This document shows, piece after piece, positions 1 to 64,000 of a stretch of 64,000 nucleotides of DNA. The DNA comes from Actinomycetota bacterium. GTDB taxonomy: Bacteria > Actinomycetota > Thermoleophilia > BMS3ABIN01. The position numbers and the translations under genes were made by a program. The stretch spans positions 436 through 64,435 of the forward strand of contig JAMDDD010000009.1 in assembly GCA_023489275.1 (NCBI GenBank), written 5' to 3'. The notes beneath the pieces were generated by a model. The model was not told the DNA's origin. It saw only the letters and a list, made by a program, of their open reading frames with translations, and did not search any database. Positions within the stretch are counted from its first letter, which is position 1. The number at the start of each line of letters is the position of its first letter.

Positions 1-453
1 CTGGCGGCCTGCCCGTCCATCATCAAAGCGGGAACGCCAGTGGTGGCCGATCTTCCCGAGCCATTTCCCGGCCCCGGTCCCGAGACATCCGGTAACATCG
101 TGGGGGCAATCAAGACGGCGGATTTCTTTGTCTGCAGCGATGAGAGGTCGCGCCGCTCCTGGCTGAAGGCGCTCGAGTCCGGCGGGCGCGTCAACCCTCA
201 TACGCGCAAGGGAGATCCCGGACTCAGGAAGCTGATCGACGTGGTGGCGGTTCCCGGAGACGGTCCGCCGGGCGGCGCCGGTACAGTGGCGGCGATTACT
301 CCACTGGAGCGGTTTTGTGCTGCTCCCCGGTTTGCCCGGGACCGGGGCACAAATTACAATTCCGCGAAATTGCCGCCGAAGCAGAGAAACGGGATTTTCC
401 ACCGCGGGCTGAGGCGAATCCGCTACCGGCTCCGTGCTGCCCGGGCGGGCTAG
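1..453 (+). CDS. 3' end of an upstream gene (partial, unknown function); frame 1 is open from window start to stop at 451-453
   Basis: Frame-1 ORF runs in from the window edge; no recognisable motif; true C-terminus uncertain in this high-GC context. Confidence 0.25.
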   Translation: MAACPSIIKAGTPVVADLPEPFPGPGPETSGNIVGAIKTADFFVCSDERSRRSWLKALESGGRVNPHTRKGDPGLRKLIDVVAVPGDGPPGGAGTVAAITPLERFCAAPRFARDRGTNYNSAKLPPKQRNGIFHRGLRRIRYRLRAARAG

Positions 454-579
454 CGGGCCGGGAAGCCGTTCTGCTATATTACCTAGGCTGATGAATTCGC
501 GTGTTGTGACATGCACGCTGCATGTTGCGGCCTGTTTAACCAGCGGATTTCCGGCAGACAGGCCGGGAAGGAGCAAGAG

Positions 580-1947
580 TTGACCTCAAATGTCAATCCA
601 CAGATATTCCGCGAGTACGATATCCGCGGGCTGGTGGGCGAGGACCTAACCGAGGAAACGGTCGAGCTGCTCGGAAAGGCGTACGGGACTTACTGCCTTT
701 CATTTGGCCTCCGGGAGGCGATCGTCGCCCGCGACAACCGGCCCAGCTCCGAGCCGTACCGGGACGCCCTCATTGCCGGCATCACGTCAACCGGGTGCGA
801 CGTTATCGACGCCGGCGAAGCGCCGACCCCGGTCTTTTATTTCTCGCTGCATGAGTACAAAAAACAGGCCGGGGTAATGATCACCGGCAGCCATAACCCG
901 CCCGAATATAACGGGTTCAAGCTCTGCCGCGGACACGGCACCATTTACGGGGAAGAGATCCAGAAAATCAAGGCCATCATTGACGCCGGTCAGTTTGCCA
1001 CCGGCGCCGGCGCCGTTTCGATTGCCGATCCGATTCCCGCCTATCTCGGTTTCATCGCCGGCAACGTCAAGCCGGCGCGGCCGCTCAAAGTAGTGGTTGA
1101 CGCCGGCAACGGAGTCGGCGGCAAGGTGGCGCCCGGGTTGCTTAAAAGATTGGGATGTGAGGTCGTCGAGCTGTACTGCGACCTCGACGGCAGCTTCCCC
1201 AACCATTTTCCCGATCCCACCGTCCCCGCCAACCTGGAAGATCTCCGGAAACTGGTGCAGACAGGGGGCGCCGATCTGGGCATAGCGCTCGACGGCGACG
1301 CCGACAGGATCGGCGCCGTTGCTGATGACGGCGCCGTTATCTGGGGTGACCAGTTGATGATTCTTTTTTCACGCGATATTCTCCGCGACAATCCCGGTGG
1401 CACCATCATTTTCGAGGTCAAGTGTTCCCAGGCGCTCGTTGAGGATGTCGCTGCCCACGGCGGTGTGCCGCTGATGTGGAAGACCGGCCATTCTCTCATC
1501 GAAGCCAAGATCCGCGAGGAGAAAGCGCTGCTGGCCGGCGAGATGAGCGGCCATATTTATTTCGCGGACCGCTACTTCGGTTATGACGACGCGATTTACT
1601 CAGCCTGCCGGCTGGTTGAGCTGGTGGCCCGGCAGGAGGACACGCTGTCGCGGATGATGGCGGACATTCCTGTTTATTACGCCACCCCAGAAATGAGAAT
1701 TGAGTCAACAGAAGAAGAAAAATGGCAAATCGTGGAAACTGTCAAGCAAGAGTTCTCGCGTGATTATGAGGTCATCGACATCGACGGCGCCAGGGTTGTC
1801 TTTCCGGATGGCTGGGGGCTGGTGCGCGCATCCAATACGTCGCCGGTGGTGGTCGTGCGCTGCGAAGCCAAGACTCCGGAGCGCCGCGACCAGATCAAGG
1901 ATTTGATTCTGGAAAAGTTGCGGCGGTTTCCATCCGTGAAAATCTGA
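580..1947 (+). CDS. phosphoglucomutase/phosphomannomutase (alpha-D-phosphohexomutase family)
   Basis: Active-site motif TGSHNPPEYNGFK and metal-binding DGDADR in translation; likely TTG start at 580 after GGAGCAAGAG RBS (ORF track starts 511). Confidence 0.85.
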   Translation: MTSNVNPQIFREYDIRGLVGEDLTEETVELLGKAYGTYCLSFGLREAIVARDNRPSSEPYRDALIAGITSTGCDVIDAGEAPTPVFYFSLHEYKKQAGVMITGSHNPPEYNGFKLCRGHGTIYGEEIQKIKAIIDAGQFATGAGAVSIADPIPAYLGFIAGNVKPARPLKVVVDAGNGVGGKVAPGLLKRLGCEVVELYCDLDGSFPNHFPDPTVPANLEDLRKLVQTGGADLGIALDGDADRIGAVADDGAVIWGDQLMILFSRDILRDNPGGTIIFEVKCSQALVEDVAAHGGVPLMWKTGHSLIEAKIREEKALLAGEMSGHIYFADRYFGYDDAIYSACRLVELVARQEDTLSRMMADIPVYYATPEMRIESTEEEKWQIVETVKQEFSRDYEVIDIDGARVVFPDGWGLVRASNTSPVVVVRCEAKTPERRDQIKDLILEKLRRFPSVKI

Positions 1948-2009
1948 GCCCGGCAGCCTTTTTTTCAGCTGGAACTGGGAACTTTGAAGCTGTTCCGAAG
2001 GAGTGATCC

Positions 2010-3089
2010 ATGACAGAGCAACCGGGAGCCGGCGCGGTAAGCAGGCTGGACGACACCGATTATATTAAATCGCTCGATTCCCAGGACCAGTTCGGCATGG
2101 TCGCCGGCCTCGCCCGGCAAGTTCGGGACGCCTACGCCGCCAGCCGTGATGTGATCGAGGACGGCAGCGCCGAGCTTGGAGGCGTCGTGGTGGCCGGCAT
2201 GGGCGGCTCCGCCATCAGCGGCGACATCGCCGGCGCCGCCTATGAAACCTCTCTGGCCGGCCCGATGGCGACCATCCGGGGATATCATCTGCCGGAGTGG
2301 GTCAGCAGCCGCACCCTCGTGTTTGCCGTCAGCTATTCCGGCAACACCGAGGAGACGCTCGGCTGCCTCGCCGAAGCCCTGGAGCGCGGCAGTTACACCG
2401 TCTGCATCAGCTCGGGGGGGGCGGTAGCCGAGATCGCCGCCCGGGAGCTTCTGCCCTTAATCAAGATCCCGGCCGGCCTGCAGCCACGCGCCGCCAGCGG
2501 CTATCTTGCCATTCCGGTTGTTGCCGGCCTGGAGAGCCTGGGGCTGGCCGCCGATGTCGAAGCCGATGTTGACGAAACGGCGGGTGTGCTGTCTCTCCTC
2601 GCTGAGCTCTACGGCCCGGAGGTTCCCTTCGCCGACAACCCGGCCAAGCAGCTCGCCGTCAGGCTGCTGGACCGGATACCGGTCATTTATGGCGCCGAGC
2701 TGACCGCGGTTGCCGCCCGCCGCTGGAAAACACAGATCAATGAGAACGCCAAATCGCTTGCTTTCTACAATGAATTTCCCGAGCTAAACCATAACGAGAT
2801 CGTCGGCTGGGACAAGCCGGAATCGGTGACGGGCGCCTTTAGCGTCATCTATTTAAAAGACGAGCGGCTCCATTCTCAAAACGTCAAACGCATGGATATC
2901 ACCGGAGAGCTCCTAAGAAAATATGTCGGTGAGATTTACGAGCATCGAACCTCCGGACGCTGCCGCCTGGCCCGGCTGTTCTCAAGTTTCTATCTGGGAG
3001 ACTTTGTCTCGCTGTATATGGCCGTGCTGGAAGGGATAGACCCGTCTCCGGTAGACAGGATTGAGGAGTTGAAACACAGGCTGGCGTAA
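2010..3089 (+). CDS. bifunctional phosphoglucose/phosphomannose isomerase (SIS-domain PGI/PMI family)
   Basis: SIS motif GMGGSAISGD, ~359 aa, adjacent to PGM/PMM gene. Confidence 0.75.
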   Translation: MTEQPGAGAVSRLDDTDYIKSLDSQDQFGMVAGLARQVRDAYAASRDVIEDGSAELGGVVVAGMGGSAISGDIAGAAYETSLAGPMATIRGYHLPEWVSSRTLVFAVSYSGNTEETLGCLAEALERGSYTVCISSGGAVAEIAARELLPLIKIPAGLQPRAASGYLAIPVVAGLESLGLAADVEADVDETAGVLSLLAELYGPEVPFADNPAKQLAVRLLDRIPVIYGAELTAVAARRWKTQINENAKSLAFYNEFPELNHNEIVGWDKPESVTGAFSVIYLKDERLHSQNVKRMDITGELLRKYVGEIYEHRTSGRCRLARLFSSFYLGDFVSLYMAVLEGIDPSPVDRIEELKHRLA

Positions 3090-3265
3090 AGCCTGCCAGG
3101 CAATTCATAGCCAGGCCGAGCGGCAGAAACCGGATTTCGGATTTTGGATATTGGCCCTGGATACTGAAATTCGATTTAACAAAACAGGGTTTGATTGTAT
3201 CTAAAACCAGATATCCAGAGTCCGGTAGCTGTTTGTCAGCTCTACAATCAAAAGCCCGCATCTAG

Positions 3266-4696
<1,431 letters not shown>

Positions 4697-4817
4697 AAAA
4701 GCAGATGGTGGATCAGCAAAGGGATGACAGGTTTGCCCAAGACATTTGCATGATCAGTAACTTTGAACTTTGAACTTGGAACGAGTCACGGCAAAAAACT
4801 AAAAAAGTAAAATCGCA

Positions 4818-5870
4818 ATGTCAAAAACAGAGTATAACGTCAAAACCATAGAGTGGCAGAGCGATGAGGTCGTGATGATTGACCAGCGGGTGCTGCCGCT
4901 TGATGAGAAGTACATTCATCACAAAACCTGGCAGGAAGTAGGGGATTCGATCAAGACGATGGTCATCCGCGGCGCGCCGGCGATCGGGGTCGCCACCGCC
5001 ATGGGCATGGCGCTCGCCGCCATGCAGTCTCCGGCCACGACATATGAAGCGCTGAAGCAGGATCTCGATGCCGCCGCCCAGGGATTGTTCATCACCAGGC
5101 CCACCGCCTATAACCTGGGCTGGGCCCTTCAGGAGCAGGCCAAAATTTATAACGAGCCTGGCGATCCCGACGATATCCGCCGCCGCCTCAAGGAGCGCTC
5201 CCAGGAGATTCTCGACGAGGACATCGCCATGTGCGTTGCCATTGGGGAGCACGGGGCGCCGCTCTTTCCCAAGGGAGCCCGCATCCTCACGCACTGCAAT
5301 GCGGGAGCGCTGGCGACGGCCGGCTACGGAACGGCGCTGGGCGTCATCCGGTCGGTATTCAAGCGGGACCCGAGCATCATGGTTTACGCCGACGAGACGC
5401 GGCCTTTTTTGCAGGGAGCCCGGCTGACCGCCTGGGAGCTGCAGCAGGAAGGCATCCCCTGCTGCCTGATTACGGACAATATGTCCGGCTACTTTTTTAA
5501 GAAGGGTGAAATCGACGCTGTCGTGGTCGGCTCGGACCGCATCGCTGCCAACGGGGATGTCGCCAACAAGATCGGGACTTACACCGTCTCGGTGCTGGCA
5601 AAAGCGCATGGCGCGCCTTTCTACGTTGCGGCGCCGACATCAACAGTGGACCTGAGCATTCCCCACGGCGATCACATTCCCATTGAAGAGCGAGATCCGG
5701 CAGAGGTTACCCACTTCCGGGAAGTGCAGTGCGCCCCCAGCGGCATCGACGTCTGCAATCCCGCTTTTGACGTGACCCCTCACGAGAACGTCAGCGCCAT
5801 TATCACTGAGGCCGGCGTACACCTGGAACCCTATTCGGAAAGCCTGGCCGCCGCGAAGAAAGGCAAATAA
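4818..5870 (+). CDS. mtnA: S-methyl-5-thioribose-1-phosphate isomerase (eIF-2B-like family)
   Basis: 350 aa, conserved GAPAIG and CNAGALAT and DRIAANGD motifs. Confidence 0.85.
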   Translation: MSKTEYNVKTIEWQSDEVVMIDQRVLPLDEKYIHHKTWQEVGDSIKTMVIRGAPAIGVATAMGMALAAMQSPATTYEALKQDLDAAAQGLFITRPTAYNLGWALQEQAKIYNEPGDPDDIRRRLKERSQEILDEDIAMCVAIGEHGAPLFPKGARILTHCNAGALATAGYGTALGVIRSVFKRDPSIMVYADETRPFLQGARLTAWELQQEGIPCCLITDNMSGYFFKKGEIDAVVVGSDRIAANGDVANKIGTYTVSVLAKAHGAPFYVAAPTSTVDLSIPHGDHIPIEERDPAEVTHFREVQCAPSGIDVCNPAFDVTPHENVSAIITEAGVHLEPYSESLAAAKKGK

Positions 5871-6989
5871 TTGAAGGCGATGGTACTCGCAGCCGGCCTG
5901 GGCACCCGCCTGAGGCCACTCACCGGCTCCATCTCCAAACCGATGGTGCCGATTGTCAACAGGCCGGTAATGTATCATATATTAAGTTTGGTCAAAAAAC
6001 ATGGATTTGACAAAGCTGTCGCCAATCTCCATTATCATCCGCACGCCATCACCAATTACTTTGGCCGGGGGCAGAATGTTGGCATCGAGCTTCGTTATTC
6101 GCTCGAGCCCAAGCTGCTGGGCACCGCCGGCGGCGTCAAGAATGTTGAGAACTTTCTTGGCGGCGGCAGCTTCCTGGTGATCAGCGGCGACGCCCTCACT
6201 GATCTTGATCTGACCAGGCTCGCCCGGCAGCACCAAGAGGCCGGCGGCATCGCTTCACTGGCGCTCAAACGGGTCAAGGACCCGAGCCGGTTCGGCGTTG
6301 TCATCCAGGGCGAGAACAACCGCATCGCCGGCTTTCAGGAAAAACCGCCTCCCGGGGAAGAGCTGAGCAATCTATGCAACTGCGGCATCTACATTTTCGA
6401 GCCGGAAATCTTTGATTACATCCCGGAGAAGAGTTTTTACGACTTTGGCAAGCAGGTCTTTCCCAATCTGGTCGCCAGGGGCGTTCCTTTCTACGGCTTC
6501 GAGATTGACGGTTACTGGAATGATGTCGGCAGTCTGGCCCAGTACCGCATCGGCAATTTCGACGCCCTTACCGGACAGGTCAAGGTGGAAATCCCCGGTG
6601 AAGAGATTCTTCCCGGCATCCATGTTGGCAAAGGCACCTACATCTCGAAGACCGCCAGGCTGGAGCCGCCGGTTCTCCTCGGCGACTACTGCCGGGTCGG
6701 TGAAGGGGCCAGCCTGATCGGGCCCCTCACCGTCGGTGATCACAGCGTCATTGAAGCCGGCGCTTCACTCGAAGGCGTGATTAAATGGCGGGCGGCCCAG
6801 ACCGGCGCCGGCGCCCAGGTAACCGGCGGCATCATTGGCACCGGGGCGCACATCCGGGATGATGTTCATATCGGCGACCGGGCTGTCGTGGGAGACCGGT
6901 GCGTCATCGGCGCCGGCAGCGTCATCGGCCCTGAGGTCAAGCTGGAGCCGTTTACCGTAATCGAGGCAGAAAGCCATATCGGAAACTAA
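5871..6989 (+). CDS. sugar-1-phosphate nucleotidyltransferase with C-terminal left-handed beta-helix (mannose-1-P guanylyltransferase-like)
   Basis: N-terminal MVLAAGLGTRLRPLT nucleotidyltransferase motif; hexapeptide repeats at C-terminus; TTG 5871 or ATG 5880 start. Confidence 0.8.
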   Translation: MKAMVLAAGLGTRLRPLTGSISKPMVPIVNRPVMYHILSLVKKHGFDKAVANLHYHPHAITNYFGRGQNVGIELRYSLEPKLLGTAGGVKNVENFLGGGSFLVISGDALTDLDLTRLARQHQEAGGIASLALKRVKDPSRFGVVIQGENNRIAGFQEKPPPGEELSNLCNCGIYIFEPEIFDYIPEKSFYDFGKQVFPNLVARGVPFYGFEIDGYWNDVGSLAQYRIGNFDALTGQVKVEIPGEEILPGIHVGKGTYISKTARLEPPVLLGDYCRVGEGASLIGPLTVGDHSVIEAGASLEGVIKWRAAQTGAGAQVTGGIIGTGAHIRDDVHIGDRAVVGDRCVIGAGSVIGPEVKLEPFTVIEAESHIGN

Positions 6990-7065
6990 GAAGTTTGGTT
7001 TGGCAGGGGGGCAACGCTTCTTACGCTGACGCCCCGGAAACAATCCTGAAGCTGAAGCGGCCGCC

Positions 7066-7806
7066 GTGGATGATGGCAAATTTTCCGTAGCAATACCGGA
7101 GCCGGGCTGGCTCGACACATTCCTGTCGCTGCTGTTCCCGCTCATGTGCGTTCACTGCGGGCAGCCAGGCGCCTGGCTCTGCCCCGCCTGCGCCGCTTCC
7201 CTGCGCCCGGTCGGGGCTCTTTCCTGCCGCCGCTGCGGCAGACCGAGCCTGTATGCAGTGGAAAGCTGCCGCGAATGCCGGGGGCGCTTTATGCATTTCG
7301 CCGGCGCCCGCGCCGGTTTTCATTTTGAGGGTCCCGCCCGCAGCATCGTGCACGGGCTCAAGTATGGCGGCCAGCGGCGGCTGGCTGGCCTGATGGCGGC
7401 AATTTCCGCCGATTTCAAGCATTTGACTGCTGCCGGGAAAGAAGTTACCCTAACTTACGTACCCATGCACAGGTCAAAACTGCTCATGCGCGGTTACAAT
7501 CAGGCTGAATGCTACGCCAGAGCGCTTTCCCGGCGCCATCACCTGCCTGTGCGGGGGCTTCTCACAAAAGTTCATCCAACCCCGCCCCAGAATCAGCTCG
7601 GCCTCGACCAGCGCGGCAAGAATGTCGCGGGGAGCTTTGCGCTGGCAAAAGGTGCACGGGTGAGCGGGCAGCAGGTGGTGTTAATCGATGACGTTTATAC
7701 CACCGGATCAACGGCAGACGCCTGCGCCCGGGTCCTGCGCCTCGAGCTGGGAGTGGTGGTAAACGTCTGGACTTTCGCCCGGACCGTCAGAAGGGAAACA
7801 GATTGA
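7066..7806 (+). CDS. comF: ComF-family phosphoribosyltransferase-domain protein
   Basis: N-terminal Cys4 zinc-finger (CVHCGQPG...CPACAASL...CRRCGRP...CRECRG) plus C-terminal PRTase motif VLIDDVYTTGST. Confidence 0.75.
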   Translation: MDDGKFSVAIPEPGWLDTFLSLLFPLMCVHCGQPGAWLCPACAASLRPVGALSCRRCGRPSLYAVESCRECRGRFMHFAGARAGFHFEGPARSIVHGLKYGGQRRLAGLMAAISADFKHLTAAGKEVTLTYVPMHRSKLLMRGYNQAECYARALSRRHHLPVRGLLTKVHPTPPQNQLGLDQRGKNVAGSFALAKGARVSGQQVVLIDDVYTTGSTADACARVLRLELGVVVNVWTFARTVRRETD

Positions 7807-7871
7807 AACATGGCGTTTAATCGCCGATACCGGGGGTATCAGGGGACTACAAACAAGCAGCGGAGGAATCA

Positions 7872-8426
7872 ATGAATCTGCAGATCAAGGGAAGAAATAT
7901 CACGGTGTCTGAAGCTCTGCGCTCCTACGTGGACGAAAAGCTGCTTAAGCTTGGCAAGCATTTAAACAGCGCCAGCACGATGGAAGTGGAGCTTTTCTGC
8001 GAGAAGAATCCCAGCATCTCCGACAACCAGGTTGCAGAAGCGACAATCTTCACCAAGGGGCCGGTCATCCGCGCCAAAGGCGCCTCCACTGACATGTACG
8101 CCTCGATTGATCTGGTCGCCGACAAGCTGAGCCGCCAGGTAAAGAAGTACCGGAGCAAACTGGTCAGCCATAATTCTCACGTGCGCGGCAGTTTGCCTCC
8201 AGAGCAGGGAGAATTGCCGGAGGTTGAAGCGGAAGTGGAGCCGGAACAGCCCGGAATCGTTAAAACCAAATCATTCACGGTAAAACCTATGTCGGCGGAA
8301 GAGGCGGCGCTGCAACTGGAAATGATCGGCCATGATTTCTTCGTCTTCCGAAATTCGGAGTCAAACGACACCAATGTGATCTATCGCCGCCGCGACGGAA
8401 ATTACGGGCTAATCGAGCCGAAATAG
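7872..8426 (+). CDS. hpf: ribosome hibernation promoting factor (long HPF)
   Basis: 184 aa, sigma-54 modulation/RaiA N-domain plus C-terminal dimerisation domain; located just upstream of secA as is common. Confidence 0.85.
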   Translation: MNLQIKGRNITVSEALRSYVDEKLLKLGKHLNSASTMEVELFCEKNPSISDNQVAEATIFTKGPVIRAKGASTDMYASIDLVADKLSRQVKKYRSKLVSHNSHVRGSLPPEQGELPEVEAEVEPEQPGIVKTKSFTVKPMSAEEAALQLEMIGHDFFVFRNSESNDTNVIYRRRDGNYGLIEPK

Positions 8427-8498
8427 CCATGTTCGCCGGAGATCGCTGCCGCACCGCCGGGACATCTTCCGGCGCTGTCCGGTCTGCTAGAATATTTA

Positions 8499-11090
8499 TT
8501 GATCATGGTTAAGTTGTTCGACAAGGTCCTTCGCGCCGGCGAGGGAAAGAAATTCAAGAAGCTTCAGGAGCGCGTCGTCGCCATCTCGGCCCTGGAAGAC
8601 GAGATCAAAGCTCTCGGAGACGACGAGCTCAGAGCCAGGACGCCGGCCTTTAAAGAGCGCCTGGCAAATGGCGAGACGCTCGATGACATCCTCCCGGAAG
8701 CCTTCGCCGTCGTCCGCGAGGTCTCGCAGCGCACGCTCGGGATGCGGCACTTTGACGTTCAGCTCATCGGAGGCGTCGCCTTGCATGAAGGCAACATCGC
8801 CGAGATGAAGACCGGCGAGGGCAAGACCCTGGTCGCCACGCTCCCCGTTTATCTCAACGCCCTCAGCGGCAACCAGGTGCACGTGGTCACCGTCAACGAT
8901 TATCTGGCCCGGCGCGACGCCGAGTGGATGAGCCCAATCTATAACTTCCTGGGAATGGAGGCCGGCGTCCTCCGCAACATGATGCCGAATGACGAGCGCC
9001 GCGCCGCTTACGCCTGCGACATCATCTACGGGACCAACTCCGAGTTCGGCTTTGACTATCTGCGCGATAACATGGCGCACAGCCTTGACGAGATCGTCCA
9101 GCGCGGCCATTCATTTGCCATTGTTGACGAGGTGGACAGCATCCTCATCGACGAGGCCCGGACGCCGCTGATCATCTCGGGCGCGCCCGAGGAAGCCGCC
9201 GCCACTTATTATAAATTTGCCGCCATCGTTCCGCTTTTGCGGGAAGATGATGACTATGAAGTCGACGAGAAGCACCGCACCGTGTCCGTGACCGAATCCG
9301 GCGTCGCCAAGGTGGAGAAGCAACTCGGCATTGAGAACCTGTATGAGTCAAAGAACGGTCAGCTGGTCAATCATTTGATGCAGGCCCTGCGGGCCCATGC
9401 CCTGTTTCAAAAAGATGTCGAGTACGTGGTCAAGGATGGCGAGGTCCTCATCGTGGACGAATTTACCGGCCGCATCATGGAAGGGCGCCGTTACTCCGAG
9501 GGCCTGCACCAGGCGATTGAAGCCAAGGAGAGGGTGCGCATCCGCGAAGAAAACCAGACGCTGGCGACGATCACCCTGCAAAATTACTTTCGCATGTATG
9601 ACAAGCTGGGCGGCATGACCGGCACGGCGGCCACCGAGGCCGATGAGTTCATGCATATCTACAAGCTGGAAGTGGTCAGCATCCCCCCGAACCGCCCGAT
9701 GGTCCGTGATGACCGCAATGATCTGATTTACAAGACCAAGAAGGGCAAGTTTAACGCCGTCATTGACGACATCGCCGCCTGTCACAAGCGCGGCCAGCCG
9801 GTGCTGGTCGGCACCATCTCGATCGAAACGTCCGAGGAGCTGAGCGCCAAGCTCACCCGCCGGGGCATCAGGCATAACGTGCTTAACGCCAAGCAACACG
9901 AAAAAGAAGCGGAGATCATCAAGGACGCTGGCCAGGCGGGAGCCGTGACGATCGCCACCAACATGGCGGGCCGCGGCGTCGATATCAAGCTGGGGGAAGG
10001 CGTCACCGACCTGGGCGGCCTTTACGTGCTCGGCACCGAGCGCCACGAGAGCCGCCGGATCGACAATCAGCTCCGGGGGCGCGGCGGCCGCCAGGGCGAT
10101 CCGGGCGCCTCGCGCTTTTATCTCTCCGCCGAAGACGATCTCATCCGCCTGTTTGCCGGCGACCGCATTTACCGGATTCTGGACCGTCTGGGACCGGAAG
10201 AAGAAATGCCTATCGAGCACAAGATGCTTAGCAAAACTGTGGAAAATGCGCAAAGAAAGGTGGAAGAGCAAAACTTTCAGATGCGCAAGCGCGTGCTGGA
10301 ATATGACGACGTGATGAACAAGCAGCGCGAGGTCATCTACGAACAGCGCCGCAAGATTCTCGAAGGCGATGATATCAGTGAAGACGTCAAGGAAATTATC
10401 AACGACGTTCTGACAGCCACGGTGCTCGAATACGCCAACAAGGATGAGTATCCGGAAGACTGGGACTGGGACAAGCTGCTTGCCTCGATCAAGTCAATTT
10501 ACGACATCCGTTTCGGGCTGGAAGACTTTGACATAACCGACACAACTGTGGATGACGTGCTGGAAAAGGTCATCGGCGACGCGGAACAAGTGTACGCCGT
10601 CAAGGAAGCGGAATTCAGCTCCGAACACATGCGGCAGCTGGAAAGGCTGGTGATGCTGGGGGTCGTGGATGCGCGCTGGCGTGAGCACCTGTACGACATG
10701 GATTACCTGCGTGAAGGTATCCACTGGCGGGGGCTCTCCCAGAAGGACCCGCTGGTGGAATATAAGGCAGAAGGCTACAACATGTTCCAGGAGCTGCTCG
10801 ATTCAATCAAGGAAGATTTTACCCGCACGATTTTTCATATGAACCGCGTGCCAGAAGAGCAGATGCCGGAGCGCCGGGAAGAAGATTTAAGCTATACCTA
10901 CAGCGACGGGTTCACGCCGGCGCCCTTGAGCTCGCCCGAGCCAGGTCCGCCGGCGGCGGGCGCTGCCGGCGCGGCAGCCGCGGCTCCGGCCGCAACCGCG
11001 GTGACCACGATGAAATCGGAAAAAGTCGGCCGTAACGATCCCTGCCCCTGCGGCTCCGGCAAGAAATACAAAAAGTGCTGCGGGGCCTAA
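8499..11090 (+). CDS. secA: preprotein translocase ATPase SecA
   Basis: 863 aa, DEAD-motor motifs ([28 protein letters not shown]), C-terminal zinc finger [14 protein letters not shown]. Confidence 0.97.
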
Positions 11091-11098
11091 GGACTGCC

Positions 11099-12248
11099 TT
11101 GAGCAAACCGGCGCCGGTTCACACCATTGACGAGCTCGAGGACCTGCTCTCACAAGTGCGGGAAAAGTTCCAGTGGCTGGGTGATTACCTTTGACCCGGC
11201 GGCGCTGGAAAAGAAGTCCGCGCAGATCGTAACCCGCATGCAGCAGGAGGATTTCTGGTCCGATAAACCCGCCGCCGCCAGCTTAAGCGCCGATTACCGC
11301 CGCGCCAAACGGCGCCTGGAGCGTTACCGGCGCGCCGCGTCCGAGGTCGGCGATAGCGAAGCAATGGTGGAAATCGCCCGCGAGGCGGTCGCTTCCGGGG
11401 GACCGGAAGCTGAAACAGAATTCCTCGCCGAAACCCACGCGGCCCTTAAGGCAACTCTCAACCATCTGGAGCGCCTCGAAGAAGAGCGTCTCTTTAGCGG
11501 CAAGTACGATGACGGTGACGCCGTTCTTGTCATTCATCCTGGTGCGGGCGGCACTGAGTCGCAGGACTGGGCGGAAATGCTGCTGCGGATGTATCTGCGC
11601 TGGGCCGACCGGCGCGGCTTTAAGGCCGAAATCAATGAAGCCACCGCCGGTGACGAGGCTGGCCTTAAAAGCGCCACGGTGACCATCCACGGCGATAACG
11701 CCTACGGGCTGCTCTCATCCGAGCGCGGCGTTCACCGCCTGGTGCGGATCTCGCCCTTTGACGCGGCCAGCCGCCGCCATACCAGCTTTGCCGCCGTTGA
11801 AGTAAGCCCGCTGGTGGAGGAAGACGTCGAAATTGAGATTGACGACAAGGATTTGCGGATTGAAACCTACCGGGCCAGCGGCGCCGGCGGCCAGCACGTA
11901 AATAAGACCGATTCGGCGGTGCGTATCACTCATATGCCCACCGGGTTGGTGGCGCAATGCCAGAACGAGCGCTCGCAGCTCTCCAATAAAAATACTGCCA
12001 TGAAACTGCTGAAAGGCAAGCTGGTTGAGCTGAAGGAACGCGAGCGGGCGGCGGCAATGGAGAAGGAGCGCGGCGAGCTGGCCGAGATCGCCTGGGGCAG
12101 CCAGATCCGCTCCTACGTGCTGGCTCCCTACCAGATGATCAAGGACCACCGCACCAGTTATGAGACCGGAAATGCCCAGGCGGTGCTGGACGGCGACATT
12201 GACGCGTTCATCCACGCGTACCTGGTAAAGCGGGCGGGAAAGAAGTAG
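11099..12248 (+). CDS. prfB: peptide chain release factor 2 with programmed +1 frameshift (CTT TGA C at 11189-11195)
   Basis: Frame switches +1 at in-frame UGA 11192-11194 inside the canonical CUU UGA C shifty site; downstream frame has SPF and GGQ motifs (RASGAGGQHVNKT); TTG start at 11099. Confidence 0.9.
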
Positions 12249-12479
12249 AACCGGACTCCGGACACCGGACTCCGGGCTCTGGATTTAATCAAGCCGCAGA
12301 CTTCTTAACAGCCGGCATCTTAAGTGCAATCACGGTCTTTTCGCGGCATGGCTCACGAACAGCCGAGGGGACAGGGTCTTATGCTTTGCCGGTATTTCCG
12401 CTAGAATCATCTGATGTAAACTGTCGGTTGCCGGCGCTTTGACTTTCCTCGCCGGGTTGAACCTGTCATCGGGAGTGCC

Positions 12480-13352
12480 GTGTTAAGCATCGCCTTGCCA
12501 AAAGGAAGCCTGCAGGAGCAGACGCTGAAGCTGTTTGCGGAAGCCGACCTGCCTGTCAACCGCAGCGCCCGCGAGTATAGCGTCACCATCGACGACGAGC
12601 GGATCAGCGCGGTCAAAATCCTGAGGCCCCAGGAGATCCCCAAATATGTCGAAGAGGGATATTTTGACCTGGGCATCTCCGGGCTGGACTGCATCACGGA
12701 AGCGGGAGCCGACGTGGTGGAAGTGGCGGAGATGCCTTATGCCAAGACCGGCGCCGGCAAGATGAAGATGGTAATCGCCGTGCCGGAAGGCTCCAATATC
12801 GAACGGGCCGGCGACATCAAACCCGGCAGCCGCGTGACGACGGAGTTTCCCAACATTACCCGGAAGTTTTTTGATGATCTCGGCACCCGCGTGGACGTCT
12901 TTTATTCTTTCGGCGCCACCGAGGCCAAGGTGCCGGAAATAATGGACATCGTCGTTGATCTCACCGAGACCGGCTCCACCCTCAGGCGCAATAACCTGAA
13001 AATCATCGAAACGATCATGGAGTCAACGACCAGACTGATCGCAAATAAAGACTCGTGGGCCGATCAGGGCAAACGGCAGGCGATGGAAGAGGTCCGTACG
13101 CTGCTGCTGGGAGTGATCGACGCCCGCGGGCGGGTGCTGCTGTCAATGAATGTGGCCCGGGACAAGCTGGAAGACGTCGTCGGCGTCCTGCCGGCGATGA
13201 AGCGCCCCACGGTAGCGCCGCTATACAATTCCGATTATTTTGAAATCTCCACCGTTGTTGACAAAAGCTCGGTTAACGTTATCATTCCCCAGCTAAAAGC
13301 CAGCGGCGCTGAGGACATTCTCGAGCAGAACATCTCCAAGATCGTCCGCTAG
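12480..13352 (+). CDS. hisG: ATP phosphoribosyltransferase, long form
   Basis: N-terminus MLSIALPKGSL typical of HisG; 290 aa with C-terminal regulatory domain; GTG start. Confidence 0.85.
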   Translation: MLSIALPKGSLQEQTLKLFAEADLPVNRSAREYSVTIDDERISAVKILRPQEIPKYVEEGYFDLGISGLDCITEAGADVVEVAEMPYAKTGAGKMKMVIAVPEGSNIERAGDIKPGSRVTTEFPNITRKFFDDLGTRVDVFYSFGATEAKVPEIMDIVVDLTETGSTLRRNNLKIIETIMESTTRLIANKDSWADQGKRQAMEEVRTLLLGVIDARGRVLLSMNVARDKLEDVVGVLPAMKRPTVAPLYNSDYFEISTVVDKSSVNVIIPQLKASGAEDILEQNISKIVR

Positions 13353-13395
13353 CGGCTCCGGCTGGGCAAACACCGTTTCGATCCATTTCGATTGA

Positions 13396-14679
13396 TTGGT
13401 TTGTCGGGCAGTGTCGATTTCAAGTTTCTTTCACAGAGCGGCGCGACCGCCGGTAACGATTTTTCTCCTCACCCGGGGCGGGCTGTTTTTCTTTGTCCCC
13501 GTGGCCTTTTTCATCATTTTGCGGGCGATTCCCGGACTCGGCATTTCACCGCCGCTTCATTATGTTCCCCTGGCAAACGTCTCCGGCTGGGGCCATTATT
13601 TTTTTGCTCCCTGGGCCCGATGGGACACCGGCTGGTATCTAAAGATCGCACGGCGGGGATATCTGCCTCAGGACGGCTCGGTTGCCTTCTTTCCCCTGTA
13701 TCCGTTTTTAATCGCTTCCCTCCGCCTGTTATTTGCGGGTAACCGGCTGATGACCGCGATCTTCATCTCCCTGACCGCCTGTCTGGCCGCTTTTTATCTG
13801 CTTTTCCGGCTGGTCGAGCTGGACTTCAGCACCGGTGCCGCCCGCAAGAGCGTCCTTTTCCTGGCGGTTTTTCCCACCTCATTTTTTCTGCAGGCGGTGT
13901 ACACGGAGTCGCTTTTCCTGGCCCTGACGGTGGGCAGCTTCTATGCCGCCAGGCGCAGGCGATACTTTCTGGCCGGCGTGGCCGCCGGCCTGGCGGCGCT
14001 GACGCGAAACACCGGCGTCCTCTTATTGATGCCGCTCATCATTTTTTACATGAGCGATCGCTCCTGGAACTGGCGGCGGATTGACATGAATATCCTTTCC
14101 CTGCTGCTCGCGCCCGCCGGCCTGCTGGGATGGATGTTTATCCTGAAAATAAACTTCGGTCAGGCGCTGCTGTTTGCCACCGCCCAGGCCCAATGGGGAC
14201 GCCACCTCGCCGGTCCACTCGCGGGCGGCCCGCTTGCGGCGCTGGCCAACGGTTTTCTGGATGCGTTCCGGGGGGCTGGCGCTGTCGTCAGCAATCCTGT
14301 CCACAGCCTATGGCCCCCCAATACCTTTGACCCCGCTTACCTGGGGAGCGCCGCCTTAATCGACTTTGGCTTAACCGTCTCTTTTGTGGTGTTAACTGCG
14401 CTTGCCTTCAGGCGCCTGCCTCTCGCCTATGCGGTCTATGGCCTCCTTGTCTTGCTGGTTCCGCTTCTTTACCCGCACTCGCCCGCTTTTCCGTCAGCTG
14501 ATTTCCGGCAGCCTTTGCTTTCAATGCCCCGTTTCTTGCTGGCAGATTTTCCCGCTTTCATCCTGTTCGGAATCGGGGTCGCGAAAAAGCCGAGGCTGAG
14601 CATGGCCGCCGCGTCCGTATCGGTCCTTCTTCTGATGGCTCTGACCGCGCGCTTTATTCTGGGCGAATGGGTGGCTTGA
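13396..14679 (+). CDS. polytopic membrane protein, DUF2029/GT87-like glycosyltransferase family (tentative)
   Basis: About 11 predicted TM helices, conserved W/D/Y-rich first loop (WARWDTGWYLKIARRGY); start uncertain. Confidence 0.4.
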   Translation: MVCRAVSISSFFHRAARPPVTIFLLTRGGLFFFVPVAFFIILRAIPGLGISPPLHYVPLANVSGWGHYFFAPWARWDTGWYLKIARRGYLPQDGSVAFFPLYPFLIASLRLLFAGNRLMTAIFISLTACLAAFYLLFRLVELDFSTGAARKSVLFLAVFPTSFFLQAVYTESLFLALTVGSFYAARRRRYFLAGVAAGLAALTRNTGVLLLMPLIIFYMSDRSWNWRRIDMNILSLLLAPAGLLGWMFILKINFGQALLFATAQAQWGRHLAGPLAGGPLAALANGFLDAFRGAGAVVSNPVHSLWPPNTFDPAYLGSAALIDFGLTVSFVVLTALAFRRLPLAYAVYGLLVLLVPLLYPHSPAFPSADFRQPLLSMPRFLLADFPAFILFGIGVAKKPRLSMAAASVSVLLLMALTARFILGEWVA

Positions 14680-15332
14680 CCTCTGGCCTGGAATAGCTAA
14701 CTCGGCCTGACAATAATTCTCTCTGTCAAAATCCATAAATTTTTGACGCCCCTTCCTGCCGTTCAGGCAAACTCTGAGGGAAGAGATTTGCTTTTCCCCG
14801 GCAGGAAGCAGGCAAATCCGGCCGGTGAACCGGCGGCGGCGCCAATAATGAAAGTCCCTGCTTTTTGACAAACCCAATAAGAATGAAAGATGTTTCTGCC
14901 GGGGCGTGGTTCAGGATGCGGGCAGAACATGTTAATAAATCAGCCGTCCGGGAAATAGATGGATTGTCCCCTGCAGAAAAAATGAGGTGGGCGGCGCGAA
15001 ACACCTGGATCAAGTTCAGGCGGCGGCGGAGCTGCTGCGGCCATCCCGGAGAACCAGGTTGCTGACAGCCCGCTCCGGAATCCCGGGAGGATTCCTGATC
15101 ATGAAAGCCTGTCCCGGCAGGTTGGTTATTTAATAACTACTTTGGATCGGAGCCGCAGGCTGTTTCTTGCACCCCGCCTCTTTTCGTTAGATAATGCGAT
15201 AGCGGTTCGGGGCCGCCTGGAATGACCCGAGCCGCGGATGAAACCAACCGGGCAAGTTTCGAAAGGCTTTAGCCGCTGGACATTCAGGAACTCAAGAAAA
15301 GGGCCAGCCTGCTGCGGCAGGACGTCATCCGC

Positions 15333-16121
15333 ATGGTAACCGCGGCCGGCTCAGGACACCCCGGCGGCTCACTGTCCGCGGCAGACATTGTCGCCGCACT
15401 TTATTTCCAGGTCCTTCAGCATAATCCCGCGGATCCAAAGTGGCCCGGCCGCGACCGGTTTATCTTGAGTAAAGGCCACTGCGCGCCGGTCCTTTACGCC
15501 GCGCTTGCCAGAAGCGGCTATTTCCCCGTGAAAGACCTGGTGAATCTTCGCCAGATTGATTGCCATCTGCAGGGCCACCCCGACATGCATAAAACGCCCG
15601 GGGTGGAGATCTCATCCGGCTCTCTCGGTCAGGGACTCTCGGTTTCGATAGGTATGGCGCTGGCGATGCGACTTGATAACCTTCCGGGCCGTATTTTCAC
15701 GCTGATGGGGGATGGTGAATCGCAGGAGGGCGAGGTCTGGGAGGCAGCAATGGCGGCGTCCCATTACAAGCTTAATAATCTCACCGCCATCATCGACGCG
15801 AACGGCCTTCAGATTGACGGCTTTACCTGCGACGTTATGAATATCGAGCCCCTGCCGGAAAAATTTGCCGCATTCGGCTGGAACACACTCGTCATCGACG
15901 GAAATAACATGGAGCAGGTTGTGGACGCGCTGGAGCGGAGCCGGACCGCCGCCGGCCCGGCGGCAATTATCGCCAGGACCGTGAAGGGCAAAGGGGTTTC
16001 ATATATGGAAAACAATGCCGGCTGGCATGGCAAGGCTCCCAAGGCCGGGGAAGCCGAACAGGCTCTGGCCGAGCTGACGGGGGAAGAGATCCGGGAAAGC
16101 CGGGAAAAAGTTGGCAGCTGA
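15333..16121 (+). CDS. transketolase, N-terminal (TPP-binding) subunit
   Basis: GSGHPGGSLS and GDGESQEGEVWEA motifs; the native N-terminus probably begins upstream at CTG 15276 (see findings). Confidence 0.85.
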   Translation: MVTAAGSGHPGGSLSAADIVAALYFQVLQHNPADPKWPGRDRFILSKGHCAPVLYAALARSGYFPVKDLVNLRQIDCHLQGHPDMHKTPGVEISSGSLGQGLSVSIGMALAMRLDNLPGRIFTLMGDGESQEGEVWEAAMAASHYKLNNLTAIIDANGLQIDGFTCDVMNIEPLPEKFAAFGWNTLVIDGNNMEQVVDALERSRTAAGPAAIIARTVKGKGVSYMENNAGWHGKAPKAGEAEQALAELTGEEIRESREKVGS

Positions 16122-17058
16122 GCTTAAACCGAGAGCTACCCGGGAGGCATACGGCGAGGCTCTCCTGGAGCTGGGAGCGCGCCATCCGGAAGTTGTGGCG
16201 CTGGACGCCGACCTGTCCGGCTCAACAAAGAGCGGTAATTTTGCCGCCGCCTATCCCCAGCGCTTTTTCAACGCCGGCGTCGCCGAGGCAAACATGATGA
16301 ACATGGCCGCCGGACTGGCAATTGGCGGCAAGATTCCCTATGCCTCCACCTTTGCCGTTTTTGCTACCGGCCGGGCGTTTGACCAGGTGCGGCAAAGCAT
16401 TGCCCAGCCGCGCCTTCCCGTGAGAATATGCGCCAGCCACGGGGGCCTGACGGTGGGTGAAGACGGTTGCACGCACCAGTCCATCGAAGACATCGGTCTG
16501 ATGCGGATGCTGCCGAACATGCGCGTCGTAGTGCCGGCGGATTTTAATCAGACCTACGCGGCCGTGATCGAAAGTTACAATCTGCCGGGCCCGATGTACC
16601 TCCGCACGGGGCGGCCAAATGTGCCGTTTCTGTACGAGCAGGTTCCGGAAGGCCTGGGCAATGGCTGCGATATTCTTAAAGAAGGCTCCGACATTTCCAT
16701 CTTCGCCTGTGGCATAATGGTGGCCAAGGCTTTGGAGGCCGCCCGGCGGCTGGAAAAAAGGGATATTGACGCCGAGGTGGTAAACGTAAGCATCATCAAG
16801 CCGATTGACGCAGATACGGTGGCCGGAAGCCTGTCAAAGACGGGACGCGCCATCACTGCTGAAGAACATAGTATAATAGGCGGCCTGGGAGATGCGGTTG
16901 CGGAAGTCGCTGCCGAACAATGCCCGGTCAGGATAGGCCGCCTGGGAATCAAGGATACGTTTGGAAAATCCGGCCATCCCGACCAGTTGCTGGAGGAATT
17001 CCATCTAACCGTCGCGGATCTGGTGAACTTGGCCCAGGACATGCAGAAAAGCGAATAA
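16111..17058 (+). CDS. transketolase, C-terminal (pyrimidine-binding) subunit
   Basis: 315 aa, overlaps N-subunit stop by 11 nt; conserved FNAGVAE and GGLTVGEDGCTHQ motifs. Confidence 0.85.
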   Translation: MAAELKPRATREAYGEALLELGARHPEVVALDADLSGSTKSGNFAAAYPQRFFNAGVAEANMMNMAAGLAIGGKIPYASTFAVFATGRAFDQVRQSIAQPRLPVRICASHGGLTVGEDGCTHQSIEDIGLMRMLPNMRVVVPADFNQTYAAVIESYNLPGPMYLRTGRPNVPFLYEQVPEGLGNGCDILKEGSDISIFACGIMVAKALEAARRLEKRDIDAEVVNVSIIKPIDADTVAGSLSKTGRAITAEEHSIIGGLGDAVAEVAAEQCPVRIGRLGIKDTFGKSGHPDQLLEEFHLTVADLVNLAQDMQKSE

Positions 17059-17214
17059 CTGCTGGCAAGAGGCCGTTTGCGGCCGTCATTTTGGAGCGCG
17101 CCGTTTTAAAGGACGCTCCACAACCCCCGGGTATTTTCCTCTTTTTTCCATACAAACACATATGGCCTTGAGATTAAAAAGTATATGCCAGGCGCCGGCT
17201 GATGGAGCAAGCTG

Positions 17215-17892
17215 TTGATCAGATTTGAAAATGTAACAAAGATATACGATCCGAACATTGTCGGTCTTCAGGATGTCAACGTCCATATCGGGCGCGGCGA
17301 CTTCGCGTTCCTGGTCGGGCATAGTGGCTCCGGCAAATCAACTTTTATCAGGCTGCTGCTGAAGGAATTTGAGCCTTCCCGGGGCTCGATTACCGTGGCC
17401 GGCCGTAACCTGCAGCGAATGCGCCGTGGCGCCCTGCCACATCACCGGCGCAACATCGGCTGCGTCTTTCAGGATTTCAAGCTGCTGCCAAACCGCACGG
17501 TCGCCGAGAATGTCGCCTACGCTCTGCGGGTCACCGGCCAGCCGGCCCGGGCCATCCGGCGCAAAGTGCCCGAGATCCTGCAGCTGGTCGGCCTGGGAGA
17601 GAAGATGAGCAACCTCCCCGACGAGCTCTCCGCCGGGGAGCAGCAGCGGGTCAGCGTCGCCCGCGCTTTCGTCAATCACCCGTCCCTGCTGGTGGCGGAC
17701 GAGCCTACCGGCAACCTGGATCCGGACACCTCGGTCGGCATCATGCAGCTTCTCTACCGGATCAACCGAACGGGAACGACGGTGCTGATGGCGACCCATG
17801 ACAGGGAAATGGTTGATAAAATGCGAAAGCGTGTTATAGCGCTTGAGGGTGGCAAGGTTATCCGCGACGAGGACAAGGGGCTGTACAGATAA
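17215..17892 (+). CDS. ftsE: cell-division ABC ATPase FtsE
   Basis: Walker A GHSGSGKST, signature LSAGEQQRVSVARA, Walker B LLVADEPTGNLD; TTG start. Confidence 0.85.
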   Translation: MIRFENVTKIYDPNIVGLQDVNVHIGRGDFAFLVGHSGSGKSTFIRLLLKEFEPSRGSITVAGRNLQRMRRGALPHHRRNIGCVFQDFKLLPNRTVAENVAYALRVTGQPARAIRRKVPEILQLVGLGEKMSNLPDELSAGEQQRVSVARAFVNHPSLLVADEPTGNLDPDTSVGIMQLLYRINRTGTTVLMATHDREMVDKMRKRVIALEGGKVIRDEDKGLYR

Positions 17893-19010
17893 TGAGATTC
17901 CGGTTCTTTCTGGGCGAGGCGCTCGATTCGCTCACACGCAACTGGGTGATGAGCGTGGCCGCGATCGTCACCGTGCTGGTATCCATGTTCGTTCTCGGCA
18001 TCGGCGCCTTCGTCTTTTTTAACCTGCAAAACGCCACCAGCGGCGTCCGCAACAAGCTGGAGATCGAAGTCTTTATCAAGAATACCGCCTCGCAGGACCA
18101 GGTCAACCAGCTGGGAGACCAGATCAAGGGAATGCCCGAGGTCAAAAGCATGGACTTTGTCAGCAAGGATGAAGCGCTCCAGAGGCTGCGCGACAGCATG
18201 AAAGGTCATGAAGACGTGCTGGCGGCTCTTTCCGGCAATCCACTGCCGGCTTCGTTCGAGATCTTCCTGAAGGATACCAACCAGACAAATCTCGTCGCCA
18301 GCCGTTTTTATAATAACCAGACCGTTGACAACAGCCCGGTCGCCGATTCGGCCGACAATCCAATCACGCTGGCTGGTGATCTGAGCGACGGCGCAACGAA
18401 CATGACCGTGACCGCCGGCGGCGGGGCACAGTTCGCCAAGGACATGTACTTCCACATCGATAACGAAGTCATGCGCGTCACGGACAATCCGAACGGGGAT
18501 ACGATGAACATCGCCCGCGCCCAGGCAGGCACCAAGGCCGAAGCCCACAGCAAGGGCGCCGAGATCTACGGTGAAGACGGGGTCAAGACCGGCGGCAATA
18601 CCACGGCGCGCGTGAATGCGGTGGCCAACTACACCCTCATCGGCGGCAGCGGTTTTGTAATTCTGCTAGCCGTGGCTTCAGTGCTGCTTATCTCCAACAC
18701 AATCAGACTGTCAATTTTCGCCCGCCGCCGCGAGGTGGAGATCATGCGGCTGGTGGGCGCCACCAACTGGTTCATTCGCTGGCCGTTTGTGATGGAGGGT
18801 GTTTTTACCGGGCTGCTCGGCGCCACCGCGGCCGTGATCCTGGTGATCATTGTGCAAAATTCGATCATTGATGTCATCAGTTCACAGCTTTCCTTCCTCG
18901 GTGCCGAGGCTGTCCCCACCGGCTGGCTGCTCCTGTCGATCATCGGCGGCGGCATCTTGCTGGGCTCGGTCGGCAGCGCCCTGGCTCTGAGGCGGTTCCT
19001 CAAAATATAA
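17892..19010 (+). CDS. ftsX: cell-division permease FtsX with enlarged extracytoplasmic domain
   Basis: C-terminal FtsX motif RRREVEIMRLVGAT and 4 TM helices; start codon overlaps ftsE stop; periplasmic loop ~200 aa, larger than usual. Confidence 0.8.
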   Translation: MRFRFFLGEALDSLTRNWVMSVAAIVTVLVSMFVLGIGAFVFFNLQNATSGVRNKLEIEVFIKNTASQDQVNQLGDQIKGMPEVKSMDFVSKDEALQRLRDSMKGHEDVLAALSGNPLPASFEIFLKDTNQTNLVASRFYNNQTVDNSPVADSADNPITLAGDLSDGATNMTVTAGGGAQFAKDMYFHIDNEVMRVTDNPNGDTMNIARAQAGTKAEAHSKGAEIYGEDGVKTGGNTTARVNAVANYTLIGGSGFVILLAVASVLLISNTIRLSIFARRREVEIMRLVGATNWFIRWPFVMEGVFTGLLGATAAVILVIIVQNSIIDVISSQLSFLGAEAVPTGWLLLSIIGGGILLGSVGSALALRRFLKI

Positions 19011-19272
19011 GGCGATGATTTTTTTCACGGTCTGGCGGGTATAATTATCAGGACGATATTATTAAAGTGGCGCCAATGGCGGTCAGCGCCATCGCAAGGC
19101 AGGCAGCCAGCCCACCAGGAGGAAAAACACTTCCAGATTGCCAAGCAAACCGTTTTACGTTATAGTTATGATGCCCGCTGGCCGGGCGAAGATAATTGGG
19201 TTGCAGTGCTGGACTGATGCTTTGGCGAGGTTCGAGTACGCTTCCACGGGAAATTCGAAGGGAGGAAAAACC

Positions 19273-19473
19273 TTGCCGGAAGGAACAGTCAAATGGTTCT
19301 CCGACCAGAAAGGCTACGGCTTTATTGAACAGGAGAACGGCAGCGATCTATTCGTTCACTTTTCCGAGATCCAGGGCGACGGCTTCAAAACCCTTGCCGA
19401 GGGTCAAAAAGTGAGCTTCGAGCCATCTGAAGGGCCGAAAGGCCCTCAGGCCACAAATGTGCGAGTACTGTAA
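19273..19473 (+). CDS. cspA: cold-shock protein (CspA family)
   Basis: RNP1-like [12 protein letters not shown] and RNP2-like VHFSEI motifs; TTG start 6 nt after GGAGGA. Confidence 0.85.
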
Positions 19474-19486
19474 TTGTTGCTAATGC

Positions 19487-19518
19487 CAAAAGGCCCTCCG
19501 CCAGGAGGGCCTTTTTTT
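19487..19518 (+). terminator. rho-independent terminator after cspA
   Basis: AAAGGCCCTCCGCCAGGAGGGCC hairpin followed by TTTTTTT. Confidence 0.8.
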
Positions 19519-19545
19519 AATCCTTTTTTAAGCGTCTGATGAACC

Positions 19546-19719
19546 TTACCAGGTGTAGACCTGATCGCTGGAGAAGATAAGATCAACCAGCTTGTCGTAG
19601 TCTTTATCCTGCTTCAGACGCACGACGGTAACTTCGTTTTCCGGCGCCTCCTGATCTTCGATGATGGTATCGACGTTGCCGGTTTCCGTAAATTCCTTGA
19701 TAATGTGCAATATTTTCAT
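19546..19719 (-). CDS. small acidic protein, unknown function (last gene of the sulfur-relay operon)
   Basis: 57-aa ORF starting MKILHIIKEF; co-oriented and contiguous with DsrE-like genes. Confidence 0.35.
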   Translation of the reverse strand: MKILHIIKEFTETGNVDTIIEDQEAPENEVTVVRLKQDKDYDKLVDLIFSSDQVYTW

Positions 19720-19777
19720 AAAAACCCCTGTTCGGATAATCGGCGTTTGACTGCCTCCCGCCAGCCTTGGCCTGGGA

Positions 19778-20056
19778 TTAGTAAGGGACGACGTGATCGA
19801 ACTCAAGCAGCTTCTGAGGAATGTTCTGCATGGTCATATGCTCGAAGCCTTCATCGGCTTCATTAACCGAAATCCGGCCGCATTCGAGGTCGCCAAGAGT
19901 CTCAACATTGAGATCGTTGTCGCCATGATGCTCGATCGGATCGCCCATGTTGATGACGGAAACTTCATCGCCTTCGAGTGTAAGGCCGACCGCCATCCGG
20001 AGCGCCTCATCCTGCCTGTCCCTGATTATGACTGCAATTTTCCTGGCGTCGGCCAT
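19778..20056 (-). CDS. DsrE/DsrF/DsrH-like sulfur relay family protein
   Basis: 92 aa, overlaps upstream gene stop; fold-family call from length and context only. Confidence 0.4.
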   Translation of the reverse strand: MADARKIAVIIRDRQDEALRMAVGLTLEGDEVSVINMGDPIEHHGDNDLNVETLGDLECGRISVNEADEGFEHMTMQNIPQKLLEFDHVVPY

Positions 20057-20343
20057 TAGAAGACCACCACCTTGTCAACTTCATGCATCATTACCGCGTT
20101 CTGGTACTGGCTGCCGGACTTGGCCCCCTTGACATCGGAGACGCCCCGCGGGCCGGCGCTGTGCTCGCAGTATGAGACCTCAGCTGTCTCACCAAGCTGA
20201 CTGCAGATATCAGCAATCAGCAGCGTGCCGTCGTCCATGCCAAAAATGGTCACGTCATGACCTTTCGCTTTCGCTGCCCTGGCAAGCCCGACAACATCTT
20301 CCAGATATTTATCGGAGTTGACAAGAATCCCAAGTTTGCTCAT
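20056..20343 (-). CDS. DsrE/DsrF-like sulfur relay protein
   Basis: 95 aa, N-terminal GILVNSDKY...V(T)IF..DDG pattern with candidate active Cys in SYCEHS. Confidence 0.5.
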   Translation of the reverse strand: MSKLGILVNSDKYLEDVVGLARAAKAKGHDVTIFGMDDGTLLIADICSQLGETAEVSYCEHSAGPRGVSDVKGAKSGSQYQNAVMMHEVDKVVVF

Positions 20344-20552
20344 ATCACTACCTCCATCATTACCTCCATCCTTCGTTATATTGTCCCGCCCCTTGAGTCA
20401 AGGACAGCCCGGAGCGTGATTATATTATTGCCCGTGAGATAACTCAAGAAACGCAAAAAAACAGGGCGCGGCGCTACAGTGTCATTTCCGTAGCCGCCGC
20501 ACCCAGCGAAAATCAAGGTTTATCCCGGTAGATGCACTATCGGGACAGACTC

Positions 20553-20798
20553 TTATTTCTGGATTTTCAGAGCGGTGACGCCCGCCTTCGGGTTCGTCTT
20601 CTCGACAATCTCGTACCCTTTGCCATTGCAGGCCTGGGTAACCGATTCCACCGAAGAGGGATTGTCTATCAGAACATCCAGCTCCATGCCCTTTTGCAAC
20701 TTGTCCATACACTTAAGGGTGTATAGCTGCGGATGCGGACAGACATACCCCGTTACGTCCAGCTCGTATTTGCCGTCTTCGAGCTTGTTGAATTTCAA
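20553..20798 (-). CDS. tusA: TusA-like sulfurtransferase
   Basis: 81 aa with the diagnostic CPxP motif (YVCPHPQL). Confidence 0.85.
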   Translation of the reverse strand: MKFNKLEDGKYELDVTGYVCPHPQLYTLKCMDKLQKGMELDVLIDNPSSVESVTQACNGKGYEIVEKTNPKAGVTALKIQK

Positions 20799-20842
20799 AG
20801 CGTTTCACCTCCTAAATCAACGCCGGTTAAGCTGTCGATCAT

Positions 20843-22357
20843 TTATAACTTGATATCGAAGTCCATGTCATCGGAAGCCATCATGCGGTTGGCAAAGTAG
20901 TTAATGTACTTTGCCGACAGCCCGGCTCCGATGAACAGTCCGGTAAAGAAAACCCAGGCGCTTGGATTTCCAAAAGCAGCCGGCCCGTAAAAGGCGCCAA
21001 TGTTGCAGCCCAAGCCGACCCGGGCGCCGATTCCCATCAGGGTGCCGCCGCCAACGGCGTAGCCCCATTGCGCCTTGGAGTGCGGGAATTTCCACTTAAA
21101 CTCCCGCGCCGTCAAGGACTTGAAAGCCGCCCCGAATATCAGTCCGACGGAAAGCAGGAGCGCCGGACTGAGCCAGGGATTGGGCAGCCCGTTGTCCTGG
21201 CCAAAATAGGAGTTGTTCGCCATGGAAAAATCGGCATGGCGCAGTATCCAGCCGCCTAACATGGCTTCCTGGGTGGTGATATACCAGTAACCCGGATCAA
21301 AAACAGTATTGTTGTGAGATACGTCGGGGTAGGTCGCGTGTGTCTTGGGCCAGCTGGATGGAGCCTTGGCGGACACCGGCTTCCCGTTGGGCAGCTTCTG
21401 ATGAACCGCCGGCTGACCCGCCAGCACCTGGCCAAAATTGGTAAAGTTGTAACGATTCTGGAGCCAGGCCAAAGTGAAGATCTGGGCGCCGGCCACGATG
21501 CCGATGAGGATGGCGGCAATCGAGGTGCGGCGCGAGGCGCTGATCATTGACCAGAAGCCGGCCAGCTCGTCCTTGAAGCCGGCCTTGACGGTGCCACCGT
21601 CGGCCGTGGCGCCAGCGGTGGCGGCTATCTGTCTGGTGCGGCGCTTGAGGTATGGCTTGCGCACGACAAAGATATAAACGCCGATCAATAGCACCAGCCC
21701 GACGAGAACTGCGTTGATGAGGGTATCCCCCACCAGGTGTTGCCAGAAGGAATACTTTGCATTTGGATTGCCGACGCCGCCAAACAGAAGCTTGGTGACG
21801 CCCCAGTCATTCAGCGTCTTGCCGGTGATAAAGTGTGCCTTGAACCAGTCGAAGACCGTCGCGTTAAAAATGGCCTGGGAAAAAGCAAGCGAGAGGAGCA
21901 CGACGAAGGAAATCATGTTGCCTTCCCCGGTCTTGTAAAGGCTGCCGGTGGCGCAGCCTCCGGCAAAGACCATGCCCAGCCCGAAGATGATGCCGCCGAG
22001 CAGTCCATGAAAACCAATTGATTCAATGATGTACTTGTCAGGATAAACCGAGACAATATACGAATTGACAATGCTTAACATGATCAGGCCAATGATGATG
22101 CCGACGAACATCCGCGGCACCTTGACCATAATCAGGTCGCGGAATGCAGAGGCAAAGCAAAACCTGCCATACTGCTGCAAAATGCCATAAAGAAAACCAA
22201 ACCACATGTAAGCAACAATGTAAACGTACACGGGTGCAGACAAAAGATACAGGATCGAAAGGATCGCCACGAATCCCAGCACCCCGATAGCGTAAATTTT
22301 GTGTCTATACTTTGTTACGGCGTCTGCCATACCCCATCCTCCTTTGTGTTGTGCCAA
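20843..22357 (-). CDS. YeeE/YedE-family sulfur-compound (thiosulfate) transporter, long variant
   Basis: Two internal repeats each carrying the family Cys motif (GGCATGSLYKTGEG and GLGCNIGAFYGP); polytopic; 504 aa with a ~150-aa insertion relative to typical family members. Confidence 0.75.
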   Translation of the reverse strand: MAQHKGGWGMADAVTKYRHKIYAIGVLGFVAILSILYLLSAPVYVYIVAYMWFGFLYGILQQYGRFCFASAFRDLIMVKVPRMFVGIIIGLIMLSIVNSYIVSVYPDKYIIESIGFHGLLGGIIFGLGMVFAGGCATGSLYKTGEGNMISFVVLLSLAFSQAIFNATVFDWFKAHFITGKTLNDWGVTKLLFGGVGNPNAKYSFWQHLVGDTLINAVLVGLVLLIGVYIFVVRKPYLKRRTRQIAATAGATADGGTVKAGFKDELAGFWSMISASRRTSIAAILIGIVAGAQIFTLAWLQNRYNFTNFGQVLAGQPAVHQKLPNGKPVSAKAPSSWPKTHATYPDVSHNNTVFDPGYWYITTQEAMLGGWILRHADFSMANNSYFGQDNGLPNPWLSPALLLSVGLIFGAAFKSLTAREFKWKFPHSKAQWGYAVGGGTLMGIGARVGLGCNIGAFYGPAAFGNPSAWVFFTGLFIGAGLSAKYINYFANRMMASDDMDFDIKL

Positions 22358-22699
22358 ATCCGAAGTTAAGCGTCCGGGGAACGATCCGCCGACGCGTTAG
22401 CAAGAGATAATAAAAAAGGAATGTGCCTCTTCTCCATGACCCATGCGTGTGTATAAACGCTTACCAGCGTGGACCGGAAAAAACAGGACTGAAGGCTTAG
22501 GCAATACCCAGTTGTAAACCCACAGCCCCTTGCTTCCTTCACCAAAATAACGCACGCATACCCTAATGTTTGCAACATTATTTAATACCCGGTTGCCCGA
22601 GTTGTCAAGGAGTTGCAAGGAAGTGGTTCGTGTTCCCGATTCCTGGACCGGCCGTGGCCTTTTTGGAAACGCGGCCCCTGAATCGAAAGCGGCCGTCGT

Positions 22700-23932
22700 T
22701 TGCACTGGCCCATTAAAGCAGCTACCCTTGCTTGTATGCCAAGCGGTTTCAAGGGTTTTTTTATAGCATTTTCGGTCTGGGCGGCGTTCGTCTTGGGGGC
22801 TCTTTTCGGGCTTTACTGGGGTGGGCATTATTACCGCATCGCTTCCGTTGCCGGCGTACTCCCTGAAAGCGTCCGCTCTTTTTTCTTTCCCGGAAGCAAC
22901 CTGGTGCAGCTGGGATCCCAGATAGAGGGGATCCTGGATAGCGGCTATTATCAGCCAGTCCATAATTCCAGCCTGGAAAACGCCGCCATCAACGGCATGG
23001 TCGGCAGTTTGAACGACCCGTATACCGAGTATTTTACTCCTGATGAATATCAACAGTTTGAAGACCAGGCCCAGGGAACATTCGTCGGCATCGGCGTTAC
23101 CATCGAGCCGCAGGGCGGCGATCTGACGGTCGTCAGCGTCCTGGACAACTCTCCGGCTCAGCAAGCCGGCATCCAGGCCGGCGACCTCATCATCGCGATC
23201 AACGGCCAATCCTTAAGCGGCAAAACCGCCGACCAGGCGGAGGCCGCCATGAAGGGAAAAGAAGGAACCACCTTAACGTTGCACATCAAAAGGGGCCAGC
23301 AGGAATTCGACAAATCGGCCGTCCGCAAATCGCTGGCTCTGCCAATCGAATCGGACAAGATGCTTAACCATAACAGCAAGAAGATTGGCTATATCCGGCT
23401 GGATCAGTTCTCCGTCGGGGCCGGCACCAAGGTCAGGGCCGCCGACGACAAGCTGGTAAAGGAAGGAGCGCAGGGAATCATTCTCGATTTGCGGAATAAC
23501 GGTGGCGGGCTGCTGGATGAGGCGGTCAGCGTCGGCAGCGTCTTTATCAAGAGCGGCGTTATCGTCTCCGTTGCCGGGCGGGACTCCGGCAAACAAACCT
23601 ATAACGCTCAGGGCGGCGCCAACGCAACCATCCCCCTCGTCGTGCTCGTCAATGGGTACACGGCAAGCGCTTCCGAGATCGTCGCGGGCGCCATCAAAGA
23701 CGATCATCGCGGTCTTTTAATCGGTCAGAAGACATTTGGTAAAGGCGTTGTCCAGAGCCTTGACCCGCTTGGCAACGGCGGGGCTCTCAAGTTCACCTCC
23801 GGCAGCTATTACACGCCCAGCGGCGCCAATATCAACAAGATCGGCATCCAGCCTGATATCCAGGCTACCGATAACCCGAACACCCCCGCCGATGAGGTCA
23901 TCGAGCGCGGTCTGGCGGCGCTGGCTCCCTGA
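22700..23932 (+). CDS. ctpA: carboxyl-terminal processing protease (S41, PDZ-containing)
   Basis: PDZ domain (GDLIIAINGQSLSGK) and S41 catalytic region (GYTASASEIVAGAIKD...KTFGKG); N-terminal TM anchor; start may be a little downstream. Confidence 0.85.
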   Translation: MHWPIKAATLACMPSGFKGFFIAFSVWAAFVLGALFGLYWGGHYYRIASVAGVLPESVRSFFFPGSNLVQLGSQIEGILDSGYYQPVHNSSLENAAINGMVGSLNDPYTEYFTPDEYQQFEDQAQGTFVGIGVTIEPQGGDLTVVSVLDNSPAQQAGIQAGDLIIAINGQSLSGKTADQAEAAMKGKEGTTLTLHIKRGQQEFDKSAVRKSLALPIESDKMLNHNSKKIGYIRLDQFSVGAGTKVRAADDKLVKEGAQGIILDLRNNGGGLLDEAVSVGSVFIKSGVIVSVAGRDSGKQTYNAQGGANATIPLVVLVNGYTASASEIVAGAIKDDHRGLLIGQKTFGKGVVQSLDPLGNGGALKFTSGSYYTPSGANINKIGIQPDIQATDNPNTPADEVIERGLAALAP

Positions 23933-23954
23933 TTTTCTCAGGTCCGTTCCGGCG

Positions 23955-25904
23955 ATGACCCGCAAGCCCGAAAATATCGATGAATTTCCCCGGGTGGCAA
24001 CGTTAAAAAAACGGGGAAAGATTTATGAGGCGGAAGCGGCTTTCGGCAGCGAAAATAGCGTCTTTGTCGGCCGTAAGGCGCTCCATGGCGCCCGACCGGG
24101 AGATCTCGTCGTCCTCAAGCCTGCCGGGCGCGGCCGGGGAGAAGTCGTCCGCTCCCTGGGTAAGGCGTCTTCACTTGCCACCATCATGGAAGGAATCATG
24201 GCCTGGTTTCAGTTCCCGCGCGGATTTTCACCAAAGGCGCTGGATGAAGCCGCCGGCCGTGCCCGCCTGGCGGAAAAGGAGGATGCCCGGCGGCGCGATC
24301 TCACTAATCTTGCCACCGTAACCATCGATCCGGATGAGGCCCGCGATTTCGACGACGCCATCTCTCTGGAAGGATCCGCGCCGGGAAAGTTGGCCCTTTA
24401 CGTACATATAGCAGATGTCAGCTATTATGTCAGAGCCGGATCCGCTGTTGACCGGGAAGCTGCAAAAAAATCAAACAGCGTCTACCTGCCGGTGCTGGTG
24501 GAGCCGATGCTGCCCCCGGTTTATTCCAGCGATACTTGCAGCCTGCGTCCGGGCGTTCCCCGAAAAACCGTGACGGTGGAGATGGTTTTTGCCGCCGGCT
24601 GGCCGTCTGACGGCGGTGACGGAGAAGCAGGCGGCGTTTTCCCCCTGCAAGACCGTGCCGGAAAGAATAAACGTCCGGCGGACAGAAAACGCTTCCGGCC
24701 GGAAGACGGGGCGAAAGTAGAGTCCCCAGTCCTCAAGGAGGTCCGGTTTTACCGGAGCCTGATCCGGAGCCGGCGCCGGCTGACCTACAATGAGGTGGAT
24801 GATTTTTTTAATGCCGCTGGTTCAGCAGCGGCTCCGGGCGGCGCCGGCCTCACCGGCGCGGGCGCGCCGACGGAAAACGGAAATCCTGGTGGCGAGGCTT
24901 TCCCGGCGGAAATCAGGCGGCTCCTGCTGGAAGCCCAACGCCTTGCCGGCGCGCTCAGAAAGTCCCGCCATCAGCGGGGCGCTCTTAACATCAGCACATT
25001 CGAGCCGGAATTCCGGCTTTCTCCCGGCGGTGAGATCCTGAGCGCCAGACCGCGGCCCGAGTCAGAATCGCATTCACTGATCGAGGAATTTATGATCGCC
25101 GCCAACGAGGCGGTTGCCGGTTTTCTCGAGGCCCGGCAGAACGACTGCGTCTACCGCGTCCATGAAGAACCGGACGCGGCGGCGGTGGACGCCTTGTTTG
25201 ATACTCTGGAAGATCTCGAAATCCCGACCCCCCCTTTTTCACTGAAAACAGGATCGCCCGCAAAAGCGGCCGAGGCCGTCCGCGAGTTGGTCAAGTCGCT
25301 CCCGCGGCTGCTGAAGGAGCAGCAGCGCAGCCGGTCCGCTTTTGGGGAGATCGTCCTCAGATCGCTAAAACAGGCGCGCTATCTCGAAGAAAACCTCGGC
25401 CATTTCGGCCTGGCCTCTCCCGCATACCTTCACTTCACCTCACCCATCCGCCGCTACCCCGACCTGGTTGTTCACCGGGCGCTGCTTCAGGAGCTCCGCC
25501 TTGATGTAAACGCCGGGAAGGGCGCCTGCCTGAACCCCGCCGAGGTCGCGGAAAGCAGCTCGGAAGCAGAGCGGCGGGCGGCCGCGGCCGAGCATCTGGG
25601 CGACGATGTGGCCCTGGCTTTTCTGCTGGACCGCCTGTTGTTCGAGGAAGGCTGGGACAGGCAGTTTGTGGGCGAGATTATCAGCGTCATTCCCTCAGGG
25701 CTGTTCGTCCGTTTCGAGCAGATCTACGAGGGTTATCTGCCGGCCAGAAGTCTCTGGGGCGACTATTTTGCCATCAGTGAAAAGGGCGGCTCGCTCGTCG
25801 GCCGCCGGCGCGGACGCACCTGGAGGCTGGGAGATGTCATCAACGTGCGGGTTGTCCGGATTGACAAGCTCAAGGGAAAGGTAGAACTGGAGCCCGTGCG
25901 TTAG
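23955..25904 (+). CDS. rnr: ribonuclease R
   Basis: RNB catalytic motif (DPDEARDFDDAIS), C-terminal S1 domain and basic tail; ATG 23955 chosen inside the longer ORF. Confidence 0.85.
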   Translation: MTRKPENIDEFPRVATLKKRGKIYEAEAAFGSENSVFVGRKALHGARPGDLVVLKPAGRGRGEVVRSLGKASSLATIMEGIMAWFQFPRGFSPKALDEAAGRARLAEKEDARRRDLTNLATVTIDPDEARDFDDAISLEGSAPGKLALYVHIADVSYYVRAGSAVDREAAKKSNSVYLPVLVEPMLPPVYSSDTCSLRPGVPRKTVTVEMVFAAGWPSDGGDGEAGGVFPLQDRAGKNKRPADRKRFRPEDGAKVESPVLKEVRFYRSLIRSRRRLTYNEVDDFFNAAGSAAAPGGAGLTGAGAPTENGNPGGEAFPAEIRRLLLEAQRLAGALRKSRHQRGALNISTFEPEFRLSPGGEILSARPRPESESHSLIEEFMIAANEAVAGFLEARQNDCVYRVHEEPDAAAVDALFDTLEDLEIPTPPFSLKTGSPAKAAEAVRELVKSLPRLLKEQQRSRSAFGEIVLRSLKQARYLEENLGHFGLASPAYLHFTSPIRRYPDLVVHRALLQELRLDVNAGKGACLNPAEVAESSSEAERRAAAAEHLGDDVALAFLLDRLLFEEGWDRQFVGEIISVIPSGLFVRFEQIYEGYLPARSLWGDYFAISEKGGSLVGRRRGRTWRLGDVINVRVVRIDKLKGKVELEPVR

Positions 25905-25942
25905 CTGCAAAGCCGGTCAGGCGGCCCGGTCCAGCCCCCGGG

Positions 25943-26650
25943 TCAGTCCGGGCGGCATTCTTCATCGGCAAGGACGGCACCGTCGCGCATGCATACCGTG
26001 CGGTCGCAGGCAGCTGCGACTTCAGGGTTATGCGTCACCAGCACAAACGTGGTGCCTGTCGATTTGTTGATATCACGCATCATCTGCATGATCTCCCGGG
26101 AATTGATCGTGTCGAGATCGCCGGTGGGCTCATCGCCAAGGATGATGGCCGGCTCGTTCACGAGAGCCCGGGCGATCGCCACCCGCTGCTGCTGACCTCC
26201 GGACAGCTCGCTGGGATGATGGCTCAGTCGGTCGCCAAGGTCAACTCTTGTCAGGGCCCGGGCGGCGGCTGCTTTCGCCTTGCGGCGAGGCATGCCCGCG
26301 TATTCACAGGCGAGGGCGACGTTTTCCGCCGCCGTGAAAGTCGGGATCAGGTTAAATCCCTGAAAGATAAAACCAATCTGCCTGCTGCGCACGCGATTTA
26401 GCTCATGCCTCTTTAATTTGTCAACACGCCTTCCTTCCAGCCAGACCTCCCCCTGGTCAGGCGTGTCCAGACATCCCATGATGTGCATGACGGTTGACTT
26501 CCCCGAGCCGGATGGGCCCATGATCGCCAGCATCTCGCCCCGGGCGACCTCCAGGGAAGCCCCCCGGAGAGCTCGTACCAGGTTCTCCTTGCCCAGTTCA
26601 TAGGTCTTGTACAGAGCCCGGATCTGGAGAATGACGTCGCCGTCATTCAT
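25943..26650 (-). CDS. ABC transporter ATP-binding protein (MacB/LolD type)
   Basis: Walker A GPSGSGKST, signature LSGGQQQRVAIARAL, Walker B ILGDEPTGDLD. Confidence 0.85.
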   Translation of the reverse strand: MNDGDVILQIRALYKTYELGKENLVRALRGASLEVARGEMLAIMGPSGSGKSTVMHIMGCLDTPDQGEVWLEGRRVDKLKRHELNRVRSRQIGFIFQGFNLIPTFTAAENVALACEYAGMPRRKAKAAAARALTRVDLGDRLSHHPSELSGGQQQRVAIARALVNEPAIILGDEPTGDLDTINSREIMQMMRDINKSTGTTFVLVTHNPEVAAACDRTVCMRDGAVLADEECRPD

Positions 26651-27800
26651 AACGCAAGGCCTTCACAGGATTTAACCGGGCAGCGTGCCAGGAGGGATAG
26701 AGGCCGCTAAGCACGCCGAGAACGATGGCGAACGCAATCGAGCCGATTGCCAGACGCGTGGTCAACAAGAATATAACCGTTCCCGATGCTTCACCCGCCT
26801 TGTTGGCCGCGAGCACAAACAGCCAGCCCAGCGCCAGCCCGGTGATGCCGCCGACGGCGCCGATAAAGGCGGACTCACCCAGGAACTGGCGGATGATCCG
26901 GCCGTCGGAGGCGCCCAGAGATTTGCGGATGCCCACCTCGCGCGTGCGCTCGTAGACTGACATGGTCATCGTGTTGATTACCGACAGGCCGCCCACGAGC
27001 AGTGAGATCAGCGCCACTCCAAATACAATCGTGGTGAAGATGTGGGTCGAATTCGTCACCTGCTGCTGGAACTTGGCGGGGCCGATGGCGTCATATTGCG
27101 GATACTTCTTGCCGATCTCCTCCGCCAGCCGGTCGGGGTTCACCCCAGGCTTGGGATATATGGTCAAACCGGTAGCCAGCATGCCGGGTTTGATGTTTTT
27201 CTGTACCAGTTCCGGCAGATCGTTAAAAAAGATGTTCTGGGCGTCGCGGAAAGGGATGATCACGGCATCATCGGGAATCGTCAGGGTCTTTTCCAGTATT
27301 CCCACCACCTGGAAGCTGCGGCCGCGGACCTTGATGAAGCCGCCGACACGGGCGTTGAGCTTCTGTACCAGATCAGCGCCGACGACGGCCTTTCCCTGGT
27401 CATCGGGAGACAGTTCCCGTCCTTGTGAATATGTCAGCTTGAAACTCTCGAGGTTCCGCCCCCGCAAATCAGAAGCGCTGATCATCGCCGGTACGCCGAA
27501 GGAGGCGCTTTGCTCCTTGTCCAGCGGAAGGGTAATCCCGGCCGAGGCCAGCCGGACACCCGGAATCGCCTGTATCGCCGGGATCCTGTCCACGGAAATC
27601 GGATTCACGCTAAAACCGGCGGAGCCCCCCTGGCTCACGGTCACCTTATCGGCGTAGAAGCGGGTGCCACCGTTGACCAGCAGCGTAATTTTTTCCGCCA
27701 GCGATCCCATCACGACCAGCGCAAAAATGCCGATGGTGATGCCAAAAATAGTCAGAAAAGCCCTAAGTTTGCGGCGGAAAACATTTTTGACGGTCCTCAT
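26643..27800 (-). CDS. ABC transporter permease (MacB/FtsX-like, large periplasmic domain)
   Basis: N-terminal TM, ~220-aa periplasmic domain, C-terminal FtsX motif RTREVGIRKSLGAS; start placed at MRTVKNVF. Confidence 0.8.
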   Translation of the reverse strand: MRTVKNVFRRKLRAFLTIFGITIGIFALVVMGSLAEKITLLVNGGTRFYADKVTVSQGGSAGFSVNPISVDRIPAIQAIPGVRLASAGITLPLDKEQSASFGVPAMISASDLRGRNLESFKLTYSQGRELSPDDQGKAVVGADLVQKLNARVGGFIKVRGRSFQVVGILEKTLTIPDDAVIIPFRDAQNIFFNDLPELVQKNIKPGMLATGLTIYPKPGVNPDRLAEEIGKKYPQYDAIGPAKFQQQVTNSTHIFTTIVFGVALISLLVGGLSVINTMTMSVYERTREVGIRKSLGASDGRIIRQFLGESAFIGAVGGITGLALGWLFVLAANKAGEASGTVIFLLTTRLAIGSIAFAIVLGVLSGLYPSWHAARLNPVKALRYE

Positions 27801-27995
27801 GTGATCCCCTCGGAAATTCGCGCTTCTGGCAGCATAATGCCAGACGCACCGGGAGGCAAGCCACGGTTTTCGGAGCACCTGAGAACACTTTCTCAAAAAA
27901 ACGGGGCAGGAATAACAGGGCTGGGCAGGATAGAATAAAGAATGAACCGCGACCATGCCAACAGCGGGCAGCTTCTCTGCCTAACCAGATAGTAA

Positions 27996-28460
27996 ATGAC
28001 TGCTAACGACATAAAACCAATCGCGACCAATCGCAAGGCCTATCATGATTTTTTTATTGACGAGACCTGGGAGGCGGGGCTGGAGTTGTCCGGCACCGAG
28101 GTAAAGTCGCTCCGGGCCGGGCGCGCCAACCTCAAGGACAGCTATGCCGCGATCAGTGGGGAGGAAGCGTTTATTGTCGGGCTGCACATCAGCCCGTACA
28201 AGCAGGGAGGCATCTTCAACCCGGATCCGGACCGCACCAGAAAACTGCTGTTGCACAAAAGCGAGATCCGCTCCCTGATCGGCAAGACCCGGGAAAAAGG
28301 ATACACGCTTGTGCCCACAAAACTTTACTTTCGCAACCGCCGCGCCAAGATTGAGATCGGCCTCGCCAGGGGCAAGAAACTTTATGACAAGCGGCGGGCA
28401 ATGGCGGAAAAGGAGGCCCGGCGGGAGATGGAGCGAGGGCTGAAGGAGCGGCAAAAATAA
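27996..28460 (+). CDS. smpB: SsrA-binding protein
   Basis: 154 aa, conserved N-terminus ([11 protein letters not shown]...[17 protein letters not shown]) and basic C-tail; adjacent to tmRNA. Confidence 0.92.
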
Positions 28461-28562
28461 AGGCCGGCTTGCGATTAATTATTAACTGCCGGAACTATTA
28501 ACCGGAACTGCCGCTATTGTTAACTGCCCCGAATTATAAGTGAAAGAAGACGGAAACGGGAA

Positions 28563-28590
28563 AGGACCGCCAGCTGGCGGTCCTTTGATG
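28563..28590. terminator. bidirectional hairpin terminator between smpB and the convergent membrane-protein gene
   Basis: GGACCGCCAGCTGGCGGTCC perfect hairpin flanked by T-rich (plus) and A-rich (minus) runs. Confidence 0.55.
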
Positions 28591-28612
28591 CCACTTTAAA
28601 TGACAGCCCCTC

Positions 28613-29269
28613 TCAGGCGGCCCGGCGATATTCCTCTGGACGCACTTTTTCTTGTCCCATGGGAACCTCTTCACCACGCATCCGCATATTCATCGACGCA
28701 CCGACCAAGCCTCCGAAGACTGCCGTAAACAGACTCGCAATCGCTCCCACGAGAAACCAGCCGTTCATCGTAGAAGCGATACTGCCGGCGAGACTGAAGT
28801 CTCCGGGCGTAATAGCGGTCACGTTGGGCACGTAGGCATTAATTAGCGAGGTGGCATTGATGCCGAAGCCAAGAATGCCCGTGAAGCCCAGAATGCCCAG
28901 GGTAATGCCGGCAACGATCAAAAGCCCCCAGGTAGTCAGCCCTTGCCAGAGCCCGTTAAGGGACACCGGCGTTTTCTCCAGGGCCGCGGCCACCAGGGCG
29001 CCGAGGAACGTTGCGCCTGCCGCGCTGACAGCAACCCAGATGCCCACCGAGGTCAGAATCCCGTTCAGGCCGGTGAGCGACGCCACCGACGCGGCGCCCA
29101 CCCCCAGAAAACTGCCAAATGCGACGAACAGAAGCTCAAGCGCCAGCGCCACCAATGCGCCAGCGACAATCGCCCCGCCACTAATACGCTTCCGGAACTC
29201 CCCGACGGCACTCCGCGGCATCGATTCCTGGTACCAACTTCCCTCTTCTTGTATCCTGCTCGCTTCCAT
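28613..29269 (-). CDS. polytopic membrane protein, unknown function
   Basis: Gly/Ala-rich TM helices; start set at MEASRIQEEG. Confidence 0.4.
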   Translation of the reverse strand: MEASRIQEEGSWYQESMPRSAVGEFRKRISGGAIVAGALVALALELLFVAFGSFLGVGAASVASLTGLNGILTSVGIWVAVSAAGATFLGALVAAALEKTPVSLNGLWQGLTTWGLLIVAGITLGILGFTGILGFGINATSLINAYVPNVTAITPGDFSLAGSIASTMNGWFLVGAIASLFTAVFGGLVGASMNMRMRGEEVPMGQEKVRPEEYRRAA

Positions 29270-29578
29270 TTTGTCCTCCCTCCGTTTTCTTTTTCGTGGT
29301 CCCACAAATTTGCACCTTATAATCATTATCCTGACCAGTTTTTTAATAGTTAAACCATAATTTGGACAAATTTTGGATGAATTTAAACACGTAAAAATAC
29401 CTGCAATTCTACGTAATGATATTGCCCGGCTGCCCGAATGGTCGGGAGTTTGGTCAATCTTTTCCTGCCGCCGGAGAATTGGCGCCCCGGGGCTGGGGCG
29501 GAGTATAATACTAGTGTTAGTGCTTATTCAGAAATCCGTTGCTTGGATTAAATAGATTCAACATGCGGAGCCGTTCAT

Positions 29579-29936
29579 GGGGGCGACCTGGTTTCGACGG
29601 GGTCGATCTGGACGGGAGCAGCAAGCCGAGCTGCCGGCGGGCTCGTTAAACAGCCGGAAAACCTAAAGTAAACGCAGACAATAATCTCGCGTTAGCCGCT
29701 TAATTTAAGCGGCTCGTCGCCCCCGGTTCGTCCGTGACCGGGACCAGCGGCGTCAGATAGCGGACTACGCCACCGCGGCCGCCTCTCGCCGTAGTGCGCG
29801 AAGCCTTAGGGAGGCTGGCGAACCGGATCCGGTCTTCGCGGAGCCGGCGCGCGAGATTTAAAAGCGAAGACTAAGCTTGTAGCGGCTCCCCTTCGGGTGG
29901 CTTCGGACGCGGGTTCGATTCCCGCCGCCTCCACCA
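29579..29936 (+). ncRNA. ssrA: transfer-messenger RNA (tmRNA); predicted tag peptide ADNNLALAA (resume codon GCA at 29684, stop TAA 29701-29703)
   Basis: 5' end GGGGGCGACCTGGTTTCGACGGGG and 3' end GGACGCGGGTTCGATTCCCGCCGCCTCCACCA (tRNA-Ala-like acceptor/T-arm plus CCA); internal ORF ending LALAA-stop. Confidence 0.9.
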
Positions 29937-29949
29937 TCTTCCACACCTC

Positions 29950-30020
29950 TGAAAATGCCTTGTTTAAGGCATTTTTTGTTATCCGATATCGTAAGAAGCC
30001 GGCGGGAATCGAACTTGTCT
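29950..30020 (+). repeat. direct repeat A, copy 1 (~70 bp; second copy 35885-35955, ~88% identity); candidate island boundary/att
   Basis: CTGAAAATGCCTTGTTTAAGGCATTTTTTGTTATCCGATATCGTAAGAAGCCGGCGGGAATCGAACTT matches CTCAAAAATGTCTTGTTTAAGGCATTTCTTGTTCCCCGATATCGTAAACAGCTGGCGGGAATTGAACTT. Confidence 0.8.
29952..29982 (+). terminator. rho-independent terminator of ssrA
   Basis: AAAATGCCTTGTTTAAGGCATTTTTTGTT hairpin plus U-tract. Confidence 0.75.
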
Positions 30021-30053
30021 GGTTTTCGGAGGTCTGCCTCTTGCAAAGAAAGC

Positions 30054-30073
30054 AGTGATACTTTAGTATCACT
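30054..30073 (+). promoter_or_regulatory. perfect 9-2-9 palindrome abutting the phd start codon (candidate antitoxin operator)
   Basis: AGTGATACT-TT-AGTATCACT ends 3 nt before ATG 30076; TTGCAA -35-like hexamer upstream. Confidence 0.6.
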
Positions 30074-30075
30074 CT

Positions 30076-30333
30076 ATGCGAACCGAAATCGTTACAACTC
30101 TTAAGCGCCAAGCCACCAAGCTTCTCTCAGAACTGGAAAAGAGCAAGGAGCCCATCCTGATAACCCAACATGGGGTACCGAGCGCTTATCTGGTGGATGC
30201 CGAGACCTATGAAGCTCAACAGCGCCGGATGAGTCTTCTGGAGGGGATCGCCCGAGGGGAAAAGGCAGTCGAAGAGGGCCGCACTCTTTCTCACGCGCAA
30301 GCAAAGAAGCGCATGGCTCGATGGCTGAAATAA
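30076..30333 (+). CDS. Phd/YefM-family antitoxin
   Basis: 85 aa; ...PILITQHGVPSAYLVDAETYE... pattern typical of Phd/YefM; stop overlaps the parE start. Confidence 0.8.
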   Translation: MRTEIVTTLKRQATKLLSELEKSKEPILITQHGVPSAYLVDAETYEAQQRRMSLLEGIARGEKAVEEGRTLSHAQAKKRMARWLK

Positions 30334-30656
30334 TTTGGACTGAACCTGCGCTGGCAGATCTGGATGCCATCGCGGATTATATCGCGCTGGATAATCCGGA
30401 AGCGGCCAGGAAACTAGTCCGGAAGGTTTTTCGCCACGTGGGGCAATTGGCTGATCATCCCAAAAGCGGTTCAAAACCGCCTGAGTTGAAGGGATGGCGC
30501 TACCGGCAGATCGTTGAACCACCATGTCGGATCTTCTACCGGGAAGACGGTAGGCGTGTCTTTATTCTATATGTCATGCGAGGAGAGATGTCACTCCATC
30601 CTTCAGTTATTGATTCCCGCGACCAGACTCGAAGTGACGAAAACAATGGCCCATAA
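30321..30656 (+). CDS. ParE/RelE-family toxin
   Basis: 111 aa; ...WRYRQIVEPPCRIFYREDGRRVFILYVMRG... core. Confidence 0.75.
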   Translation: MAEIIWTEPALADLDAIADYIALDNPEAARKLVRKVFRHVGQLADHPKSGSKPPELKGWRYRQIVEPPCRIFYREDGRRVFILYVMRGEMSLHPSVIDSRDQTRSDENNGP

Positions 30657-31045
30657 GCGAAAAGGACAACTAACCCCCGCTCCCCAGTGGTGGAAGCATC
30701 TGCGTGCCTGGAAGCGCATCGCCAACAAACGCGAGCGCCGGGCAGAAAAACAAGGGATCAAGAGGGGGGCCTAAAATGGCTATCCCGGCTTTTCAGGATT
30801 TAATGTTGCCGTTACTAATATTTGCGAGCGACGGCCAAGAACATACACCGCGTGAAACAGTTGAAACACTGGCGGATGAATTCTCGCTGACCGAGGCGGA
30901 CCGGCAGGAGCTGCTGCCCAGCGGCCGGCAGGCGACTTTTGATAACCGGGTCGCTTGGGCTAAAGCTCATATGAAAATGGCGGGCCTCTTAAGCTCACCA
31001 AAGAGAGGTATTTACAGGATAACTGATCGCGGTCAGGAGGTTGTT
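30643..31045 (+). repeat. ~400-bp direct duplication (second copy 36826-37231, ~97% identity) covering the small basic ORF and the 5' third of mrr
   Basis: Near-identical nucleotide runs read in both places; divergence after ...GATCGCGGTCAGGAG. Confidence 0.85.
30646..30774 (+). CDS. small highly basic protein (42 aa), duplicated at 36829-36957
   Basis: MAHKRKGQLTPAPQWWKHLRAWKRIANKRERRAEKQGIKRGA conserved in both copies with synonymous/conservative changes only. Confidence 0.45.
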   Translation: MAHKRKGQLTPAPQWWKHLRAWKRIANKRERRAEKQGIKRGA

Positions 31046-31683
31046 AAACAAGCGCCGCAAAGAATTGATCTGAGATTTCTTAGGCAGTTTCCGGAATATA
31101 TTGAAGCCAGAACTAAAAAGAAGGGTGCCGATAATCTCTCCGATGAGTCGAGGAAAAGACGGGCAGGACTCCGGAAGAGTCAATGGAAGCCGCATATAGA
31201 CATATCAACAACGATCTTGAAAGTGAAATACTGCAGACTATTAAAAGCTGCTCACCACGTTTTTTTGAACAGCTGGTTGTCGATTTGATTGTCAGGATGG
31301 GATATGGTGGCTCCCGGCAGGATGCAGGCAAGGCTGTTGGCAAAAGCGCCGATGGTGGAATCGACGGTATCATCAAGGAAGACAAGTTAGGCTTGGATAA
31401 CGTGTATATTCAGGCCAAGAAATGGGAGAACTCTGTCAGCAGGCCTGAGATACAAAAATTTGCTGGCGCGCTACAGGGCCATCGAGCAAGAAAAGGAATA
31501 TTTATCACAACTTCTTCATTTACAAATGGCGCAAGGGAATACGTAGCCGGGATTGAAAGCAAGATAGTTCTGATAGACGGCGATGAGTTGGCGGAGCTGA
31601 TGATTGATTTCGAAGTGGGCGTTTCGACTATTGCGTCTTACAATGTGAAAAAAATTGATATGGACTATTTTACGGAAGATTAA
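30776..31683 (+). pseudogene. mrr: Mrr-family type IV restriction endonuclease, disrupted by a frameshift near 31150-31160
   Basis: N-terminal Mrr_N winged-helix (MAIPAFQDLMLPLL...) in one frame to ~31150; Mrr catalytic domain (D..GIDGI...QAKKW) continues in another frame from 31147 (..TPEESMEAAYRHI..). Confidence 0.75.
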
Positions 31684-31857
31684 CGACTTGCCTTGGCAAT
31701 CCGCTCCAGCCGGCTCAAAATACATAGCTCAGAGTTCGAATACCGTTGCACCGCCTCCATCATTTTCCAGCCTCTCAAAAATGCCGTGATAACATTATAT
31801 TATTATCCTGCAAGTAAAATTGGGAAGGAAGAAATACCCTATGGCGGTGGCAATAAG

Positions 31858-31998
31858 ATGCAAAAATGTCTACCAATTCTATTCCTCTGCGTCATCATAG
31901 GGTTTTTGGCGGCGACATTAGGAACAGTAGCATTTATTGTTATCTCAATTTTAGTTATATTCTTTATTGGCAGTTATTCAAACAGGCGGAGGAAGTGA
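31858..31998 (+). CDS. tiny hydrophobic peptide (46 aa) in AT-rich island DNA (speculative)
   Basis: MQKCLPILFLCVIIGFLAATLGTVAFIVISILVIFFIGSYSNRRRK, single TM. Confidence 0.2.
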   Translation: MQKCLPILFLCVIIGFLAATLGTVAFIVISILVIFFIGSYSNRRRK

Positions 31999-32045
31999 GA
32001 AATAATAATGGGCAGAAAAGCTGACCCAAACAATACCAGCTCTCA

Positions 32046-32146
32046 AAAATGCCGGGGTATAGGGATGTGCAGTGCGTGGACCACTTTCGACCTGTACAAC
32101 TCTAGCATCTTGTCAAGTCGAAGGGGTGTGTAATCCGCCAGGCTTC
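32046..32146 (+). repeat. inverted repeat B, copy 1 (~100 bp; inverted partner 35790-35890, ~95% identity)
   Basis: GGGTATAGGGATGTGCAGTGCGTGGACCACTTTCGACCTG...AATCCGCCAGGC present as reverse complement at 35790-35890. Confidence 0.8.
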
Positions 32147-32484
32147 AGCTAATCTCAGACCTTTATCAAGTATCTCTAGTGAGGATGATTCAGTCAGGTT
32201 TGGCGGGGTTTGGGAGGACGTGGAGTCGAAAAGGTGTGGATCACAAATCGGGAAGAAGTTAAATCACGACACCACTGCTTCAGTGCCTGCCCGAATCTTT
32301 AAGCCTCTCCATCATGGAGGAACTCAGCCTTCGTCTGCCATTAAGCACGGCCCTCAGGTTAGCGGGGGTCTCTTCGGGTGCGGAATCTTCTATAAGTAGG
32401 GATTAGGTTGATTGGTAGGCTAAGCGCATACCAATCTTGACCCCTTGGACCCGTCTTTCGACTACCAGTCTTGCCCGGCATCAG

Positions 32485-32584
32485 TACATGCTCGTGAGCT
32501 GATCCCATTATGGGCCATAGCACTTTCAAGGCTCACCTCCTGGAAAAGCATTATTACACGCTTGTGAGCTGATCCCATTATGAG
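32485..32584 (+). CRISPR. possible degenerate CRISPR relic: two 30-nt repeats (32485-32514, 32555-32584; 3 mismatches) separated by a 40-nt spacer
   Basis: TACATGCTCGTGAGCTGATCCCATTATGGG versus TACACGCTTGTGAGCTGATCCCATTATGAG; a Cas1 fragment lies 2.6 kb away; only two units, so weak. Confidence 0.3.
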
Positions 32585-33923
32585 AATCGTTACCGTCGAT
32601 CAACCAGGAGTTGTTCACAAGCTCGAACGTATAGTCCAGCGTCCAGTCGTCGCAGGTATCGCCGTTCGGCCCATAATCCGCATCCTGCGTGCTCGTGAAG
32701 GTAACAAACACCTTCAGCGTTGCTGCGTCCAACGGTGTCATGCTATGGATGGCGACGTTGAAATCGTGGCTTGTGGCATCAGCGCCGGCCAAATGTTCGA
32801 TGCTGCCCACCCGCTGCTGGCCCGCCGGCGTGAATTGTTGCCACACCATCTGCCAGTCCCCAGTGTTGATGCCCCAGAAGTAGGCCCCCAATGTCGCTGC
32901 TACATCGCTGGCGCCGGGCTGTGCGGCCAGTTCGCTCGGGACTGCGATCGGAACAGAGTCATGTGACAGACTCGGAGACGAGGTAGTCGGCGAGGGAAAT
33001 GAGCTGTTCGCTTGCGGTGAGCTGCTCGTCGTCCTTAGTGCCAATCTGCCTGGCGAGGCCACCGCGGCCGCTGAAGGCGTCGCTGGTGATGTCGTTTTGT
33101 GACGATCATTTAGCACGAAGAGACCGTATGTAATAACAAACGCCGCAGTGAAAACGATGACAAAGATGACGAGCACCACGATCGGTGTGTGTCTTCGGCT
33201 GCGCCCCAGGCCGGGGGGTGACTGTAAGCCGCCTTGCGTCTCTAGTCCTTTGCCAAACGAAGTAACCGCGCTTTGCAGAACGATCGTGCGGTCACACATC
33301 TCTGCCAGGCGGGGGTCATGGGTGACGACAATCACGGGAACCTTCTGTGCCAGCACCTTGAACAAACCGGCAACCTCGGCCATCAGGCCTGGATCGAGGT
33401 TAGCGGTCGGCTCGTCAGCGATGACAAGTTCAACGTCACGGGCGAGCATGCGGGCGATGGCGACCCGCTGGCGCTGGCCACCGGAAAGGCTACCGATCTT
33501 GCGCTCAGCGAAGTCATTGAGATCAACTTGGTTAATACTTGACTCTATACGAGCAGGGCGCCACTCTGAGGGCACCTGAGCGTCACTGAGATCTTGCTCC
33601 AGTGTCCGTTTCGGTGTCCAGTTGGCAAGCAGGCCAAAGTCCTGTGGGATGAGGCCAATGCGCCTCAGTTGGCGCTGGCGATCGGCATCGCGGCGTAGCT
33701 CCTGCCAGTCGGTGCCAAGCACCTTGACAGTGCCCTCGTAGGGTTCCTGCAGGGTGCCGGCAAGTAGCTCGACGAGGGTTGTCTTACCGGCACCACTGGG
33801 GCCGGTAATGGCAATCAGACCACTGCCACTGATATCGAGGAAGGGGATGCGCAAGACGTCTTCCTGCGTGTCCGCATAGCGATAGCGCAAGTCGCGAATC
33901 GTGATCAGTGGGGTGCTCATCAC
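32526..33923 (-). CDS. ABC ATPase (FtsE/MacB-type) fused to a TM helix, Ser/Thr/Pro-rich linker and ~130-aa extracytoplasmic domain
   Basis: Walker A GPSGAGKTT, signature LSGGQRQRVAIARML, Walker B LVIADEPTANLD, H-loop VTHD; then IVVLVIFVIVFTAAFVITYGLFVL TM and C-terminal domain; the last ~20 codons read through the CRISPR-like repeats so the true stop is uncertain. Confidence 0.7.
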   Translation of the reverse strand: MMSTPLITIRDLRYRYADTQEDVLRIPFLDISGSGLIAITGPSGAGKTTLVELLAGTLQEPYEGTVKVLGTDWQELRRDADRQRQLRRIGLIPQDFGLLANWTPKRTLEQDLSDAQVPSEWRPARIESSINQVDLNDFAERKIGSLSGGQRQRVAIARMLARDVELVIADEPTANLDPGLMAEVAGLFKVLAQKVPVIVVTHDPRLAEMCDRTIVLQSAVTSFGKGLETQGGLQSPPGLGRSRRHTPIVVLVIFVIVFTAAFVITYGLFVLNDRHKTTSPATPSAAAVASPGRLALRTTSSSPQANSSFPSPTTSSPSLSHDSVPIAVPSELAAQPGASDVAATLGAYFWGINTGDWQMVWQQFTPAGQQRVGSIEHLAGADATSHDFNVAIHSMTPLDAATLKVFVTFTSTQDADYGPNGDTCDDWTLDYTFELVNNSWLIDGNDSHNGISSQACNNAFPGGEP

Positions 33924-33935
33924 GAAACTCCGCTG

Positions 33936-34511
33936 CTATCCTTTACGCAGCATTGCCGGGCTGATGTTGGTCGATCGCCAGGCGGGAAGCAGGGTCGCTG
34001 CCAGAGCAAGCACGATTGTCACCGGAAAGGCAGCCAGCAAGGAGACCAAGTTGAAGGCCACCGGCAGCACGGTCGTCTGGCGCAAGATGCCCGCCGCCAG
34101 GATGCCTAAGGCTTCGCCGACTAGGCCGCCGATCAAACAGGGGTAGAACATAGCGATGAGAAACTCGCGCAGCAGGCGCGAGCGCAACACACCGCTCTGA
34201 CGGCGCACAGCGATCTCCTCGCGGCGGTTGCGCATTACAGTGACGCCGAGAGTAAAAGTAGCGGCGGCAGTTTGGCTTAGCATGGCAGCCACCACGACGA
34301 TTGTGAGTACGGTAAGGATTTGCTCGACTAGGGCAGTGTTCACAGCCTGCGTGTGCTCGACATTCGGGTTGTCAACTAGGTGGGTGATCTTCTCTGCCAC
34401 GCCAAATGCAACACTCATCAGCAAGACGGAGAAGAACACCCCTATAAAAACGGCGATGGCGGCTGCCGCCTGCCAGGGTTCACGATGATGGATTTTTACT
34501 TGAGCAGGCAC
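33936..34511 (-). CDS. minimal FtsX-family ABC permease (no periplasmic domain)
   Basis: 191 aa, 4 TM, FtsX signature RNRREEIAVRRQSGV. Confidence 0.65.
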   Translation of the reverse strand: MPAQVKIHHREPWQAAAAIAVFIGVFFSVLLMSVAFGVAEKITHLVDNPNVEHTQAVNTALVEQILTVLTIVVVAAMLSQTAAATFTLGVTVMRNRREEIAVRRQSGVLRSRLLREFLIAMFYPCLIGGLVGEALGILAAGILRQTTVLPVAFNLVSLLAAFPVTIVLALAATLLPAWRSTNISPAMLRKG

Positions 34512-34514
34512 GAA

Positions 34515-34757
34515 TCACTCTTTGTTCGTGGATTGAGCAGATGATTGAATAACAGATTTAAAGATGCTTATCACTCCGAAGAATAAAATAACCCCCGACA
34601 GGGCCATGAGGCTCAAATACACAGGCTCCTTGAGGTAGAAGTTTCTCCCCTGCTCCACCATCATCAGTTCATCGCCAAGACCTGAAGGGGGCCGTACGGA
34701 ATAAACGGCGATCAATCCGATGGCACCTATCACGAGCAGAATGACGCCCTTTTTCAT
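34515..34757 (-). CDS. small two-TM membrane protein, first gene of the ABC operon
   Basis: 80 aa, two hydrophobic helices; sits downstream of a 450-bp AT-rich promoter region. Confidence 0.4.
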   Translation of the reverse strand: MKKGVILLVIGAIGLIAVYSVRPPSGLGDELMMVEQGRNFYLKEPVYLSLMALSGVILFFGVISIFKSVIQSSAQSTNKE

Positions 34758-35212
34758 AGTTTCCTCACATTCATTGATTAGGTCACTGAATCATAATTAT
34801 TCAGTTTCATATCGTCAGCATTGTTAAGCTCTACCCACGTAATATGATTAAACCTCAAACATGATTTTAGAATGCCTTTTGTAATTATCTTTCTGCTTGG
34901 GTGAAGTCCCAATTCTGTTGTAAATTTGCTTTCCGGTAGACTGACTCATCCTAGCCGATTTTGACTAGCTTCCCGTTTTGTTTTTCTTCCTGCCGTTCCT
35001 TCCACTCAAAGTATTCCGTCATGTCGAAGTAACGCGTGCCAGTTGAACAACACTTCTTGAACTTCAGATTCCTTCGTCGAGCCAGTAGGAGAGCATCTTT
35101 AGCAGTAATGCTTTTTAACATTGCTTGACTAGGTCAGTAGAAAATGCAAATAAAGCTACGTGCCTAATTTATCATGGAATTGTCAGGCTGCAAATTTTTT
35201 TCTAGTTTAGAG

Positions 35213-35569
35213 TTACGTTGGAGTTACCATGTTTCTGTTACCATCACAGAGCCCCTTTGAACTATGATTCCCAGGTTGCGCACACTTCGTCAATGTGTCT
35301 ATCGCGGCCTCAAGAGAAGCCACCGATGCCGAGATGCTTTGCACCACCAGCCGTGCCACCTCTGGATGAAGCCGGCACACCCCCTTTTTATCAATCACGA
35401 AGTCCCTGGGCGTGAACGTCTGCGAACAAACAAACGCCAGCACCTCTCGGTCCACCTTTGGTCGGTGCGACTCCATGAGATCATTAACGAAAGAATCCCG
35501 CCCCTCCCGGCAGACATGCAGGAAGCCGATCGTCGGATCAAGGCCAACCTCGGAGATAGCAAAGCGCAC
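35213..35569 (-). pseudogene. cas1: Cas1 C-terminal fragment (CRISPR integrase remnant)
   Basis: GLDPTIGFLHVCREGRDSFVNDLMESHRPKVDREVLAFV...DFVIDKKGVCRLHPE matches the conserved Cas1 block GLdPylGflH...slvlDLMEpFRPlVDr.vl; N-terminal two-thirds absent. Confidence 0.6.
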
Positions 35570-35620
35570 CTGACTTTCAAGGAGGGCGTATGAGATGGTC
35601 CAGCTTTCGTGGACACTTTT

Positions 35621-35760
35621 TTAAGGCTCCTGCTGCTCCAGCCAACGCTCCTCAAACTTCTTCGGGCTGACATATCCGAGCGACGAATGCAGCCGGTTTG
35701 AGTTGTAATACATCTCGATGTAGTCAACTATATCTCTTGTTGCCTCCTCTCGGCTATGGT
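35621..35760 (-). mobile_element. IS3-family transposase OrfB C-terminal fragment
   Basis: ...YHSREEATRDIVDYIEMYYNSNRLHSSLGYVSPKKFEE matches the OrfB tail and the other IS3 copy at 41840-42491. Confidence 0.7.
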
Positions 35761-35884
35761 AGCGGCGGCCGCGCACCTGGTCAGATTTAGAGCCTGGCGG
35801 ATTGCACACCCCTTCGACTTGACAAGATGATAGAGTTGTGCAGGTCGAAAGTGGTCCACGCACTGCACATCCCTATACCCGCCC

Positions 35885-35955
35885 TCAAAAATGTCTTGTT
35901 TAAGGCATTTCTTGTTCCCCGATATCGTAAACAGCTGGCGGGAATTGAACTTCCG
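35885..35955 (+). repeat. direct repeat A, copy 2
   Basis: See copy 1 at 29950-30020. Confidence 0.8.
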
Positions 35956-36082
35956 TTCCAACGACTCTCATAAAAACACAAAGCCCAGTCAATAATTTCA
36001 GTTGACAGAATGCTGGCAAATAAATCCGCAGCATTCATAAGATGTCCGCATGAAGATATAATGGCTTTCAAAAGGAATATGC

Positions 36083-36409
36083 ATGGGGAATCTGACAACA
36101 AATGAGAAAAAGGCTTTAACTGACTTTCGCGATGTCCTGGTTGCAGACTTCGGCGCGTTAGACGTCCGCCTTTTCGGGTCTCGTGCGCGTGGCGAGGGCG
36201 ATGAAGAGTCGGATCTGGATGTTTTTATCGTCCTTCCTCAAATTGACTGGGAACTGGAGAAGAAAATTTACGGCCTCTCCTTTGATATTAGTCTGGGACA
36301 CGCTGTGCTTATTTCTCCGATTCTCTATTCTCAAAGTGATATCGAAAATCCATCCATAATGATTTCGCCTCTTTACAAGACCGTTCTGCGAGAGGGCGTG
36401 AAGATTTGA
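36083..36409 (+). CDS. minimal nucleotidyltransferase (MNT) antitoxin of a HEPN/MNT pair
   Basis: GSRARGEGDEESDLDVFIV polbeta-type NTase motif; 108 aa; 4-nt overlap with HEPN gene. Confidence 0.8.
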   Translation: MGNLTTNEKKALTDFRDVLVADFGALDVRLFGSRARGEGDEESDLDVFIVLPQIDWELEKKIYGLSFDISLGHAVLISPILYSQSDIENPSIMISPLYKTVLREGVKI

Positions 36410-36798
36410 ATGATGACTTGAGAAGCCTCGTGGAATATCGACTTGATGAGGCACATGAATCGATTGAAGAAGCAGTTCTCTTGCTGCATGATGGTAAACC
36501 ACGCGGCGCTTTAAGCCGGGCGTATTATGCGATGTTCTACGCAACCCTTGCGTTGCTCGCAATAAAGGAGCTGGGTGCATCAAAGCATTCGGGTGTTATT
36601 CGCCTGTTCCACGAACATTACGTGCAGGATGGAACATTCGAAAAGGAAATTGCTCGCTCGCTGAGCGTTGCCTTTGATCTCAGAAACAAATCGGATTATC
36701 GCGAACTGATTTCACCTTCCCGTGAAGAAGCACAGGATACGCTTGAAGCAGCGAAAAAGTTTGTGGCCGAGGCAGAGCGGGTCGTCGCGCAAAGATAA
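36406..36798 (+). CDS. HEPN-domain toxin
   Basis: 130 aa helical protein with R-x4-6-H-like motif RNKSDY; paired with MNT. Confidence 0.75.
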   Translation: MNDDLRSLVEYRLDEAHESIEEAVLLLHDGKPRGALSRAYYAMFYATLALLAIKELGASKHSGVIRLFHEHYVQDGTFEKEIARSLSVAFDLRNKSDYRELISPSREEAQDTLEAAKKFVAEAERVVAQR

Positions 36799-36828
36799 AT
36801 ACGGCGAACGATATCGTGAGGGCAAGCA

Positions 36829-36957
36829 ATGGCTCATAAGCGAAAAGGACAACTAACCCCCGCTCCCCAGTGGTGGAAGCACTTGCGTGACTGGAAGCGC
36901 ATCGCCAATAAACGCGAGCGCCGGGCAGAAAAACAAGGGATCAAGAGGGGGGCCTAA
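36829..36957 (+). CDS. second copy of the small basic 42-aa protein
   Basis: Identical architecture to 30646-30774. Confidence 0.45.
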   Translation: MAHKRKGQLTPAPQWWKHLRDWKRIANKRERRAEKQGIKRGA

Positions 36958-36958
36958 A

Positions 36959-37276
36959 ATGGCTATCCCGGCTTTTCAGGATTTAATGTTGCCGTTACTA
37001 ATATTTGCGAGCGACGGCCAAGAACATACACCGCGTGAAACAGTTGAAACACTGGCGGATGAATTCTCGCTGGCCGAGGCGGACCGGCAGGAGCTGCTGC
37101 CCAGTGGTCGGCAGGCGACTTTTGATAACCGTGTCGCTTGGGCTAAAGCTCATATGAAAATGGCAGGCCCCTTAAGCTCACCAAAAAGAGGTATTTACAG
37201 GATAACTGATCGCGGTCAGGAGACAGTTAACCGGAGTTATTACACGGCAACGAATGTGCGTCTGAGTTCTGCATGA
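36959..37276 (+). pseudogene. mrr: truncated second copy of mrr (Mrr_N domain only)
   Basis: MAIPAFQDLMLPLLIFASDGQEHTPRETVETLADEFSL... identical to the first copy up to 37231, then diverges and terminates. Confidence 0.7.
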
Positions 37277-38688
37277 AGGGGACGATGCACTGATAGATAT
37301 TTTCGCATAGCATCAATAATCCGTTCAGGCCGATTTTCGCGAATGCGGCCATATTTCTGAGGTACCCCTTGCGGAGTGACGAATGCCGCTGTATAGCTCC
37401 GGCCGGGCCGAACCTCTTCAATGCCTGCAAACAGTTTTTGAATACGGCGTCCCGGGGGGTTCTCTATTTTGAAGTAGACATTAAGACCGAGACAGCGCTT
37501 GACATATCCTCCCATCTGCTCATACGGATCGCATGAAAACGTCCTTTCAAGATTCTCCTCCAGCATCGCCCTGATTTCCTCTCCTGTTAGCTCTACTGTT
37601 GAGACAGGCGGATTCATGGGAATAATGTTGTAAAGGTCATTCAAGGTTATCTGTCCTGGAACTATTGGTGCGCCGTAGCGCCAGCCATTCGAAAATGCCA
37701 ATTGCGCCCCCGTGTTTTCGAGCAGGGTCTTAAGGAGGAAATTGTCCATAGTAGCTTCCAAAGTTGTTCCCCTGTTGAGCGCTGTGACAGTTTCACCGAC
37801 AACCTCTGCGAGATCATTCTTATAGGGTGCGAGTGCCTGTCTTATCAGTTCATCTACTGTGGGGTCAGGTTGCGTGGCTGCTTCAACCTCAATCAACCGG
37901 TGCCGGTAATCTACGATTTGTCCACCGACCACCTCCAGGTCCAGGCGACCCAAAAAAGAACCATGGCAGCCTGACTGTATAACAATAGTTTTCCCATTGA
38001 GAACCGGTTTATAAAGACGGTTATGGGTGTGACCGCTGAGACAAATATCTATGCCGTGCACCTCGGACAAAAGCTTCATTTCCTGAGGGAACCCGAGGTG
38101 CGAGACCAAGACAACGAAGTCCACCTTTTCTTGAGTGCGCAGCACATCGATAATTGGCGGAAGTTCATCCTTGCCCAGGGTAAAGGATATGCCTTCGCTG
38201 TAGGAGGGCGGCATGGTCTTGTCCACGATATTTGAGGCTATCCCCACAAGGCCGATCCGTAATCCGCCGATCTCTTTTACGACATACGCCTGAAAGACCG
38301 GTTTGCTTGTCTCTTTTTCGTAGACATTGTTTGCCAGCATCGGATATTCAAGCTCGGTGGCCCGCTGCTGGAATACCCTCGGGCCATAAGCAAATTCCCA
38401 GTGTGCCGTCATGGCATCAAGTCCCAACGAATTCAAGATAGGGATCAAATCCCGGCCCTGGGTGTTCAGGGCAGGATAGGTGCCGTGTATGGTATCGCCG
38501 CAGTCGCAAAAGAGAACGCGCCCCTGGCTCTCAGCCCGAATCTGTTTTACGATCGCGGCGATGCGGGCGTAACCACCCGCAAGACGGTATACAGCGCGGG
38601 CGCCCTGCCAAAACATTTCCTGGTGTAAATCAAAATAGGCGTGGCTGTCATTCATTTGAACTATTGTGAACTTGTTACTCCCGCTCAT
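37240..38688 (-). CDS. bifunctional metallophosphatase/5'-nucleotidase
   Basis: Calcineurin-like motifs (VQMNDSHAY, GDTIHG, GHTHN) plus 5'-nucleotidase C-terminal domain; start set at MSGSNKF. Confidence 0.75.
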   Translation of the reverse strand: MSGSNKFTIVQMNDSHAYFDLHQEMFWQGARAVYRLAGGYARIAAIVKQIRAESQGRVLFCDCGDTIHGTYPALNTQGRDLIPILNSLGLDAMTAHWEFAYGPRVFQQRATELEYPMLANNVYEKETSKPVFQAYVVKEIGGLRIGLVGIASNIVDKTMPPSYSEGISFTLGKDELPPIIDVLRTQEKVDFVVLVSHLGFPQEMKLLSEVHGIDICLSGHTHNRLYKPVLNGKTIVIQSGCHGSFLGRLDLEVVGGQIVDYRHRLIEVEAATQPDPTVDELIRQALAPYKNDLAEVVGETVTALNRGTTLEATMDNFLLKTLLENTGAQLAFSNGWRYGAPIVPGQITLNDLYNIIPMNPPVSTVELTGEEIRAMLEENLERTFSCDPYEQMGGYVKRCLGLNVYFKIENPPGRRIQKLFAGIEEVRPGRSYTAAFVTPQGVPQKYGRIRENRPERIIDAMRKYLSVHRPLHAELRRTFVAV

Positions 38689-38807
38689 TCCTATCCCCTC
38701 ATTTCCGTTAGTCCATTGTGTCCTTTTGGGGAATTCAACCACCGCAAATTAGGAACCGAACATACGCAATGTGTCAGGTATAACGCAAAAAGTATTATAG
38801 TCTGTCC

Positions 38808-39563
38808 ATGAATTTCATTGCCTTAATTATCGGTGCTGTTACCGGTTTCGTTTCTGCTTTTTTTGGCATTGGCGGGAGCAGTATTGACACACCTGTAATC
38901 AGAACTTTCCTGGGTCTTCCACCGCTGCAGTCACTGGCAACGCCCCTGCCTCTCACCGTGCTTACCGCCTCCATTGCCATGTTTGCTTATCGCAAGGGGC
39001 ATCTGGCAGATTATCGCATCACTGGCTTGAGCCTGATAACAGCGGTGCCGGGGGTAGTGTTTGGTTCATTGTTGACTGCCTATATTCCCGGCCAGTTCCT
39101 GATGCTGCTGACCGCGGTGGTGCTGGCTCTCGTGGGGATAGATTTTATCGTCAAGGATTTCACAGAAAAAACCCTGGTAATCAGCAAGCCAAGAAAGAGG
39201 GCGCCCGCCTGGCAGATTTTACTGGTGGCCGGATTCATCAGCATTCTGTCGGGCGTACTTGCCAATGGCGGTGGAATTTTCTTCGTCCCGGCGTTTGTTG
39301 TTCTTTTCCGCCTGCGGATAAAGGAGGCAATCGCTACCTCATTGCCGCTAGTGCTGATCCTGGCGCTGCCCGGAAGCGCCGTTCAACTCGCCCTGGGTCA
39401 CGTGGACCTGGCGACGATGGCGACGATGGCAATCGGCGTTGTTCCGATGGCCTTTATCGGCGCCAAGCTGGACATCCACACCCGATCAAAGATGGTTATG
39501 CTCCTTTATGGTGTGGTCATGCTTGTTTTTGCCGTCTATTTCTTTGTCAGCCAATTAAGATAG
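38808..39563 (+). CDS. TauE/SafE (DUF81) family sulfite/anion exporter
   Basis: 251 aa, two-repeat 4+4 TM topology with GxGGG motifs (FGIGGSSI, ANGGGIFFVP). Confidence 0.7.
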   Translation: MNFIALIIGAVTGFVSAFFGIGGSSIDTPVIRTFLGLPPLQSLATPLPLTVLTASIAMFAYRKGHLADYRITGLSLITAVPGVVFGSLLTAYIPGQFLMLLTAVVLALVGIDFIVKDFTEKTLVISKPRKRAPAWQILLVAGFISILSGVLANGGGIFFVPAFVVLFRLRIKEAIATSLPLVLILALPGSAVQLALGHVDLATMATMAIGVVPMAFIGAKLDIHTRSKMVMLLYGVVMLVFAVYFFVSQLR

Positions 39564-39647
39564 TGTCATGCTGGGGTTAAAGCCAGTCAAGGGGGCTAAT
39601 TACCCTTTTGCAAGAGTATCGTAAAAGAGGAATTCAAGGAGGAAACA

Positions 39648-40259
39648 ATGACCGGCGATGAACCCAACGACCAAAACAGCCACGACCACAGCCACGACCC
39701 CGGCCATGACCCCAATACCCATGACCGCCGCTTCCATGGCCAACCGGAACGGTTGCGATCGGCTGAGAGGTTGGCACTGCTGGAAGTGGAGCGCGTGGTT
39801 GCTTTGAGCCTGGAGGACCTGCGGGTAAATAGCGCTCTGGACGTAGGCTGCGGCACGGGCCTGTTTACCGAGGCATTCATCAACGCGGGCGTGGAGGCGA
39901 CCGGAATTGACGCCAATGCAGAAATATTAGCTATCGCCCGTAGTCAGGTGCCAGCGGCTCAATTCCGGGAAGCTCCGGCGGAAAAGCTGCCTTTTGACGC
40001 AGGTGTCTTCGATCTGGTGTTTCTTGGCCACCTGCTGCATGAAACCGATGAGCCACTGGCGGCTCTAAAGGAGGCGCGCCGGGTGGCAAAAGGCAGGGTA
40101 GTGGTGCTGGAATGGCCCTACCGACGCGAACAGCAGGGGCCACCGCTGGCGCACCGACTTCGGCCGGAGGCGATTGAAGATCTTGCCCACCGGGCGGGTT
40201 TTGGCGAGGCAGAGCGCATCCAGCTTAAGCACATGGATCTCTACCGGTTTGAGCCCTGA
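39648..40259 (+). CDS. class I SAM-dependent methyltransferase with His/Asp-rich N-terminal tail
   Basis: Motif I LDVGCGTGLFTEAF, motif post-I IDANAE; N-terminus NDQNSHDHSHDPGHDPNTHD. Confidence 0.7.
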   Translation: MTGDEPNDQNSHDHSHDPGHDPNTHDRRFHGQPERLRSAERLALLEVERVVALSLEDLRVNSALDVGCGTGLFTEAFINAGVEATGIDANAEILAIARSQVPAAQFREAPAEKLPFDAGVFDLVFLGHLLHETDEPLAALKEARRVAKGRVVVLEWPYRREQQGPPLAHRLRPEAIEDLAHRAGFGEAERIQLKHMDLYRFEP

Positions 40260-40342
40260 CCGGTAACAGATCGCCCCGTGTATGAGATTTGGGGCCTCGT
40301 TGAGAAAACAGGCTGGGCCGGAAACTAACGGGGGCTCTTCAG

Positions 40343-40527
40343 CTGAAAATCAGGGATTTGATCAGGCTGATCGAGGAAGATGGCTGGCAACAAACAAGGA
40401 CCAGGGAAGTCACCGCCAGTACCGGCACCCCACGAAGAAGGGAACCGTAACCATTGCTGGAAAACCGAGTTCAGATATTCCTCCTGGTACAATGGCGAGC
40501 ATTCTCAAGCAGGCTGGGCTAAAATAG
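40343..40527 (+). pseudogene. hicA: HicA-family mRNA-interferase toxin, apparent 1-nt deletion near 40404
   Basis: N-terminal half KIRDLIRLIEEDGWQQTRTR in one frame (from 40343) and GSHRQYRHPTKKGTVTIAGK...ILKQAGLK in the -1 frame; junction falls in a G-run (AGGGAAG). Confidence 0.65.
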
Positions 40528-40548
40528 GAACGTGGAAGGGGGCAGATT

Positions 40549-40752
40549 ATGAAATATATGGTCGTGATTGAAAAGGGAGAAACCGGCTACGGAGCCCATG
40601 TTCCCGATTTGCCCGGCGTTATTGCTGCCGGAGAAACCCGGGAGGAAGTTTTAAAACTTGTCAAGGAAGCAATCGAATTTCACATCGAAGGGCTTCATGA
40701 AGCAGGTGACCCTGTGCCTCCGCCATCATCCAGCGGCGAATTATTGAAGTAG
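40549..40752 (+). CDS. hicB: HicB-family antitoxin (N-terminal domain only)
   Basis: MKYMVVIEKGETGYGAHVPDLPGVIAAGETREEVLKLVKEAIEFHIEGL matches the UPF0150/HicB fold. Confidence 0.75.
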   Translation: MKYMVVIEKGETGYGAHVPDLPGVIAAGETREEVLKLVKEAIEFHIEGLHEAGDPVPPPSSSGELLK

Positions 40753-41131
40753 ATGCTGCCGCGTAATCCTGTCCATGATTGAAGCCACTATCCAAGACTG
40801 GGTAAAGCGCTTTCGGCTCAGTAGTGGCGATGATCTCACTGGGTTCATGATTGACTGCGACGCCTATCTCTGTGAGGAAGCTTTCTTGTCAGTCGAAGTC
40901 AACAAATCGAACGATTTCGAATTTGACAATCTGACTAAATTGAGGTAGTTAAACTAACGCCACCTTTCATCCTTTCGTCATACACAACTTTCGAGCATAG
41001 CTCGTATCTTTTTAGCAAAAACCAGATAATAAATCTGAAACAGTTAATTTGACATAACAGGAAATGCCCTAATATATTTCTGACCTGGAAAAAAGAAACA
41101 GATCGTTAACCTAAAGTCCGGGGGGTTAGTA

Positions 41132-41692
41132 ATGAAACTCAAGCTCCTTTTAGCGGCCTTGGCGTCGATCATTGTTTGGGCACTGCTTTCCAGCGCCGCA
41201 ACTGCTCAGACTCAAAACAACGTCGGCCCGTCGCCAACAATTAACCCGACGCATGCTCCTCCTGGAGGCAGTTTTACCATTTCAGTGTATTACAGTTCAG
41301 GTGGCCCAGGCGCGTCTCCCCCTTATTATTACTGGGATCAGTACGATAATACGCACACGAACGCAAACCTGCTAGGCGCCGGCTCCTGGCCATCTACCCC
41401 GCAACAAAACTACACCAGCATCGCAAACCTCACCGTTCCGGCTGATGCTACCGTGGGCCAGCATCAAATTTTGATGTTTCAGCCGGTGTCAGTTGTTACT
41501 GAACCGCCTGTCCCAGGACCAACCTGTGCGAGCTTCACCGTTGACCCGCCTAGCGTCCAGCAAAGCGCCTACAGCAACGCCGCCCCGGCCACAACGCTGC
41601 CTAGCACCGGCTTTTTCCTCCTGATTCCCGCCGCCGGACTGGGCGCCGGCGGGTTGGGCGCAGCCATGCTCAGGCGACGGCGCCGCGGCTAG
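41132..41692 (+). CDS. secreted sortase substrate (LPXTG-type cell-wall anchor)
   Basis: Signal peptide MKLKLLLAALASIIVWALLSSAATA; C-terminal LPSTG + hydrophobic stretch + RRRRRG. Confidence 0.7.
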   Translation: MKLKLLLAALASIIVWALLSSAATAQTQNNVGPSPTINPTHAPPGGSFTISVYYSSGGPGASPPYYYWDQYDNTHTNANLLGAGSWPSTPQQNYTSIANLTVPADATVGQHQILMFQPVSVVTEPPVPGPTCASFTVDPPSVQQSAYSNAAPATTLPSTGFFLLIPAAGLGAGGLGAAMLRRRRRG

Positions 41693-41839
41693 ATCAGAAA
41701 CATACTACCTGGCTTCAGGGTGGCCTCCTTAAATAATTTAGCCGGGGTGAAAATAAGAGAACCTTTGATGCGCTGAGTCAACCAGGTATTTAAGATAGAT
41801 AAGCTCGAATTGACCTGGCCTGGTAATAGTGGACACTCA

Positions 41840-42491
41840 GCTAAGCCGCTTTTCCAAGATACCACATTTCCTCAAACTGACGGGGGCTGACATATCCCAG
41901 CTAGGAATGCAGCCTTTTTGAGTTGTAGAACATTTCCAGATAATCAACGATATCTCTTTTGGCTTCTTCCCTGGTCTGGTAGCTTCGCCAGGATACCCGT
42001 TCCGTCTTGAGGGTACCGAAGAAGCTCTCCGCCACGGCGTTATCCCAGCAATCGCCTTTGCGGCTCATGCTGGAGACGGCGCCGGACTGTTTCAGCAGTT
42101 TCTGAAACTCGTGGCCGCAGTACTGGGAGCCCCGGTCGCTGTGCAGGATAAGGCCGTCCGCCGGCCGCCGGCGCCAGATGGCCATCTGAAAGGCGTCCAT
42201 GACCAGCTCCTGGGTAATGCGACCGCTCATGGCCCAGCCCACCACCTGGCGGGAGAACAGGTCCAGGACCGTTGCCAGATAGAGCCAGCCTTCACGGGTC
42301 CATACGTATGTGATGTCCGAGACCCAGGTACGGTTGGGCGCCGCCACTTCAAAGTCACGGTTAAGCAGATCGGAGCCAACCGCCACGAGGATCTGGTTTA
42401 GCGCCGTTTCGGCAAGACCCTGAAGACCACTGTCGCTTACCAGCAGCTCTTTAACTTGCTCGCCGTTCAGGTTAATCTGATACGCGGTCAT
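41840..42491 (-). mobile_element. IS3-family transposase OrfB (DDE integrase core) with in-frame TAG, no OrfA present
   Basis: ...[14 protein letters not shown]...HSDRGSQY... DDE region; RLHS-TAG-LGYVSP interruption; upstream region lacks OrfA. Confidence 0.75.
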
Positions 42492-42704
42492 CGCTTCCTC
42501 CTATAGTTGGCTTCTTGCTCGAAACCAATCTATCGGAAAAGCGATGGCCGTTTCTACAACCCAGGCTTGGAATTTACAGCAGTATAGGGGCACGACCCTT
42601 GTGGCAAGTGATCGTCTGCATATTTTTGACATTTCGCCTATAATGGCCATATCATGAATGCACCATTTTTTTTCTTCTTGTAACGTAGGCAGACTGACAG
42701 GTGC

Positions 42705-44831
42705 TTGCCGCGGAGGCGGATTCTTGTGAGTAATCTGCAACATACCGCGACTGAAACTGTGCCCGCTTCCCGAAGCGGCCTCGCGCTGGACCTGTTCAAC
42801 CGTGTCCGTGCTTCTCTCCAGAGTCCCGCGCTGGTGGGCGAAGGCGGAGCGCGCGTCCGTTACTTGCGCGTGCAGTGGTGGGTTACCTTCTGGCGCTTCC
42901 TCATCCTGCTGCAAATCCCCGAGGTCACTCTGGTGCAGCCCGGCCGCTTTGAGTCGCTTCCCCGCGCCTACATTCTGATGGCAGTGGCCGCGGCATACGC
43001 CGCTGTCAATTACCTGATCGCGACGCGGACCCGGGCCGGTGGCAGGCTGGCCTTCCACCTGATGGATCTTGGGGTCTGTTCGGCGCTGCTGCTGCTGGCA
43101 GCCGGCGACGACAAGCTGCTGTTTGTGATGACATTTTACTCGTTCTCGAGCCTGCTGGCGCGCCCAACTGTGCTGTTCCGCGAGATGGTGCCGGCTACCG
43201 CCGCGCTCAGCATTGCTTTTCTCGCGGCCTACTGGCTCCAGGGCCAGAGCCCCCGCAATCTGCTTGGCTCTCCCAGCGAGCTCGACAGCTTTATGCTCTA
43301 CTTTTTTTTCGGAATCGGTTTTGTGGGCTTCTCAGCCGTGCTCCGGCGCGCCAGCTCACTTGAGCTGGACTCGCATCTCGAAGAGCAGCGGCAAAGATAC
43401 CGCCGTCACCTTCACGACGACCTGGGCAACACGCTGTGCGGGCTTCACTTCCGGATTCAGAGTCTGTGGCAGATATCAGAATCTGCTGAACTGGGCAGAG
43501 CGCTCCGGTTTTTAGCAGAAGGATATGGACGAGCTGCCAGCGTTCTCTCGCGTCTGCTGAGCGGTCTGGAGGACAGGCCAGTTGACAACCTCACCGAGGC
43601 TCTCGTCCGGCTTAAAGCTGAAACGGATCAGGGCGGCGGCCCCTCTCTGCGGCTCCAGGTCCCGGTGAATCCAGTGCGACTCAGCCCGGAGGTCGGATAC
43701 GAAATTATGGCAGTGATCAGCGAGGCTGTCAACAACGCAAAAAAGCACGCTGGCGTTTCTGAGACCACTTTGCAGGTCAGGAAAAGGCTGGGAAAGCTCC
43801 GCATTACAGTTTCCGACGAAGGTAACGGTTTCAATGATGACGAGCTGCAAGTGAGGCAGTCAGCCGGCAGCAAGGGCATCAAAGGAATGTATGAGCGGGC
43901 CGCCCTGATCAAAGGCCGTCTGGAGATAGAGAGCGGCAAGAGACGCGGCACCCGGGTGACGCTGAAAGTTGACGCCAACCGTGGCAACGGGATCTTCAGC
44001 CGCGTTCTTGACTACGACCCCGAGCGCTCCCTGAGCGGCATCTATCCGTTCCTGGTGAGGCTGCGCTTTTTCATGCTGGTCTGGACCCTTATCGGGATCG
44101 CCCTGGTGCCGGACAGTCACCGGGAGAACCTGCTGCTGTTCGCGGTCTGCGCCGGCCTGGTACTCGACGGCTTGGCCTGGGTGGTGCTCAGTTCACCCCT
44201 GTTTCGCATCATCGGCAAGCGGCCCTGGCTGCTGCTGCTTGAGAGCGCCGGTTTCTCCATCCTCGCTTATCTTGTGATGCAGGACAATGTTCCCTATTTC
44301 TTTTCGCTTTATGTAGGTGTGGCCGTCATCATGAACGGCCTCTTTCTCGACGCGATGAAGAACCTGGCTATGACGCTGTTCCTGAACGCCGGCATCGTGA
44401 CAGCGTATCACCTGGCGCCGGCGGCGCTCGTGGCAACTTTTCCCGGCGGGCGCCTGGAGACACCGCTGCAGCATTCGACGATTTACGTCGTCCTGGCCGT
44501 GTCGGCCGGGCTTGCCGGCGAGTTTGTCAAGAATCTGGAAAGCCTGCAGATCAAGGCCATCGCCCGTGTTCTGGCCAGGCAGAGACTAAACATGACGGCT
44601 GAGACTCATCGTCAACTTGATTCTCTGGTAACGGGAATCAGACAGGAGTTTCAGGAGCTTTCAGCGGAAACAACCGGGTCTCTGGACAGCCACAGACTCA
44701 GGGGAATAGAGTCACGCTCCAGTTATCTCAAGACCAGGCTCCGCTCGATTCTGATATCGCTTGACGAACCATTGGAGGCCGTTGACATCACCGGTGATTT
44801 GGGGGTAAGCCCCGGTGACGGCACCGCGTAA
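42705..44831 (+). CDS. sensor histidine kinase (HisKA_3 family) with N-terminal and additional C-terminal membrane domains
   Basis: H-box RRHLHDDLGNTLCGL, HATPase_c (EAVNNAKKHAG...VSDEGNGF...GIKGMYERA); ~6 TM before and ~6 TM after the catalytic core; TTG/GTG start. Confidence 0.75.
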   Translation: MPRRRILVSNLQHTATETVPASRSGLALDLFNRVRASLQSPALVGEGGARVRYLRVQWWVTFWRFLILLQIPEVTLVQPGRFESLPRAYILMAVAAAYAAVNYLIATRTRAGGRLAFHLMDLGVCSALLLLAAGDDKLLFVMTFYSFSSLLARPTVLFREMVPATAALSIAFLAAYWLQGQSPRNLLGSPSELDSFMLYFFFGIGFVGFSAVLRRASSLELDSHLEEQRQRYRRHLHDDLGNTLCGLHFRIQSLWQISESAELGRALRFLAEGYGRAASVLSRLLSGLEDRPVDNLTEALVRLKAETDQGGGPSLRLQVPVNPVRLSPEVGYEIMAVISEAVNNAKKHAGVSETTLQVRKRLGKLRITVSDEGNGFNDDELQVRQSAGSKGIKGMYERAALIKGRLEIESGKRRGTRVTLKVDANRGNGIFSRVLDYDPERSLSGIYPFLVRLRFFMLVWTLIGIALVPDSHRENLLLFAVCAGLVLDGLAWVVLSSPLFRIIGKRPWLLLLESAGFSILAYLVMQDNVPYFFSLYVGVAVIMNGLFLDAMKNLAMTLFLNAGIVTAYHLAPAALVATFPGGRLETPLQHSTIYVVLAVSAGLAGEFVKNLESLQIKAIARVLARQRLNMTAETHRQLDSLVTGIRQEFQELSAETTGSLDSHRLRGIESRSSYLKTRLRSILISLDEPLEAVDITGDLGVSPGDGTA

Positions 44832-44894
44832 CCTCTCACGGTGGCCATCTTGACAAACTCAGTCCGGGCCCATATGCTGCCAATCATTACATAG

Positions 44895-45080
44895 CTTCAG
44901 CCTGTGAGTCGCTGAAAGGCGCTTGAGGGAAACCGGTGAAATACCGGTGCGGTCCCGCCACTGTAACTGGAAGCTTTGCGTGTAGTCGGTCCCGTTCGGA
45001 TCGAGTCACTGGGTAATAAACCCGGGAAGGCTAGCAGCAAAGCAAAATCCAGAAGCCAGGAGACCTGCTCACAGGCTCTA
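44895..45080 (+). promoter_or_regulatory. cobalamin (AdoCbl) riboswitch
   Basis: Conserved core GGGAAACCGGTGAAATACCGGTGCGGTCCCGCCACTGT and B12-box AGCCAGGAGACCTGC (45054-45068) upstream of cbiM. Confidence 0.8.
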
Positions 45081-45196
45081 GTCAAGAAACTCTCCGAGGA
45101 GGGAGTGGCTAGGGTTCTGCATCGGCCTTATCTATTAAGCCTCCTTCTTCGGAAGGGGGCTTTGGTCATGTATAGGCAGCGACGTCAGGAGGCAGT

Positions 45197-45883
45197 ATGC
45201 ACATCGAAGACGGTATTTTACCGCCGGAGGCTTGGGGAACATGGTACGGAATTGCGGTCCTGTTTGTGCTACCAGGGCTGCGCGAAATAAGGCGGCGGAC
45301 GCGGGAAGCCCTGTCATACAAGCCCTTGCTGGCGATGGTCGGGGTCGCCGTATTTGTGATTTCAGCGATGCACCTGCCCGTACCCGTGACGGGCTCCTGT
45401 TCCCATCCAGTCGGCACGCCGCTGGCCGCAATCATTGTCGGTCCCTTCGCCACGGTCGTAATTACTACCATCGTCCTTTTTTTCCAGGCTATCTTCCTGG
45501 GGCACGGCGGCATCACCACCATTGGCGCCAACACTTTTTCGATGGGCATCGTCGGCGGTATCGGCGGCTACCTCTGCTGGAAAATGATGCGCTCATTTCG
45601 AAGCCCTATCTGGCTTGCCGCTGGCCTCGCTGGCCTTGCCGGCGATCTGCTCACTTACGTGACCAGTGCCTTTGAGCTGGCCTGGAGCCTGCATGGCAAC
45701 GTTTCCTTGTTTCATCAGTGGCTCGTCTTCTTCATGGGCTATGGACCGACCCAGATTCCGCTTGCCATCGGTGAGGCGGTTTTTAGCGCCGCCGTGCTTC
45801 AGGTTATGTTTAATCGCCGCCCTGATTTGTTGTACAGGATCAAGCTTGCCAGGGAGGCGAAGGTTAATGTTGCCGGTATCTAG
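45197..45883 (+). CDS. cbiM: cobalt ECF transporter substrate-capture component CbiM
   Basis: Characteristic N-terminus MHIEDGIL; 228 aa polytopic; AGGAGG RBS. Confidence 0.85.
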   Translation: MHIEDGILPPEAWGTWYGIAVLFVLPGLREIRRRTREALSYKPLLAMVGVAVFVISAMHLPVPVTGSCSHPVGTPLAAIIVGPFATVVITTIVLFFQAIFLGHGGITTIGANTFSMGIVGGIGGYLCWKMMRSFRSPIWLAAGLAGLAGDLLTYVTSAFELAWSLHGNVSLFHQWLVFFMGYGPTQIPLAIGEAVFSAAVLQVMFNRRPDLLYRIKLAREAKVNVAGI

Positions 45884-46250
45884 AAAACAGGCTTCGGGCC
45901 AAGTCGCCGTCCAGGAGAGTTGGTTCGACCCCTTCACCAAGACCATGCTAACGATAATGCTGGTGCTCCTTATGTTTATTTTCGCCGCTGCCTATTACAT
46001 GGATAGCCATCATATGGCGGCCGGTGGCACTGATGACGCGGTCAACAACATTGCAACTAAGGTATCAAACGACCAGCATCATCCCTTTATAGAACTGCCG
46101 GGAGATGCGCAGGTTGGCGCTTTCTCGGTCGCCAATCTCTTTGTCGGCCTCATTATCGGCCATTCCTGGCATAAACTATTTCCGGCTCGCGAGTCTGAAA
46201 CTGAACCAGACGCCGGGGAAAGGGAAGGCATTGCAAATCACGACGATTGA
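45867..46250 (+). CDS. cbiN: cobalt transport protein CbiN
   Basis: 127 aa with N- and C-terminal TM helices; ATG 45867 overlaps cbiM end (longer ORF in track is an upstream extension). Confidence 0.65.
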   Translation: MLPVSRKQASGQVAVQESWFDPFTKTMLTIMLVLLMFIFAAAYYMDSHHMAAGGTDDAVNNIATKVSNDQHHPFIELPGDAQVGAFSVANLFVGLIIGHSWHKLFPARESETEPDAGEREGIANHDD

Positions 46251-47010
46251 CAGGATCGCCTCCGGCGATACATTTTTCCATCGCCTCGATGGCAGGGTAA
46301 AAACCGTGCTGCTTCTCGTGGCGATCGTCGTTTCCACTGTTATTAATCACTGGTACCTGCTGGCCGGCATCTGGCTGACGGCACTGGTGCTTTTTCATTC
46401 CCTGCGACTCTCCTGGCGTCTTCTTATTCGGCGGCTCTACATTCCCTTTGGCATCGCCTGGCTTGTATTCCTCGATCTTGCCTTCACCAACGGTAGCCAT
46501 CCACTGCTCGGCTTTTCCGTCGGTCCGGTGACGCTCACAGCCTACCGGGAAGGGCTGTGGCTGGGTTTTCTCATCGCGCTGCGCATAATGGCAGCGGTGA
46601 CTCTGGGCAGCGTTCTCACCTTCAGCACTCCCATGATTGAAATACTGGAAACTTTACGCTTGTGCAAGCTGCCCGGTTTTATTGTTGACCTGGCGGCGAT
46701 GATGTACCGCTATGTTTTTGTTCTGGAAGAAACGGCGCGCAATATGCGGCGTTCGCAGCTAAGCCGCATGGGCGCCAGCGCCGGCTGGCTGCAACAGGCG
46801 AGCGACATGGGCCGGGTCGGCGGCCTTGTTTTGACAAAGTCTCTGGACCGAAGCACGATGATTTACAAAGCCATGCTGGCGCGAGGCTACGACGAAAATA
46901 GCATCGGCGCAACTTATTTCACCAGCCCGGTACCGGCATCCGAACGCGGGCTTGGCATAATGACGGTCTTTCTGCTGGTTTCACTGCTGATTTTCGACAT
47001 CTTTTTTTAG
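46231..47010 (+). CDS. cbiQ: cobalt ECF transporter T component CbiQ
   Basis: Polytopic, conserved ECF-T C-terminal ARG..R motif region (ARNMRRSQLSRMGAS); likely TTG 46231 start (track ORF begins 46105). Confidence 0.7.
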   Translation: MQITTIDRIASGDTFFHRLDGRVKTVLLLVAIVVSTVINHWYLLAGIWLTALVLFHSLRLSWRLLIRRLYIPFGIAWLVFLDLAFTNGSHPLLGFSVGPVTLTAYREGLWLGFLIALRIMAAVTLGSVLTFSTPMIEILETLRLCKLPGFIVDLAAMMYRYVFVLEETARNMRRSQLSRMGASAGWLQQASDMGRVGGLVLTKSLDRSTMIYKAMLARGYDENSIGATYFTSPVPASERGLGIMTVFLLVSLLIFDIFF

Positions 47011-47019
47011 CGGGTAAAC

Positions 47020-47883
47020 ATGGAACTTATCAACGCCTCGGGCGTCAGCTTTGTCTATAGCGATGGCCAGCAGGCCCTGAAAAATATTGACCTCTCCATA
47101 AATAGTGGCGAAAAGGTTGCTGTCCTCGGCCCCAATGGCGCGGGCAAATCCACGCTTTTTCAGTTATTCAACGGCCTCCTGACAGCCTCAACCGGAACGA
47201 TCACGGTAAAGGGCCTGCCTGTCCGCAGGGAAAACTACCGGGAAATTCGCACCATCGTCGGCATGGTCTTTCAGGATCCCGATGACCAGCTTTTTAATTC
47301 CACCGTTCGCCAGGAGATCGCTTACGGGCTCAAGAACGTGGGCGTCAAGGACGAGGAGCTGGAATGCGCAATTTCCTGGACCCTCGAAATCGTAGGCCTG
47401 CGCGGCTACGAAACAAAAGGCCCGCATCATTTAAGCGGGGGCGAGAAGAAGCGGGTCGCGCTGGCCAGCGTCCTGGCCATGCGGCCGGAAATCCTGGTTC
47501 TTGATGAGCCGACCGCATCGCTGGATCCGATGGGCGCGAGCAGGCTGATCGATCTGCTCGGTTCCATTAACCGGGAGCTTGGAATTACCGTGATATTTGC
47601 GACTCATGATGTGGACATCGTCCCCCTGCTGGCGGACCGGATTTATCTTTTAAGCAAAGGTGAAATCGTGCTAAGTGGTGACACGTCTGAGATATTTGCC
47701 AATAAGGAAATTATCAGGCAAATCTCGCTGCGCCTGCCCCGGGTTGCGCATCTGGCGGAGCTGCTCAAGCGGGACGGGGTCATCGAGACTGATGCTCTGC
47801 CTCTTACCATTGGCCAGGCCAGGCGGATTTATTTATCCGAACACCTTTCCGCCGCGCCAAGAAGTCTGACAGAAGAAAAATAA
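47020..47883 (+). CDS. cbiO: cobalt ECF transporter ATPase CbiO
   Basis: Walker A GPNGAGKST, signature LSGGEKKRVALASVL, Walker B LVLDEPTASLD. Confidence 0.85.
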   Translation: MELINASGVSFVYSDGQQALKNIDLSINSGEKVAVLGPNGAGKSTLFQLFNGLLTASTGTITVKGLPVRRENYREIRTIVGMVFQDPDDQLFNSTVRQEIAYGLKNVGVKDEELECAISWTLEIVGLRGYETKGPHHLSGGEKKRVALASVLAMRPEILVLDEPTASLDPMGASRLIDLLGSINRELGITVIFATHDVDIVPLLADRIYLLSKGEIVLSGDTSEIFANKEIIRQISLRLPRVAHLAELLKRDGVIETDALPLTIGQARRIYLSEHLSAAPRSLTEEK

Positions 47884-47895
47884 GCGGCGCCGGTT

Positions 47896-48903
47896 TTAAT
47901 CGCCGCTTATTTTCTTCCAGCTATAACCGGCGTTGTTGCTGTCAATAATCGTCTGCCCGTCGCCCACAGCGATCACATCGGTGAGGGTGGGGAAGCCGAT
48001 TGAGCGCAGGGACCGTTCGGAAACAGAAGATATCACCGTCCAGTTTGTCCCTCCGTCCGCCGACCGGAGGACAGAACCACTCCAGGTGACCGCGACCAGG
48101 CTCTGGTTATTCACCGCTCTCATGGAAAGAATATCATCCTTGGTGTCACTGGCCTCAATCGTATTGGACTCCATCATCCAGTCCTTGCCGCCATTATAAG
48201 TTTTCATGATTGTGCCGGCCTCGCCGGCAACCAGGGCCGTATTCGGATCAATCGCGGCGACCGTAAACAGGTGTTTTGATCCGGGAACAGCGATCATCGT
48301 CCAGCTGGCTCCTCCGTCGGTGGATTTATAGACGTGGCCGCTCGTGGCGACGATCAGGCCGATGTTGTCCGAGAAGCTGATGTCATTCAGAACGTCATGC
48401 GGGTCCGTTGGCGCGTTCAGCTCAGTCCATGTAAGACCGCCATTGGTGGTCCGGATGACCGTTCCCGACCAGCCGACGGCCACGGCAGATCTTCCGCCGC
48501 TCCAGGCAACCTTGTTGAGGGTATTGCCGGTTGGGGATTTCACCGGCTTCCAGGAAGAGCCGCCGTCCGTCGAGCGAATTATGTTTCCGGCGGAGCCGAC
48601 AGCCACCGCTGTGCGCCCGTTGATAAAAGCTACCGAGTTGAGGTCTGCCGTCTGTGATGTCCGGACCGGTTTCCAGGAGGAGCCCATATCGGTCGATTTT
48701 AAAATGGCGCCTTCCCAGCCGGAGATCAGTCCCAGATTCGGTGAGAAAAAGGCAACATCGGTATAGATGCGCTGCAATGGAGGTCTACTGCTTTGTTCGG
48801 TGGCCGTTGTAGACGGTGTCTGCGACGATTGGCCACATCCGGACAGAAAAACTGCCGTGGAAGCAAGAAGCAAGACAAAAGCAACACTGATTCTTGGCCG
48901 CAA
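47896..48903 (-). CDS. BNR/Asp-box repeat lipoprotein (Ycf48-like beta-propeller)
   Basis: Lipobox LSGC; seven S/T-x-D/N-G-G-x-x-W repeats (STDMGSSW, STDGGSSW, TTNGGLTW, STDGGASW, TYNGGKDW, SADGGTNW, SNNAGYSW). Confidence 0.7.
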   Translation of the reverse strand: MRPRISVAFVLLLASTAVFLSGCGQSSQTPSTTATEQSSRPPLQRIYTDVAFFSPNLGLISGWEGAILKSTDMGSSWKPVRTSQTADLNSVAFINGRTAVAVGSAGNIIRSTDGGSSWKPVKSPTGNTLNKVAWSGGRSAVAVGWSGTVIRTTNGGLTWTELNAPTDPHDVLNDISFSDNIGLIVATSGHVYKSTDGGASWTMIAVPGSKHLFTVAAIDPNTALVAGEAGTIMKTYNGGKDWMMESNTIEASDTKDDILSMRAVNNQSLVAVTWSGSVLRSADGGTNWTVISSVSERSLRSIGFPTLTDVIAVGDGQTIIDSNNAGYSWKKISGD

Positions 48904-48951
48904 AAAACCTCCAACGATTGGGCGAAAAAGAAGTAGGATAATTTTAACAGG

Positions 48952-50298
48952 TTACCGGTTTTGGACAAAGACCGGCAGCGGGCCAGGCTTGATATCCGCC
49001 GCTTCAGCAACGGTTTTTGAGCCGTCAATTCCGGTGATCGTGACGGGTCCGGTCAGGTCCGGGGGAACTCCGGAGCCAGCCGCGGCCCAGATGATGAAGA
49101 CCGGCTGCCTCCCATCACTGAAAGTGAACTTGTAATCCCCCAGGCCCAACTGCTGCGCTGCAACGGCACCGGCTGTCTCAGCCACCATCGTCCGGTAAGC
49201 GTAGAATGCTTCTTTTTTAGTGCCAGGCTTGATTCCGGCGGCGGCCTCCTGTCCCATCCCGTTGTAAACCAGTCCCGCATGATCATAGAAATTGCCGGGG
49301 TCATTCGCGTAGCTGAAATTTTCATATGGCCGCGCCCAGGAAACCCGGGAAACACCGGCGCCAAGCATGGTGCAAAACCGCTCGATCAGATCGGCCGCCT
49401 GCTGAGCTTCGGTTTGCCTGGGAGAACCCGGGGGCCAGTTTGGCTGGCTTGTAGTTGTGGCTGTTTCCGTCACCCAGATGCTGGTGACACGCTCGATGCC
49501 CAGAGAGCCAAGCAACTCCCGGTATGAGTCCAGCGAGTCCAGAATTGCCTGATCATCCCCGCTATTTCCGTAATAATGAAGATCGAAGATATCAAACGGA
49601 TGTTCGCCGTGAGGCGTATCCTGAATGATCTCTGCAACGATGCGGCGGTATACCGTCAGCGCCCTCGTAGGGCTGCCCTGCCCCGGATAGAGAGCCGCGA
49701 CCCCGGCAAGCGCTATCCGGCAAGAGGGGCAGGCGGTCAGAACAGCTTTTCTGGCGGCTGTGAAAAAACGGGGGAAGTCTCCGGGATTGCTCCAGGAGAG
49801 GTTTGGCTCATTGCCGATCTGCCAGGTAGTGATCCAGGGATAGGATGACACCAGCTGCTGGGTTTCCCGTTGAAATTTTACCAGATTTGTGGGAGTTGAG
49901 CCATTGATCGGCCGGATGCAGCCAAGCACGTCCAGCCCCTCCCGATGGATGCGGTTCAGGTAATCAGATGGCTCCTGATAATTCCAGCCGTTAAAGATAA
50001 AGTCCAGCCGCACCCAGCTGGCGCCGAGGTCTTTGACCAGCGAGAGTGAATAATCCTGATATTCCGCGAGAGAATTCATCCCCAGCGCCGCCAGCATGGC
50101 CTGGCCGGCGCTGGTGGGAACGTCATCAAGAGTGCCGGGACTATAGATTCCATAAGGTGAACCCTTGATCTTCGCCGGCGGCGAGGAATAATCATCCGGA
50201 CCGGATCCCCTCGCTAAAAAATTGAAAGAGAGGAAACCTCCGCCAGTGATGGCAATCACGATCACCGCGACAGTTATCTTCCAATGTAAAAAAGTCAT
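48952..50298 (-). CDS. secreted glycoside hydrolase, clan GH-A (GH5-like)
   Basis: N-terminal anchor, (beta/alpha)8-type motifs including catalytic WQIGNEPN; C-terminal extra domain. Confidence 0.55.
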   Translation of the reverse strand: MTFLHWKITVAVIVIAITGGGFLSFNFLARGSGPDDYSSPPAKIKGSPYGIYSPGTLDDVPTSAGQAMLAALGMNSLAEYQDYSLSLVKDLGASWVRLDFIFNGWNYQEPSDYLNRIHREGLDVLGCIRPINGSTPTNLVKFQRETQQLVSSYPWITTWQIGNEPNLSWSNPGDFPRFFTAARKAVLTACPSCRIALAGVAALYPGQGSPTRALTVYRRIVAEIIQDTPHGEHPFDIFDLHYYGNSGDDQAILDSLDSYRELLGSLGIERVTSIWVTETATTTSQPNWPPGSPRQTEAQQAADLIERFCTMLGAGVSRVSWARPYENFSYANDPGNFYDHAGLVYNGMGQEAAAGIKPGTKKEAFYAYRTMVAETAGAVAAQQLGLGDYKFTFSDGRQPVFIIWAAAGSGVPPDLTGPVTITGIDGSKTVAEAADIKPGPLPVFVQNR

Positions 50299-50596
50299 AA
50301 TTTTCCTCAGCCTCTCCGGCTGGCGTGTCTGCCGGCCGGCTCCAGCGCCTTCGCCTGCTTTAGGAAGTTCCCCATAAATAGTCTACCAGTCTACCCTTTG
50401 GCGGTCACGAACAATTCCCGGACCATCGGCGCTTGCTGCGAGCATTCACGGCAAGCAAATATAGACCGTTTCTGGTTGCTTAAGCGTACCCGGCAATATG
50501 CCGATGTTCCCTCCGGAAGCGGTTTTTTTTCGGTTTTTCTCCCGGGGAGGAATACCGGCCCAGGGGTGCCTTCCAGGCCGGGGGCAAGGACAGCAA

Positions 50597-52153
50597 ATGA
50601 GCAAGGCGCATACGCATGAGGCCAGCATTGCGGGCAACGGGGCAATGCCTTCAGGTTCTGACGGCAACACCGTCAGCGTTTTCATCGCGATCCTTATCCT
50701 TGTTCCTGCCCTGGCGGTCACGCAGCTAGCGACCAATGACATCCAGGAAATCCAGGAAGTTCTATTCCTGGGATACTTCCTGCCGATCGCGATTGGTGCG
50801 CGTTACTTTAAGAGGCGGGGAGCCCTGATCTGCGGCGCGCTGGTAGTTGTCATATATACGGCAATCTTCATCCCCCGGCTGCTCACTCAATTTAATGTGC
50901 ATCAAGAACTGACGGTAGAGCTTTTCGGTCGCTTGTTCCTGTTCTCCGCCGCCGCCATATCCCTGAGTTCATTTCGGCTGGGTGTCTCGCGCGAGAAAGA
51001 AAAAGCATTGCTGGCGGAACGCGAAAGAGCTGACCGGCTGAAGATGATGCTGGACGTTTCCAATGCGGTTACATCTTCGCTTAAGATTGATCAGGTGCTG
51101 CAGCTGCTGGCGGTCAGGATTGTCGAAACTGTTGAGGCAACCTTTTGCCGGATATCATTGCTGAGCGAGGAGGGCGACCGGATGCGGGTCGTTGCGGCGG
51201 CGCCCGCACGCGAGCTGGATTGGGACGCTTGCACACGTAAATCTGTATCCCTGGCGGATTTGCCGGACCACCGTAAAACGATCGAGACAAAAGAAGCTGT
51301 GATCGTTGCGGGAAGACGAAAAGAGCCTTCACTTTCCCTGGGTCAGCTGGACGTCATGGGCGGAACCACTTCACTGCTCATTTACCCGCTGGTCGTCGGG
51401 GGAGAAGTGGTCGGCCTGGTAGAAATTGGCGAGCAAAGAAAATGGGAGCGAAGCCCGCTGAGCCAGGAAAAAGCGGATCTATGTCAGACGATCGTCAACG
51501 AGGGGGCGGTGGCCGTCGGGCACGCGCTTTCCCATAAAGAACTGGAAGACACCTTTGTGGGCACAATCCGGTCGCTGGCAGAGGCGATCGACGCCAAAGA
51601 CCCGTCGACCCGCGGCCATTCAGACTGGGTTTCAAAGTATGCAGTGATGCTGGGAAAGCAGCTTCATCTGGAGGAGCCGCGCCTGGAAGCACTCAAATAT
51701 GTCGGATACCTGCATGATGTGGGCAAGATTGGCGTTCCTGACTCAATCCTGGGAAAGAAAGGCCAGCTTACCCCCGAAGAGTGGAAGCTGATGAAAAAGC
51801 ATCCGATCACCAGCGCCAAGATTCTCGAGCCGGTCCGGATTTCTTCCTTAATCAAGGCCGCCATCCGCCACCATCATGAAAGATTCGACGGCAGGGGATA
51901 TCCCGATGGACTTGCCGGTGAATCGATTCCGCTGGAAGCGCGAATTATCGCGGTGGTCGATGCTTATGAAGCGATGACCTCGGATCGGCCTTACCGCAAG
52001 GCCCTCTCCGACGAGGAAGCCGTGGCTGAGCTCAAGCGGTGCTCGGGCACCCAGTTCGATCCCGCCTGCGTCGATGCTTTCCTGACGGCCCTGGGCCGGC
52101 TGCCGGATGCATTTAATGATCAGGCTGAAGACTATCCCGCCGTCGCCGGCTAG
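50597..52153 (+). CDS. membrane-anchored GAF + HD-GYP domain c-di-GMP phosphodiesterase-like protein
   Basis: HD motif YLHDVGKIGVPD and HHERFDGRGYPDGL (HD-GYP); N-terminal TM segments and GAF-like middle domain; track ORF starts 50498. Confidence 0.75.
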   Translation: MSKAHTHEASIAGNGAMPSGSDGNTVSVFIAILILVPALAVTQLATNDIQEIQEVLFLGYFLPIAIGARYFKRRGALICGALVVVIYTAIFIPRLLTQFNVHQELTVELFGRLFLFSAAAISLSSFRLGVSREKEKALLAERERADRLKMMLDVSNAVTSSLKIDQVLQLLAVRIVETVEATFCRISLLSEEGDRMRVVAAAPARELDWDACTRKSVSLADLPDHRKTIETKEAVIVAGRRKEPSLSLGQLDVMGGTTSLLIYPLVVGGEVVGLVEIGEQRKWERSPLSQEKADLCQTIVNEGAVAVGHALSHKELEDTFVGTIRSLAEAIDAKDPSTRGHSDWVSKYAVMLGKQLHLEEPRLEALKYVGYLHDVGKIGVPDSILGKKGQLTPEEWKLMKKHPITSAKILEPVRISSLIKAAIRHHHERFDGRGYPDGLAGESIPLEARIIAVVDAYEAMTSDRPYRKALSDEEAVAELKRCSGTQFDPACVDAFLTALGRLPDAFNDQAEDYPAVAG

Positions 52154-52169
52154 CGGCGAAGGGGCGTTT

Positions 52170-54110
52170 TCATCCCTGCTGCCTGTTGACTACCGCTTCC
52201 CGGCTGTTCTTTAGCAGTTTTAAAGAATGCAGGTAAAGCGGGCTCTTGCTGCTCCGGATGATGTCGGCGCCGCGCAAACTGGCAAGCAGTTCGGATGGCG
52301 TTTTAAACTGGTGCAGTGACAGCATCGCCGTGCCAACGCCCTGGGGTACATGGCAGTCGCTCCCCGCCCCTCCCGGAATGTCATATTTGAGCGCAAGCCG
52401 TTTTGCCTTTTCGTTAAATGACGTAAAAGTAATGCGAGGATTGTACACCTCGATGATGTCGATGTCGGCGGCATTGCTTGCCAGAAGCTTGTATGTCGGG
52501 GTCAGATGCAGCGGGTCGAACGGGTGGGGGACATAAACCAGTCCGCCCTGGTTCTTAATCTCCCTGATTGTTTCCTCGAAAGACAGGCCGCGGGGGATCT
52601 CCTCGGAAAGGTAGAGGCCGATAACCTCGCCACGTGTCGTCTTGATTTCCTCACCGATAATGACATGGATATGCGCGGGCGCTAAAGCGGCCACCGCCAG
52701 CGCGCCCTTGATCGTATTGTGGTCGGTGACGGCGATCGCTTCCAGACCGCACTCCTCACAGGCTGCCAGCAGCTCCTCGGGAGTGGTGGCGCAGTCGCTT
52801 GAGTAACAGGTATGGATGTGGAGGTCCGCCAGAATCATTTTGCTGCCGGTTTCCTGGATGGCCAGTTTCCCGGGGCGGTCCCGCCGGCGCTTGTGGGCTC
52901 GCCGGTAAATCCTTTCCACTTGTGTTGATATTTTTCCCCAGTCATGACGGCGTGCCCGGCGGGCGGCGGCGGCGCCCATGGACCGTCTATGCCGAGGATT
53001 AACCAATAAGTCAACCAGGTCAGCCGCCAGATTGTACGGGTAAGGGTGGTCAAGCAGGAGCCCTTCAAGGCCTTCGCTCACCAGCTCACGGAAACCGGCA
53101 TGAGCCGGCAGGATAACGCTGCTGCCCGAGGCCATCGCCTCCAGCACCGCGCTTGCCAGACTGGTGGCCGCGTACGGGGCGCAGAGAATCTCGCAGCGCC
53201 TGTATACGCCTGCCAGCCCGTCCGGCGGGATCGGGCCCTTAAACGATATCCGGTCGCGAAGGCGCCTGGGCACGATCAGATTGGCCCGCCAGGAAAGCTC
53301 TTCGCCGCCGGCAATGGCAAGCTCGAACCGGGGAATGTCGGTCGGGAGCATCCTGACCGCTCTCATGAGCAGCGCCAGACCCTTGCGAGGGTCTGTCCAG
53401 GCGGCAAAGATCACCAGCGGCGGCGCGGCCGGCCTTTCCTCTTCCTCGGGAAGAGAGAACCGGGAAAGGTCAATCCCCGTGGGAATAACGTCATAACCGG
53501 CCGGAAAGTAACCGGAAACGATCCTGCGCGTATTCTGCGAAGCGCAAATGCGGCCGTCCAGCCGCGAAAAAAACCGCTCGACGACCGGCCGCATCAGCTG
53601 GTAGCTGAGAAACCGCTCCCCGGAGGTATGGAAAGTCGCCACGGTGGGACACCTGGCCAGCCTCAGGCCGGCGAACGAAAGACTGGGGGGAAATGGCTCG
53701 TGCAGGTGGAGAATGTCAAACCGCTCCCGCGACAGGGTTTCCTCCATCTGATCGGTGACCTCCAGCGGCAGCGTCAGGTTCGCGAGCGAATCGCTGTAGG
53801 GCATCCGGAAAGTGCCGGAAATCCTGATCAGGCTCGCCCCCTCGACCTTGTCTCCGCCACGAGCGCGCTTTTCCGGCCCCCCCCTCCGGCCGGCCCCGGG
53901 CTTGCGCGCGGCGCGGCGCGCGGCTCTGGCTTTTTTTCTGGCGGCGCGCGCTTCCTCGCGCTCTTCGGCGGGGGCAATCACGGTAACGTCATGCCCCCGG
54001 GAGTCGAGCGATGAGGCCAGCCCCCTGACGTGACGGTTCACGCCCCAGACGGAGGTCCAGGGGTATGGCGTAACCAGCCCCACTTTAAGCTTTTCAGGGT
54101 CGCCGCTCAT
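52170..54110 (-). CDS. fusion protein: GT4 glycosyltransferase (N) + PHP-family phosphoesterase (C), with Arg/Ala-rich basic insert
   Basis: GT4 N-domain (KVGLVTPYPW...), GT1 C-domain (EAMASGSSVILPAHAGF), then PHP motifs ADLHIHTCYSSDC, AVTDHNT, YVPHPFD, GAGSDCH. Confidence 0.75.
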   Translation of the reverse strand: MSGDPEKLKVGLVTPYPWTSVWGVNRHVRGLASSLDSRGHDVTVIAPAEEREEARAARKKARAARRAARKPGAGRRGGPEKRARGGDKVEGASLIRISGTFRMPYSDSLANLTLPLEVTDQMEETLSRERFDILHLHEPFPPSLSFAGLRLARCPTVATFHTSGERFLSYQLMRPVVERFFSRLDGRICASQNTRRIVSGYFPAGYDVIPTGIDLSRFSLPEEEERPAAPPLVIFAAWTDPRKGLALLMRAVRMLPTDIPRFELAIAGGEELSWRANLIVPRRLRDRISFKGPIPPDGLAGVYRRCEILCAPYAATSLASAVLEAMASGSSVILPAHAGFRELVSEGLEGLLLDHPYPYNLAADLVDLLVNPRHRRSMGAAAARRARRHDWGKISTQVERIYRRAHKRRRDRPGKLAIQETGSKMILADLHIHTCYSSDCATTPEELLAACEECGLEAIAVTDHNTIKGALAVAALAPAHIHVIIGEEIKTTRGEVIGLYLSEEIPRGLSFEETIREIKNQGGLVYVPHPFDPLHLTPTYKLLASNAADIDIIEVYNPRITFTSFNEKAKRLALKYDIPGGAGSDCHVPQGVGTAMLSLHQFKTPSELLASLRGADIIRSSKSPLYLHSLKLLKNSREAVVNRQQG

Positions 54111-54303
54111 GCTTCACAGGTTAGTTAAAAGTCGTCAAGGTAGCAACAGGAAGGGCAACCAAAAAAAGCACGCCGACTCGCACTCGCCTTTGCCGCCAGC
54201 CAGCCAGTCCTGTCTTTCTTGATTTTCGCCGGATGCACCACAAAAAAGGGCCGCGGTCGGCGGCCCCTGGTTATCGGGAAGATAAGTTCCTGCTTCCCTT
54301 CTG

Positions 54304-54786
54304 TCATTTTTTCGCGGGAATCAGTAGTTGCGCTCCCGACAGAACGACAAGTACGCCGCCGGCGATAATGAAAAACCACGGCATTGTGCGCATCGGCAGC
54401 TGGTCGGCTTTCTGGAAGTTGTCAACGTTCTGATGCATGACGGTAACAACTGTGTTAAAATCCTTGCCCATCTTGTTCATCTGCTTGACGCCATTAGCAA
54501 TGCCCGGGAACTGCTGACCGATCATCTGATTCATCTGATCCGTGGTCATGTTCATTTGCTTGGCGAGCGCCGGGATCATCTTGTTGATGCCGTCCTGCAT
54601 GCCCGCGAATGTCCGCATGTACCCCTGGAACCTGGTGACATTTGGTTTGGTCAGCACCGGCTCAAAAGCTTTCATCATGTCGGCTCCTGCCGGCGCCCGG
54701 TCAAACATTTTATAACCGAATGGCGCCGCGATCAGTCCCAGACCGACAATAAGAATGATAACGGACAGTACCTTGCTGCTTGACAT
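54304..54786 (-). CDS. membrane protein with N- and C-terminal TM helices, unknown function
   Basis: 160 aa, Met/Gln-rich soluble middle; lies between MIPS and GT-PHP genes, same strand. Confidence 0.4.
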   Translation of the reverse strand: MSSSKVLSVIILIVGLGLIAAPFGYKMFDRAPAGADMMKAFEPVLTKPNVTRFQGYMRTFAGMQDGINKMIPALAKQMNMTTDQMNQMIGQQFPGIANGVKQMNKMGKDFNTVVTVMHQNVDNFQKADQLPMRTMPWFFIIAGGVLVVLSGAQLLIPAKK

Positions 54787-55021
54787 TCTGGCTCCTTTGG
54801 TTGTTTTTCCCGAAAAGAGAGTTACAAATGTAACTAACTCTTATTGGACATTATATTATTACGATAAGCCACAATGAAAGACCTTCCAAGGTTGGGGAGA
54901 TGACCGGGCAGCCGAAAGGAAGATTAATCCGGTTTGACCCATGGGAACGGAATACTGCCGCCGGGCGCGGAAAACGCCGCACCCAGCCTGCGGCCGTTGG
55001 TTGCTCCGGGCTTGCGCGGAG

Positions 55022-56113
55022 CTACTTCGACTTTGGCGCCGCTTTGCCGGCGATGAACTCCTCAGTCATGTTGCGGGCAATGTCGTCCGGATGCTGGATT
55101 GGCGGCGATTTCATGAAGTACGATGAGGGGCCCTCAAGCGTGCCGGAGATGCCGCGGTCCAGCGCCAGCTTGGCGCAGCGGACGGCGTCGATGACGATAC
55201 CGGCCGAGTTGGGTGAGTCGACGACCTCCAGCTTCAGCTCAATGTTGAGCGGGACATCGCCAAAGGAGCGGCCTTCCAGCCGGATGTAAGCCCATTTGCG
55301 GTCCTGCAGCCAGGCAACGTGATCGCTGGGACCGATGTGGACGTTGTCAGCGCCGATATCAAAGTCAAGCAGCGAGGTGACGGCGTTGGTCTTGGAAATC
55401 TTCTTGCTTTCGAGCCGTTCGCGCTCGAGCATGTTAAGAAAGTCGCTGTTGCCGCCCACGTTCAGCTGGCTGGTGCGCTCCAGCCGGACGCCGCGATCCT
55501 GCATGAGGCTGGCGAGAATGCGGTGAACGATCGTGGCTCCCACCTGGGATTTGATATCATCTCCGATAATTGGTAGTCCTTTTTCCTTAAAGCGCTGCTG
55601 CCAGTAGTCCTCCCGGCCGATAAAGACGGGGATGCAGTTGACCATGGCGCATCCCGCCGCCAGGATCTGCTCGGTATACCACTTGGTCGCTTCCTCGCTG
55701 CCGACGGGCAGATAGCTGACGACCACATCGGTTTGCGTTTCCTTGAGAATGCCGACGATGTCATCGGTCTTGCCGGGAGCCTTTTTGACAACCTGGGACA
55801 GGTATTTGCCGATGCCGTCGTGCGTCATTCCCCGCCCAACCTTGATGCCGGTGGCGGGCACGTCGGTGAATTTAACGGTGTTGTTGGGATGAGCAAAGAT
55901 GGCCTCCGACAGGTCCTTGCCGACCTTTCCCTGAACCACGTCAAAAGCAGCGACGAACTTGATGTTCTTGATGTGATAGCCGCCCAGATTGACGTGCATC
56001 AGGCCGGGCACCGTGTCGCCGGCCTTTGCTTTCTTGTAGTATTCGACCCCCTGGACGAAGGAAGAGGCGCAGTTTCCCACGCCGATAATCGCGACTCTGA
56101 CGTCATTGCTCAA
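55022..56113 (-). CDS. ino1: myo-inositol-3-phosphate synthase (bacterial/archaeal type)
   Basis: N-terminus [17 protein letters not shown]; ~364 aa; TTG start 8 nt after GGAGGTG (track ORF extends further upstream into the neighbouring gene). Confidence 0.85.
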
Positions 56114-56184
56114 GGCACTGACACCTCCGGATAGTAAACAAGAATTTGTAGATTCCGCCGGCGGCGGGCTGCCCCGCCGGTATT

Positions 56185-56886
56185 TCACTCTTTGTCGCCA
56201 GCCGGAGCTTCCGCTTCGAGGAACCGGCGCCGCACGTGCAGGATCCGCTGCAGCACCGTCACGGCTGTAAGCACCGCTAGAATATACACCACCAGCGGCA
56301 GCACGCCAAATTTCTGCAGCAGCAGGCCGGCAATGAGGAGCACCAGCCGCTCCGGCCGGGTCATCAGCCCTACCTTGCAGTCCAGCCCCAGGGCCTCGGC
56401 GCGGGCGCGGGTGTAGCTGACGAGGAAAGAACCGATCATGGTGGCAAAGGTGGCGCCGACAACCCACAGGTTGCCACCTCTGGCGTAAACCAGGGCGATC
56501 GATGTGAGCACTGCGCCTTCGCCGACGCGGTCAAAGGTCGAATCAAGAAAGGCGCCCATCGGCGTAACGCGCTCGGACAACCGCGCCAAAGCGCCGTCCA
56601 GCATATCGAAGATGCTGCCGATGGCAAAGACAATGGCCGCCGTCACGTAACGACCGGTCCACACCAGCGGCGCCACACCCAGGGTCAGGATAAGCCCGAA
56701 GACGGTGAGCAGATTTGGCGAGATGCTCGTGCGGCCGATGATGGCGGTAACGGGGCTAAACAGCCGCCGCGCCTCGGTGCTGTAATAGTACCTCAGCTTT
56801 TCGATGTAAGGCATGTCCCTCAAAAAAGTCTCTCCGGCCGCCGCCCGCACCTCCGCCGGCCCGGCCGCCTCGGCAGATTCTAACAC
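56185..56886 (-). CDS. CDP-alcohol phosphatidyltransferase (phosphatidylinositol-phosphate synthase-like)
   Basis: Family motif D-x2-DG-x2-AR...G-x3-D-x3-D ([32 protein letters not shown]); start may be ATG 56814. Confidence 0.8.
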
Positions 56887-57076
56887 TTAGCCCTTGCTCC
56901 ATACCACCCACCGGGAAGGGCTGGGGCCGGCCTCATCTTTGTTTTCCCGGTTCTCTGCCCGTTTAATGATGGCGAGTCCGGGCTGATGAAACTTCGGAGC
57001 GAAAGAGCCGTCAATGGCGGTTGCTGGCCAGGCGGCGGAAAACAGGCGGCGGAAGCCGCGGGTCTTTGGTTTGGGA

Positions 57077-57841
57077 TCAGGAGACAGCGCGGCGGTAAAC
57101 CCGCGTGGCCCAGACAACGGCCAGCGCCGTCAATGGCACCATCACCAGGAAGCCCTCGGCGATGGTGGTGTTCCACAGATGGCCGGCAGCCAGGAGCCTG
57201 TCGCCCTCCACGACATAATACAGGGGATTGAAGTGCCCGATCACGCGCATCCAGGCAGGGCCCAGCTCCAGCGGCAGCAAGATGCCCGCCAGCAGCAGGA
57301 GCGGCAGGTTGATGCCGTTGACCACGGCAGCAAAACTGTTGATCTCCTTGGTGAGCAGCGCTACGGCTATGGAGAAGGAAGCAAACAGCACCATCAGCAG
57401 CGCCAGTAAAACGTAAGCAATCAGCAAACCGGCGATATGGATGGGAAAGCCAAAGGGCTCCGCCACGACGACAATCATGGTCATAAAGAAAAAGGTCCAT
57501 GTCAGACTCGACAGGATCGGGCCGATCAGCAACGCCAGGCGGCTTGCCGGCGTGACCCGGATCCGTTCGGTGTAGCCGGCCTGCAACTCAAAGATGGTGG
57601 AAAAGCCGGCGCTGGCGCCGCTCATAAAAGCCATCAGCGCCAGAATGCCGGGCAGGAAGATTTCCAGAACGTTGATGCCTGGTGGAAATTCGGACCCTCC
57701 CGGCAGGGACTTAAGCAGCGGCGTAAACAGCGCCAGATAAAGCAGCGGCGTCGAGAAGCTGATCGCCAGCCAAACCGGTACCCGGAACGTCTGGACGAAG
57801 CTGCGCCGGTAAAGCAGGGCGATGTCCCTCAGCGTTTTCAT
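57077..57841 (-). CDS. ABC-2 type transporter permease
   Basis: 254 aa, 6 TM, overlaps ATPase stop. Confidence 0.7.
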   Translation of the reverse strand: MKTLRDIALLYRRSFVQTFRVPVWLAISFSTPLLYLALFTPLLKSLPGGSEFPPGINVLEIFLPGILALMAFMSGASAGFSTIFELQAGYTERIRVTPASRLALLIGPILSSLTWTFFFMTMIVVVAEPFGFPIHIAGLLIAYVLLALLMVLFASFSIAVALLTKEINSFAAVVNGINLPLLLLAGILLPLELGPAWMRVIGHFNPLYYVVEGDRLLAAGHLWNTTIAEGFLVMVPLTALAVVWATRVYRRAVS

Positions 57842-58839
57842 TGCGGATCCTTCCCACCCGGCGGCTGGCCGGCGTCACGAAGGGATCTGCCCGTATAGCG
57901 CAGGAAGACATCGTCCAGCGTGGGCTCGGAAAGCGTGACCGTCTTAATGGTCATGCCGTTCTGGTCCAGCAACCGCAGGATTCGGGGCAGCGCCGTGACG
58001 CCGTCATCGACGTAAAGGCGCAGGTGATCGGATTCGGCGCTCACCTCTCGCACGAAATCCTGCTCTTGCAGGAGCCTCATTGCCCCCTCGGGCCCGGCGC
58101 CGTCGTCCTGGAGGCTGACGACAACGCTGTCGGCGGCAATTTGCTGTTTTAGCTGCCTGGAAGTGCCCTCGGCCACCAGCTGGCCGTGGTCCATGATCGC
58201 GAGGCGGTTGGAGAGGGCGTCCGCTTCTTCCAGGTAGTGTGTGGTCAGAAAAATTGTCGTGCCGGCCTCGCGCAGCTTGCTGATCTGCACCCACAGGTTG
58301 GCCCGGTTCTGCGGATCGAGGCCGGTAGTGGGCTCGTCCAGGAAGAGCACGTCCGGCCGGTGCATGATGCCCAGGGCGATATCCAGGCGCCGCCGCTGCC
58401 CGCCCGAATATGATTGAACCCTTCTTGACGCAAACTCCGCCAGGTCGAGCACTTCAATCAATTCGTCGGCCCGCCGCTCCGCTTCCCGCCGGCCCATACC
58501 GTAAAGCTCTCCCTGCAGGAGCAGGTCTTCCCGGCCGGTGGCGAGCCGGTCGCTGCCGCCGAGCTGGCTGACATAACCGATGCGCTGGCGCACTTGATGC
58601 GGGCTCTTGTGAACGTCAAATCCCGAGACCACCGCCCGGCCGCTTTCAATCGGCAGCAGCGTCGAGAGCATGCGGAGCGTGGTTGTCTTGCCGGCGCCGT
58701 TGGGACCCAGGAAGCCGAAGATCTCACCCGGCCAGATCTCCATGTCGATGCCGCGCACCGCCTCGATCTTTTCCTTGCGGGTCCGAAAAGTCTTGGTGAG
58801 GTCATGCGCCTCCAGCACCGGTTGTCCATTTGTGTTCAT
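57838..58839 (-). CDS. ABC transporter ATP-binding protein (DrrA-like, with C-terminal accessory domain)
   Basis: Walker A GPNGAGKTT, signature YSGGQRRRLDIALG, Walker B LFLDEPTTGLD. Confidence 0.85.
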   Translation of the reverse strand: MNTNGQPVLEAHDLTKTFRTRKEKIEAVRGIDMEIWPGEIFGFLGPNGAGKTTTLRMLSTLLPIESGRAVVSGFDVHKSPHQVRQRIGYVSQLGGSDRLATGREDLLLQGELYGMGRREAERRADELIEVLDLAEFASRRVQSYSGGQRRRLDIALGIMHRPDVLFLDEPTTGLDPQNRANLWVQISKLREAGTTIFLTTHYLEEADALSNRLAIMDHGQLVAEGTSRQLKQQIAADSVVVSLQDDGAGPEGAMRLLQEQDFVREVSAESDHLRLYVDDGVTALPRILRLLDQNGMTIKTVTLSEPTLDDVFLRYTGRSLRDAGQPPGGKDPQ

Positions 58840-58918
58840 TGCTTTAAAATAGTTAACATAAATTAAGAATCACAAAAATTAAATATTTTGATTATTAAAA
58901 TAATTAAATTTTTAACTA

Positions 58919-59398
58919 GTGTCAAGCCGGGATAAACCGTTTCAAAATTTGCGCATCGGACCGGCGGCCAGCACGCGATCGATCCTGTTCCATCAGGCTG
59001 TCGCGGATAAACTCGGCCTTAATCCTACCGATCATAAAATCCTGCTTTTTCTGTTCGACCGCCCCCGGGCCGCAGGCGAGCTGGCCCATCTTACCGGTCT
59101 TACCACTGGCGCGATGACGGCGGTAATTGACCGGCTGGAAAAAGCAGGCTATGTCCGCCGGGTTCACGACATGGAAGACCGGCGCCGCATCTACGTGGAG
59201 ATAATCCCTGAAAACGCAGCCAGAATTGTGGACCTGTTCCGGCCCCTGAGCCGGGCGATGGCGAAGCTGGAGTCAGGTTACTCGCCGGCGGAGCTGGATC
59301 TGATCCACGATTACCTCGAGCGCGCCGGCGAGGTGCTGTACCGGGAGACGCAAAGGCTGAGCCGGGTCAAGCCAGAGCCGCCGCTAAAATCCAAATAA
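58919..59398 (+). CDS. MarR-family transcriptional regulator
   Basis: wHTH core GELAHLTGLTTGAMTAVIDRLEKAGYVRR; divergent from the ABC operon across an AT-rich 80-bp spacer; GTG start. Confidence 0.8.
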   Translation: MSSRDKPFQNLRIGPAASTRSILFHQAVADKLGLNPTDHKILLFLFDRPRAAGELAHLTGLTTGAMTAVIDRLEKAGYVRRVHDMEDRRRIYVEIIPENAARIVDLFRPLSRAMAKLESGYSPAELDLIHDYLERAGEVLYRETQRLSRVKPEPPLKSK

Positions 59399-59498
59399 CT
59401 TTCTAATTTCCAGCATTTGCAAACTTGCATTCCTTGACAATTATATATAAATAAATAATTATGAGTTTATGTAATTTAGAGAACCCTGTTGCTCTGGC

Positions 59499-59858
59499 AT
59501 GGCGGCATTGACGAAAAATAACATCAAACGTGACAGGATAGAGCTTCTTAAGTTAATGGGCCATCCCTTGAGGATCCAGCTTCTGGAGAAGCTGATGGCG
59601 GGCGTCACCTGCGTCAGTGACTTTGAGGGTTTTTTTGACACGAGCCAGCCAAACATATCCCAGCATCTGGGGCTGCTCCGGCGGGCCGGCCTGATTGACT
59701 ATTACATGGATGGGCGGCTCAGGTGCTACTACCTGGTTGATCCGATCGTCCCGGATCTGCTGAAGCTGCTCAGGAAGGAATATGAAGAGGACCTGGAGCC
59801 GCCTGCCTGCTGCCCGGTTACCAAGACAGGAAAGTATCCTGGTGACCGGCAGCACTAA
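59499..59858 (+). CDS. ArsR/SmtB-family metalloregulator-like repressor
   Basis: HTH region LRIQLLEKLMAGVTCVSDF...ISQHLGLLRRAGLI; C-terminal Cys pair PPACCP. Confidence 0.75.
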   Translation: MAALTKNNIKRDRIELLKLMGHPLRIQLLEKLMAGVTCVSDFEGFFDTSQPNISQHLGLLRRAGLIDYYMDGRLRCYYLVDPIVPDLLKLLRKEYEEDLEPPACCPVTKTGKYPGDRQH

Positions 59859-59905
59859 GATTTAACAAATTTCAATTTCGTCACGAATGAAACTAGGGAG
59901 GGAAA

Positions 59906-60337
59906 ATGAGCGCAACAGAAAAAACCGGCAAATCCGTATCCATCATGTGTTTCCACGACGAAATGTGCCAGGTGTTCAACGCCTTGATGACGGCGCAAAG
60001 CCTGCTCCGGTCCGGCTCAAAGGTGGCCATCTTTTTTGGGTCGCGGGGGATTAACGCCGTTCACAGGGACAAGATCGACAAACTGGTGTGCCTGCCGGAC
60101 CAGCCCCAGGAAGTGCAGGACGCGGTGGTGAAAAAGATGGAAGAGATGGATCTGCCGGAGATCAGCCTGCTGATGGAGTCGCTCTACTATGAGGGGGCAA
60201 AGCTTCTGGCCTGTCCTCTCAACCTGAACGTCTTCGGCATGAGCAAGGACGACCTTGTGCTGGGCGTCACGGTGGCCGACCCCGCCACCTATTACAAGGA
60301 AGTAATGCTGGCAGCCGACATGAACCTGGCTTTTTGA
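59906..60337 (+). CDS. DsrE/DsrF-like family protein
   Basis: 143 aa; DsrE-like Rossmann-type pattern with Cys near N-terminus (SIMCFHDEMC) and LLACPLN; tentative. Confidence 0.45.
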   Translation: MSATEKTGKSVSIMCFHDEMCQVFNALMTAQSLLRSGSKVAIFFGSRGINAVHRDKIDKLVCLPDQPQEVQDAVVKKMEEMDLPEISLLMESLYYEGAKLLACPLNLNVFGMSKDDLVLGVTVADPATYYKEVMLAADMNLAF

Positions 60338-60380
60338 CCTGCTCAAACGTAAGCGATGGTAAGAAGAAAGGATTTGGCAG

Positions 60381-62012
60381 ATGAGAGTTGAGGAAGAAAG
60401 TTACAAGGGCGTAGAGGAAGGGATGGAAATCCCGCTTCAGGAACTGGGATTACCCGCTCCCGACAAGGGGCTGCTGATCGTTTTCTGGAAGGGGCAGTGA
60501 CAGGGCTGCCGGCGGGAGGCTCCCGCTGTAAAGCGCCTGTATGAGCGCTTCTCTTCCAAAGGATTCTCCGCCATTTACATTGGTCCTTATGAAACAGGGG
60601 AAGCCTGCCAGCAATGGAAGGAAGAATACCAGCTGCCATTTGAAGTAGTGCCTGACAAGGAAGGCTCGATTTTCAAGCAGCTTAGCAACGGCTGGGTTCC
60701 CTATTCGATTTTGGTGGGGCCGGACGGCAAGGTAATTTTGTGGGAAAGCGAGTTTCAGGAGTCGGGCTTCTCTGCCGCGGTGGAAAAAATCTACGAAGAA
60801 CCGGCCCAAACAGAGGCGCCGGAACCGGTGCTCCAGGCGGCGCCGCGGCGAGGGCCGGCATATGGCGCCAATATCCTTATCCTCGGCGGCGGCGCCGGCG
60901 GACTGGTGGCCGCGTATCAACTGCGGAAGCGGCTTTCCGGCAGGGACCGAATCGTCGTGGTCGACCGCGAGCCCAACCACCTGTTCCAGTCTTCGCTGCT
61001 CTGGCGGGCGGTGGGGATGCGCCAGACGGAGCAGATTCAGCGGCCGCTGTCCGATCTGACCGGCACGGGAGTCGAGTTTGTCAACGAGCCCGTGGTGCAG
61101 ATAGATCCGCAGCGCAAGCAGGTGCGAACCTCGGCGCGGGAGCTCGATTATGATTTCCTCATCGTCGCCCTCGGCGCCGAGCTGGCGCCGCAAGAAGTGC
61201 TTGGGTTCGAGGAGATGGCCTTCAATCTCTACGATCTGGACGGCACGGCCAAGATCAACGCCGCCCTAAATGAATTTTCCGGCGGCGAAGTGGCGGTGCT
61301 TGTCACCGACATGCCCTTCAAATGCCCGGCGGCGCCGTATGAAGCGGCGTTGCTGGTCGATTCATTTCTGCGCAAAAAGGGCCTGCGCGACAGATCGGAG
61401 GTTCACCTCTTTACGCCGGAGCACCAGCCGATGCCAATCGCCGGTCCGAAGCTGGGCGAAGCGATAACGAACGTGCTTGGCAAGCGCGGCATCCAGTATC
61501 ATCCCCTGTTTACTTTCGAATGGATCAGCCCCGGTGACCAAACCATCATTCCCTCCACCGGCGACCCGCACAAGGTCGATCTGCTTCTTGCCATACCGCC
61601 CCACCGGGCTCCGGAAGTCATCCAGTACTCCGGCCTCATCGGTTCTTCCGGATGGATGCATGTCGATTCGCATACATTGAAAACCGAGTACGATGGCGTG
61701 TATGCGATAGGCGACGTCAATAATATCCGGCTCGCCAACGGCAAGAATCTGCCGATGGCCGGAGTTTTTGCCCATTACGAGGCCAAGGTCGCCGCTGAGC
61801 AGATCGTCGCGGAAATAAACGGGGAGCCGTCAAATGCTTCATTCGACGGTAAGGGTTTTTGCTGGCTGGAGCTGGGCGGCGGCAAAGCCGGATTCGCCGC
61901 CGGCAACTTTTACGCCGAGCCTGAGCCCGCCGTTCGCCTTTACCCGCCCATGCGCTCCTGGCACTGGGGCAAGGTCGCCTTTGAGAAGTGGTGGCTGCGT
62001 CACTGGTTCTAA
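60381..62012 (+). CDS. candidate selenoprotein: TlpA-like redoxin (UxxC, Sec at in-frame TGA 60498-60500) fused to sulfide:quinone-oxidoreductase-like FAD flavoprotein
   Basis: Thioredoxin-fold motif LLIVFWKGQ-TGA-QGCRREAPAVKRLY aligns with FWASWCGPCRAEMP; same frame continues into the FAD GG-fold (ILILGGGAGGLVAAY), the SQR-type CPAAPYE motif and GKGFCWLE Cys. Confidence 0.55.
60510..60528 (+). other. candidate bacterial SECIS hairpin 10 nt downstream of the in-frame UGA
   Basis: CGGCGGG-AGGCU-CCCGCUG: 7-bp stem (one G-U) with 5-nt GG-containing apical loop. Confidence 0.4.
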
Positions 62013-62087
62013 TTGATGCTCCGGCCTGCTCTTGCTAGGATTTTATGCAGGCTTTTTGAAAGCTCACGGCGGGGACGGGCCGCATGC

Positions 62088-62116
62088 TTGACTATATCCG
62101 TTAATCCGGATATGTT
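62088..62116 (+). promoter_or_regulatory. candidate sigma70-like promoter with embedded inverted repeat operator upstream of fdx-hgcAB
   Basis: TTGACT (62088-62093) - 17 nt - TATGTT (62111-62116); spacer contains ATATCCG-N6-CGGATAT. Confidence 0.4.
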
Positions 62117-62230
62117 ATTTGATATCTGTGGGAGGTGTTAGCGGTCCCCGGTTTTTTCCGGCCATGAATCCCGCCCGCGCCGGCATGTCAGGGGACGCTG
62201 CCTCAGGTCAAATAATTTAAGGAGGAGACA

Positions 62231-62629
62231 ATGGAGCCGTTCCGTTATCACGTTTACGTCTGTGTCCAGGAAAAGCCGGACCCCGCCGCGCCCAGCTGCT
62301 CCAATAACGGCGGTAAAGAAGTGCTCGATGCCCTGCGGGAAGAACTGGGAAAGGCAGGCCTGGGCGACGAGGTCCAGGTGACTACCGCCGGCTCGCTGGG
62401 GCTCTGCACCCGCGGCCCGAACATGGTTGTGTATCCTGAAGGCACGTGGTATTCGGGGGTGCAGGTGTCGGATGTTCCAGAAATCGTCAGCGAGCATTTT
62501 GTCAAGGGGAGGCCGCTGACAAGGCTTGCCAATCAGGACGCCGCCGCCTTAAAAGCGGAGATCCTGGAAAACAAGCGAAAAATACTCGCGGCGATGAAGG
62601 CGGCCCGGGAAGCGCAGTCGCAAAAGTAA
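62231..62629 (+). CDS. thioredoxin-like [2Fe-2S] ferredoxin
   Basis: Cys pattern VYVCVQ...C-x4-C...LGLCTRGPNMVVYPEGTWY; GGAGG RBS. Confidence 0.7.
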   Translation: MEPFRYHVYVCVQEKPDPAAPSCSNNGGKEVLDALREELGKAGLGDEVQVTTAGSLGLCTRGPNMVVYPEGTWYSGVQVSDVPEIVSEHFVKGRPLTRLANQDAAALKAEILENKRKILAAMKAAREAQSQK

Positions 62630-62661
62630 ATAGCGCCCCCCGCATACATCCATTTTGTACC

Positions 62662-63762
62662 ATGATTCAGGATAGTAATCAAATTTGCTGCGATGTTGAC
62701 GGCGCCCTTCCCCTGACCGAAACCAGCCCGGGCCGTGAGCCGCCGCAGATAGCGGGGCAGGTTGGCTTTGAAATCAGCCGCCGGGAGCGATGGGAGCATT
62801 TCCGGTGCCGCCTCGGCAGCTTCCGGGACAGGTATTCGGTAGCGCCCGGCCTGTATGCATTTGGCAACCCCGGTCCCCAGGGGGACGTTCTTGTGAGCGC
62901 CAGCTACAAGCTCAGCTTCGATACACTCAGAAAGGAACTGGAAGGGCTGGACTGCTGGATCCTCGTCCTGGACACCAGGGGCATCAACGTCTGGTGCGCC
63001 GCCGGTAAGGGCACTTTTGGCACCGCCGAGCTGGTCCGGCGGATCGGTGCCACGCGCCTGGGAGAAGTTGTTTTTCACCGCCGCCTGCTGCTGCCGCAGC
63101 TGGCCGCACCCGGGGTAAATGCCGCTGAAGTTCGCCGGCAAACAGAATTTAAGATCTCGTTCGGACCAGTGCGGGCGGCGGACATCCCGGCGTACATGAA
63201 GGCTGGTTACCGAAAAACGCCGGCGATGAGCACTGTCTCCTTCGGCCTCAGGGACCGCCTGGTATTGACGCCGATGGAGCTAAACCCCGCCTTAAAAAAG
63301 TTTCCCTGGTTCGCAGCCATGGCTATACTCCTCTTTGGCCTCCAGCGGCGGGGCATCATGTTTACTGATATATGGAACGGCGGTGGCATGGCGTTCCTGA
63401 TCCTGGGCCTGACCGCGGTGGCCTCCGGGGCTTTCCTGACGCCGGTTCTGCTTCCGTTCCTCCCCTGCCGCTCCTTTGCCGTGAAGGGATGGATCGCCGG
63501 GCTGGCGGTGGTATTTTTGACATCGCTGATTCCAATCGTATCCGCGGCAATGAACAGCCGGCTGCTGCTGTTTGCGGCATACCTTCTTTTTCCGGTAATC
63601 AGCTCCTACCTGGCGCTTCAGTTTACCGGGTCGACGACCTTCACGGGCATGTCCGGCGTCCGAAAAGAACTGAAGATCACCTTGCCGGTATACGCGGCTG
63701 CCGCGGCTGTTTCATTGTTCCTGCTAATTATGTTCAAGTTGACCGAATGGGGGAAGGGATGA
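62662..63762 (+). CDS. hgcA: mercury methylation corrinoid protein HgcA
   Basis: Diagnostic cap-helix motif GINVWCAAGKGTFGT, corrinoid-binding domain followed by 5 TM helices; ATG 62662 (track ORF has a spurious upstream extension). Confidence 0.85.
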   Translation: MIQDSNQICCDVDGALPLTETSPGREPPQIAGQVGFEISRRERWEHFRCRLGSFRDRYSVAPGLYAFGNPGPQGDVLVSASYKLSFDTLRKELEGLDCWILVLDTRGINVWCAAGKGTFGTAELVRRIGATRLGEVVFHRRLLLPQLAAPGVNAAEVRRQTEFKISFGPVRAADIPAYMKAGYRKTPAMSTVSFGLRDRLVLTPMELNPALKKFPWFAAMAILLFGLQRRGIMFTDIWNGGGMAFLILGLTAVASGAFLTPVLLPFLPCRSFAVKGWIAGLAVVFLTSLIPIVSAAMNSRLLLFAAYLLFPVISSYLALQFTGSTTFTGMSGVRKELKITLPVYAAAAAVSLFLLIMFKLTEWGKG

Positions 63763-64000
63763 AATACCTGGCCGACATTGTCACGCTGGAATACAATGCC
63801 GAACTCTGTACCGGCTGCCGCCGCTGCGTTGAGGTCTGTCCGCATCAGGTATTTGTTATAGAGAACAAACGCGCCGCGATCACGGACCGCGACCGCTGCA
63901 TGGAATGCGGCGCCTGCGCCCTCAATTGCGAGGCCGGCGCCATCATGGTTGACGCCGGAGTCGGCTGCGCCACCGCCATCATCAACAGCATCATCGGTGG
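63759..64000 (+). CDS. hgcB: mercury methylation ferredoxin HgcB (partial, runs off window)
   Basis: Two CxxCxxCxxxCP [4Fe-4S] motifs (CTGCRRCVEVCP, CMECGACALNC); ATGA overlap with hgcA stop. Confidence 0.8.
   Translation, partial: MKYLADIVTLEYNAELCTGCRRCVEVCPHQVFVIENKRAAITDRDRCMECGACALNCEAGAIMVDAGVGCATAIINSIIG

What the first reader, a model, noticed from the sequence alone, without database searches (positions are those of the whole stretch)
60381..62012. In-frame TGA exactly at the first Cys of a TlpA-like CxxC motif, fused in-frame to an SQR-like flavoprotein: candidate selenocysteine redoxin-SQR fusion
The N-terminal ~130 aa are a TlpA/ResA-type thioredoxin fold (LLIVFW-KGQ-U-QGC-RREAP-AVKRLY). 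The TGA at 60498-60500 sits where the resolving Cys of the CxxC motif should be, giving UxxC. A hairpin (CGGCGGG AGGCU CCCGCUG) begins 10 nt after the UGA, the spacing expected for a bacterial SECIS. Homology continues in the same frame, without a new RBS or start codon, into a ~400-aa sulfide:quinone-oxidoreductase-type FAD enzyme (FAD motif, CPAAPYE, distal Cys). Sec-containing TlpA-like proteins are known, but a Sec-redoxin physically fused to an SQR-family flavoprotein is a fusion I cannot match to any described family from memory. The locus lies between a DsrE-like gene and the hgcAB operon, which links thiol/persulfide chemistry to the methylmercury locus. The alternative is a simple nonsense mutation (TGC/TGT to TGA), i.e. 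a pseudogene.
Basis: partly seen in the sequence, partly recalled or inferred. Interest (0 to 1): 0.85.

Follow-up and report, generated by a model that had tools for sequence, protein, structure and literature searches.

The report
Selenocysteine redoxin fused to SQR flavoprotein
The in-frame TGA is almost certainly a selenocysteine codon in one 543-residue protein that joins a ResA-like redox domain to a sulfide:quinone-reductase-type flavoenzyme; relatives in over 150 other genomes and metagenome contigs all keep the TGA, and gene callers cut them short.

Summary
The frame 60381-62012 is open except for TGA at 60498-60500, at the first Cys position of a redoxin CxxC motif.

It is not a pseudogene.
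- All 35 full-length orthologues from reference genomes (Actinomycetota, Acidobacteriota, Gemmatimonadota, Desulfobacterales, Myxococcales) carry TGA in that column.
- A metagenome motif scan gave at least 120 TGA hits and no Cys-codon hits.
- The 39-40 codons upstream are conserved as protein and start at a conserved, usually Shine-Dalgarno-preceded, codon. No conserved restart follows the TGA.
- A 7-bp hairpin 17 nt downstream meets all four published bacterial SECIS criteria and shows compensatory G-C/A-U changes.

The C-terminal 380 residues are an SQR-fold flavoprotein with both redox cysteines invariant. A disordered linker joins the domains.

The family is not among the 119 families of a 2026 selenoprotein review, no NCBIfam 20.0 model reached its cut-off, and NCBI names its members as plain oxidoreductases from truncated calls.

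hgcAB adjacency is seen only in the near-identical genome. The recurrent neighbours are ArsR-type regulators, some with rhodanese, and a DsrE-like gene.

Sec machinery could not be checked. The proposed mechanism, Sec as a built-in sulfane-sulfur acceptor, is inference.

The parts
59434..59462 (+). Promoter-like site (TTGACA-17-AATTAT) upstream of arsR; possible start of an arsR / dsrE-like / selenoprotein transcription unit
   Evidence: This is a consensus match only.
59499..59858 (+). ArsR/SmtB-family regulator, 119 aa, with Cys38, Cys76 and Cys103-Cys104
   Evidence: Pfam HTH_5. An ArsR-family gene, with or without a fused rhodanese domain, lies within about 4.5 kb of the selenoprotein gene in 20 of 36 loci, mostly within 2.5 kb upstream. 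Similarity to the persulfide sensors BigR and SqrR is present but they are not the best hits.
59906..60337 (+). DsrE/DsrF/DsrH-like protein, 143 aa, 43 nt upstream of the selenoprotein gene
   Evidence: Pfam DrsE_2. Conserved upstream in 7 loci of the Thermoleophilia-type clade.
60366..60372 (+). Shine-Dalgarno-like GAAAGGA, 8 nt before the ATG
   Evidence: AAAGGAG-like motifs precede the aligned start in most orthologues.
60381..62012 (+). Complete selenoprotein gene: 543 codons plus TAA; Sec at codon 40
60381..60497 (+). N-terminal 39 codons upstream of the TGA (MRVEEESYKGV...GLLIVFWKGQ), forming the start of the redoxin fold
   Evidence: Conserved as protein in 35 loci from a conserved M[KR]V start. 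Pairwise differences by codon position are 0.37/0.26/0.60. There is no stop in the 39 upstream codons in 117/117 metagenome loci.
60426..60752 (+). Redoxin (AhpC-TSA / ResA-like thioredoxin-fold) domain, aa 16-124, with active site U40-Q-G-C43 and Glu46
60498..60500 (+). In-frame TGA read as selenocysteine (U40)
   Evidence: TGA in 35/35 orthologues. At least 120 TGA versus 0 TGY matches in the metagenome scan. Aligns with Cys of ResA and of P0121.
60510..60528 (+). SECIS-like hairpin. The conserved core is 60511-60517 paired with 60521-60527, with loop GGC at 60518-60520. It lies within the codons for C-R-R-E-A-P-A.
   Evidence: Meets the bSECIS criteria quoted.
60798..60854 (+). Pro/Ala/Glu-rich interdomain linker (aa 140-158)
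   Evidence: pLDDT below 50 in the AlphaFold model. The sequence is poorly conserved.
60870..62009 (+). SQR-type FAD flavoprotein domain, aa 164-543, with GxGxxG at aa 169-174
   Evidence: Pfam Pyr_redox_2 and FCSD_central. NF049943 matches at 251 bits. PDB matches by sequence and by fold (TM 0.83 to human SQOR).
61323..61325 (+). Cys315 (MPFKCPAAPYE), the first redox-active cysteine
   Evidence: Aligns with the Cys of VKCAGAPQE in human SQOR. Invariant in the family.
61860..61862 (+). Cys494 (GKGFCWLE), the second redox-active cysteine
   Evidence: Aligns with the Cys of DGYTSCPLV in human SQOR. Invariant in the family.
61953..62003 (+). C-terminal Trp/Lys/Arg-rich helix (aa 525-541, WHWGKVAFEKWWLRHWF), the probable membrane-surface anchor
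   Evidence: Predicted helix and conserved sequence. The membrane role is inferred by analogy with SQRs.

Best explanation
Bases 60381-62012 are a single gene for a 543-residue cytoplasmic selenoprotein.

Decoding. UGA at codon 40 is decoded as selenocysteine. A 7-bp hairpin directs this; its apical loop begins 17 nt after the UGA, and it is written into the codons for C-R-R-E-A-P-A.

Architecture. The product has three parts:
- an N-terminal ResA/TlpA-fold redoxin domain with active site U-Q-G-C;
- a flexible linker of about 20 residues;
- a sulfide:quinone-oxidoreductase-type FAD domain with the two redox-active cysteines (C315, C494) and a C-terminal amphipathic helix.

Proposed mechanism (inferred, about 0.4 on its own):
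1. The flavoprotein domain oxidises sulfide at the C315/C494 pair, passes the electrons through FAD to membrane quinone, and is left carrying a cysteine persulfide.
2. The tethered redoxin domain swings in, and its selenolate takes the sulfane sulfur as an Se-S adduct. Selenolate is both a strong nucleophile and a good leaving group. The domain thus plays the acceptor role that small thiols or sulfite play for type II SQRs.
3. The sulfur is then handed on to carriers such as the neighbouring DsrE-like or rhodanese proteins. C43 is available to resolve dead-end adducts.

Regulation. An adjacent ArsR-family regulator probably controls expression.

What is shown: the reading frame, the recoding signals, the domain identities and the conservation. 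What is inferred: the substrate, the direction of sulfur flow and the role of Sec.
For: Recoding:
- TGA sits in the same column in all 35 full-length orthologous loci, from five bacterial lineages. It is never TAA, TAG or a Cys codon.
- 117/117 of those contigs have no stop in the 39 codons upstream. 67 of 74 with enough sequence continue into a flavoprotein ORF of at least 330 aa.
- The M[KR]V start 39-40 codons upstream is conserved, with an AAAGGAG-like RBS in most loci. Upstream substitutions follow the coding pattern (third position > first > second).
- The first in-frame start after the TGA is scattered between codons +10 and +72. Gene callers accordingly begin orthologues at inconsistent places.
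- TGA is an ordinary stop in 9 of 26 Pfam-supported genes of the window, so the genetic code is standard.

SECIS:
- In 30 reference-genome sequences the 7-bp helix is paired in 99.5% of cells, against 37-58% when the partner columns are slid.
- Pair 20-30 is A-U in 19 and G-C in 10 distinct sequences. No shuffle of 500 reached the observed covariation score.
- RNAalifold predicts the same helix independently.
- In 89 distinct metagenome segments every pair is standard. Pair 20-30 is A-U 70, G-C 19, with no discordant case, although its 3' column was not constrained by the search pattern.
- The 3-nt loop (GGC, GUC or GUG), the 7-bp stem, the 17-nt spacing and an energy of about -12 to -13 kcal/mol meet the published bSECIS constraints.

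Cys/Sec pair: ResA and the stand-alone homologue P0121 have Cys at this position.

Domains:
- C315 and C494 are invariant and align with the two active-site cysteines of human SQOR.
- The linker is disordered in the model.
- The N-terminus has no hydrophobic segment: maximum Kyte-Doolittle score 0.88, net charge -5.

Context: ArsR-family regulators lie nearby in 20/36 loci, ten of them fused to rhodanese. A DsrE-like gene is present in 7 loci.
Against: - No selA, selB, selD or tRNA-Sec is in the 64-kb window or in the flanks of the 35 loci. Sec competence of this organism is therefore inferred, not shown.
- There is no peptide or expression evidence.
- The hairpin overlaps a conserved peptide (CR[RQ]E[AC]P). 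Part of its conservation is protein constraint, so the covariation rests mainly on two pairs.
- The mechanism is untested.
- The ArsR regulator is not specifically BigR/SqrR-like.
- The DsrE-like neighbour is confined to one clade.
- No coordinates were available to test whether the redoxin domain can reach the SQR active site.
Confidence: 0.85

Rival explanations
1. Pseudogene: a TGC/TGT to TGA nonsense mutation has inactivated a Cys-type redoxin-SQR gene.
For: A single in-frame stop is what a nonsense mutation looks like in one sequence. No Sec machinery is visible in the window.
Against: - The same TGA is present in 35/35 orthologues down to 51% protein identity, and in at least 120 metagenome contigs.
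- No Cys-codon version of the fused gene was found in any search.
- Both sides of the TGA remain under coding constraint.
Confidence: 0.01
2. Two genes: a 39-residue peptide ends at the TGA, and a separate SQR gene restarts downstream. This is how public gene calls currently treat the locus.
For: All database proteins of the family begin after the TGA.
Against: - There is no conserved start codon after the TGA. The first candidate lies anywhere from codon +10 to +72, and called starts differ between orthologues.
- A split would cut the thioredoxin fold between strand 1 and the active-site helix.
- A conserved 39-residue upstream peptide has no function of its own. It matches the N-terminal part of AhpC-TSA/ResA.
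Confidence: 0.02
3. Programmed read-through of UGA that inserts a standard amino acid (for example Trp or Cys) rather than Sec, stimulated by the downstream hairpin.
For: Sec machinery was not observed. A hairpin after a stop can promote read-through in general (established knowledge).
Against: - The position is the nucleophilic Cys of a CxxC redox motif, the classic Sec/Cys site.
- The hairpin meets all four bSECIS constraints, including G at the first loop position.
- If Cys were the intended residue, a Cys codon would be expected somewhere among more than 150 orthologues. None was found.
Confidence: 0.04
4. Same selenoprotein, different chemistry. The redoxin domain is an electron donor, not a sulfur acceptor. 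Its selenol/thiol pair is oxidised by the C315-C494 disulfide and the electrons go to quinone. The enzyme would then be a thiol (or protein-dithiol, or persulfide):quinone oxidoreductase, analogous in logic to VKOR-thioredoxin fusions. Alternatively it is a sulfide-fuelled peroxidase.
For: - The domain belongs to the AhpC-TSA/ResA group of thiol-disulfide oxidoreductases and keeps the Glu three residues after the second Cys.
- Dithiol to quinone is thermodynamically downhill (established knowledge).
- Flavoprotein disulfide reductases fused to redox or sulfur-carrier domains exist, and persulfide reductases appear among the fold matches.
Against: - Both SQR-type cysteines and the whole SQR fold are conserved, which points to sulfide as substrate.
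- The recurrent rhodanese and DsrE-like neighbours fit sulfane-sulfur handling better than disulfide formation.
- A cytoplasmic location makes disulfide generation unlikely.
Confidence: 0.25

Closest known systems
Prx-like thiol:disulfide oxidoreductase / 'Redoxin family' / thiol-disulfide isomerase-like selenoproteins (UxxC; PF00578, PF08534, cd02966), as listed in the 2026 review PMC13188914
   Same: A thioredoxin-fold AhpC-TSA/Redoxin domain with Sec at the first position of UxxC and a bSECIS immediately downstream.
   Different: In that inventory those families are identified only by a redoxin-type domain; no flavoprotein partner is listed. Here the domain is the N-terminal module of a 543-aa protein with an SQR flavoenzyme. 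No such fusion is in the list of 119 families or among the fusions described in the GOS study.
ResA / TlpA / CcmG extracytoplasmic thiol-disulfide reductases (PDB 4nmu, 1st9, 1jfu)
   Same: They are the best solved sequence relatives of the N-terminal domain. They share the FW..CxxC..E..P active-site context and the cis-Pro loop region.
   Different: Those proteins are exported or membrane-anchored and use Cys. This domain has an acidic N-terminus with no hydrophobic segment, uses Sec, and is covalently tethered to a flavoprotein.
[quoted passage not shown]
   Same: It is the best NCBIfam match of the C-terminal domain (E 1.7e-74), and it is also an SQR-family protein that uses Sec.
   Different: The score of 251 bits is far below the 525-bit cut-off. 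In that family the Sec lies in an HxxU motif of the flavoprotein itself and Cys homologues are reported. Here the flavoprotein is all-Cys and the Sec lies in an added redoxin domain.
Human SQOR and bacterial SQRs of known structure (8dhk/6oi5, 3hyv, 3sz0/3t2z)
   Same: They share the fold (TM 0.83 normalised to the target), the FAD motif, both redox cysteines and a C-terminal helix.
   Different: Sequence identity is only about 21-23%. The known enzymes pass sulfane sulfur to free acceptors or build polysulfide (established knowledge). None has a fused redoxin domain.
Flavoprotein disulfide reductases fused to a sulfur-carrier or redox domain: CoADR-rhodanese (3ict), CoA-persulfide reductase (8a56), Npsr (6pfz); in concept also thioredoxin-glutathione reductase and AhpF
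   Same: The design principle is the same: a two-dinucleotide-fold flavoenzyme with a tethered small redox or sulfur-transfer domain that shuttles to the active site. They appear among the fold matches.
   Different: Those enzymes are NAD(P)H-driven reductases with the extra domain at the C-terminus, or with other domain types. This one has SQR-type cysteines, a probable quinone and membrane connection, and an N-terminal Sec-redoxin.

Membership tests
Bacterial selenoprotein (Sec-UGA decoded through a bSECIS) | In-frame UGA conserved in orthologues, with coding sequence on both sides | tested here: met
   35/35 reference-genome loci and 120 metagenome loci. Coding signature and conserved start.
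Bacterial selenoprotein (Sec-UGA decoded through a bSECIS) | bSECIS: 3-9 nt loop, 4-16 bp stem, G in the first two loop positions, 16-37 nt from UGA to loop, MFE <= -7.5 kcal/mol (criteria quoted) | tested here: met
   3-nt loop G[G/U]N, 7-bp stem, 17-nt spacing, -11.9 to -13.4 kcal/mol, compensatory changes.
Bacterial selenoprotein (Sec-UGA decoded through a bSECIS) | Cys-containing homologue whose Cys aligns with the UGA | tested here: met
   P0121 (stand-alone redoxin, 55% identity, FWKEQCTTCRKEAP) and ResA. No Cys form of the fusion itself was found.
Bacterial selenoprotein (Sec-UGA decoded through a bSECIS) | selA, selB, selC (tRNA-Sec) and selD present in the same genome | not testable with these tools
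   None in the 64-kb window or in the flanks of the loci. The rest of the genome is not available.
Bacterial selenoprotein (Sec-UGA decoded through a bSECIS) | Selenium demonstrated in the protein | not testable with these tools
   Requires Se-75 labelling or mass spectrometry.
Sulfide:quinone oxidoreductase (SQR) family | Two-Rossmann-fold FAD flavoprotein of the SQR/FCSD fold with an N-terminal GxGxxG motif | tested here: met
   Pyr_redox_2 and FCSD_central. The top sequence and fold matches in PDB are SQRs. The model has pLDDT above 90 over most of the domain.
Sulfide:quinone oxidoreductase (SQR) family | Two redox-active cysteines flanking the flavin (the human SQOR pair in VKCAGAP and TSCPL) | tested here: met
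   C315 and C494 align with them and are invariant.
Sulfide:quinone oxidoreductase (SQR) family | C-terminal amphipathic helices for monotopic membrane binding, and a quinone site | tested here: inconclusive
   One conserved Trp/Lys/Arg-rich C-terminal helix is predicted. Quinone-site residues were not examined.
Sulfide:quinone oxidoreductase (SQR) family | Sulfide-dependent quinone reduction | not testable with these tools
   Needs an enzyme assay.
NCBIfam NF049943 (type III SQR, selenoprotein subtype) | Score at or above the curated cut-off (525 bits), with Sec in an HxxU motif of the flavoprotein | tested here: not met
   251 bits. The Sec lies in the redoxin domain, not in the flavoprotein.
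TlpA/ResA/CcmG extracytoplasmic thiol-disulfide reductases | Thioredoxin fold with a CxxC active site and a Glu three residues after the second Cys | tested here: met
   Alignment to ResA, with U-Q-G-C-R-R-E. The NCBIfam ResA and TlpA models score far below their cut-offs.
TlpA/ResA/CcmG extracytoplasmic thiol-disulfide reductases | Signal peptide or N-terminal membrane anchor that places the domain outside the cytoplasm | tested here: not met
   Maximum Kyte-Doolittle (19-residue window) score of 0.88 over the N-terminal windows, and net charge -5 in the first 30 aa. The N-termini are conserved and acidic in orthologues.

The most novel reading that the evidence does not exclude
This is an unrecognised, essentially obligate-Sec class of SQR. 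A tethered selenocysteine redoxin domain is the enzyme's own sulfane-sulfur acceptor, using Se-S relay chemistry. Sulfide detoxification or oxidation in abundant soil and groundwater lineages (Thermoleophilia/Gaiellales, Gemmatimonadota, Acidobacteriota) would then depend on selenium.
Probability: 0.35. Interest if true: 0.8.

Novelty: new variant of a known kind. Interest (0 to 1): 0.65.

Why it matters
- Annotation. At least the 120 best-matching protein clusters, and the five members that carry an NCBI name, are stored as N-terminally truncated 'FAD-dependent oxidoreductases'. The active-site half of the redoxin domain is lost from every one.
- Selenium biology. The fusion is absent from the latest inventory of 119 prokaryotic selenoprotein families and from NCBIfam. 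Its Sec:Cys ratio is unusually extreme, at least 120 to 0 in one motif scan. [quoted passage not shown] It also implies Sec use in Thermoleophilia/Gaiellales and Gemmatimonadota MAGs from soil and groundwater.
- Sulfur biochemistry. What takes the sulfane sulfur from SQR is still debated for the known enzymes (my own knowledge). A natural fusion to a Sec-redoxin offers a built-in candidate acceptor that can be tested with one recombinant protein.
- Mercury methylation. There is no evidence for a functional tie to hgcAB.

Tried and rejected
- Sec machinery in the window. ARAGORN and Rfam found no tRNA-Sec. Pfam scans of the 20 longest plausible ORFs found only unrelated genes, with no SelA, SelB or SelD. 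The flanks of the 35 loci have no tRNA-Sec. This is uninformative rather than negative, because only 64 kb is available.
- Cys-type redoxin-SQR fusions:
  - A search with the N-terminal domain alone returned 3 hits, one a stand-alone Cys form.
  - An exhaustive phmmer search with that Cys form returned only truncated family members and generic redoxins at 21-42% identity. None of the six multidomain hits checked carries a flavoprotein domain.
  - tblastn over all 80 loci found none.
  - The metagenome motif scan with a Cys codon found none.
- Functional link to hgcAB. Rejected, because hgcA is adjacent only in L001.
- The ArsR regulator as a BigR/SqrR-type persulfide sensor. Those proteins appear among the PDB hits but rank below Rv0081 and generic ArsR proteins. 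Left open.
- A scan of the window for other TGA-interrupted ORFs, using a GC3 filter. It failed to recover the positive control, so the result is discarded.
- Submitting the Cys-substituted full-length protein for an exhaustive search, and modelling the full-length protein with its stop codon. The model therefore starts at residue 41 and lacks strand 1.
- Haft & Tolstoy 2025 (PMC12013261) is not held and could not be checked.
- Three literature searches found no description of the fusion.
Full report
1. THE OBSERVATION

The frame that starts at ATG 60381 runs to TAA 62010-62012. It holds a single internal stop, TGA at 60498-60500 (codon 40), in the context LLIVFWKGQ-TGA-QGC-RREAP.

With Cys placed at that codon, Pfam finds AhpC-TSA/Redoxin at residues 16-124. 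It finds Pyr_redox_2 with the FCSD central domain at residues 164-455.

The closest solved relative of the N-terminal domain is ResA. Its FWGTWCKPCEKEMP aligns with FWKGQ[U]QGCRREAP. The TGA therefore occupies the N-terminal Cys of CxxC, which is the nucleophilic Cys rather than the resolving one. The Glu three residues after the second Cys is kept.

2. IS IT A NONSENSE MUTATION?

It is not.

Protein databases. A protein search returned 6263 relatives. All of the best 120 are 391-504 residues long and cover only 71-92% of the query; each lacks the N-terminus. Their called starts are inconsistent. Some begin directly after the TGA (MTCRQEAP..., LGCRQESP...) and others 30-90 residues later.

Reference genomes. 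I fetched DNA from species-representative genomes. Thirty-five loci match the query over its full or nearly full length (from residue 22 or earlier). They come from Thermoleophilia, Gaiellales and other Actinomycetota, Acidobacteriota, Gemmatimonadota, Desulfobacterales and Myxococcales MAGs, at 41-95% identity.
- Every one has a stop in the same alignment column, and it is always TGA.
- The 39-40 codons upstream are conserved as protein (M[KR]V..ES.KGV..G....L.ELGLP....G.L[IL]VFWK..).
- They begin at a conserved start codon, preceded in most loci by an AAAGGAG-like ribosome-binding site.
- Their pairwise differences fall 0.37/0.26/0.60 on codon positions 1/2/3. The 25 codons after the TGA give 0.25/0.21/0.41.
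- No start codon is conserved after the TGA. The first candidate lies anywhere between codons +10 and +72.

Genetic code. TGA ends 9 of 26 Pfam-supported genes in the window, so the organism uses the standard code.

Metagenomes. I scanned the metagenome collection for F-W-K-x-x-C-x-x-C-R-[RQK]-E-x-P with a Cys codon at the critical position. It found nothing.
- In those 120 contigs, 117 of 117 with enough sequence have no stop in the 39 upstream codons.
- 67 of 74 with at least 1 kb downstream continue into an ORF of at least 330 residues with the FAD motif.
- 55 reach the KCPxAPxE active-site motif in the same ORF.

3. THE RECODING SIGNAL

I aligned 30 orthologous segments.

Conservation and covariation:
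- A 7-bp helix (window 60511-60517 with 60521-60527) is paired in 99.5% of cells. When the 3' partner is slid by 1-3 columns the figure is 37-58%.
- Pair 20-30 is A-U in 19 and G-C in 10 distinct sequences. Pair 18-32 is G-C, G-U or A-U.
- No shuffle of 500 reached the observed covariation score.
- RNAalifold predicts the same helix without being told.
- The main compensatory change couples a non-synonymous change (CGG Arg to CAG Gln) with a synonymous one (CCC to CCU Pro). Protein selection alone would not produce that.
- G-C occurs in the Thermoleophilia-type clade. It also occurs in L029, L034 and L038, which share the GUG loop with the A-U sequences L025-L028 and L041. This suggests more than one switch.
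- In 89 distinct metagenome segments all seven pairs are standard. Pair 20-30 is A-U 70, G-C 19, with no discordant case, although the four lower 3' columns were free in the search pattern.

Fit to the published model. The consensus bacterial SECIS model quoted in a 2026 review sets four constraints. All are met.

| Constraint | Model | Observed here |
|---|---|---|
| Apical loop length | 3-9 nt | 3 nt |
| Upper stem | 4-16 bp | 7 bp |
| UGA-to-loop spacing | 16-37 nt | 17 nt |
| Free energy | <= -7.5 kcal/mol | about -12 to -13 kcal/mol |

The Cys homologue. The one Cys-containing homologue found, P0121, is a stand-alone 177-residue redoxin on a 2.5-kb metagenome contig. It supplies the Cys/Sec pair. 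Its hairpin carries an A.G mismatch at a pair that is invariant in all Sec forms.

4. THE FLAVOPROTEIN HALF

- The best NCBIfam match is the type III SQR selenoprotein model NF049943, at 251 bits against a cut-off of 525. The protein is therefore not a member of that family.
- By sequence, the nearest solved structures are human SQOR, flavocytochrome c sulfide dehydrogenase and the Acidianus, Aquifex and Acidithiobacillus SQRs.
- C315 (MPFKCPAAPYE) and C494 (GKGFCWLE) align with the two active-site cysteines of human SQOR. Both are invariant in the family.
- An AlphaFold model of residues 41-543 has mean pLDDT 83.9 and pTM 0.84, with values mostly above 90 in the flavoprotein. It has a disordered linker at full-length residues 140-158 and a C-terminal helix at 525-541.
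- The model's best structural matches are again SQRs, with TM 0.83 to human SQOR.
- The N-terminus is acidic and has no hydrophobic segment. The protein is therefore cytoplasmic and probably sits on the membrane surface through the Trp-rich C-terminal helix. That last point is an inference by analogy with SQRs.

5. GENOMIC CONTEXT

In the window, arsR (59499-59858), a DsrE-like gene (59906-60337) and the selenoprotein gene follow each other on one strand. A promoter-like site lies before arsR, and another lies before the ferredoxin-like/hgcA/hgcB block.

Across 36 loci:
- The only widespread neighbour is an ArsR-family regulator, present in 20 loci. In ten of them, from four phyla, it is fused to a rhodanese domain.
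- The DsrE-like gene is confined to seven loci of the Thermoleophilia-type clade.
- hgcA is adjacent only in L001, the 95%-identical genome. The link to mercury methylation is therefore coincidental.
- The ArsR protein resembles BigR and SqrR, but not more than it resembles other ArsR proteins.

6. MECHANISM

Shown: one ORF, the Sec-recoding signals, a UxxC redoxin domain tethered by a flexible linker to an SQR-type flavoprotein with both cysteines, and the lack of an export signal.

Inferred, with my estimate about 0.4:
1. The flavoprotein oxidises sulfide and reduces quinone.
2. The resulting cysteine persulfide is attacked by the selenolate of the tethered domain.
3. That domain carries the sulfane sulfur as an Se-S adduct to downstream carriers such as DsrE-like or rhodanese proteins.

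A selenolate is both a better nucleophile and a better leaving group than a thiolate (established chemistry). That would explain why Cys forms of the fusion are not seen.

The main functional rival (about 0.25) has the redoxin domain feeding electrons from thiols into the flavoprotein and on to quinone. Reduction of the redoxin by quinol is thermodynamically unlikely (established redox potentials).

7. COMPARISON WITH WHAT IS KNOWN

- UxxC redoxin-type selenoproteins are well known. Examples are Prx-like thiol:disulfide oxidoreductase, the Redoxin family and the UGC TlpA family. A Sec-containing type III SQR with Sec inside the flavoprotein (HxxU) was reported in 2025.
- The redoxin-SQR fusion is not among the 119 families of the 2026 review. 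It is not among the fusions listed in the GOS study. Three full-text searches did not find it.
- No NCBIfam 20.0 model reaches its cut-off.
- The five members that carry an NCBI name are called plain FAD-dependent oxidoreductases, from truncated gene calls.
- One relevant paper, Haft & Tolstoy 2025, could not be read.

I class this as a new variant of a known kind: a known Sec-redoxin module in a new, widespread and apparently Sec-obligate fusion with an SQR.

8. LIMITS

- Sec machinery was not found in the 64 kb available and cannot be checked for the rest of the genome.
- There is no protein-level evidence.
- The structural model lacks residues 1-40, and no coordinates were available to test whether the domains dock.

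VERDICT

Confidence that this is a genuine selenoprotein fusion gene is about 0.9. Confidence in the sulfane-acceptor mechanism is about 0.4. Interest is 0.65.

Noticed in passing
window 62231-64000: A ferredoxin-like ORF with no Pfam hit (62231-62629) is followed by hgcA (62656-63762; CdhD-like, with the NVWCAAGKG cap-helix motif). hgcB then starts at 63760 in an ATGA overlap. The genome is Thermoleophilia-like. HgcB carries GVGC, the Cys counterpart of the GVGU motif listed for selenoprotein HgcB in the 2026 review.
   Followed up: partly
window 20843-22357 (- strand): A 504-aa YeeE/YedE-type sulfur-transport protein (Pfam Sulf_transp, two matched stretches). This family has known selenoprotein members (GUxSG), and the ORF is long for the family. 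I did not check it for Sec or for a fusion.
   Followed up: no
L081 1290-1823 (JGI metagenome 3300041075): The only Cys form found is a stand-alone 177-aa redoxin (FWKEQCTTCRKEAP, 55% identical) with no flavoprotein gene downstream. It keeps most of the hairpin but has an A.G mismatch at a pair that is invariant in Sec forms. That looks like a recent Sec-to-Cys conversion after loss or separation of the SQR domain.
   Followed up: partly
L031 about 5550-6000 (Vicinamibacterales chromosome OZ244656.1): This SQR-only relative still has a short in-frame remnant of the end of the redoxin domain (DEDGYTRVIASLYGAP), preceded by stops. That suggests secondary loss of the Sec-redoxin domain in this lineage.
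   Followed up: no
L038 6001-7613: This orthologue has two further in-frame stops, at codons 229 and 302. It is either a decaying copy or carries assembly errors (its record name suggests the same MFD survey series as several other loci).
   Followed up: no
L003 about 5238-5915 and nine other loci (L004, L005, L006, L012, L016, L017, L024, L030, L035): A 226-aa ArsR-HTH plus rhodanese fusion protein lies within about 1 kb upstream of the selenoprotein gene (median start about 860 nt before the TGA) in loci from four phyla. It is a candidate sulfur-responsive regulator.
   Followed up: partly
window 19132-19518: An Rfam cspA thermoregulator match barely above threshold (79.6 against 78 bits), just downstream of an FtsX gene. 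It may be a marginal or false hit.
   Followed up: no
window 44889-45086 and 29579-29936: A cobalamin riboswitch (98.5 bits) and a tmRNA gene (tag peptide ADNNLALAA). Both are ordinary features, recorded for completeness.
   Followed up: no

What the first reader, a model, noticed from the sequence alone, without database searches (positions are those of the whole stretch)
62088..64000. hgcAB preceded by a co-oriented [2Fe-2S] ferredoxin, a palindromic operator and upstream ArsR/DsrE/Sec-redoxin-SQR genes
HgcA (NVWCAAGK cap helix plus 5 TM) and HgcB (two 4Fe-4S motifs; truncated by the window edge) are clear. They appear to form an operon with a thioredoxin-like 2Fe-2S ferredoxin, a possible dedicated electron donor. 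The operon is driven by a promoter whose -35/-10 spacer holds ATATCCG-N6-CGGATAT, a repressor-type operator. An ArsR-family regulator lies 2.3 kb upstream. The neighbouring sulfur/selenium redox genes suggest a regulated thiol-handling context for methylation.
Basis: partly seen in the sequence, partly recalled or inferred. Interest (0 to 1): 0.6.

Follow-up and report, generated by a model that had tools for sequence, protein, structure and literature searches.

The report
ArsR-type operator controlling ferredoxin-hgcAB operon
The mercury-methylation genes hgcAB here sit behind a promoter with a conserved repressor-binding palindrome that most likely belongs to an arsenic-sensing ArsR encoded beyond the window, while the ferredoxin in front of them is a local passenger and not a general partner of hgcAB.

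Summary

- **Operator is real.** The module TTGAyT-NN-ATCCG-N6-CGGAT-ATATTG recurs in seven distinct related Thermoleophilia/Actinomycetes-type contigs. It always lies in the promoter of arsR, acr3-hgcAB, hgcA or fdx-hgcAB.
- **Independent test.** A profile built only from sites in other contigs hits the window once, at 62087-62120 (E=7e-07).
- **Different regulator.** The co-occurring regulator is a canonical ELCVCDL-type ArsR. In the sister contigs it lies about 1.1 kb downstream of hgcB, beyond the window end, with its own copy of the site.
- **Upstream ArsR belongs elsewhere.** The ArsR at 59499 is part of a separate ArsR-DsrE-selenoprotein-SQR cassette. That cassette also occurs without hgcAB and lacks the palindrome.
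- **Ferredoxin is not a conserved partner.** It appears in 1 of 80 species-level hgcAB loci. None of 80 ferredoxin-homologue loci carries hgcAB, and one relative keeps only a 3' remnant of fdx next to intact hgcAB.

ArsR control of hgcAB is already known; the operator sequence and this gene arrangement are new detail.

The parts
62088..62093 (+). -35 box TTGACT
   Evidence: Promoter scan. TTG is invariant or nearly so across the 10 aligned sites.
62094..62113 (.). 20-bp palindromic operator ATATCCG-TTAATC-CGGATAT (core ATCCG-N6-CGGAT), predicted ArsR-dimer site
   Evidence: Recurs in 7 distinct related contigs. Leave-out profile gives 25.2 bits, E=7e-07.
62111..62116 (+). -10 box TATGTT, overlapping the right half-site
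   Evidence: The homologous sites have TATATT or TAGATT 6 nt before leaderless arsR start codons.
62117..62230 (+). Roughly 108-nt leader, including an 18-codon uORF at 62164-62220 and the Shine-Dalgarno sequence AAGGAGG
   Evidence: Sequence. No Rfam match. No significant fold. The uORF stays in frame in L001 and L008.
62231..62629 (+). fdx: 132-aa thioredoxin-like [2Fe-2S]-type ferredoxin with Cys11/Cys23/Ser55/Cys59
62662..63762 (+). hgcA, corrinoid protein (366 aa)
   Evidence: NCBIfam NF040863, 391.9 bits against cutoff 275. NVWCAAGK at residue 109.
63759..64000 (+). hgcB, 2[4Fe-4S] ferredoxin. The first 80 codons are present; the gene is cut by the window end.
   Evidence: NF040864, 114.1 bits against cutoff 99. 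Two CX2CX2CX3C motifs. The start overlaps the hgcA stop (ATGA).
59499..59858 (+). ArsR/SmtB-family regulator of the neighbouring sulfur module. It is not the predicted binder of the 62094 palindrome.
   Evidence: Conserved with DsrE/SQR in L177 and L179 without hgcAB. Has its own AT-rich promoter, TTGACA at 59434.
59906..60337 (+). DsrE/DrsE_2-like protein
   Evidence: Pfam PF13686, 50.7 bits.
60381..62012 (+). Selenocysteine (UGA 60498-60500, motif Q-U-Q-G-C) AhpC/TSA-redoxin fused to an SQR-like flavoprotein
   Evidence: With U read as C: AhpC-TSA 50.2 bits and Pyr_redox_2 76 bits. Hairpin after the UGA. The split into a 39/40-aa ORF plus a long ORF is conserved in L001, L177 and L179.

Best explanation
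Window 62088-64000 is the start of an ArsR-repressed transcription unit.

- A sigma-70-type promoter (TTGACT, 17 nt, TATGTT) is overlapped by a 20-bp palindromic operator, ATATCCG-N6-CGGATAT.
- A dimer of a canonical arsenite-sensing ArsR (ELCVCDL motif) is predicted to sit on this site and block RNA polymerase. In the near-identical sister contigs this gene lies about 1.1 kb downstream of hgcB, behind its own copy of the operator.
- Binding of As(III), or another thiophilic metalloid, would release the repressor. That would allow transcription of a roughly 108-nt leader, fdx, hgcA and hgcB.
- The ferredoxin is a resident gene of this chromosomal neighbourhood in the lineage. In this branch it ended up between the ars-type promoter and hgcAB. 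It is co-transcribed here but is not a general component of the methylation system.
- The upstream ArsR-DsrE-Sec-redoxin-SQR genes are a separate sulfide/persulfide-handling cassette with their own regulator.

Shown: the gene identities, the conservation and distribution of the site, its co-occurrence with the CVC-type ArsR, and the synteny statistics. Inferred: which protein binds the site, the effector, co-transcription, and the presence of the CVC-type arsR downstream of this particular window.
For: 1. Recurrence of the operator.
- The exact core ATCCG-N6-CGGAT occurs 16 times in 1.62 Mb of fetched DNA, against about 1.5 expected by chance.
- Fourteen of these lie directly 3' of TTGAyT in promoters of arsR, acr3-hgcAB, hgcA or fdx-hgcAB.
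- The sites are window 62096; L001 5861 and 8934; L008 10924 (L008 7430 is a further promoter site with one mismatch to the core); L009 and L176 at two sites each; L170/L171; L174; L175.

2. Leave-out test.
- A profile built from 7 sites in other contigs, none of them upstream of fdx, hits the 64-kb window only at 62087-62120 (25.2 bits, E=7e-07; next best E=1).
- The profile finds nothing in 0.51 Mb of hgcAB-less fdx and sulfur-module loci.

3. Two copies per locus, one in front of the regulator gene, which is the usual signature of an autoregulated repressor.
- L001 8934 lies 11 nt before the arsR GTG.
- L009 has one site before arsR and one before acr3-hgcAB.
- These arsR mRNAs are predicted to be leaderless, with 6 nt between the -10 box and the start codon. 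That supports the promoter call.

4. Nature of the regulator.
- It is ArsR/SmtB family (98.3 bits against cutoff 55) and carries GELCVCDL.
- In L009 and L176 it heads arsR-acr3-hgcAB.

5. Published operator frame.
- The 20-bp ATC-N10-GAT frame matches published operators of the ArsR-family regulators SahR and SamR (PMC4239095).
- It also matches TATCGTA-N4-TACGATA sites upstream of 4-Cys arsR-hgcAB in Spirochaetota and other phyla.

6. Co-transcription.
- The fdx-hgcA gap is 32 nt and folds to only -3.2 kcal/mol.
- No promoter-like site lies between fdx and hgcA.

7. Literature.
- arsR and acr3 next to hgcAB, and As-responsive ArsR control of hgcAB in strain ND132, are published (PMC7438021, PMC10349881, bioRxiv 10.1101/2022.10.17.512643).
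Against: - The CVC-type arsR is not in the window. tblastn finds only the distant ArsR at 59499. Its presence downstream is inferred from L001 and L008, which are 94-99% identical at the protein level.
- No binding, transcript or effector data exist.
- In L170 and L175 the same promoter/operator lies between fdx and hgcA, so the fdx-inclusive unit is specific to the window/L001/L008 branch.
- No convincing terminator follows the SQR gene, so read-through from upstream cannot be excluded.
- The hairpin also meets a loose terminator pattern.
Confidence: 0.65

Rival explanations
1. One reading: the palindrome is the operator of the ArsR-family protein encoded 2.3 kb upstream (59499-59858). That protein would couple hgcAB to the neighbouring sulfur/selenium redox genes.
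For: It is the only ArsR-family gene in the window. ArsR-family proteins bind palindromes of this size. It has Cys38 in the alpha-3 position and a C-terminal Cys-Cys pair.
Against: - Its own promoter (TTGACA at 59434 followed by an AT-rich stretch) has no ATCCG/CGGAT site.
- Its orthologues travel with DsrE and Sec-redoxin-SQR in L177 and L179/L180, where there is no hgcAB and no palindrome.
- The palindrome is present in L009, L174, L176, L170 and L175, which lack this ArsR and the sulfur module.
Confidence: 0.1
2. The ferredoxin is a dedicated, co-evolved electron donor for HgcB/HgcA.
For: - It lies directly upstream of and co-oriented with hgcA in two arrangements: the window type, and L170, where fdx is 85% identical.
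- It is probably co-transcribed here.
- It is a thioredoxin-like [2Fe-2S] fold with an unusual Cys3Ser ligand set, which could tune its redox potential.
Against: - Only 1 of 80 species-level hgcAB loci has it within 8 kb, and that one is the same lineage.
- None of 80 metagenomic fdx-homologue loci has hgcAB.
- Close homologues (66-81% identity) stand alone in L004, L006, L168, L172, L173 and L177.
- L175 keeps intact hgcAB next to an 80-nt 3' remnant of fdx.
- L174 has arsR-hgcAB at the position next to CDP-OH_P_transf that fdx occupies in L004, with no fdx in the 5-kb contig.
- In L004 the ferredoxin sits next to Ino1 and the CDP-alcohol phosphatidyltransferase, genes that also lie upstream in the window. 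It therefore looks like a resident gene of the lineage.
Confidence: 0.12
3. The hairpin is the intrinsic terminator of the upstream SQR gene, or simply a chance palindrome.
For: The terminator-like scan lists it: an 8-bp stem with 3 G-C pairs and a TTATTTGATA tail. As RNA it folds at -10.3 kcal/mol, z=-3.0. Perfect 7-N(4-8)-7 repeats are common in the window, 54 in total.
Against: - The same sequence precedes arsR in L009, L176 and L174, where the upstream neighbour is on the opposite strand. No + strand gene ends there.
- The half-site sequence is conserved, not just the pairing.
- It always abuts a -35 box.
- The stem is weak and AT-rich.
- Recurrence is far above chance.
Confidence: 0.04

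Closest known systems
arsR-hgcAB of Pseudodesulfovibrio mercurii ND132 and other methylators (ArsR2; Goni-Urriza 2020; McDaniel 2020, PMC7438021; Gionfriddo 2022/2023, bioRxiv 10.1101/2022.10.17.512643)
   Same: hgcAB is under an ArsR/SmtB-family repressor and linked to arsenic-resistance genes. Palindromes in the same TATC-N10-GATA frame precede 4-Cys arsR-hgcAB in the Spirochaetota-type loci examined here.
   Different: - The regulator here is the canonical alpha-3 CVC type, not the 4-Cys CxC...CxC type.
- Its gene is not upstream or co-transcribed. It lies downstream of hgcB behind its own operator in L001 and L008.
- A ferredoxin gene sits between the promoter and hgcA.
- None of the held hgcAB papers that were read or searched defines an operator.
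Canonical ars operon control (ArsR of E. coli R773 and chromosome; arsR-acr3 operons)
   Same: An autoregulated winged-helix dimer with an ELCVCDL metalloid site, and an operator overlapping the promoter. L009 and L176 are literally arsR-acr3 followed by hgcAB.
   Different: The controlled genes in the window are fdx-hgcAB, not efflux or reductase genes. The half-site ATCCG/CGGAT differs from the E. coli ArsR site as I recall it (not tested here).
SahR/SamR operators (ArsR family; PMC4239095)
   Same: A 20-24-bp palindrome with the common frame ATC-N10-GAT.
   Different: Those regulators sense SAH or SAM and control methionine genes in Proteobacteria. Here the inner bases and the regulator's Cys motif point to a metalloid sensor.
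Thioredoxin-like [2Fe-2S] ferredoxins (Aquifex aeolicus Fd4, 1F37/1M2A; Clostridium pasteurianum 2Fe Fd; HydB/HndC N-terminal domains)
   Same: The fold-level sequence match covers residues 7-100 and aligns with ligands Cys9, Cys22 and Cys59 of Fd4.
   Different: - Ser naturally occupies the position of the Cys55 ligand in 120 of 120 family members. This mimics the engineered C55S variant 1M2B.
- The family has an extra conserved C-terminal helix of about 30 residues.
- Scores are below the Pfam and NCBIfam thresholds.

Membership tests
HgcA (mercury methylation corrinoid protein) | Score at or above the NCBIfam NF040863 equivalog cutoff | tested here: met
   391.9 bits against cutoff 275.
HgcA (mercury methylation corrinoid protein) | Cap-helix motif N(V/I)WCA(A/G)GK and a C-terminal multi-pass membrane domain | tested here: met
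   NVWCAAGK at residues 109-116. Hydrophobic 19-mers at 246-264, 278-296, 301-319 and 339-357, plus a weaker one near 215.
HgcB (2[4Fe-4S] ferredoxin) | Score at or above the NF040864 cutoff, two CX2CX2CX3C motifs, and a position directly after hgcA | tested here: met
   114.1 bits against cutoff 99 on the 80 residues present. Motifs at residues 17 and 47. ATGA overlap with hgcA.
HgcB (2[4Fe-4S] ferredoxin) | C-terminal Cys pair | not testable with these tools
   The window ends at residue 80. The 96%-identical orthologue in L001 ends ...SGSCC.
Thioredoxin-like [2Fe-2S] ferredoxin (PF01257 / NF041612) | Score above the curated family threshold | tested here: not met
   PF01257 17.1 bits against 24.8. 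NF041612 69.1 bits against 150. Homology to solved members is clear, E about 1e-18.
Thioredoxin-like [2Fe-2S] ferredoxin (PF01257 / NF041612) | Four Cys cluster ligands (Fd4 Cys9, 22, 55, 59) | tested here: not met
   Cys11, Cys23 and Cys59 are present. Ser55 replaces the third ligand in 120 of 120 homologues. Cluster binding was not tested.
ArsR/SmtB repressor-operator pair | Palindromic site overlapping the -35/-10 region of the controlled promoter | tested here: met
ArsR/SmtB repressor-operator pair | Cognate regulator gene in the locus, preceded by the same site (autoregulation) | tested here: inconclusive
   Met in L001, L008, L009, L174 and L176. The window ends before the expected position, and no CVC-type arsR lies within the 64 kb.
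ArsR/SmtB repressor-operator pair | Protein-DNA binding and metalloid-induced release | not testable with these tools
   Needs EMSA or a reporter assay.
Operon fdx-hgcA-hgcB | Same strand, short gaps, no internal promoter or terminator | tested here: met
   32-nt gap folding at -3.2 kcal/mol. No consensus hit between the genes.
Operon fdx-hgcA-hgcB | Gene order conserved across hgcAB-positive genomes | tested here: not met
   1 of 80 GTDB species representatives. A variant order occurs in L170 and a deletion in L175.
Bacterial selenoprotein (UxxC redoxin) | In-frame UGA at the redox-motif Cys position, with the reading frame conserved on both sides in relatives | tested here: met
   Q-U-Q-G-C motif. 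The AhpC/TSA domain scores 50.2 bits only when read through. The split into a 39/40-aa ORF plus a long ORF recurs in L001, L002, L177, L179 and L180.
Bacterial selenoprotein (UxxC redoxin) | SECIS hairpin and Sec machinery (selA/B/D, tRNA-Sec) | tested here: inconclusive
   An 8-bp G+C hairpin lies 9 nt after the UGA, but the fold z-score is only -1.6. There is no tRNA-Sec in the window. The rest of the genome was not available.
BigR/SqrR-type persulfide sensor (for the ArsR at 59499) | Score at or above the NF040642 cutoff | tested here: not met
   37.9 bits against cutoff 155. Only the genomic association with DsrE/SQR supports a sulfur-sensing role.

The most novel reading that the evidence does not exclude
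In this Thermoleophilia branch an arsenite-responsive promoter has captured a naturally Cys3Ser-ligated thioredoxin-like ferredoxin, so that it is made together with HgcA and HgcB. That ferredoxin would then act as the physiological low-potential electron feed into HgcB and the HgcA corrinoid, a donor that has not been identified for any methylator. More broadly, the TATC-N10-GATA palindrome family would be the shared cis-element through which ArsR-family regulators make mercury methylation metalloid-inducible across phyla.
Probability: 0.12. Interest if true: 0.7.

Novelty: new variant of a known kind. Interest (0 to 1): 0.42.

Why it matters
How hgcAB is regulated, and what it is natively for, remain open questions. 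The arsenic link so far rests on gene adjacency and on one model organism.

A concrete, conserved operator sequence turns that link into something directly testable for uncultured Thermoleophilia-type methylators, and by extension for other phyla. It could be tested by EMSA, by reporter fusions, or by motif-based regulon searches. It also allows prediction of when these organisms express hgcAB in arsenic-bearing anoxic soils and waters.

The work also corrects two tempting but unsupported inferences:
- The adjacent ferredoxin is not a general partner of hgcAB.
- The neighbouring sulfur/selenium genes are not part of the methylation context.

Tried and rejected
- **Riboswitch or other known RNA in the leader.** An Rfam scan of 58800-64000 at E≤1 gave only noise. 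The leader folds no better than shuffles (z=+1.9).
- **Other copies of the palindrome in the window.** None was found.
- **MarR (58919) as the binder.** MarR homologues occur only in L001 and L008, not in the other palindrome-bearing contigs.
- **Terminator after the SQR gene.** Folds of the window, L001 and L008 are not significant, so insulation from upstream transcription is unproven.
- **BigR/SqrR identity of the upstream ArsR.** The NCBIfam score is far below cutoff, and the PDB hits are generic ArsR-family proteins.
- **Metagenome scan with the ferredoxin alignment.** It returned only homologues at or below 66% identity, useful for the association statistic (0 of 80) but not for operator conservation.
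- **Operator of strain ND132 itself.** No collection holding that genome was still searchable, and the paper gives no site.
- **Structure prediction.** Not used, because sequence alignment to solved structures already answered the ligand question.
Full report
**Observation**

The window end carries, on the + strand, the features below.

- A promoter-like site: TTGACT at 62088-62093, a 17-nt spacer, and TATGTT at 62111-62116.
- A perfect 7-6-7 palindrome, ATATCCG-TTAATC-CGGATAT, at 62094-62113.
- A leader of roughly 108 nt.
- A 132-aa ferredoxin gene at 62231-62629.
- hgcA at 62662-63762.
- The first 80 codons of hgcB, from 63759 to the window edge.

HgcA and HgcB both pass the NCBIfam equivalog cutoffs (391.9 against 275; 114.1 against 99). 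HgcA has NVWCAAGK at residue 109 and a hydrophobic C-terminal domain. HgcB has two CX2CX2CX3C motifs.

Upstream lie four further genes:

- MarR, 58919-59398.
- An ArsR/SmtB-family gene, 59499-59858.
- A DsrE-like gene, 59906-60337.
- An ORF at 60381-62012. It encodes an AhpC/TSA redoxin fused to an SQR-like flavoprotein only if UGA 60498-60500, inside Q-U-Q-G-C, is read as selenocysteine.

**Is the ferredoxin a partner of hgcAB?**

I fetched 80 hgcAB loci, one genome per GTDB species, with 8-kb flanks, and searched them with the window proteins.

- Only L008 carries the ferredoxin or any of the MarR/DsrE/SQR genes and the 59499 ArsR orthologue. L008 is a Thermoleophilia MAG with 94% HgcA identity.
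- The next-closest loci, L009 (67% identity) and L010 (62%), do not.

The ferredoxin itself belongs to a dense, highly conserved family: 120 listed homologues at 66-94% identity.

- None of 80 metagenomic loci encoding homologues has hgcA or hgcB nearby.
- Closer homologues stand without hgcAB in L004, L006, L168, L172, L173 and L177.
- In L004 the ferredoxin sits beside inositol-1-phosphate synthase and a CDP-alcohol phosphatidyltransferase. The same genes lie at window 55022-56886, so it is a resident of this chromosomal neighbourhood.

Two further arrangements are informative.

- L170/L171 (ferredoxin 85% identical) read acr3-fdx-[promoter/palindrome]-hgcA.
- L175 reads acr3, then an 80-nt 3' remnant of fdx, then [promoter/palindrome]-hgcA-hgcB. 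Here fdx was lost while hgcAB was kept.
- L174 places arsR-hgcAB directly next to the CDP-alcohol phosphatidyltransferase with no ferredoxin.

Co-transcription in the window lineage remains likely. The fdx-hgcA gap is 32 nt, it folds to only -3.2 kcal/mol, and there is no internal promoter-like site.

**The palindrome**

On its own a 7-6-7 repeat is unremarkable: the window holds 54 perfect 7-N(4-8)-7 repeats. Its context is what makes it significant.

- Scanning all fetched DNA (1.62 Mb) for the core ATCCG-N6-CGGAT gave 16 exact hits, against roughly 1.5 expected by chance.
- Fourteen of them sit immediately 3' of a TTGAyT box.
- They fall in seven distinct contigs of the same HgcA clade, always in the promoter of arsR, acr3-hgcAB, hgcA or fdx-hgcAB.
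- The -10 hexamer (TATATT, TAGATT or TATGTT) overlaps the right half-site.
- Where the module precedes arsR, the start codon follows the -10 box by 6 nt. That is the expected distance for a leaderless actinobacterial mRNA, and it independently supports the promoter assignment.

A sequence profile built from seven sites in other contigs, none upstream of fdx, was then tested.

- It finds exactly one significant match in the 64-kb window, at 62087-62120 (25.2 bits, E=7e-07; next best E=1).
- It recovers the untrained L008 fdx site (E=2e-05).
- It finds nothing in 0.51 Mb of hgcAB-less ferredoxin and sulfur-module loci.

The terminator reading is rejected. In L009, L176 and L174 the site lies between divergent genes. 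What is conserved is the half-site sequence.

**Which regulator?**

Loci with the site usually have two copies, one of them directly before a 114-115-aa ArsR carrying GELCVCDL.

- L001 8961-9308 and L008 10951-11295, both about 1.1 kb downstream of hgcB after a peptidase gene.
- L174 2092-2436.
- L009 6453-6800 and the corresponding gene in L176.

In L009 and L176 this ArsR heads arsR-acr3-hgcA-hgcB. This is the classical pattern of an autoregulated repressor with a small regulon.

The window contains no such gene. It stops about 1.2 kb short of where L001 and L008 have it.

The ArsR at 59499 is only 33% identical over 70 residues to this regulator. It has a different, AT-rich promoter. Its orthologues are linked to DsrE and the Sec-redoxin-SQR in L177 and L179/L180, where neither hgcAB nor the palindrome occurs. 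I therefore assign it to the sulfur cassette, and assign the 62094 operator to the CVC-type ArsR.

**Wider pattern**

- In Spirochaetota, Leptospirales and other loci, a 4-Cys (CxC...CxC) ArsR lies immediately upstream of hgcA. This is the motif described for ND132 ArsR2. These genes are preceded by TTGACT plus TATCGTA-N4-TACGATA.
- L010 has TATCAA-N6-TTGATA twice, between a divergent arsR and an MFS-permease-USP-hgcAB string.
- All share the 20-bp TATC-N10-GATA frame. This matches the ATC-N10-GAT frame published for the ArsR-family regulators SahR and SamR (PMC4239095).
- The genes between promoter and hgcA vary: none, arsR, acr3, transporters or fdx. This again marks the ferredoxin as one of several passengers.

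**Comparison with what is known**

The following are already published: hgcA-positive Thermoleophilia, arsR/acr3/arsC/arsM next to hgcAB, co-transcription of arsR with hgcAB, and As-responsive ArsR control in ND132 (PMC7438021, PMC10349881, bioRxiv 10.1101/2022.10.17.512643).

In the held library I found no paper that defines an operator for hgcAB, or that notes a [2Fe-2S] ferredoxin beside it.

The kind of system is therefore known. The new elements are:

- the explicit cis-element;
- the use of a canonical CVC-type ArsR encoded apart from the operon;
- the ferredoxin-containing arrangement.

**Verdict**

| Aspect | Result |
|---|---|
| Observation | Confirmed |
| Interpretation | Partly supported: operator and operon yes; regulator identity, dedicated ferredoxin and sulfur/selenium context no |
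| Best explanation | ArsR-type, probably arsenite-relieved, repression of a lineage-specific fdx-hgcAB unit |
| Confidence | About 0.65 for the full statement; higher for "conserved repressor operator in the promoter" |
| Interest | Moderate |

Noticed in passing
window 62231-62629 (residue 55), with homologues P0001-P0120: The ferredoxin family has Ser at the position of the Aquifex Fd4 Cys55 cluster ligand in 120 of 120 homologues (motif G-S-x-G-x-C-x-x-G-P). The window protein has only three Cys. The best-scoring standalone-ferredoxin PDB match is the engineered C55S variant 1M2B. This may be a natural Cys3Ser [2Fe-2S] ferredoxin, and it has a conserved extra C-terminal helix of about 30 residues.
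   Followed up: partly
window 60381-62012 (UGA 60498-60500): A selenocysteine-containing UxxC AhpC/TSA redoxin is fused to an SQR-like flavoprotein. Gene callers split it into a 39/40-aa ORF plus a 456-479-aa ORF in L001, L002, L177, L179 and L180. Hundreds of homologues have similar truncated lengths, so the fusion selenoprotein looks widespread and systematically mis-annotated.
   Followed up: partly
window 59499-62012; L179 5147-8440; L177 1310-3347: A conserved ArsR-DsrE-(ArsR-HTH-rhodanese)-Sec-redoxin-SQR cassette occurs independently of hgcAB. It is probably a regulated sulfide/persulfide-handling module. L008 carries an extra TauE/SafE-like membrane gene (4090-5202) inside it.
   Followed up: partly
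window 62164-62220: An 18-codon uORF lies in the fdx leader and ends at a TAA just before the fdx Shine-Dalgarno sequence. An in-frame equivalent of 19 codons exists in L001 and L008 despite a 3-nt length difference. The peptide sequence is poorly conserved and the significance is unknown.
   Followed up: no
L001 9301-9552: An 83-aa ORF with a hydrophobic segment and two CxxC pairs overlaps the 3' end of the CVC-type arsR by 8 nt. It is probably co-transcribed with the regulator. No family hit is recorded.
   Followed up: no
L175 100-210 compared with L170 1020-1110: An 80-nt remnant of the 3' end of fdx is retained between acr3 and the hgcA promoter. This documents a recent deletion of the ferredoxin gene in an hgcAB-positive relative.
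   Followed up: yes
L031, L036, L042, L049, L053, L055, L066 (about 20-40 nt upstream of arsR, which directly precedes hgcA): TTGACT followed by TATCGTA-N4-TACGATA lies upstream of 4-Cys (ND132 ArsR2-like) arsR-hgcAB in Spirochaetota-type genomes. This is a candidate operator for the widespread hgcAB regulator.
   Followed up: partly
window 29579-29936: tmRNA gene with tag peptide ADNNLALAA.
   Followed up: no
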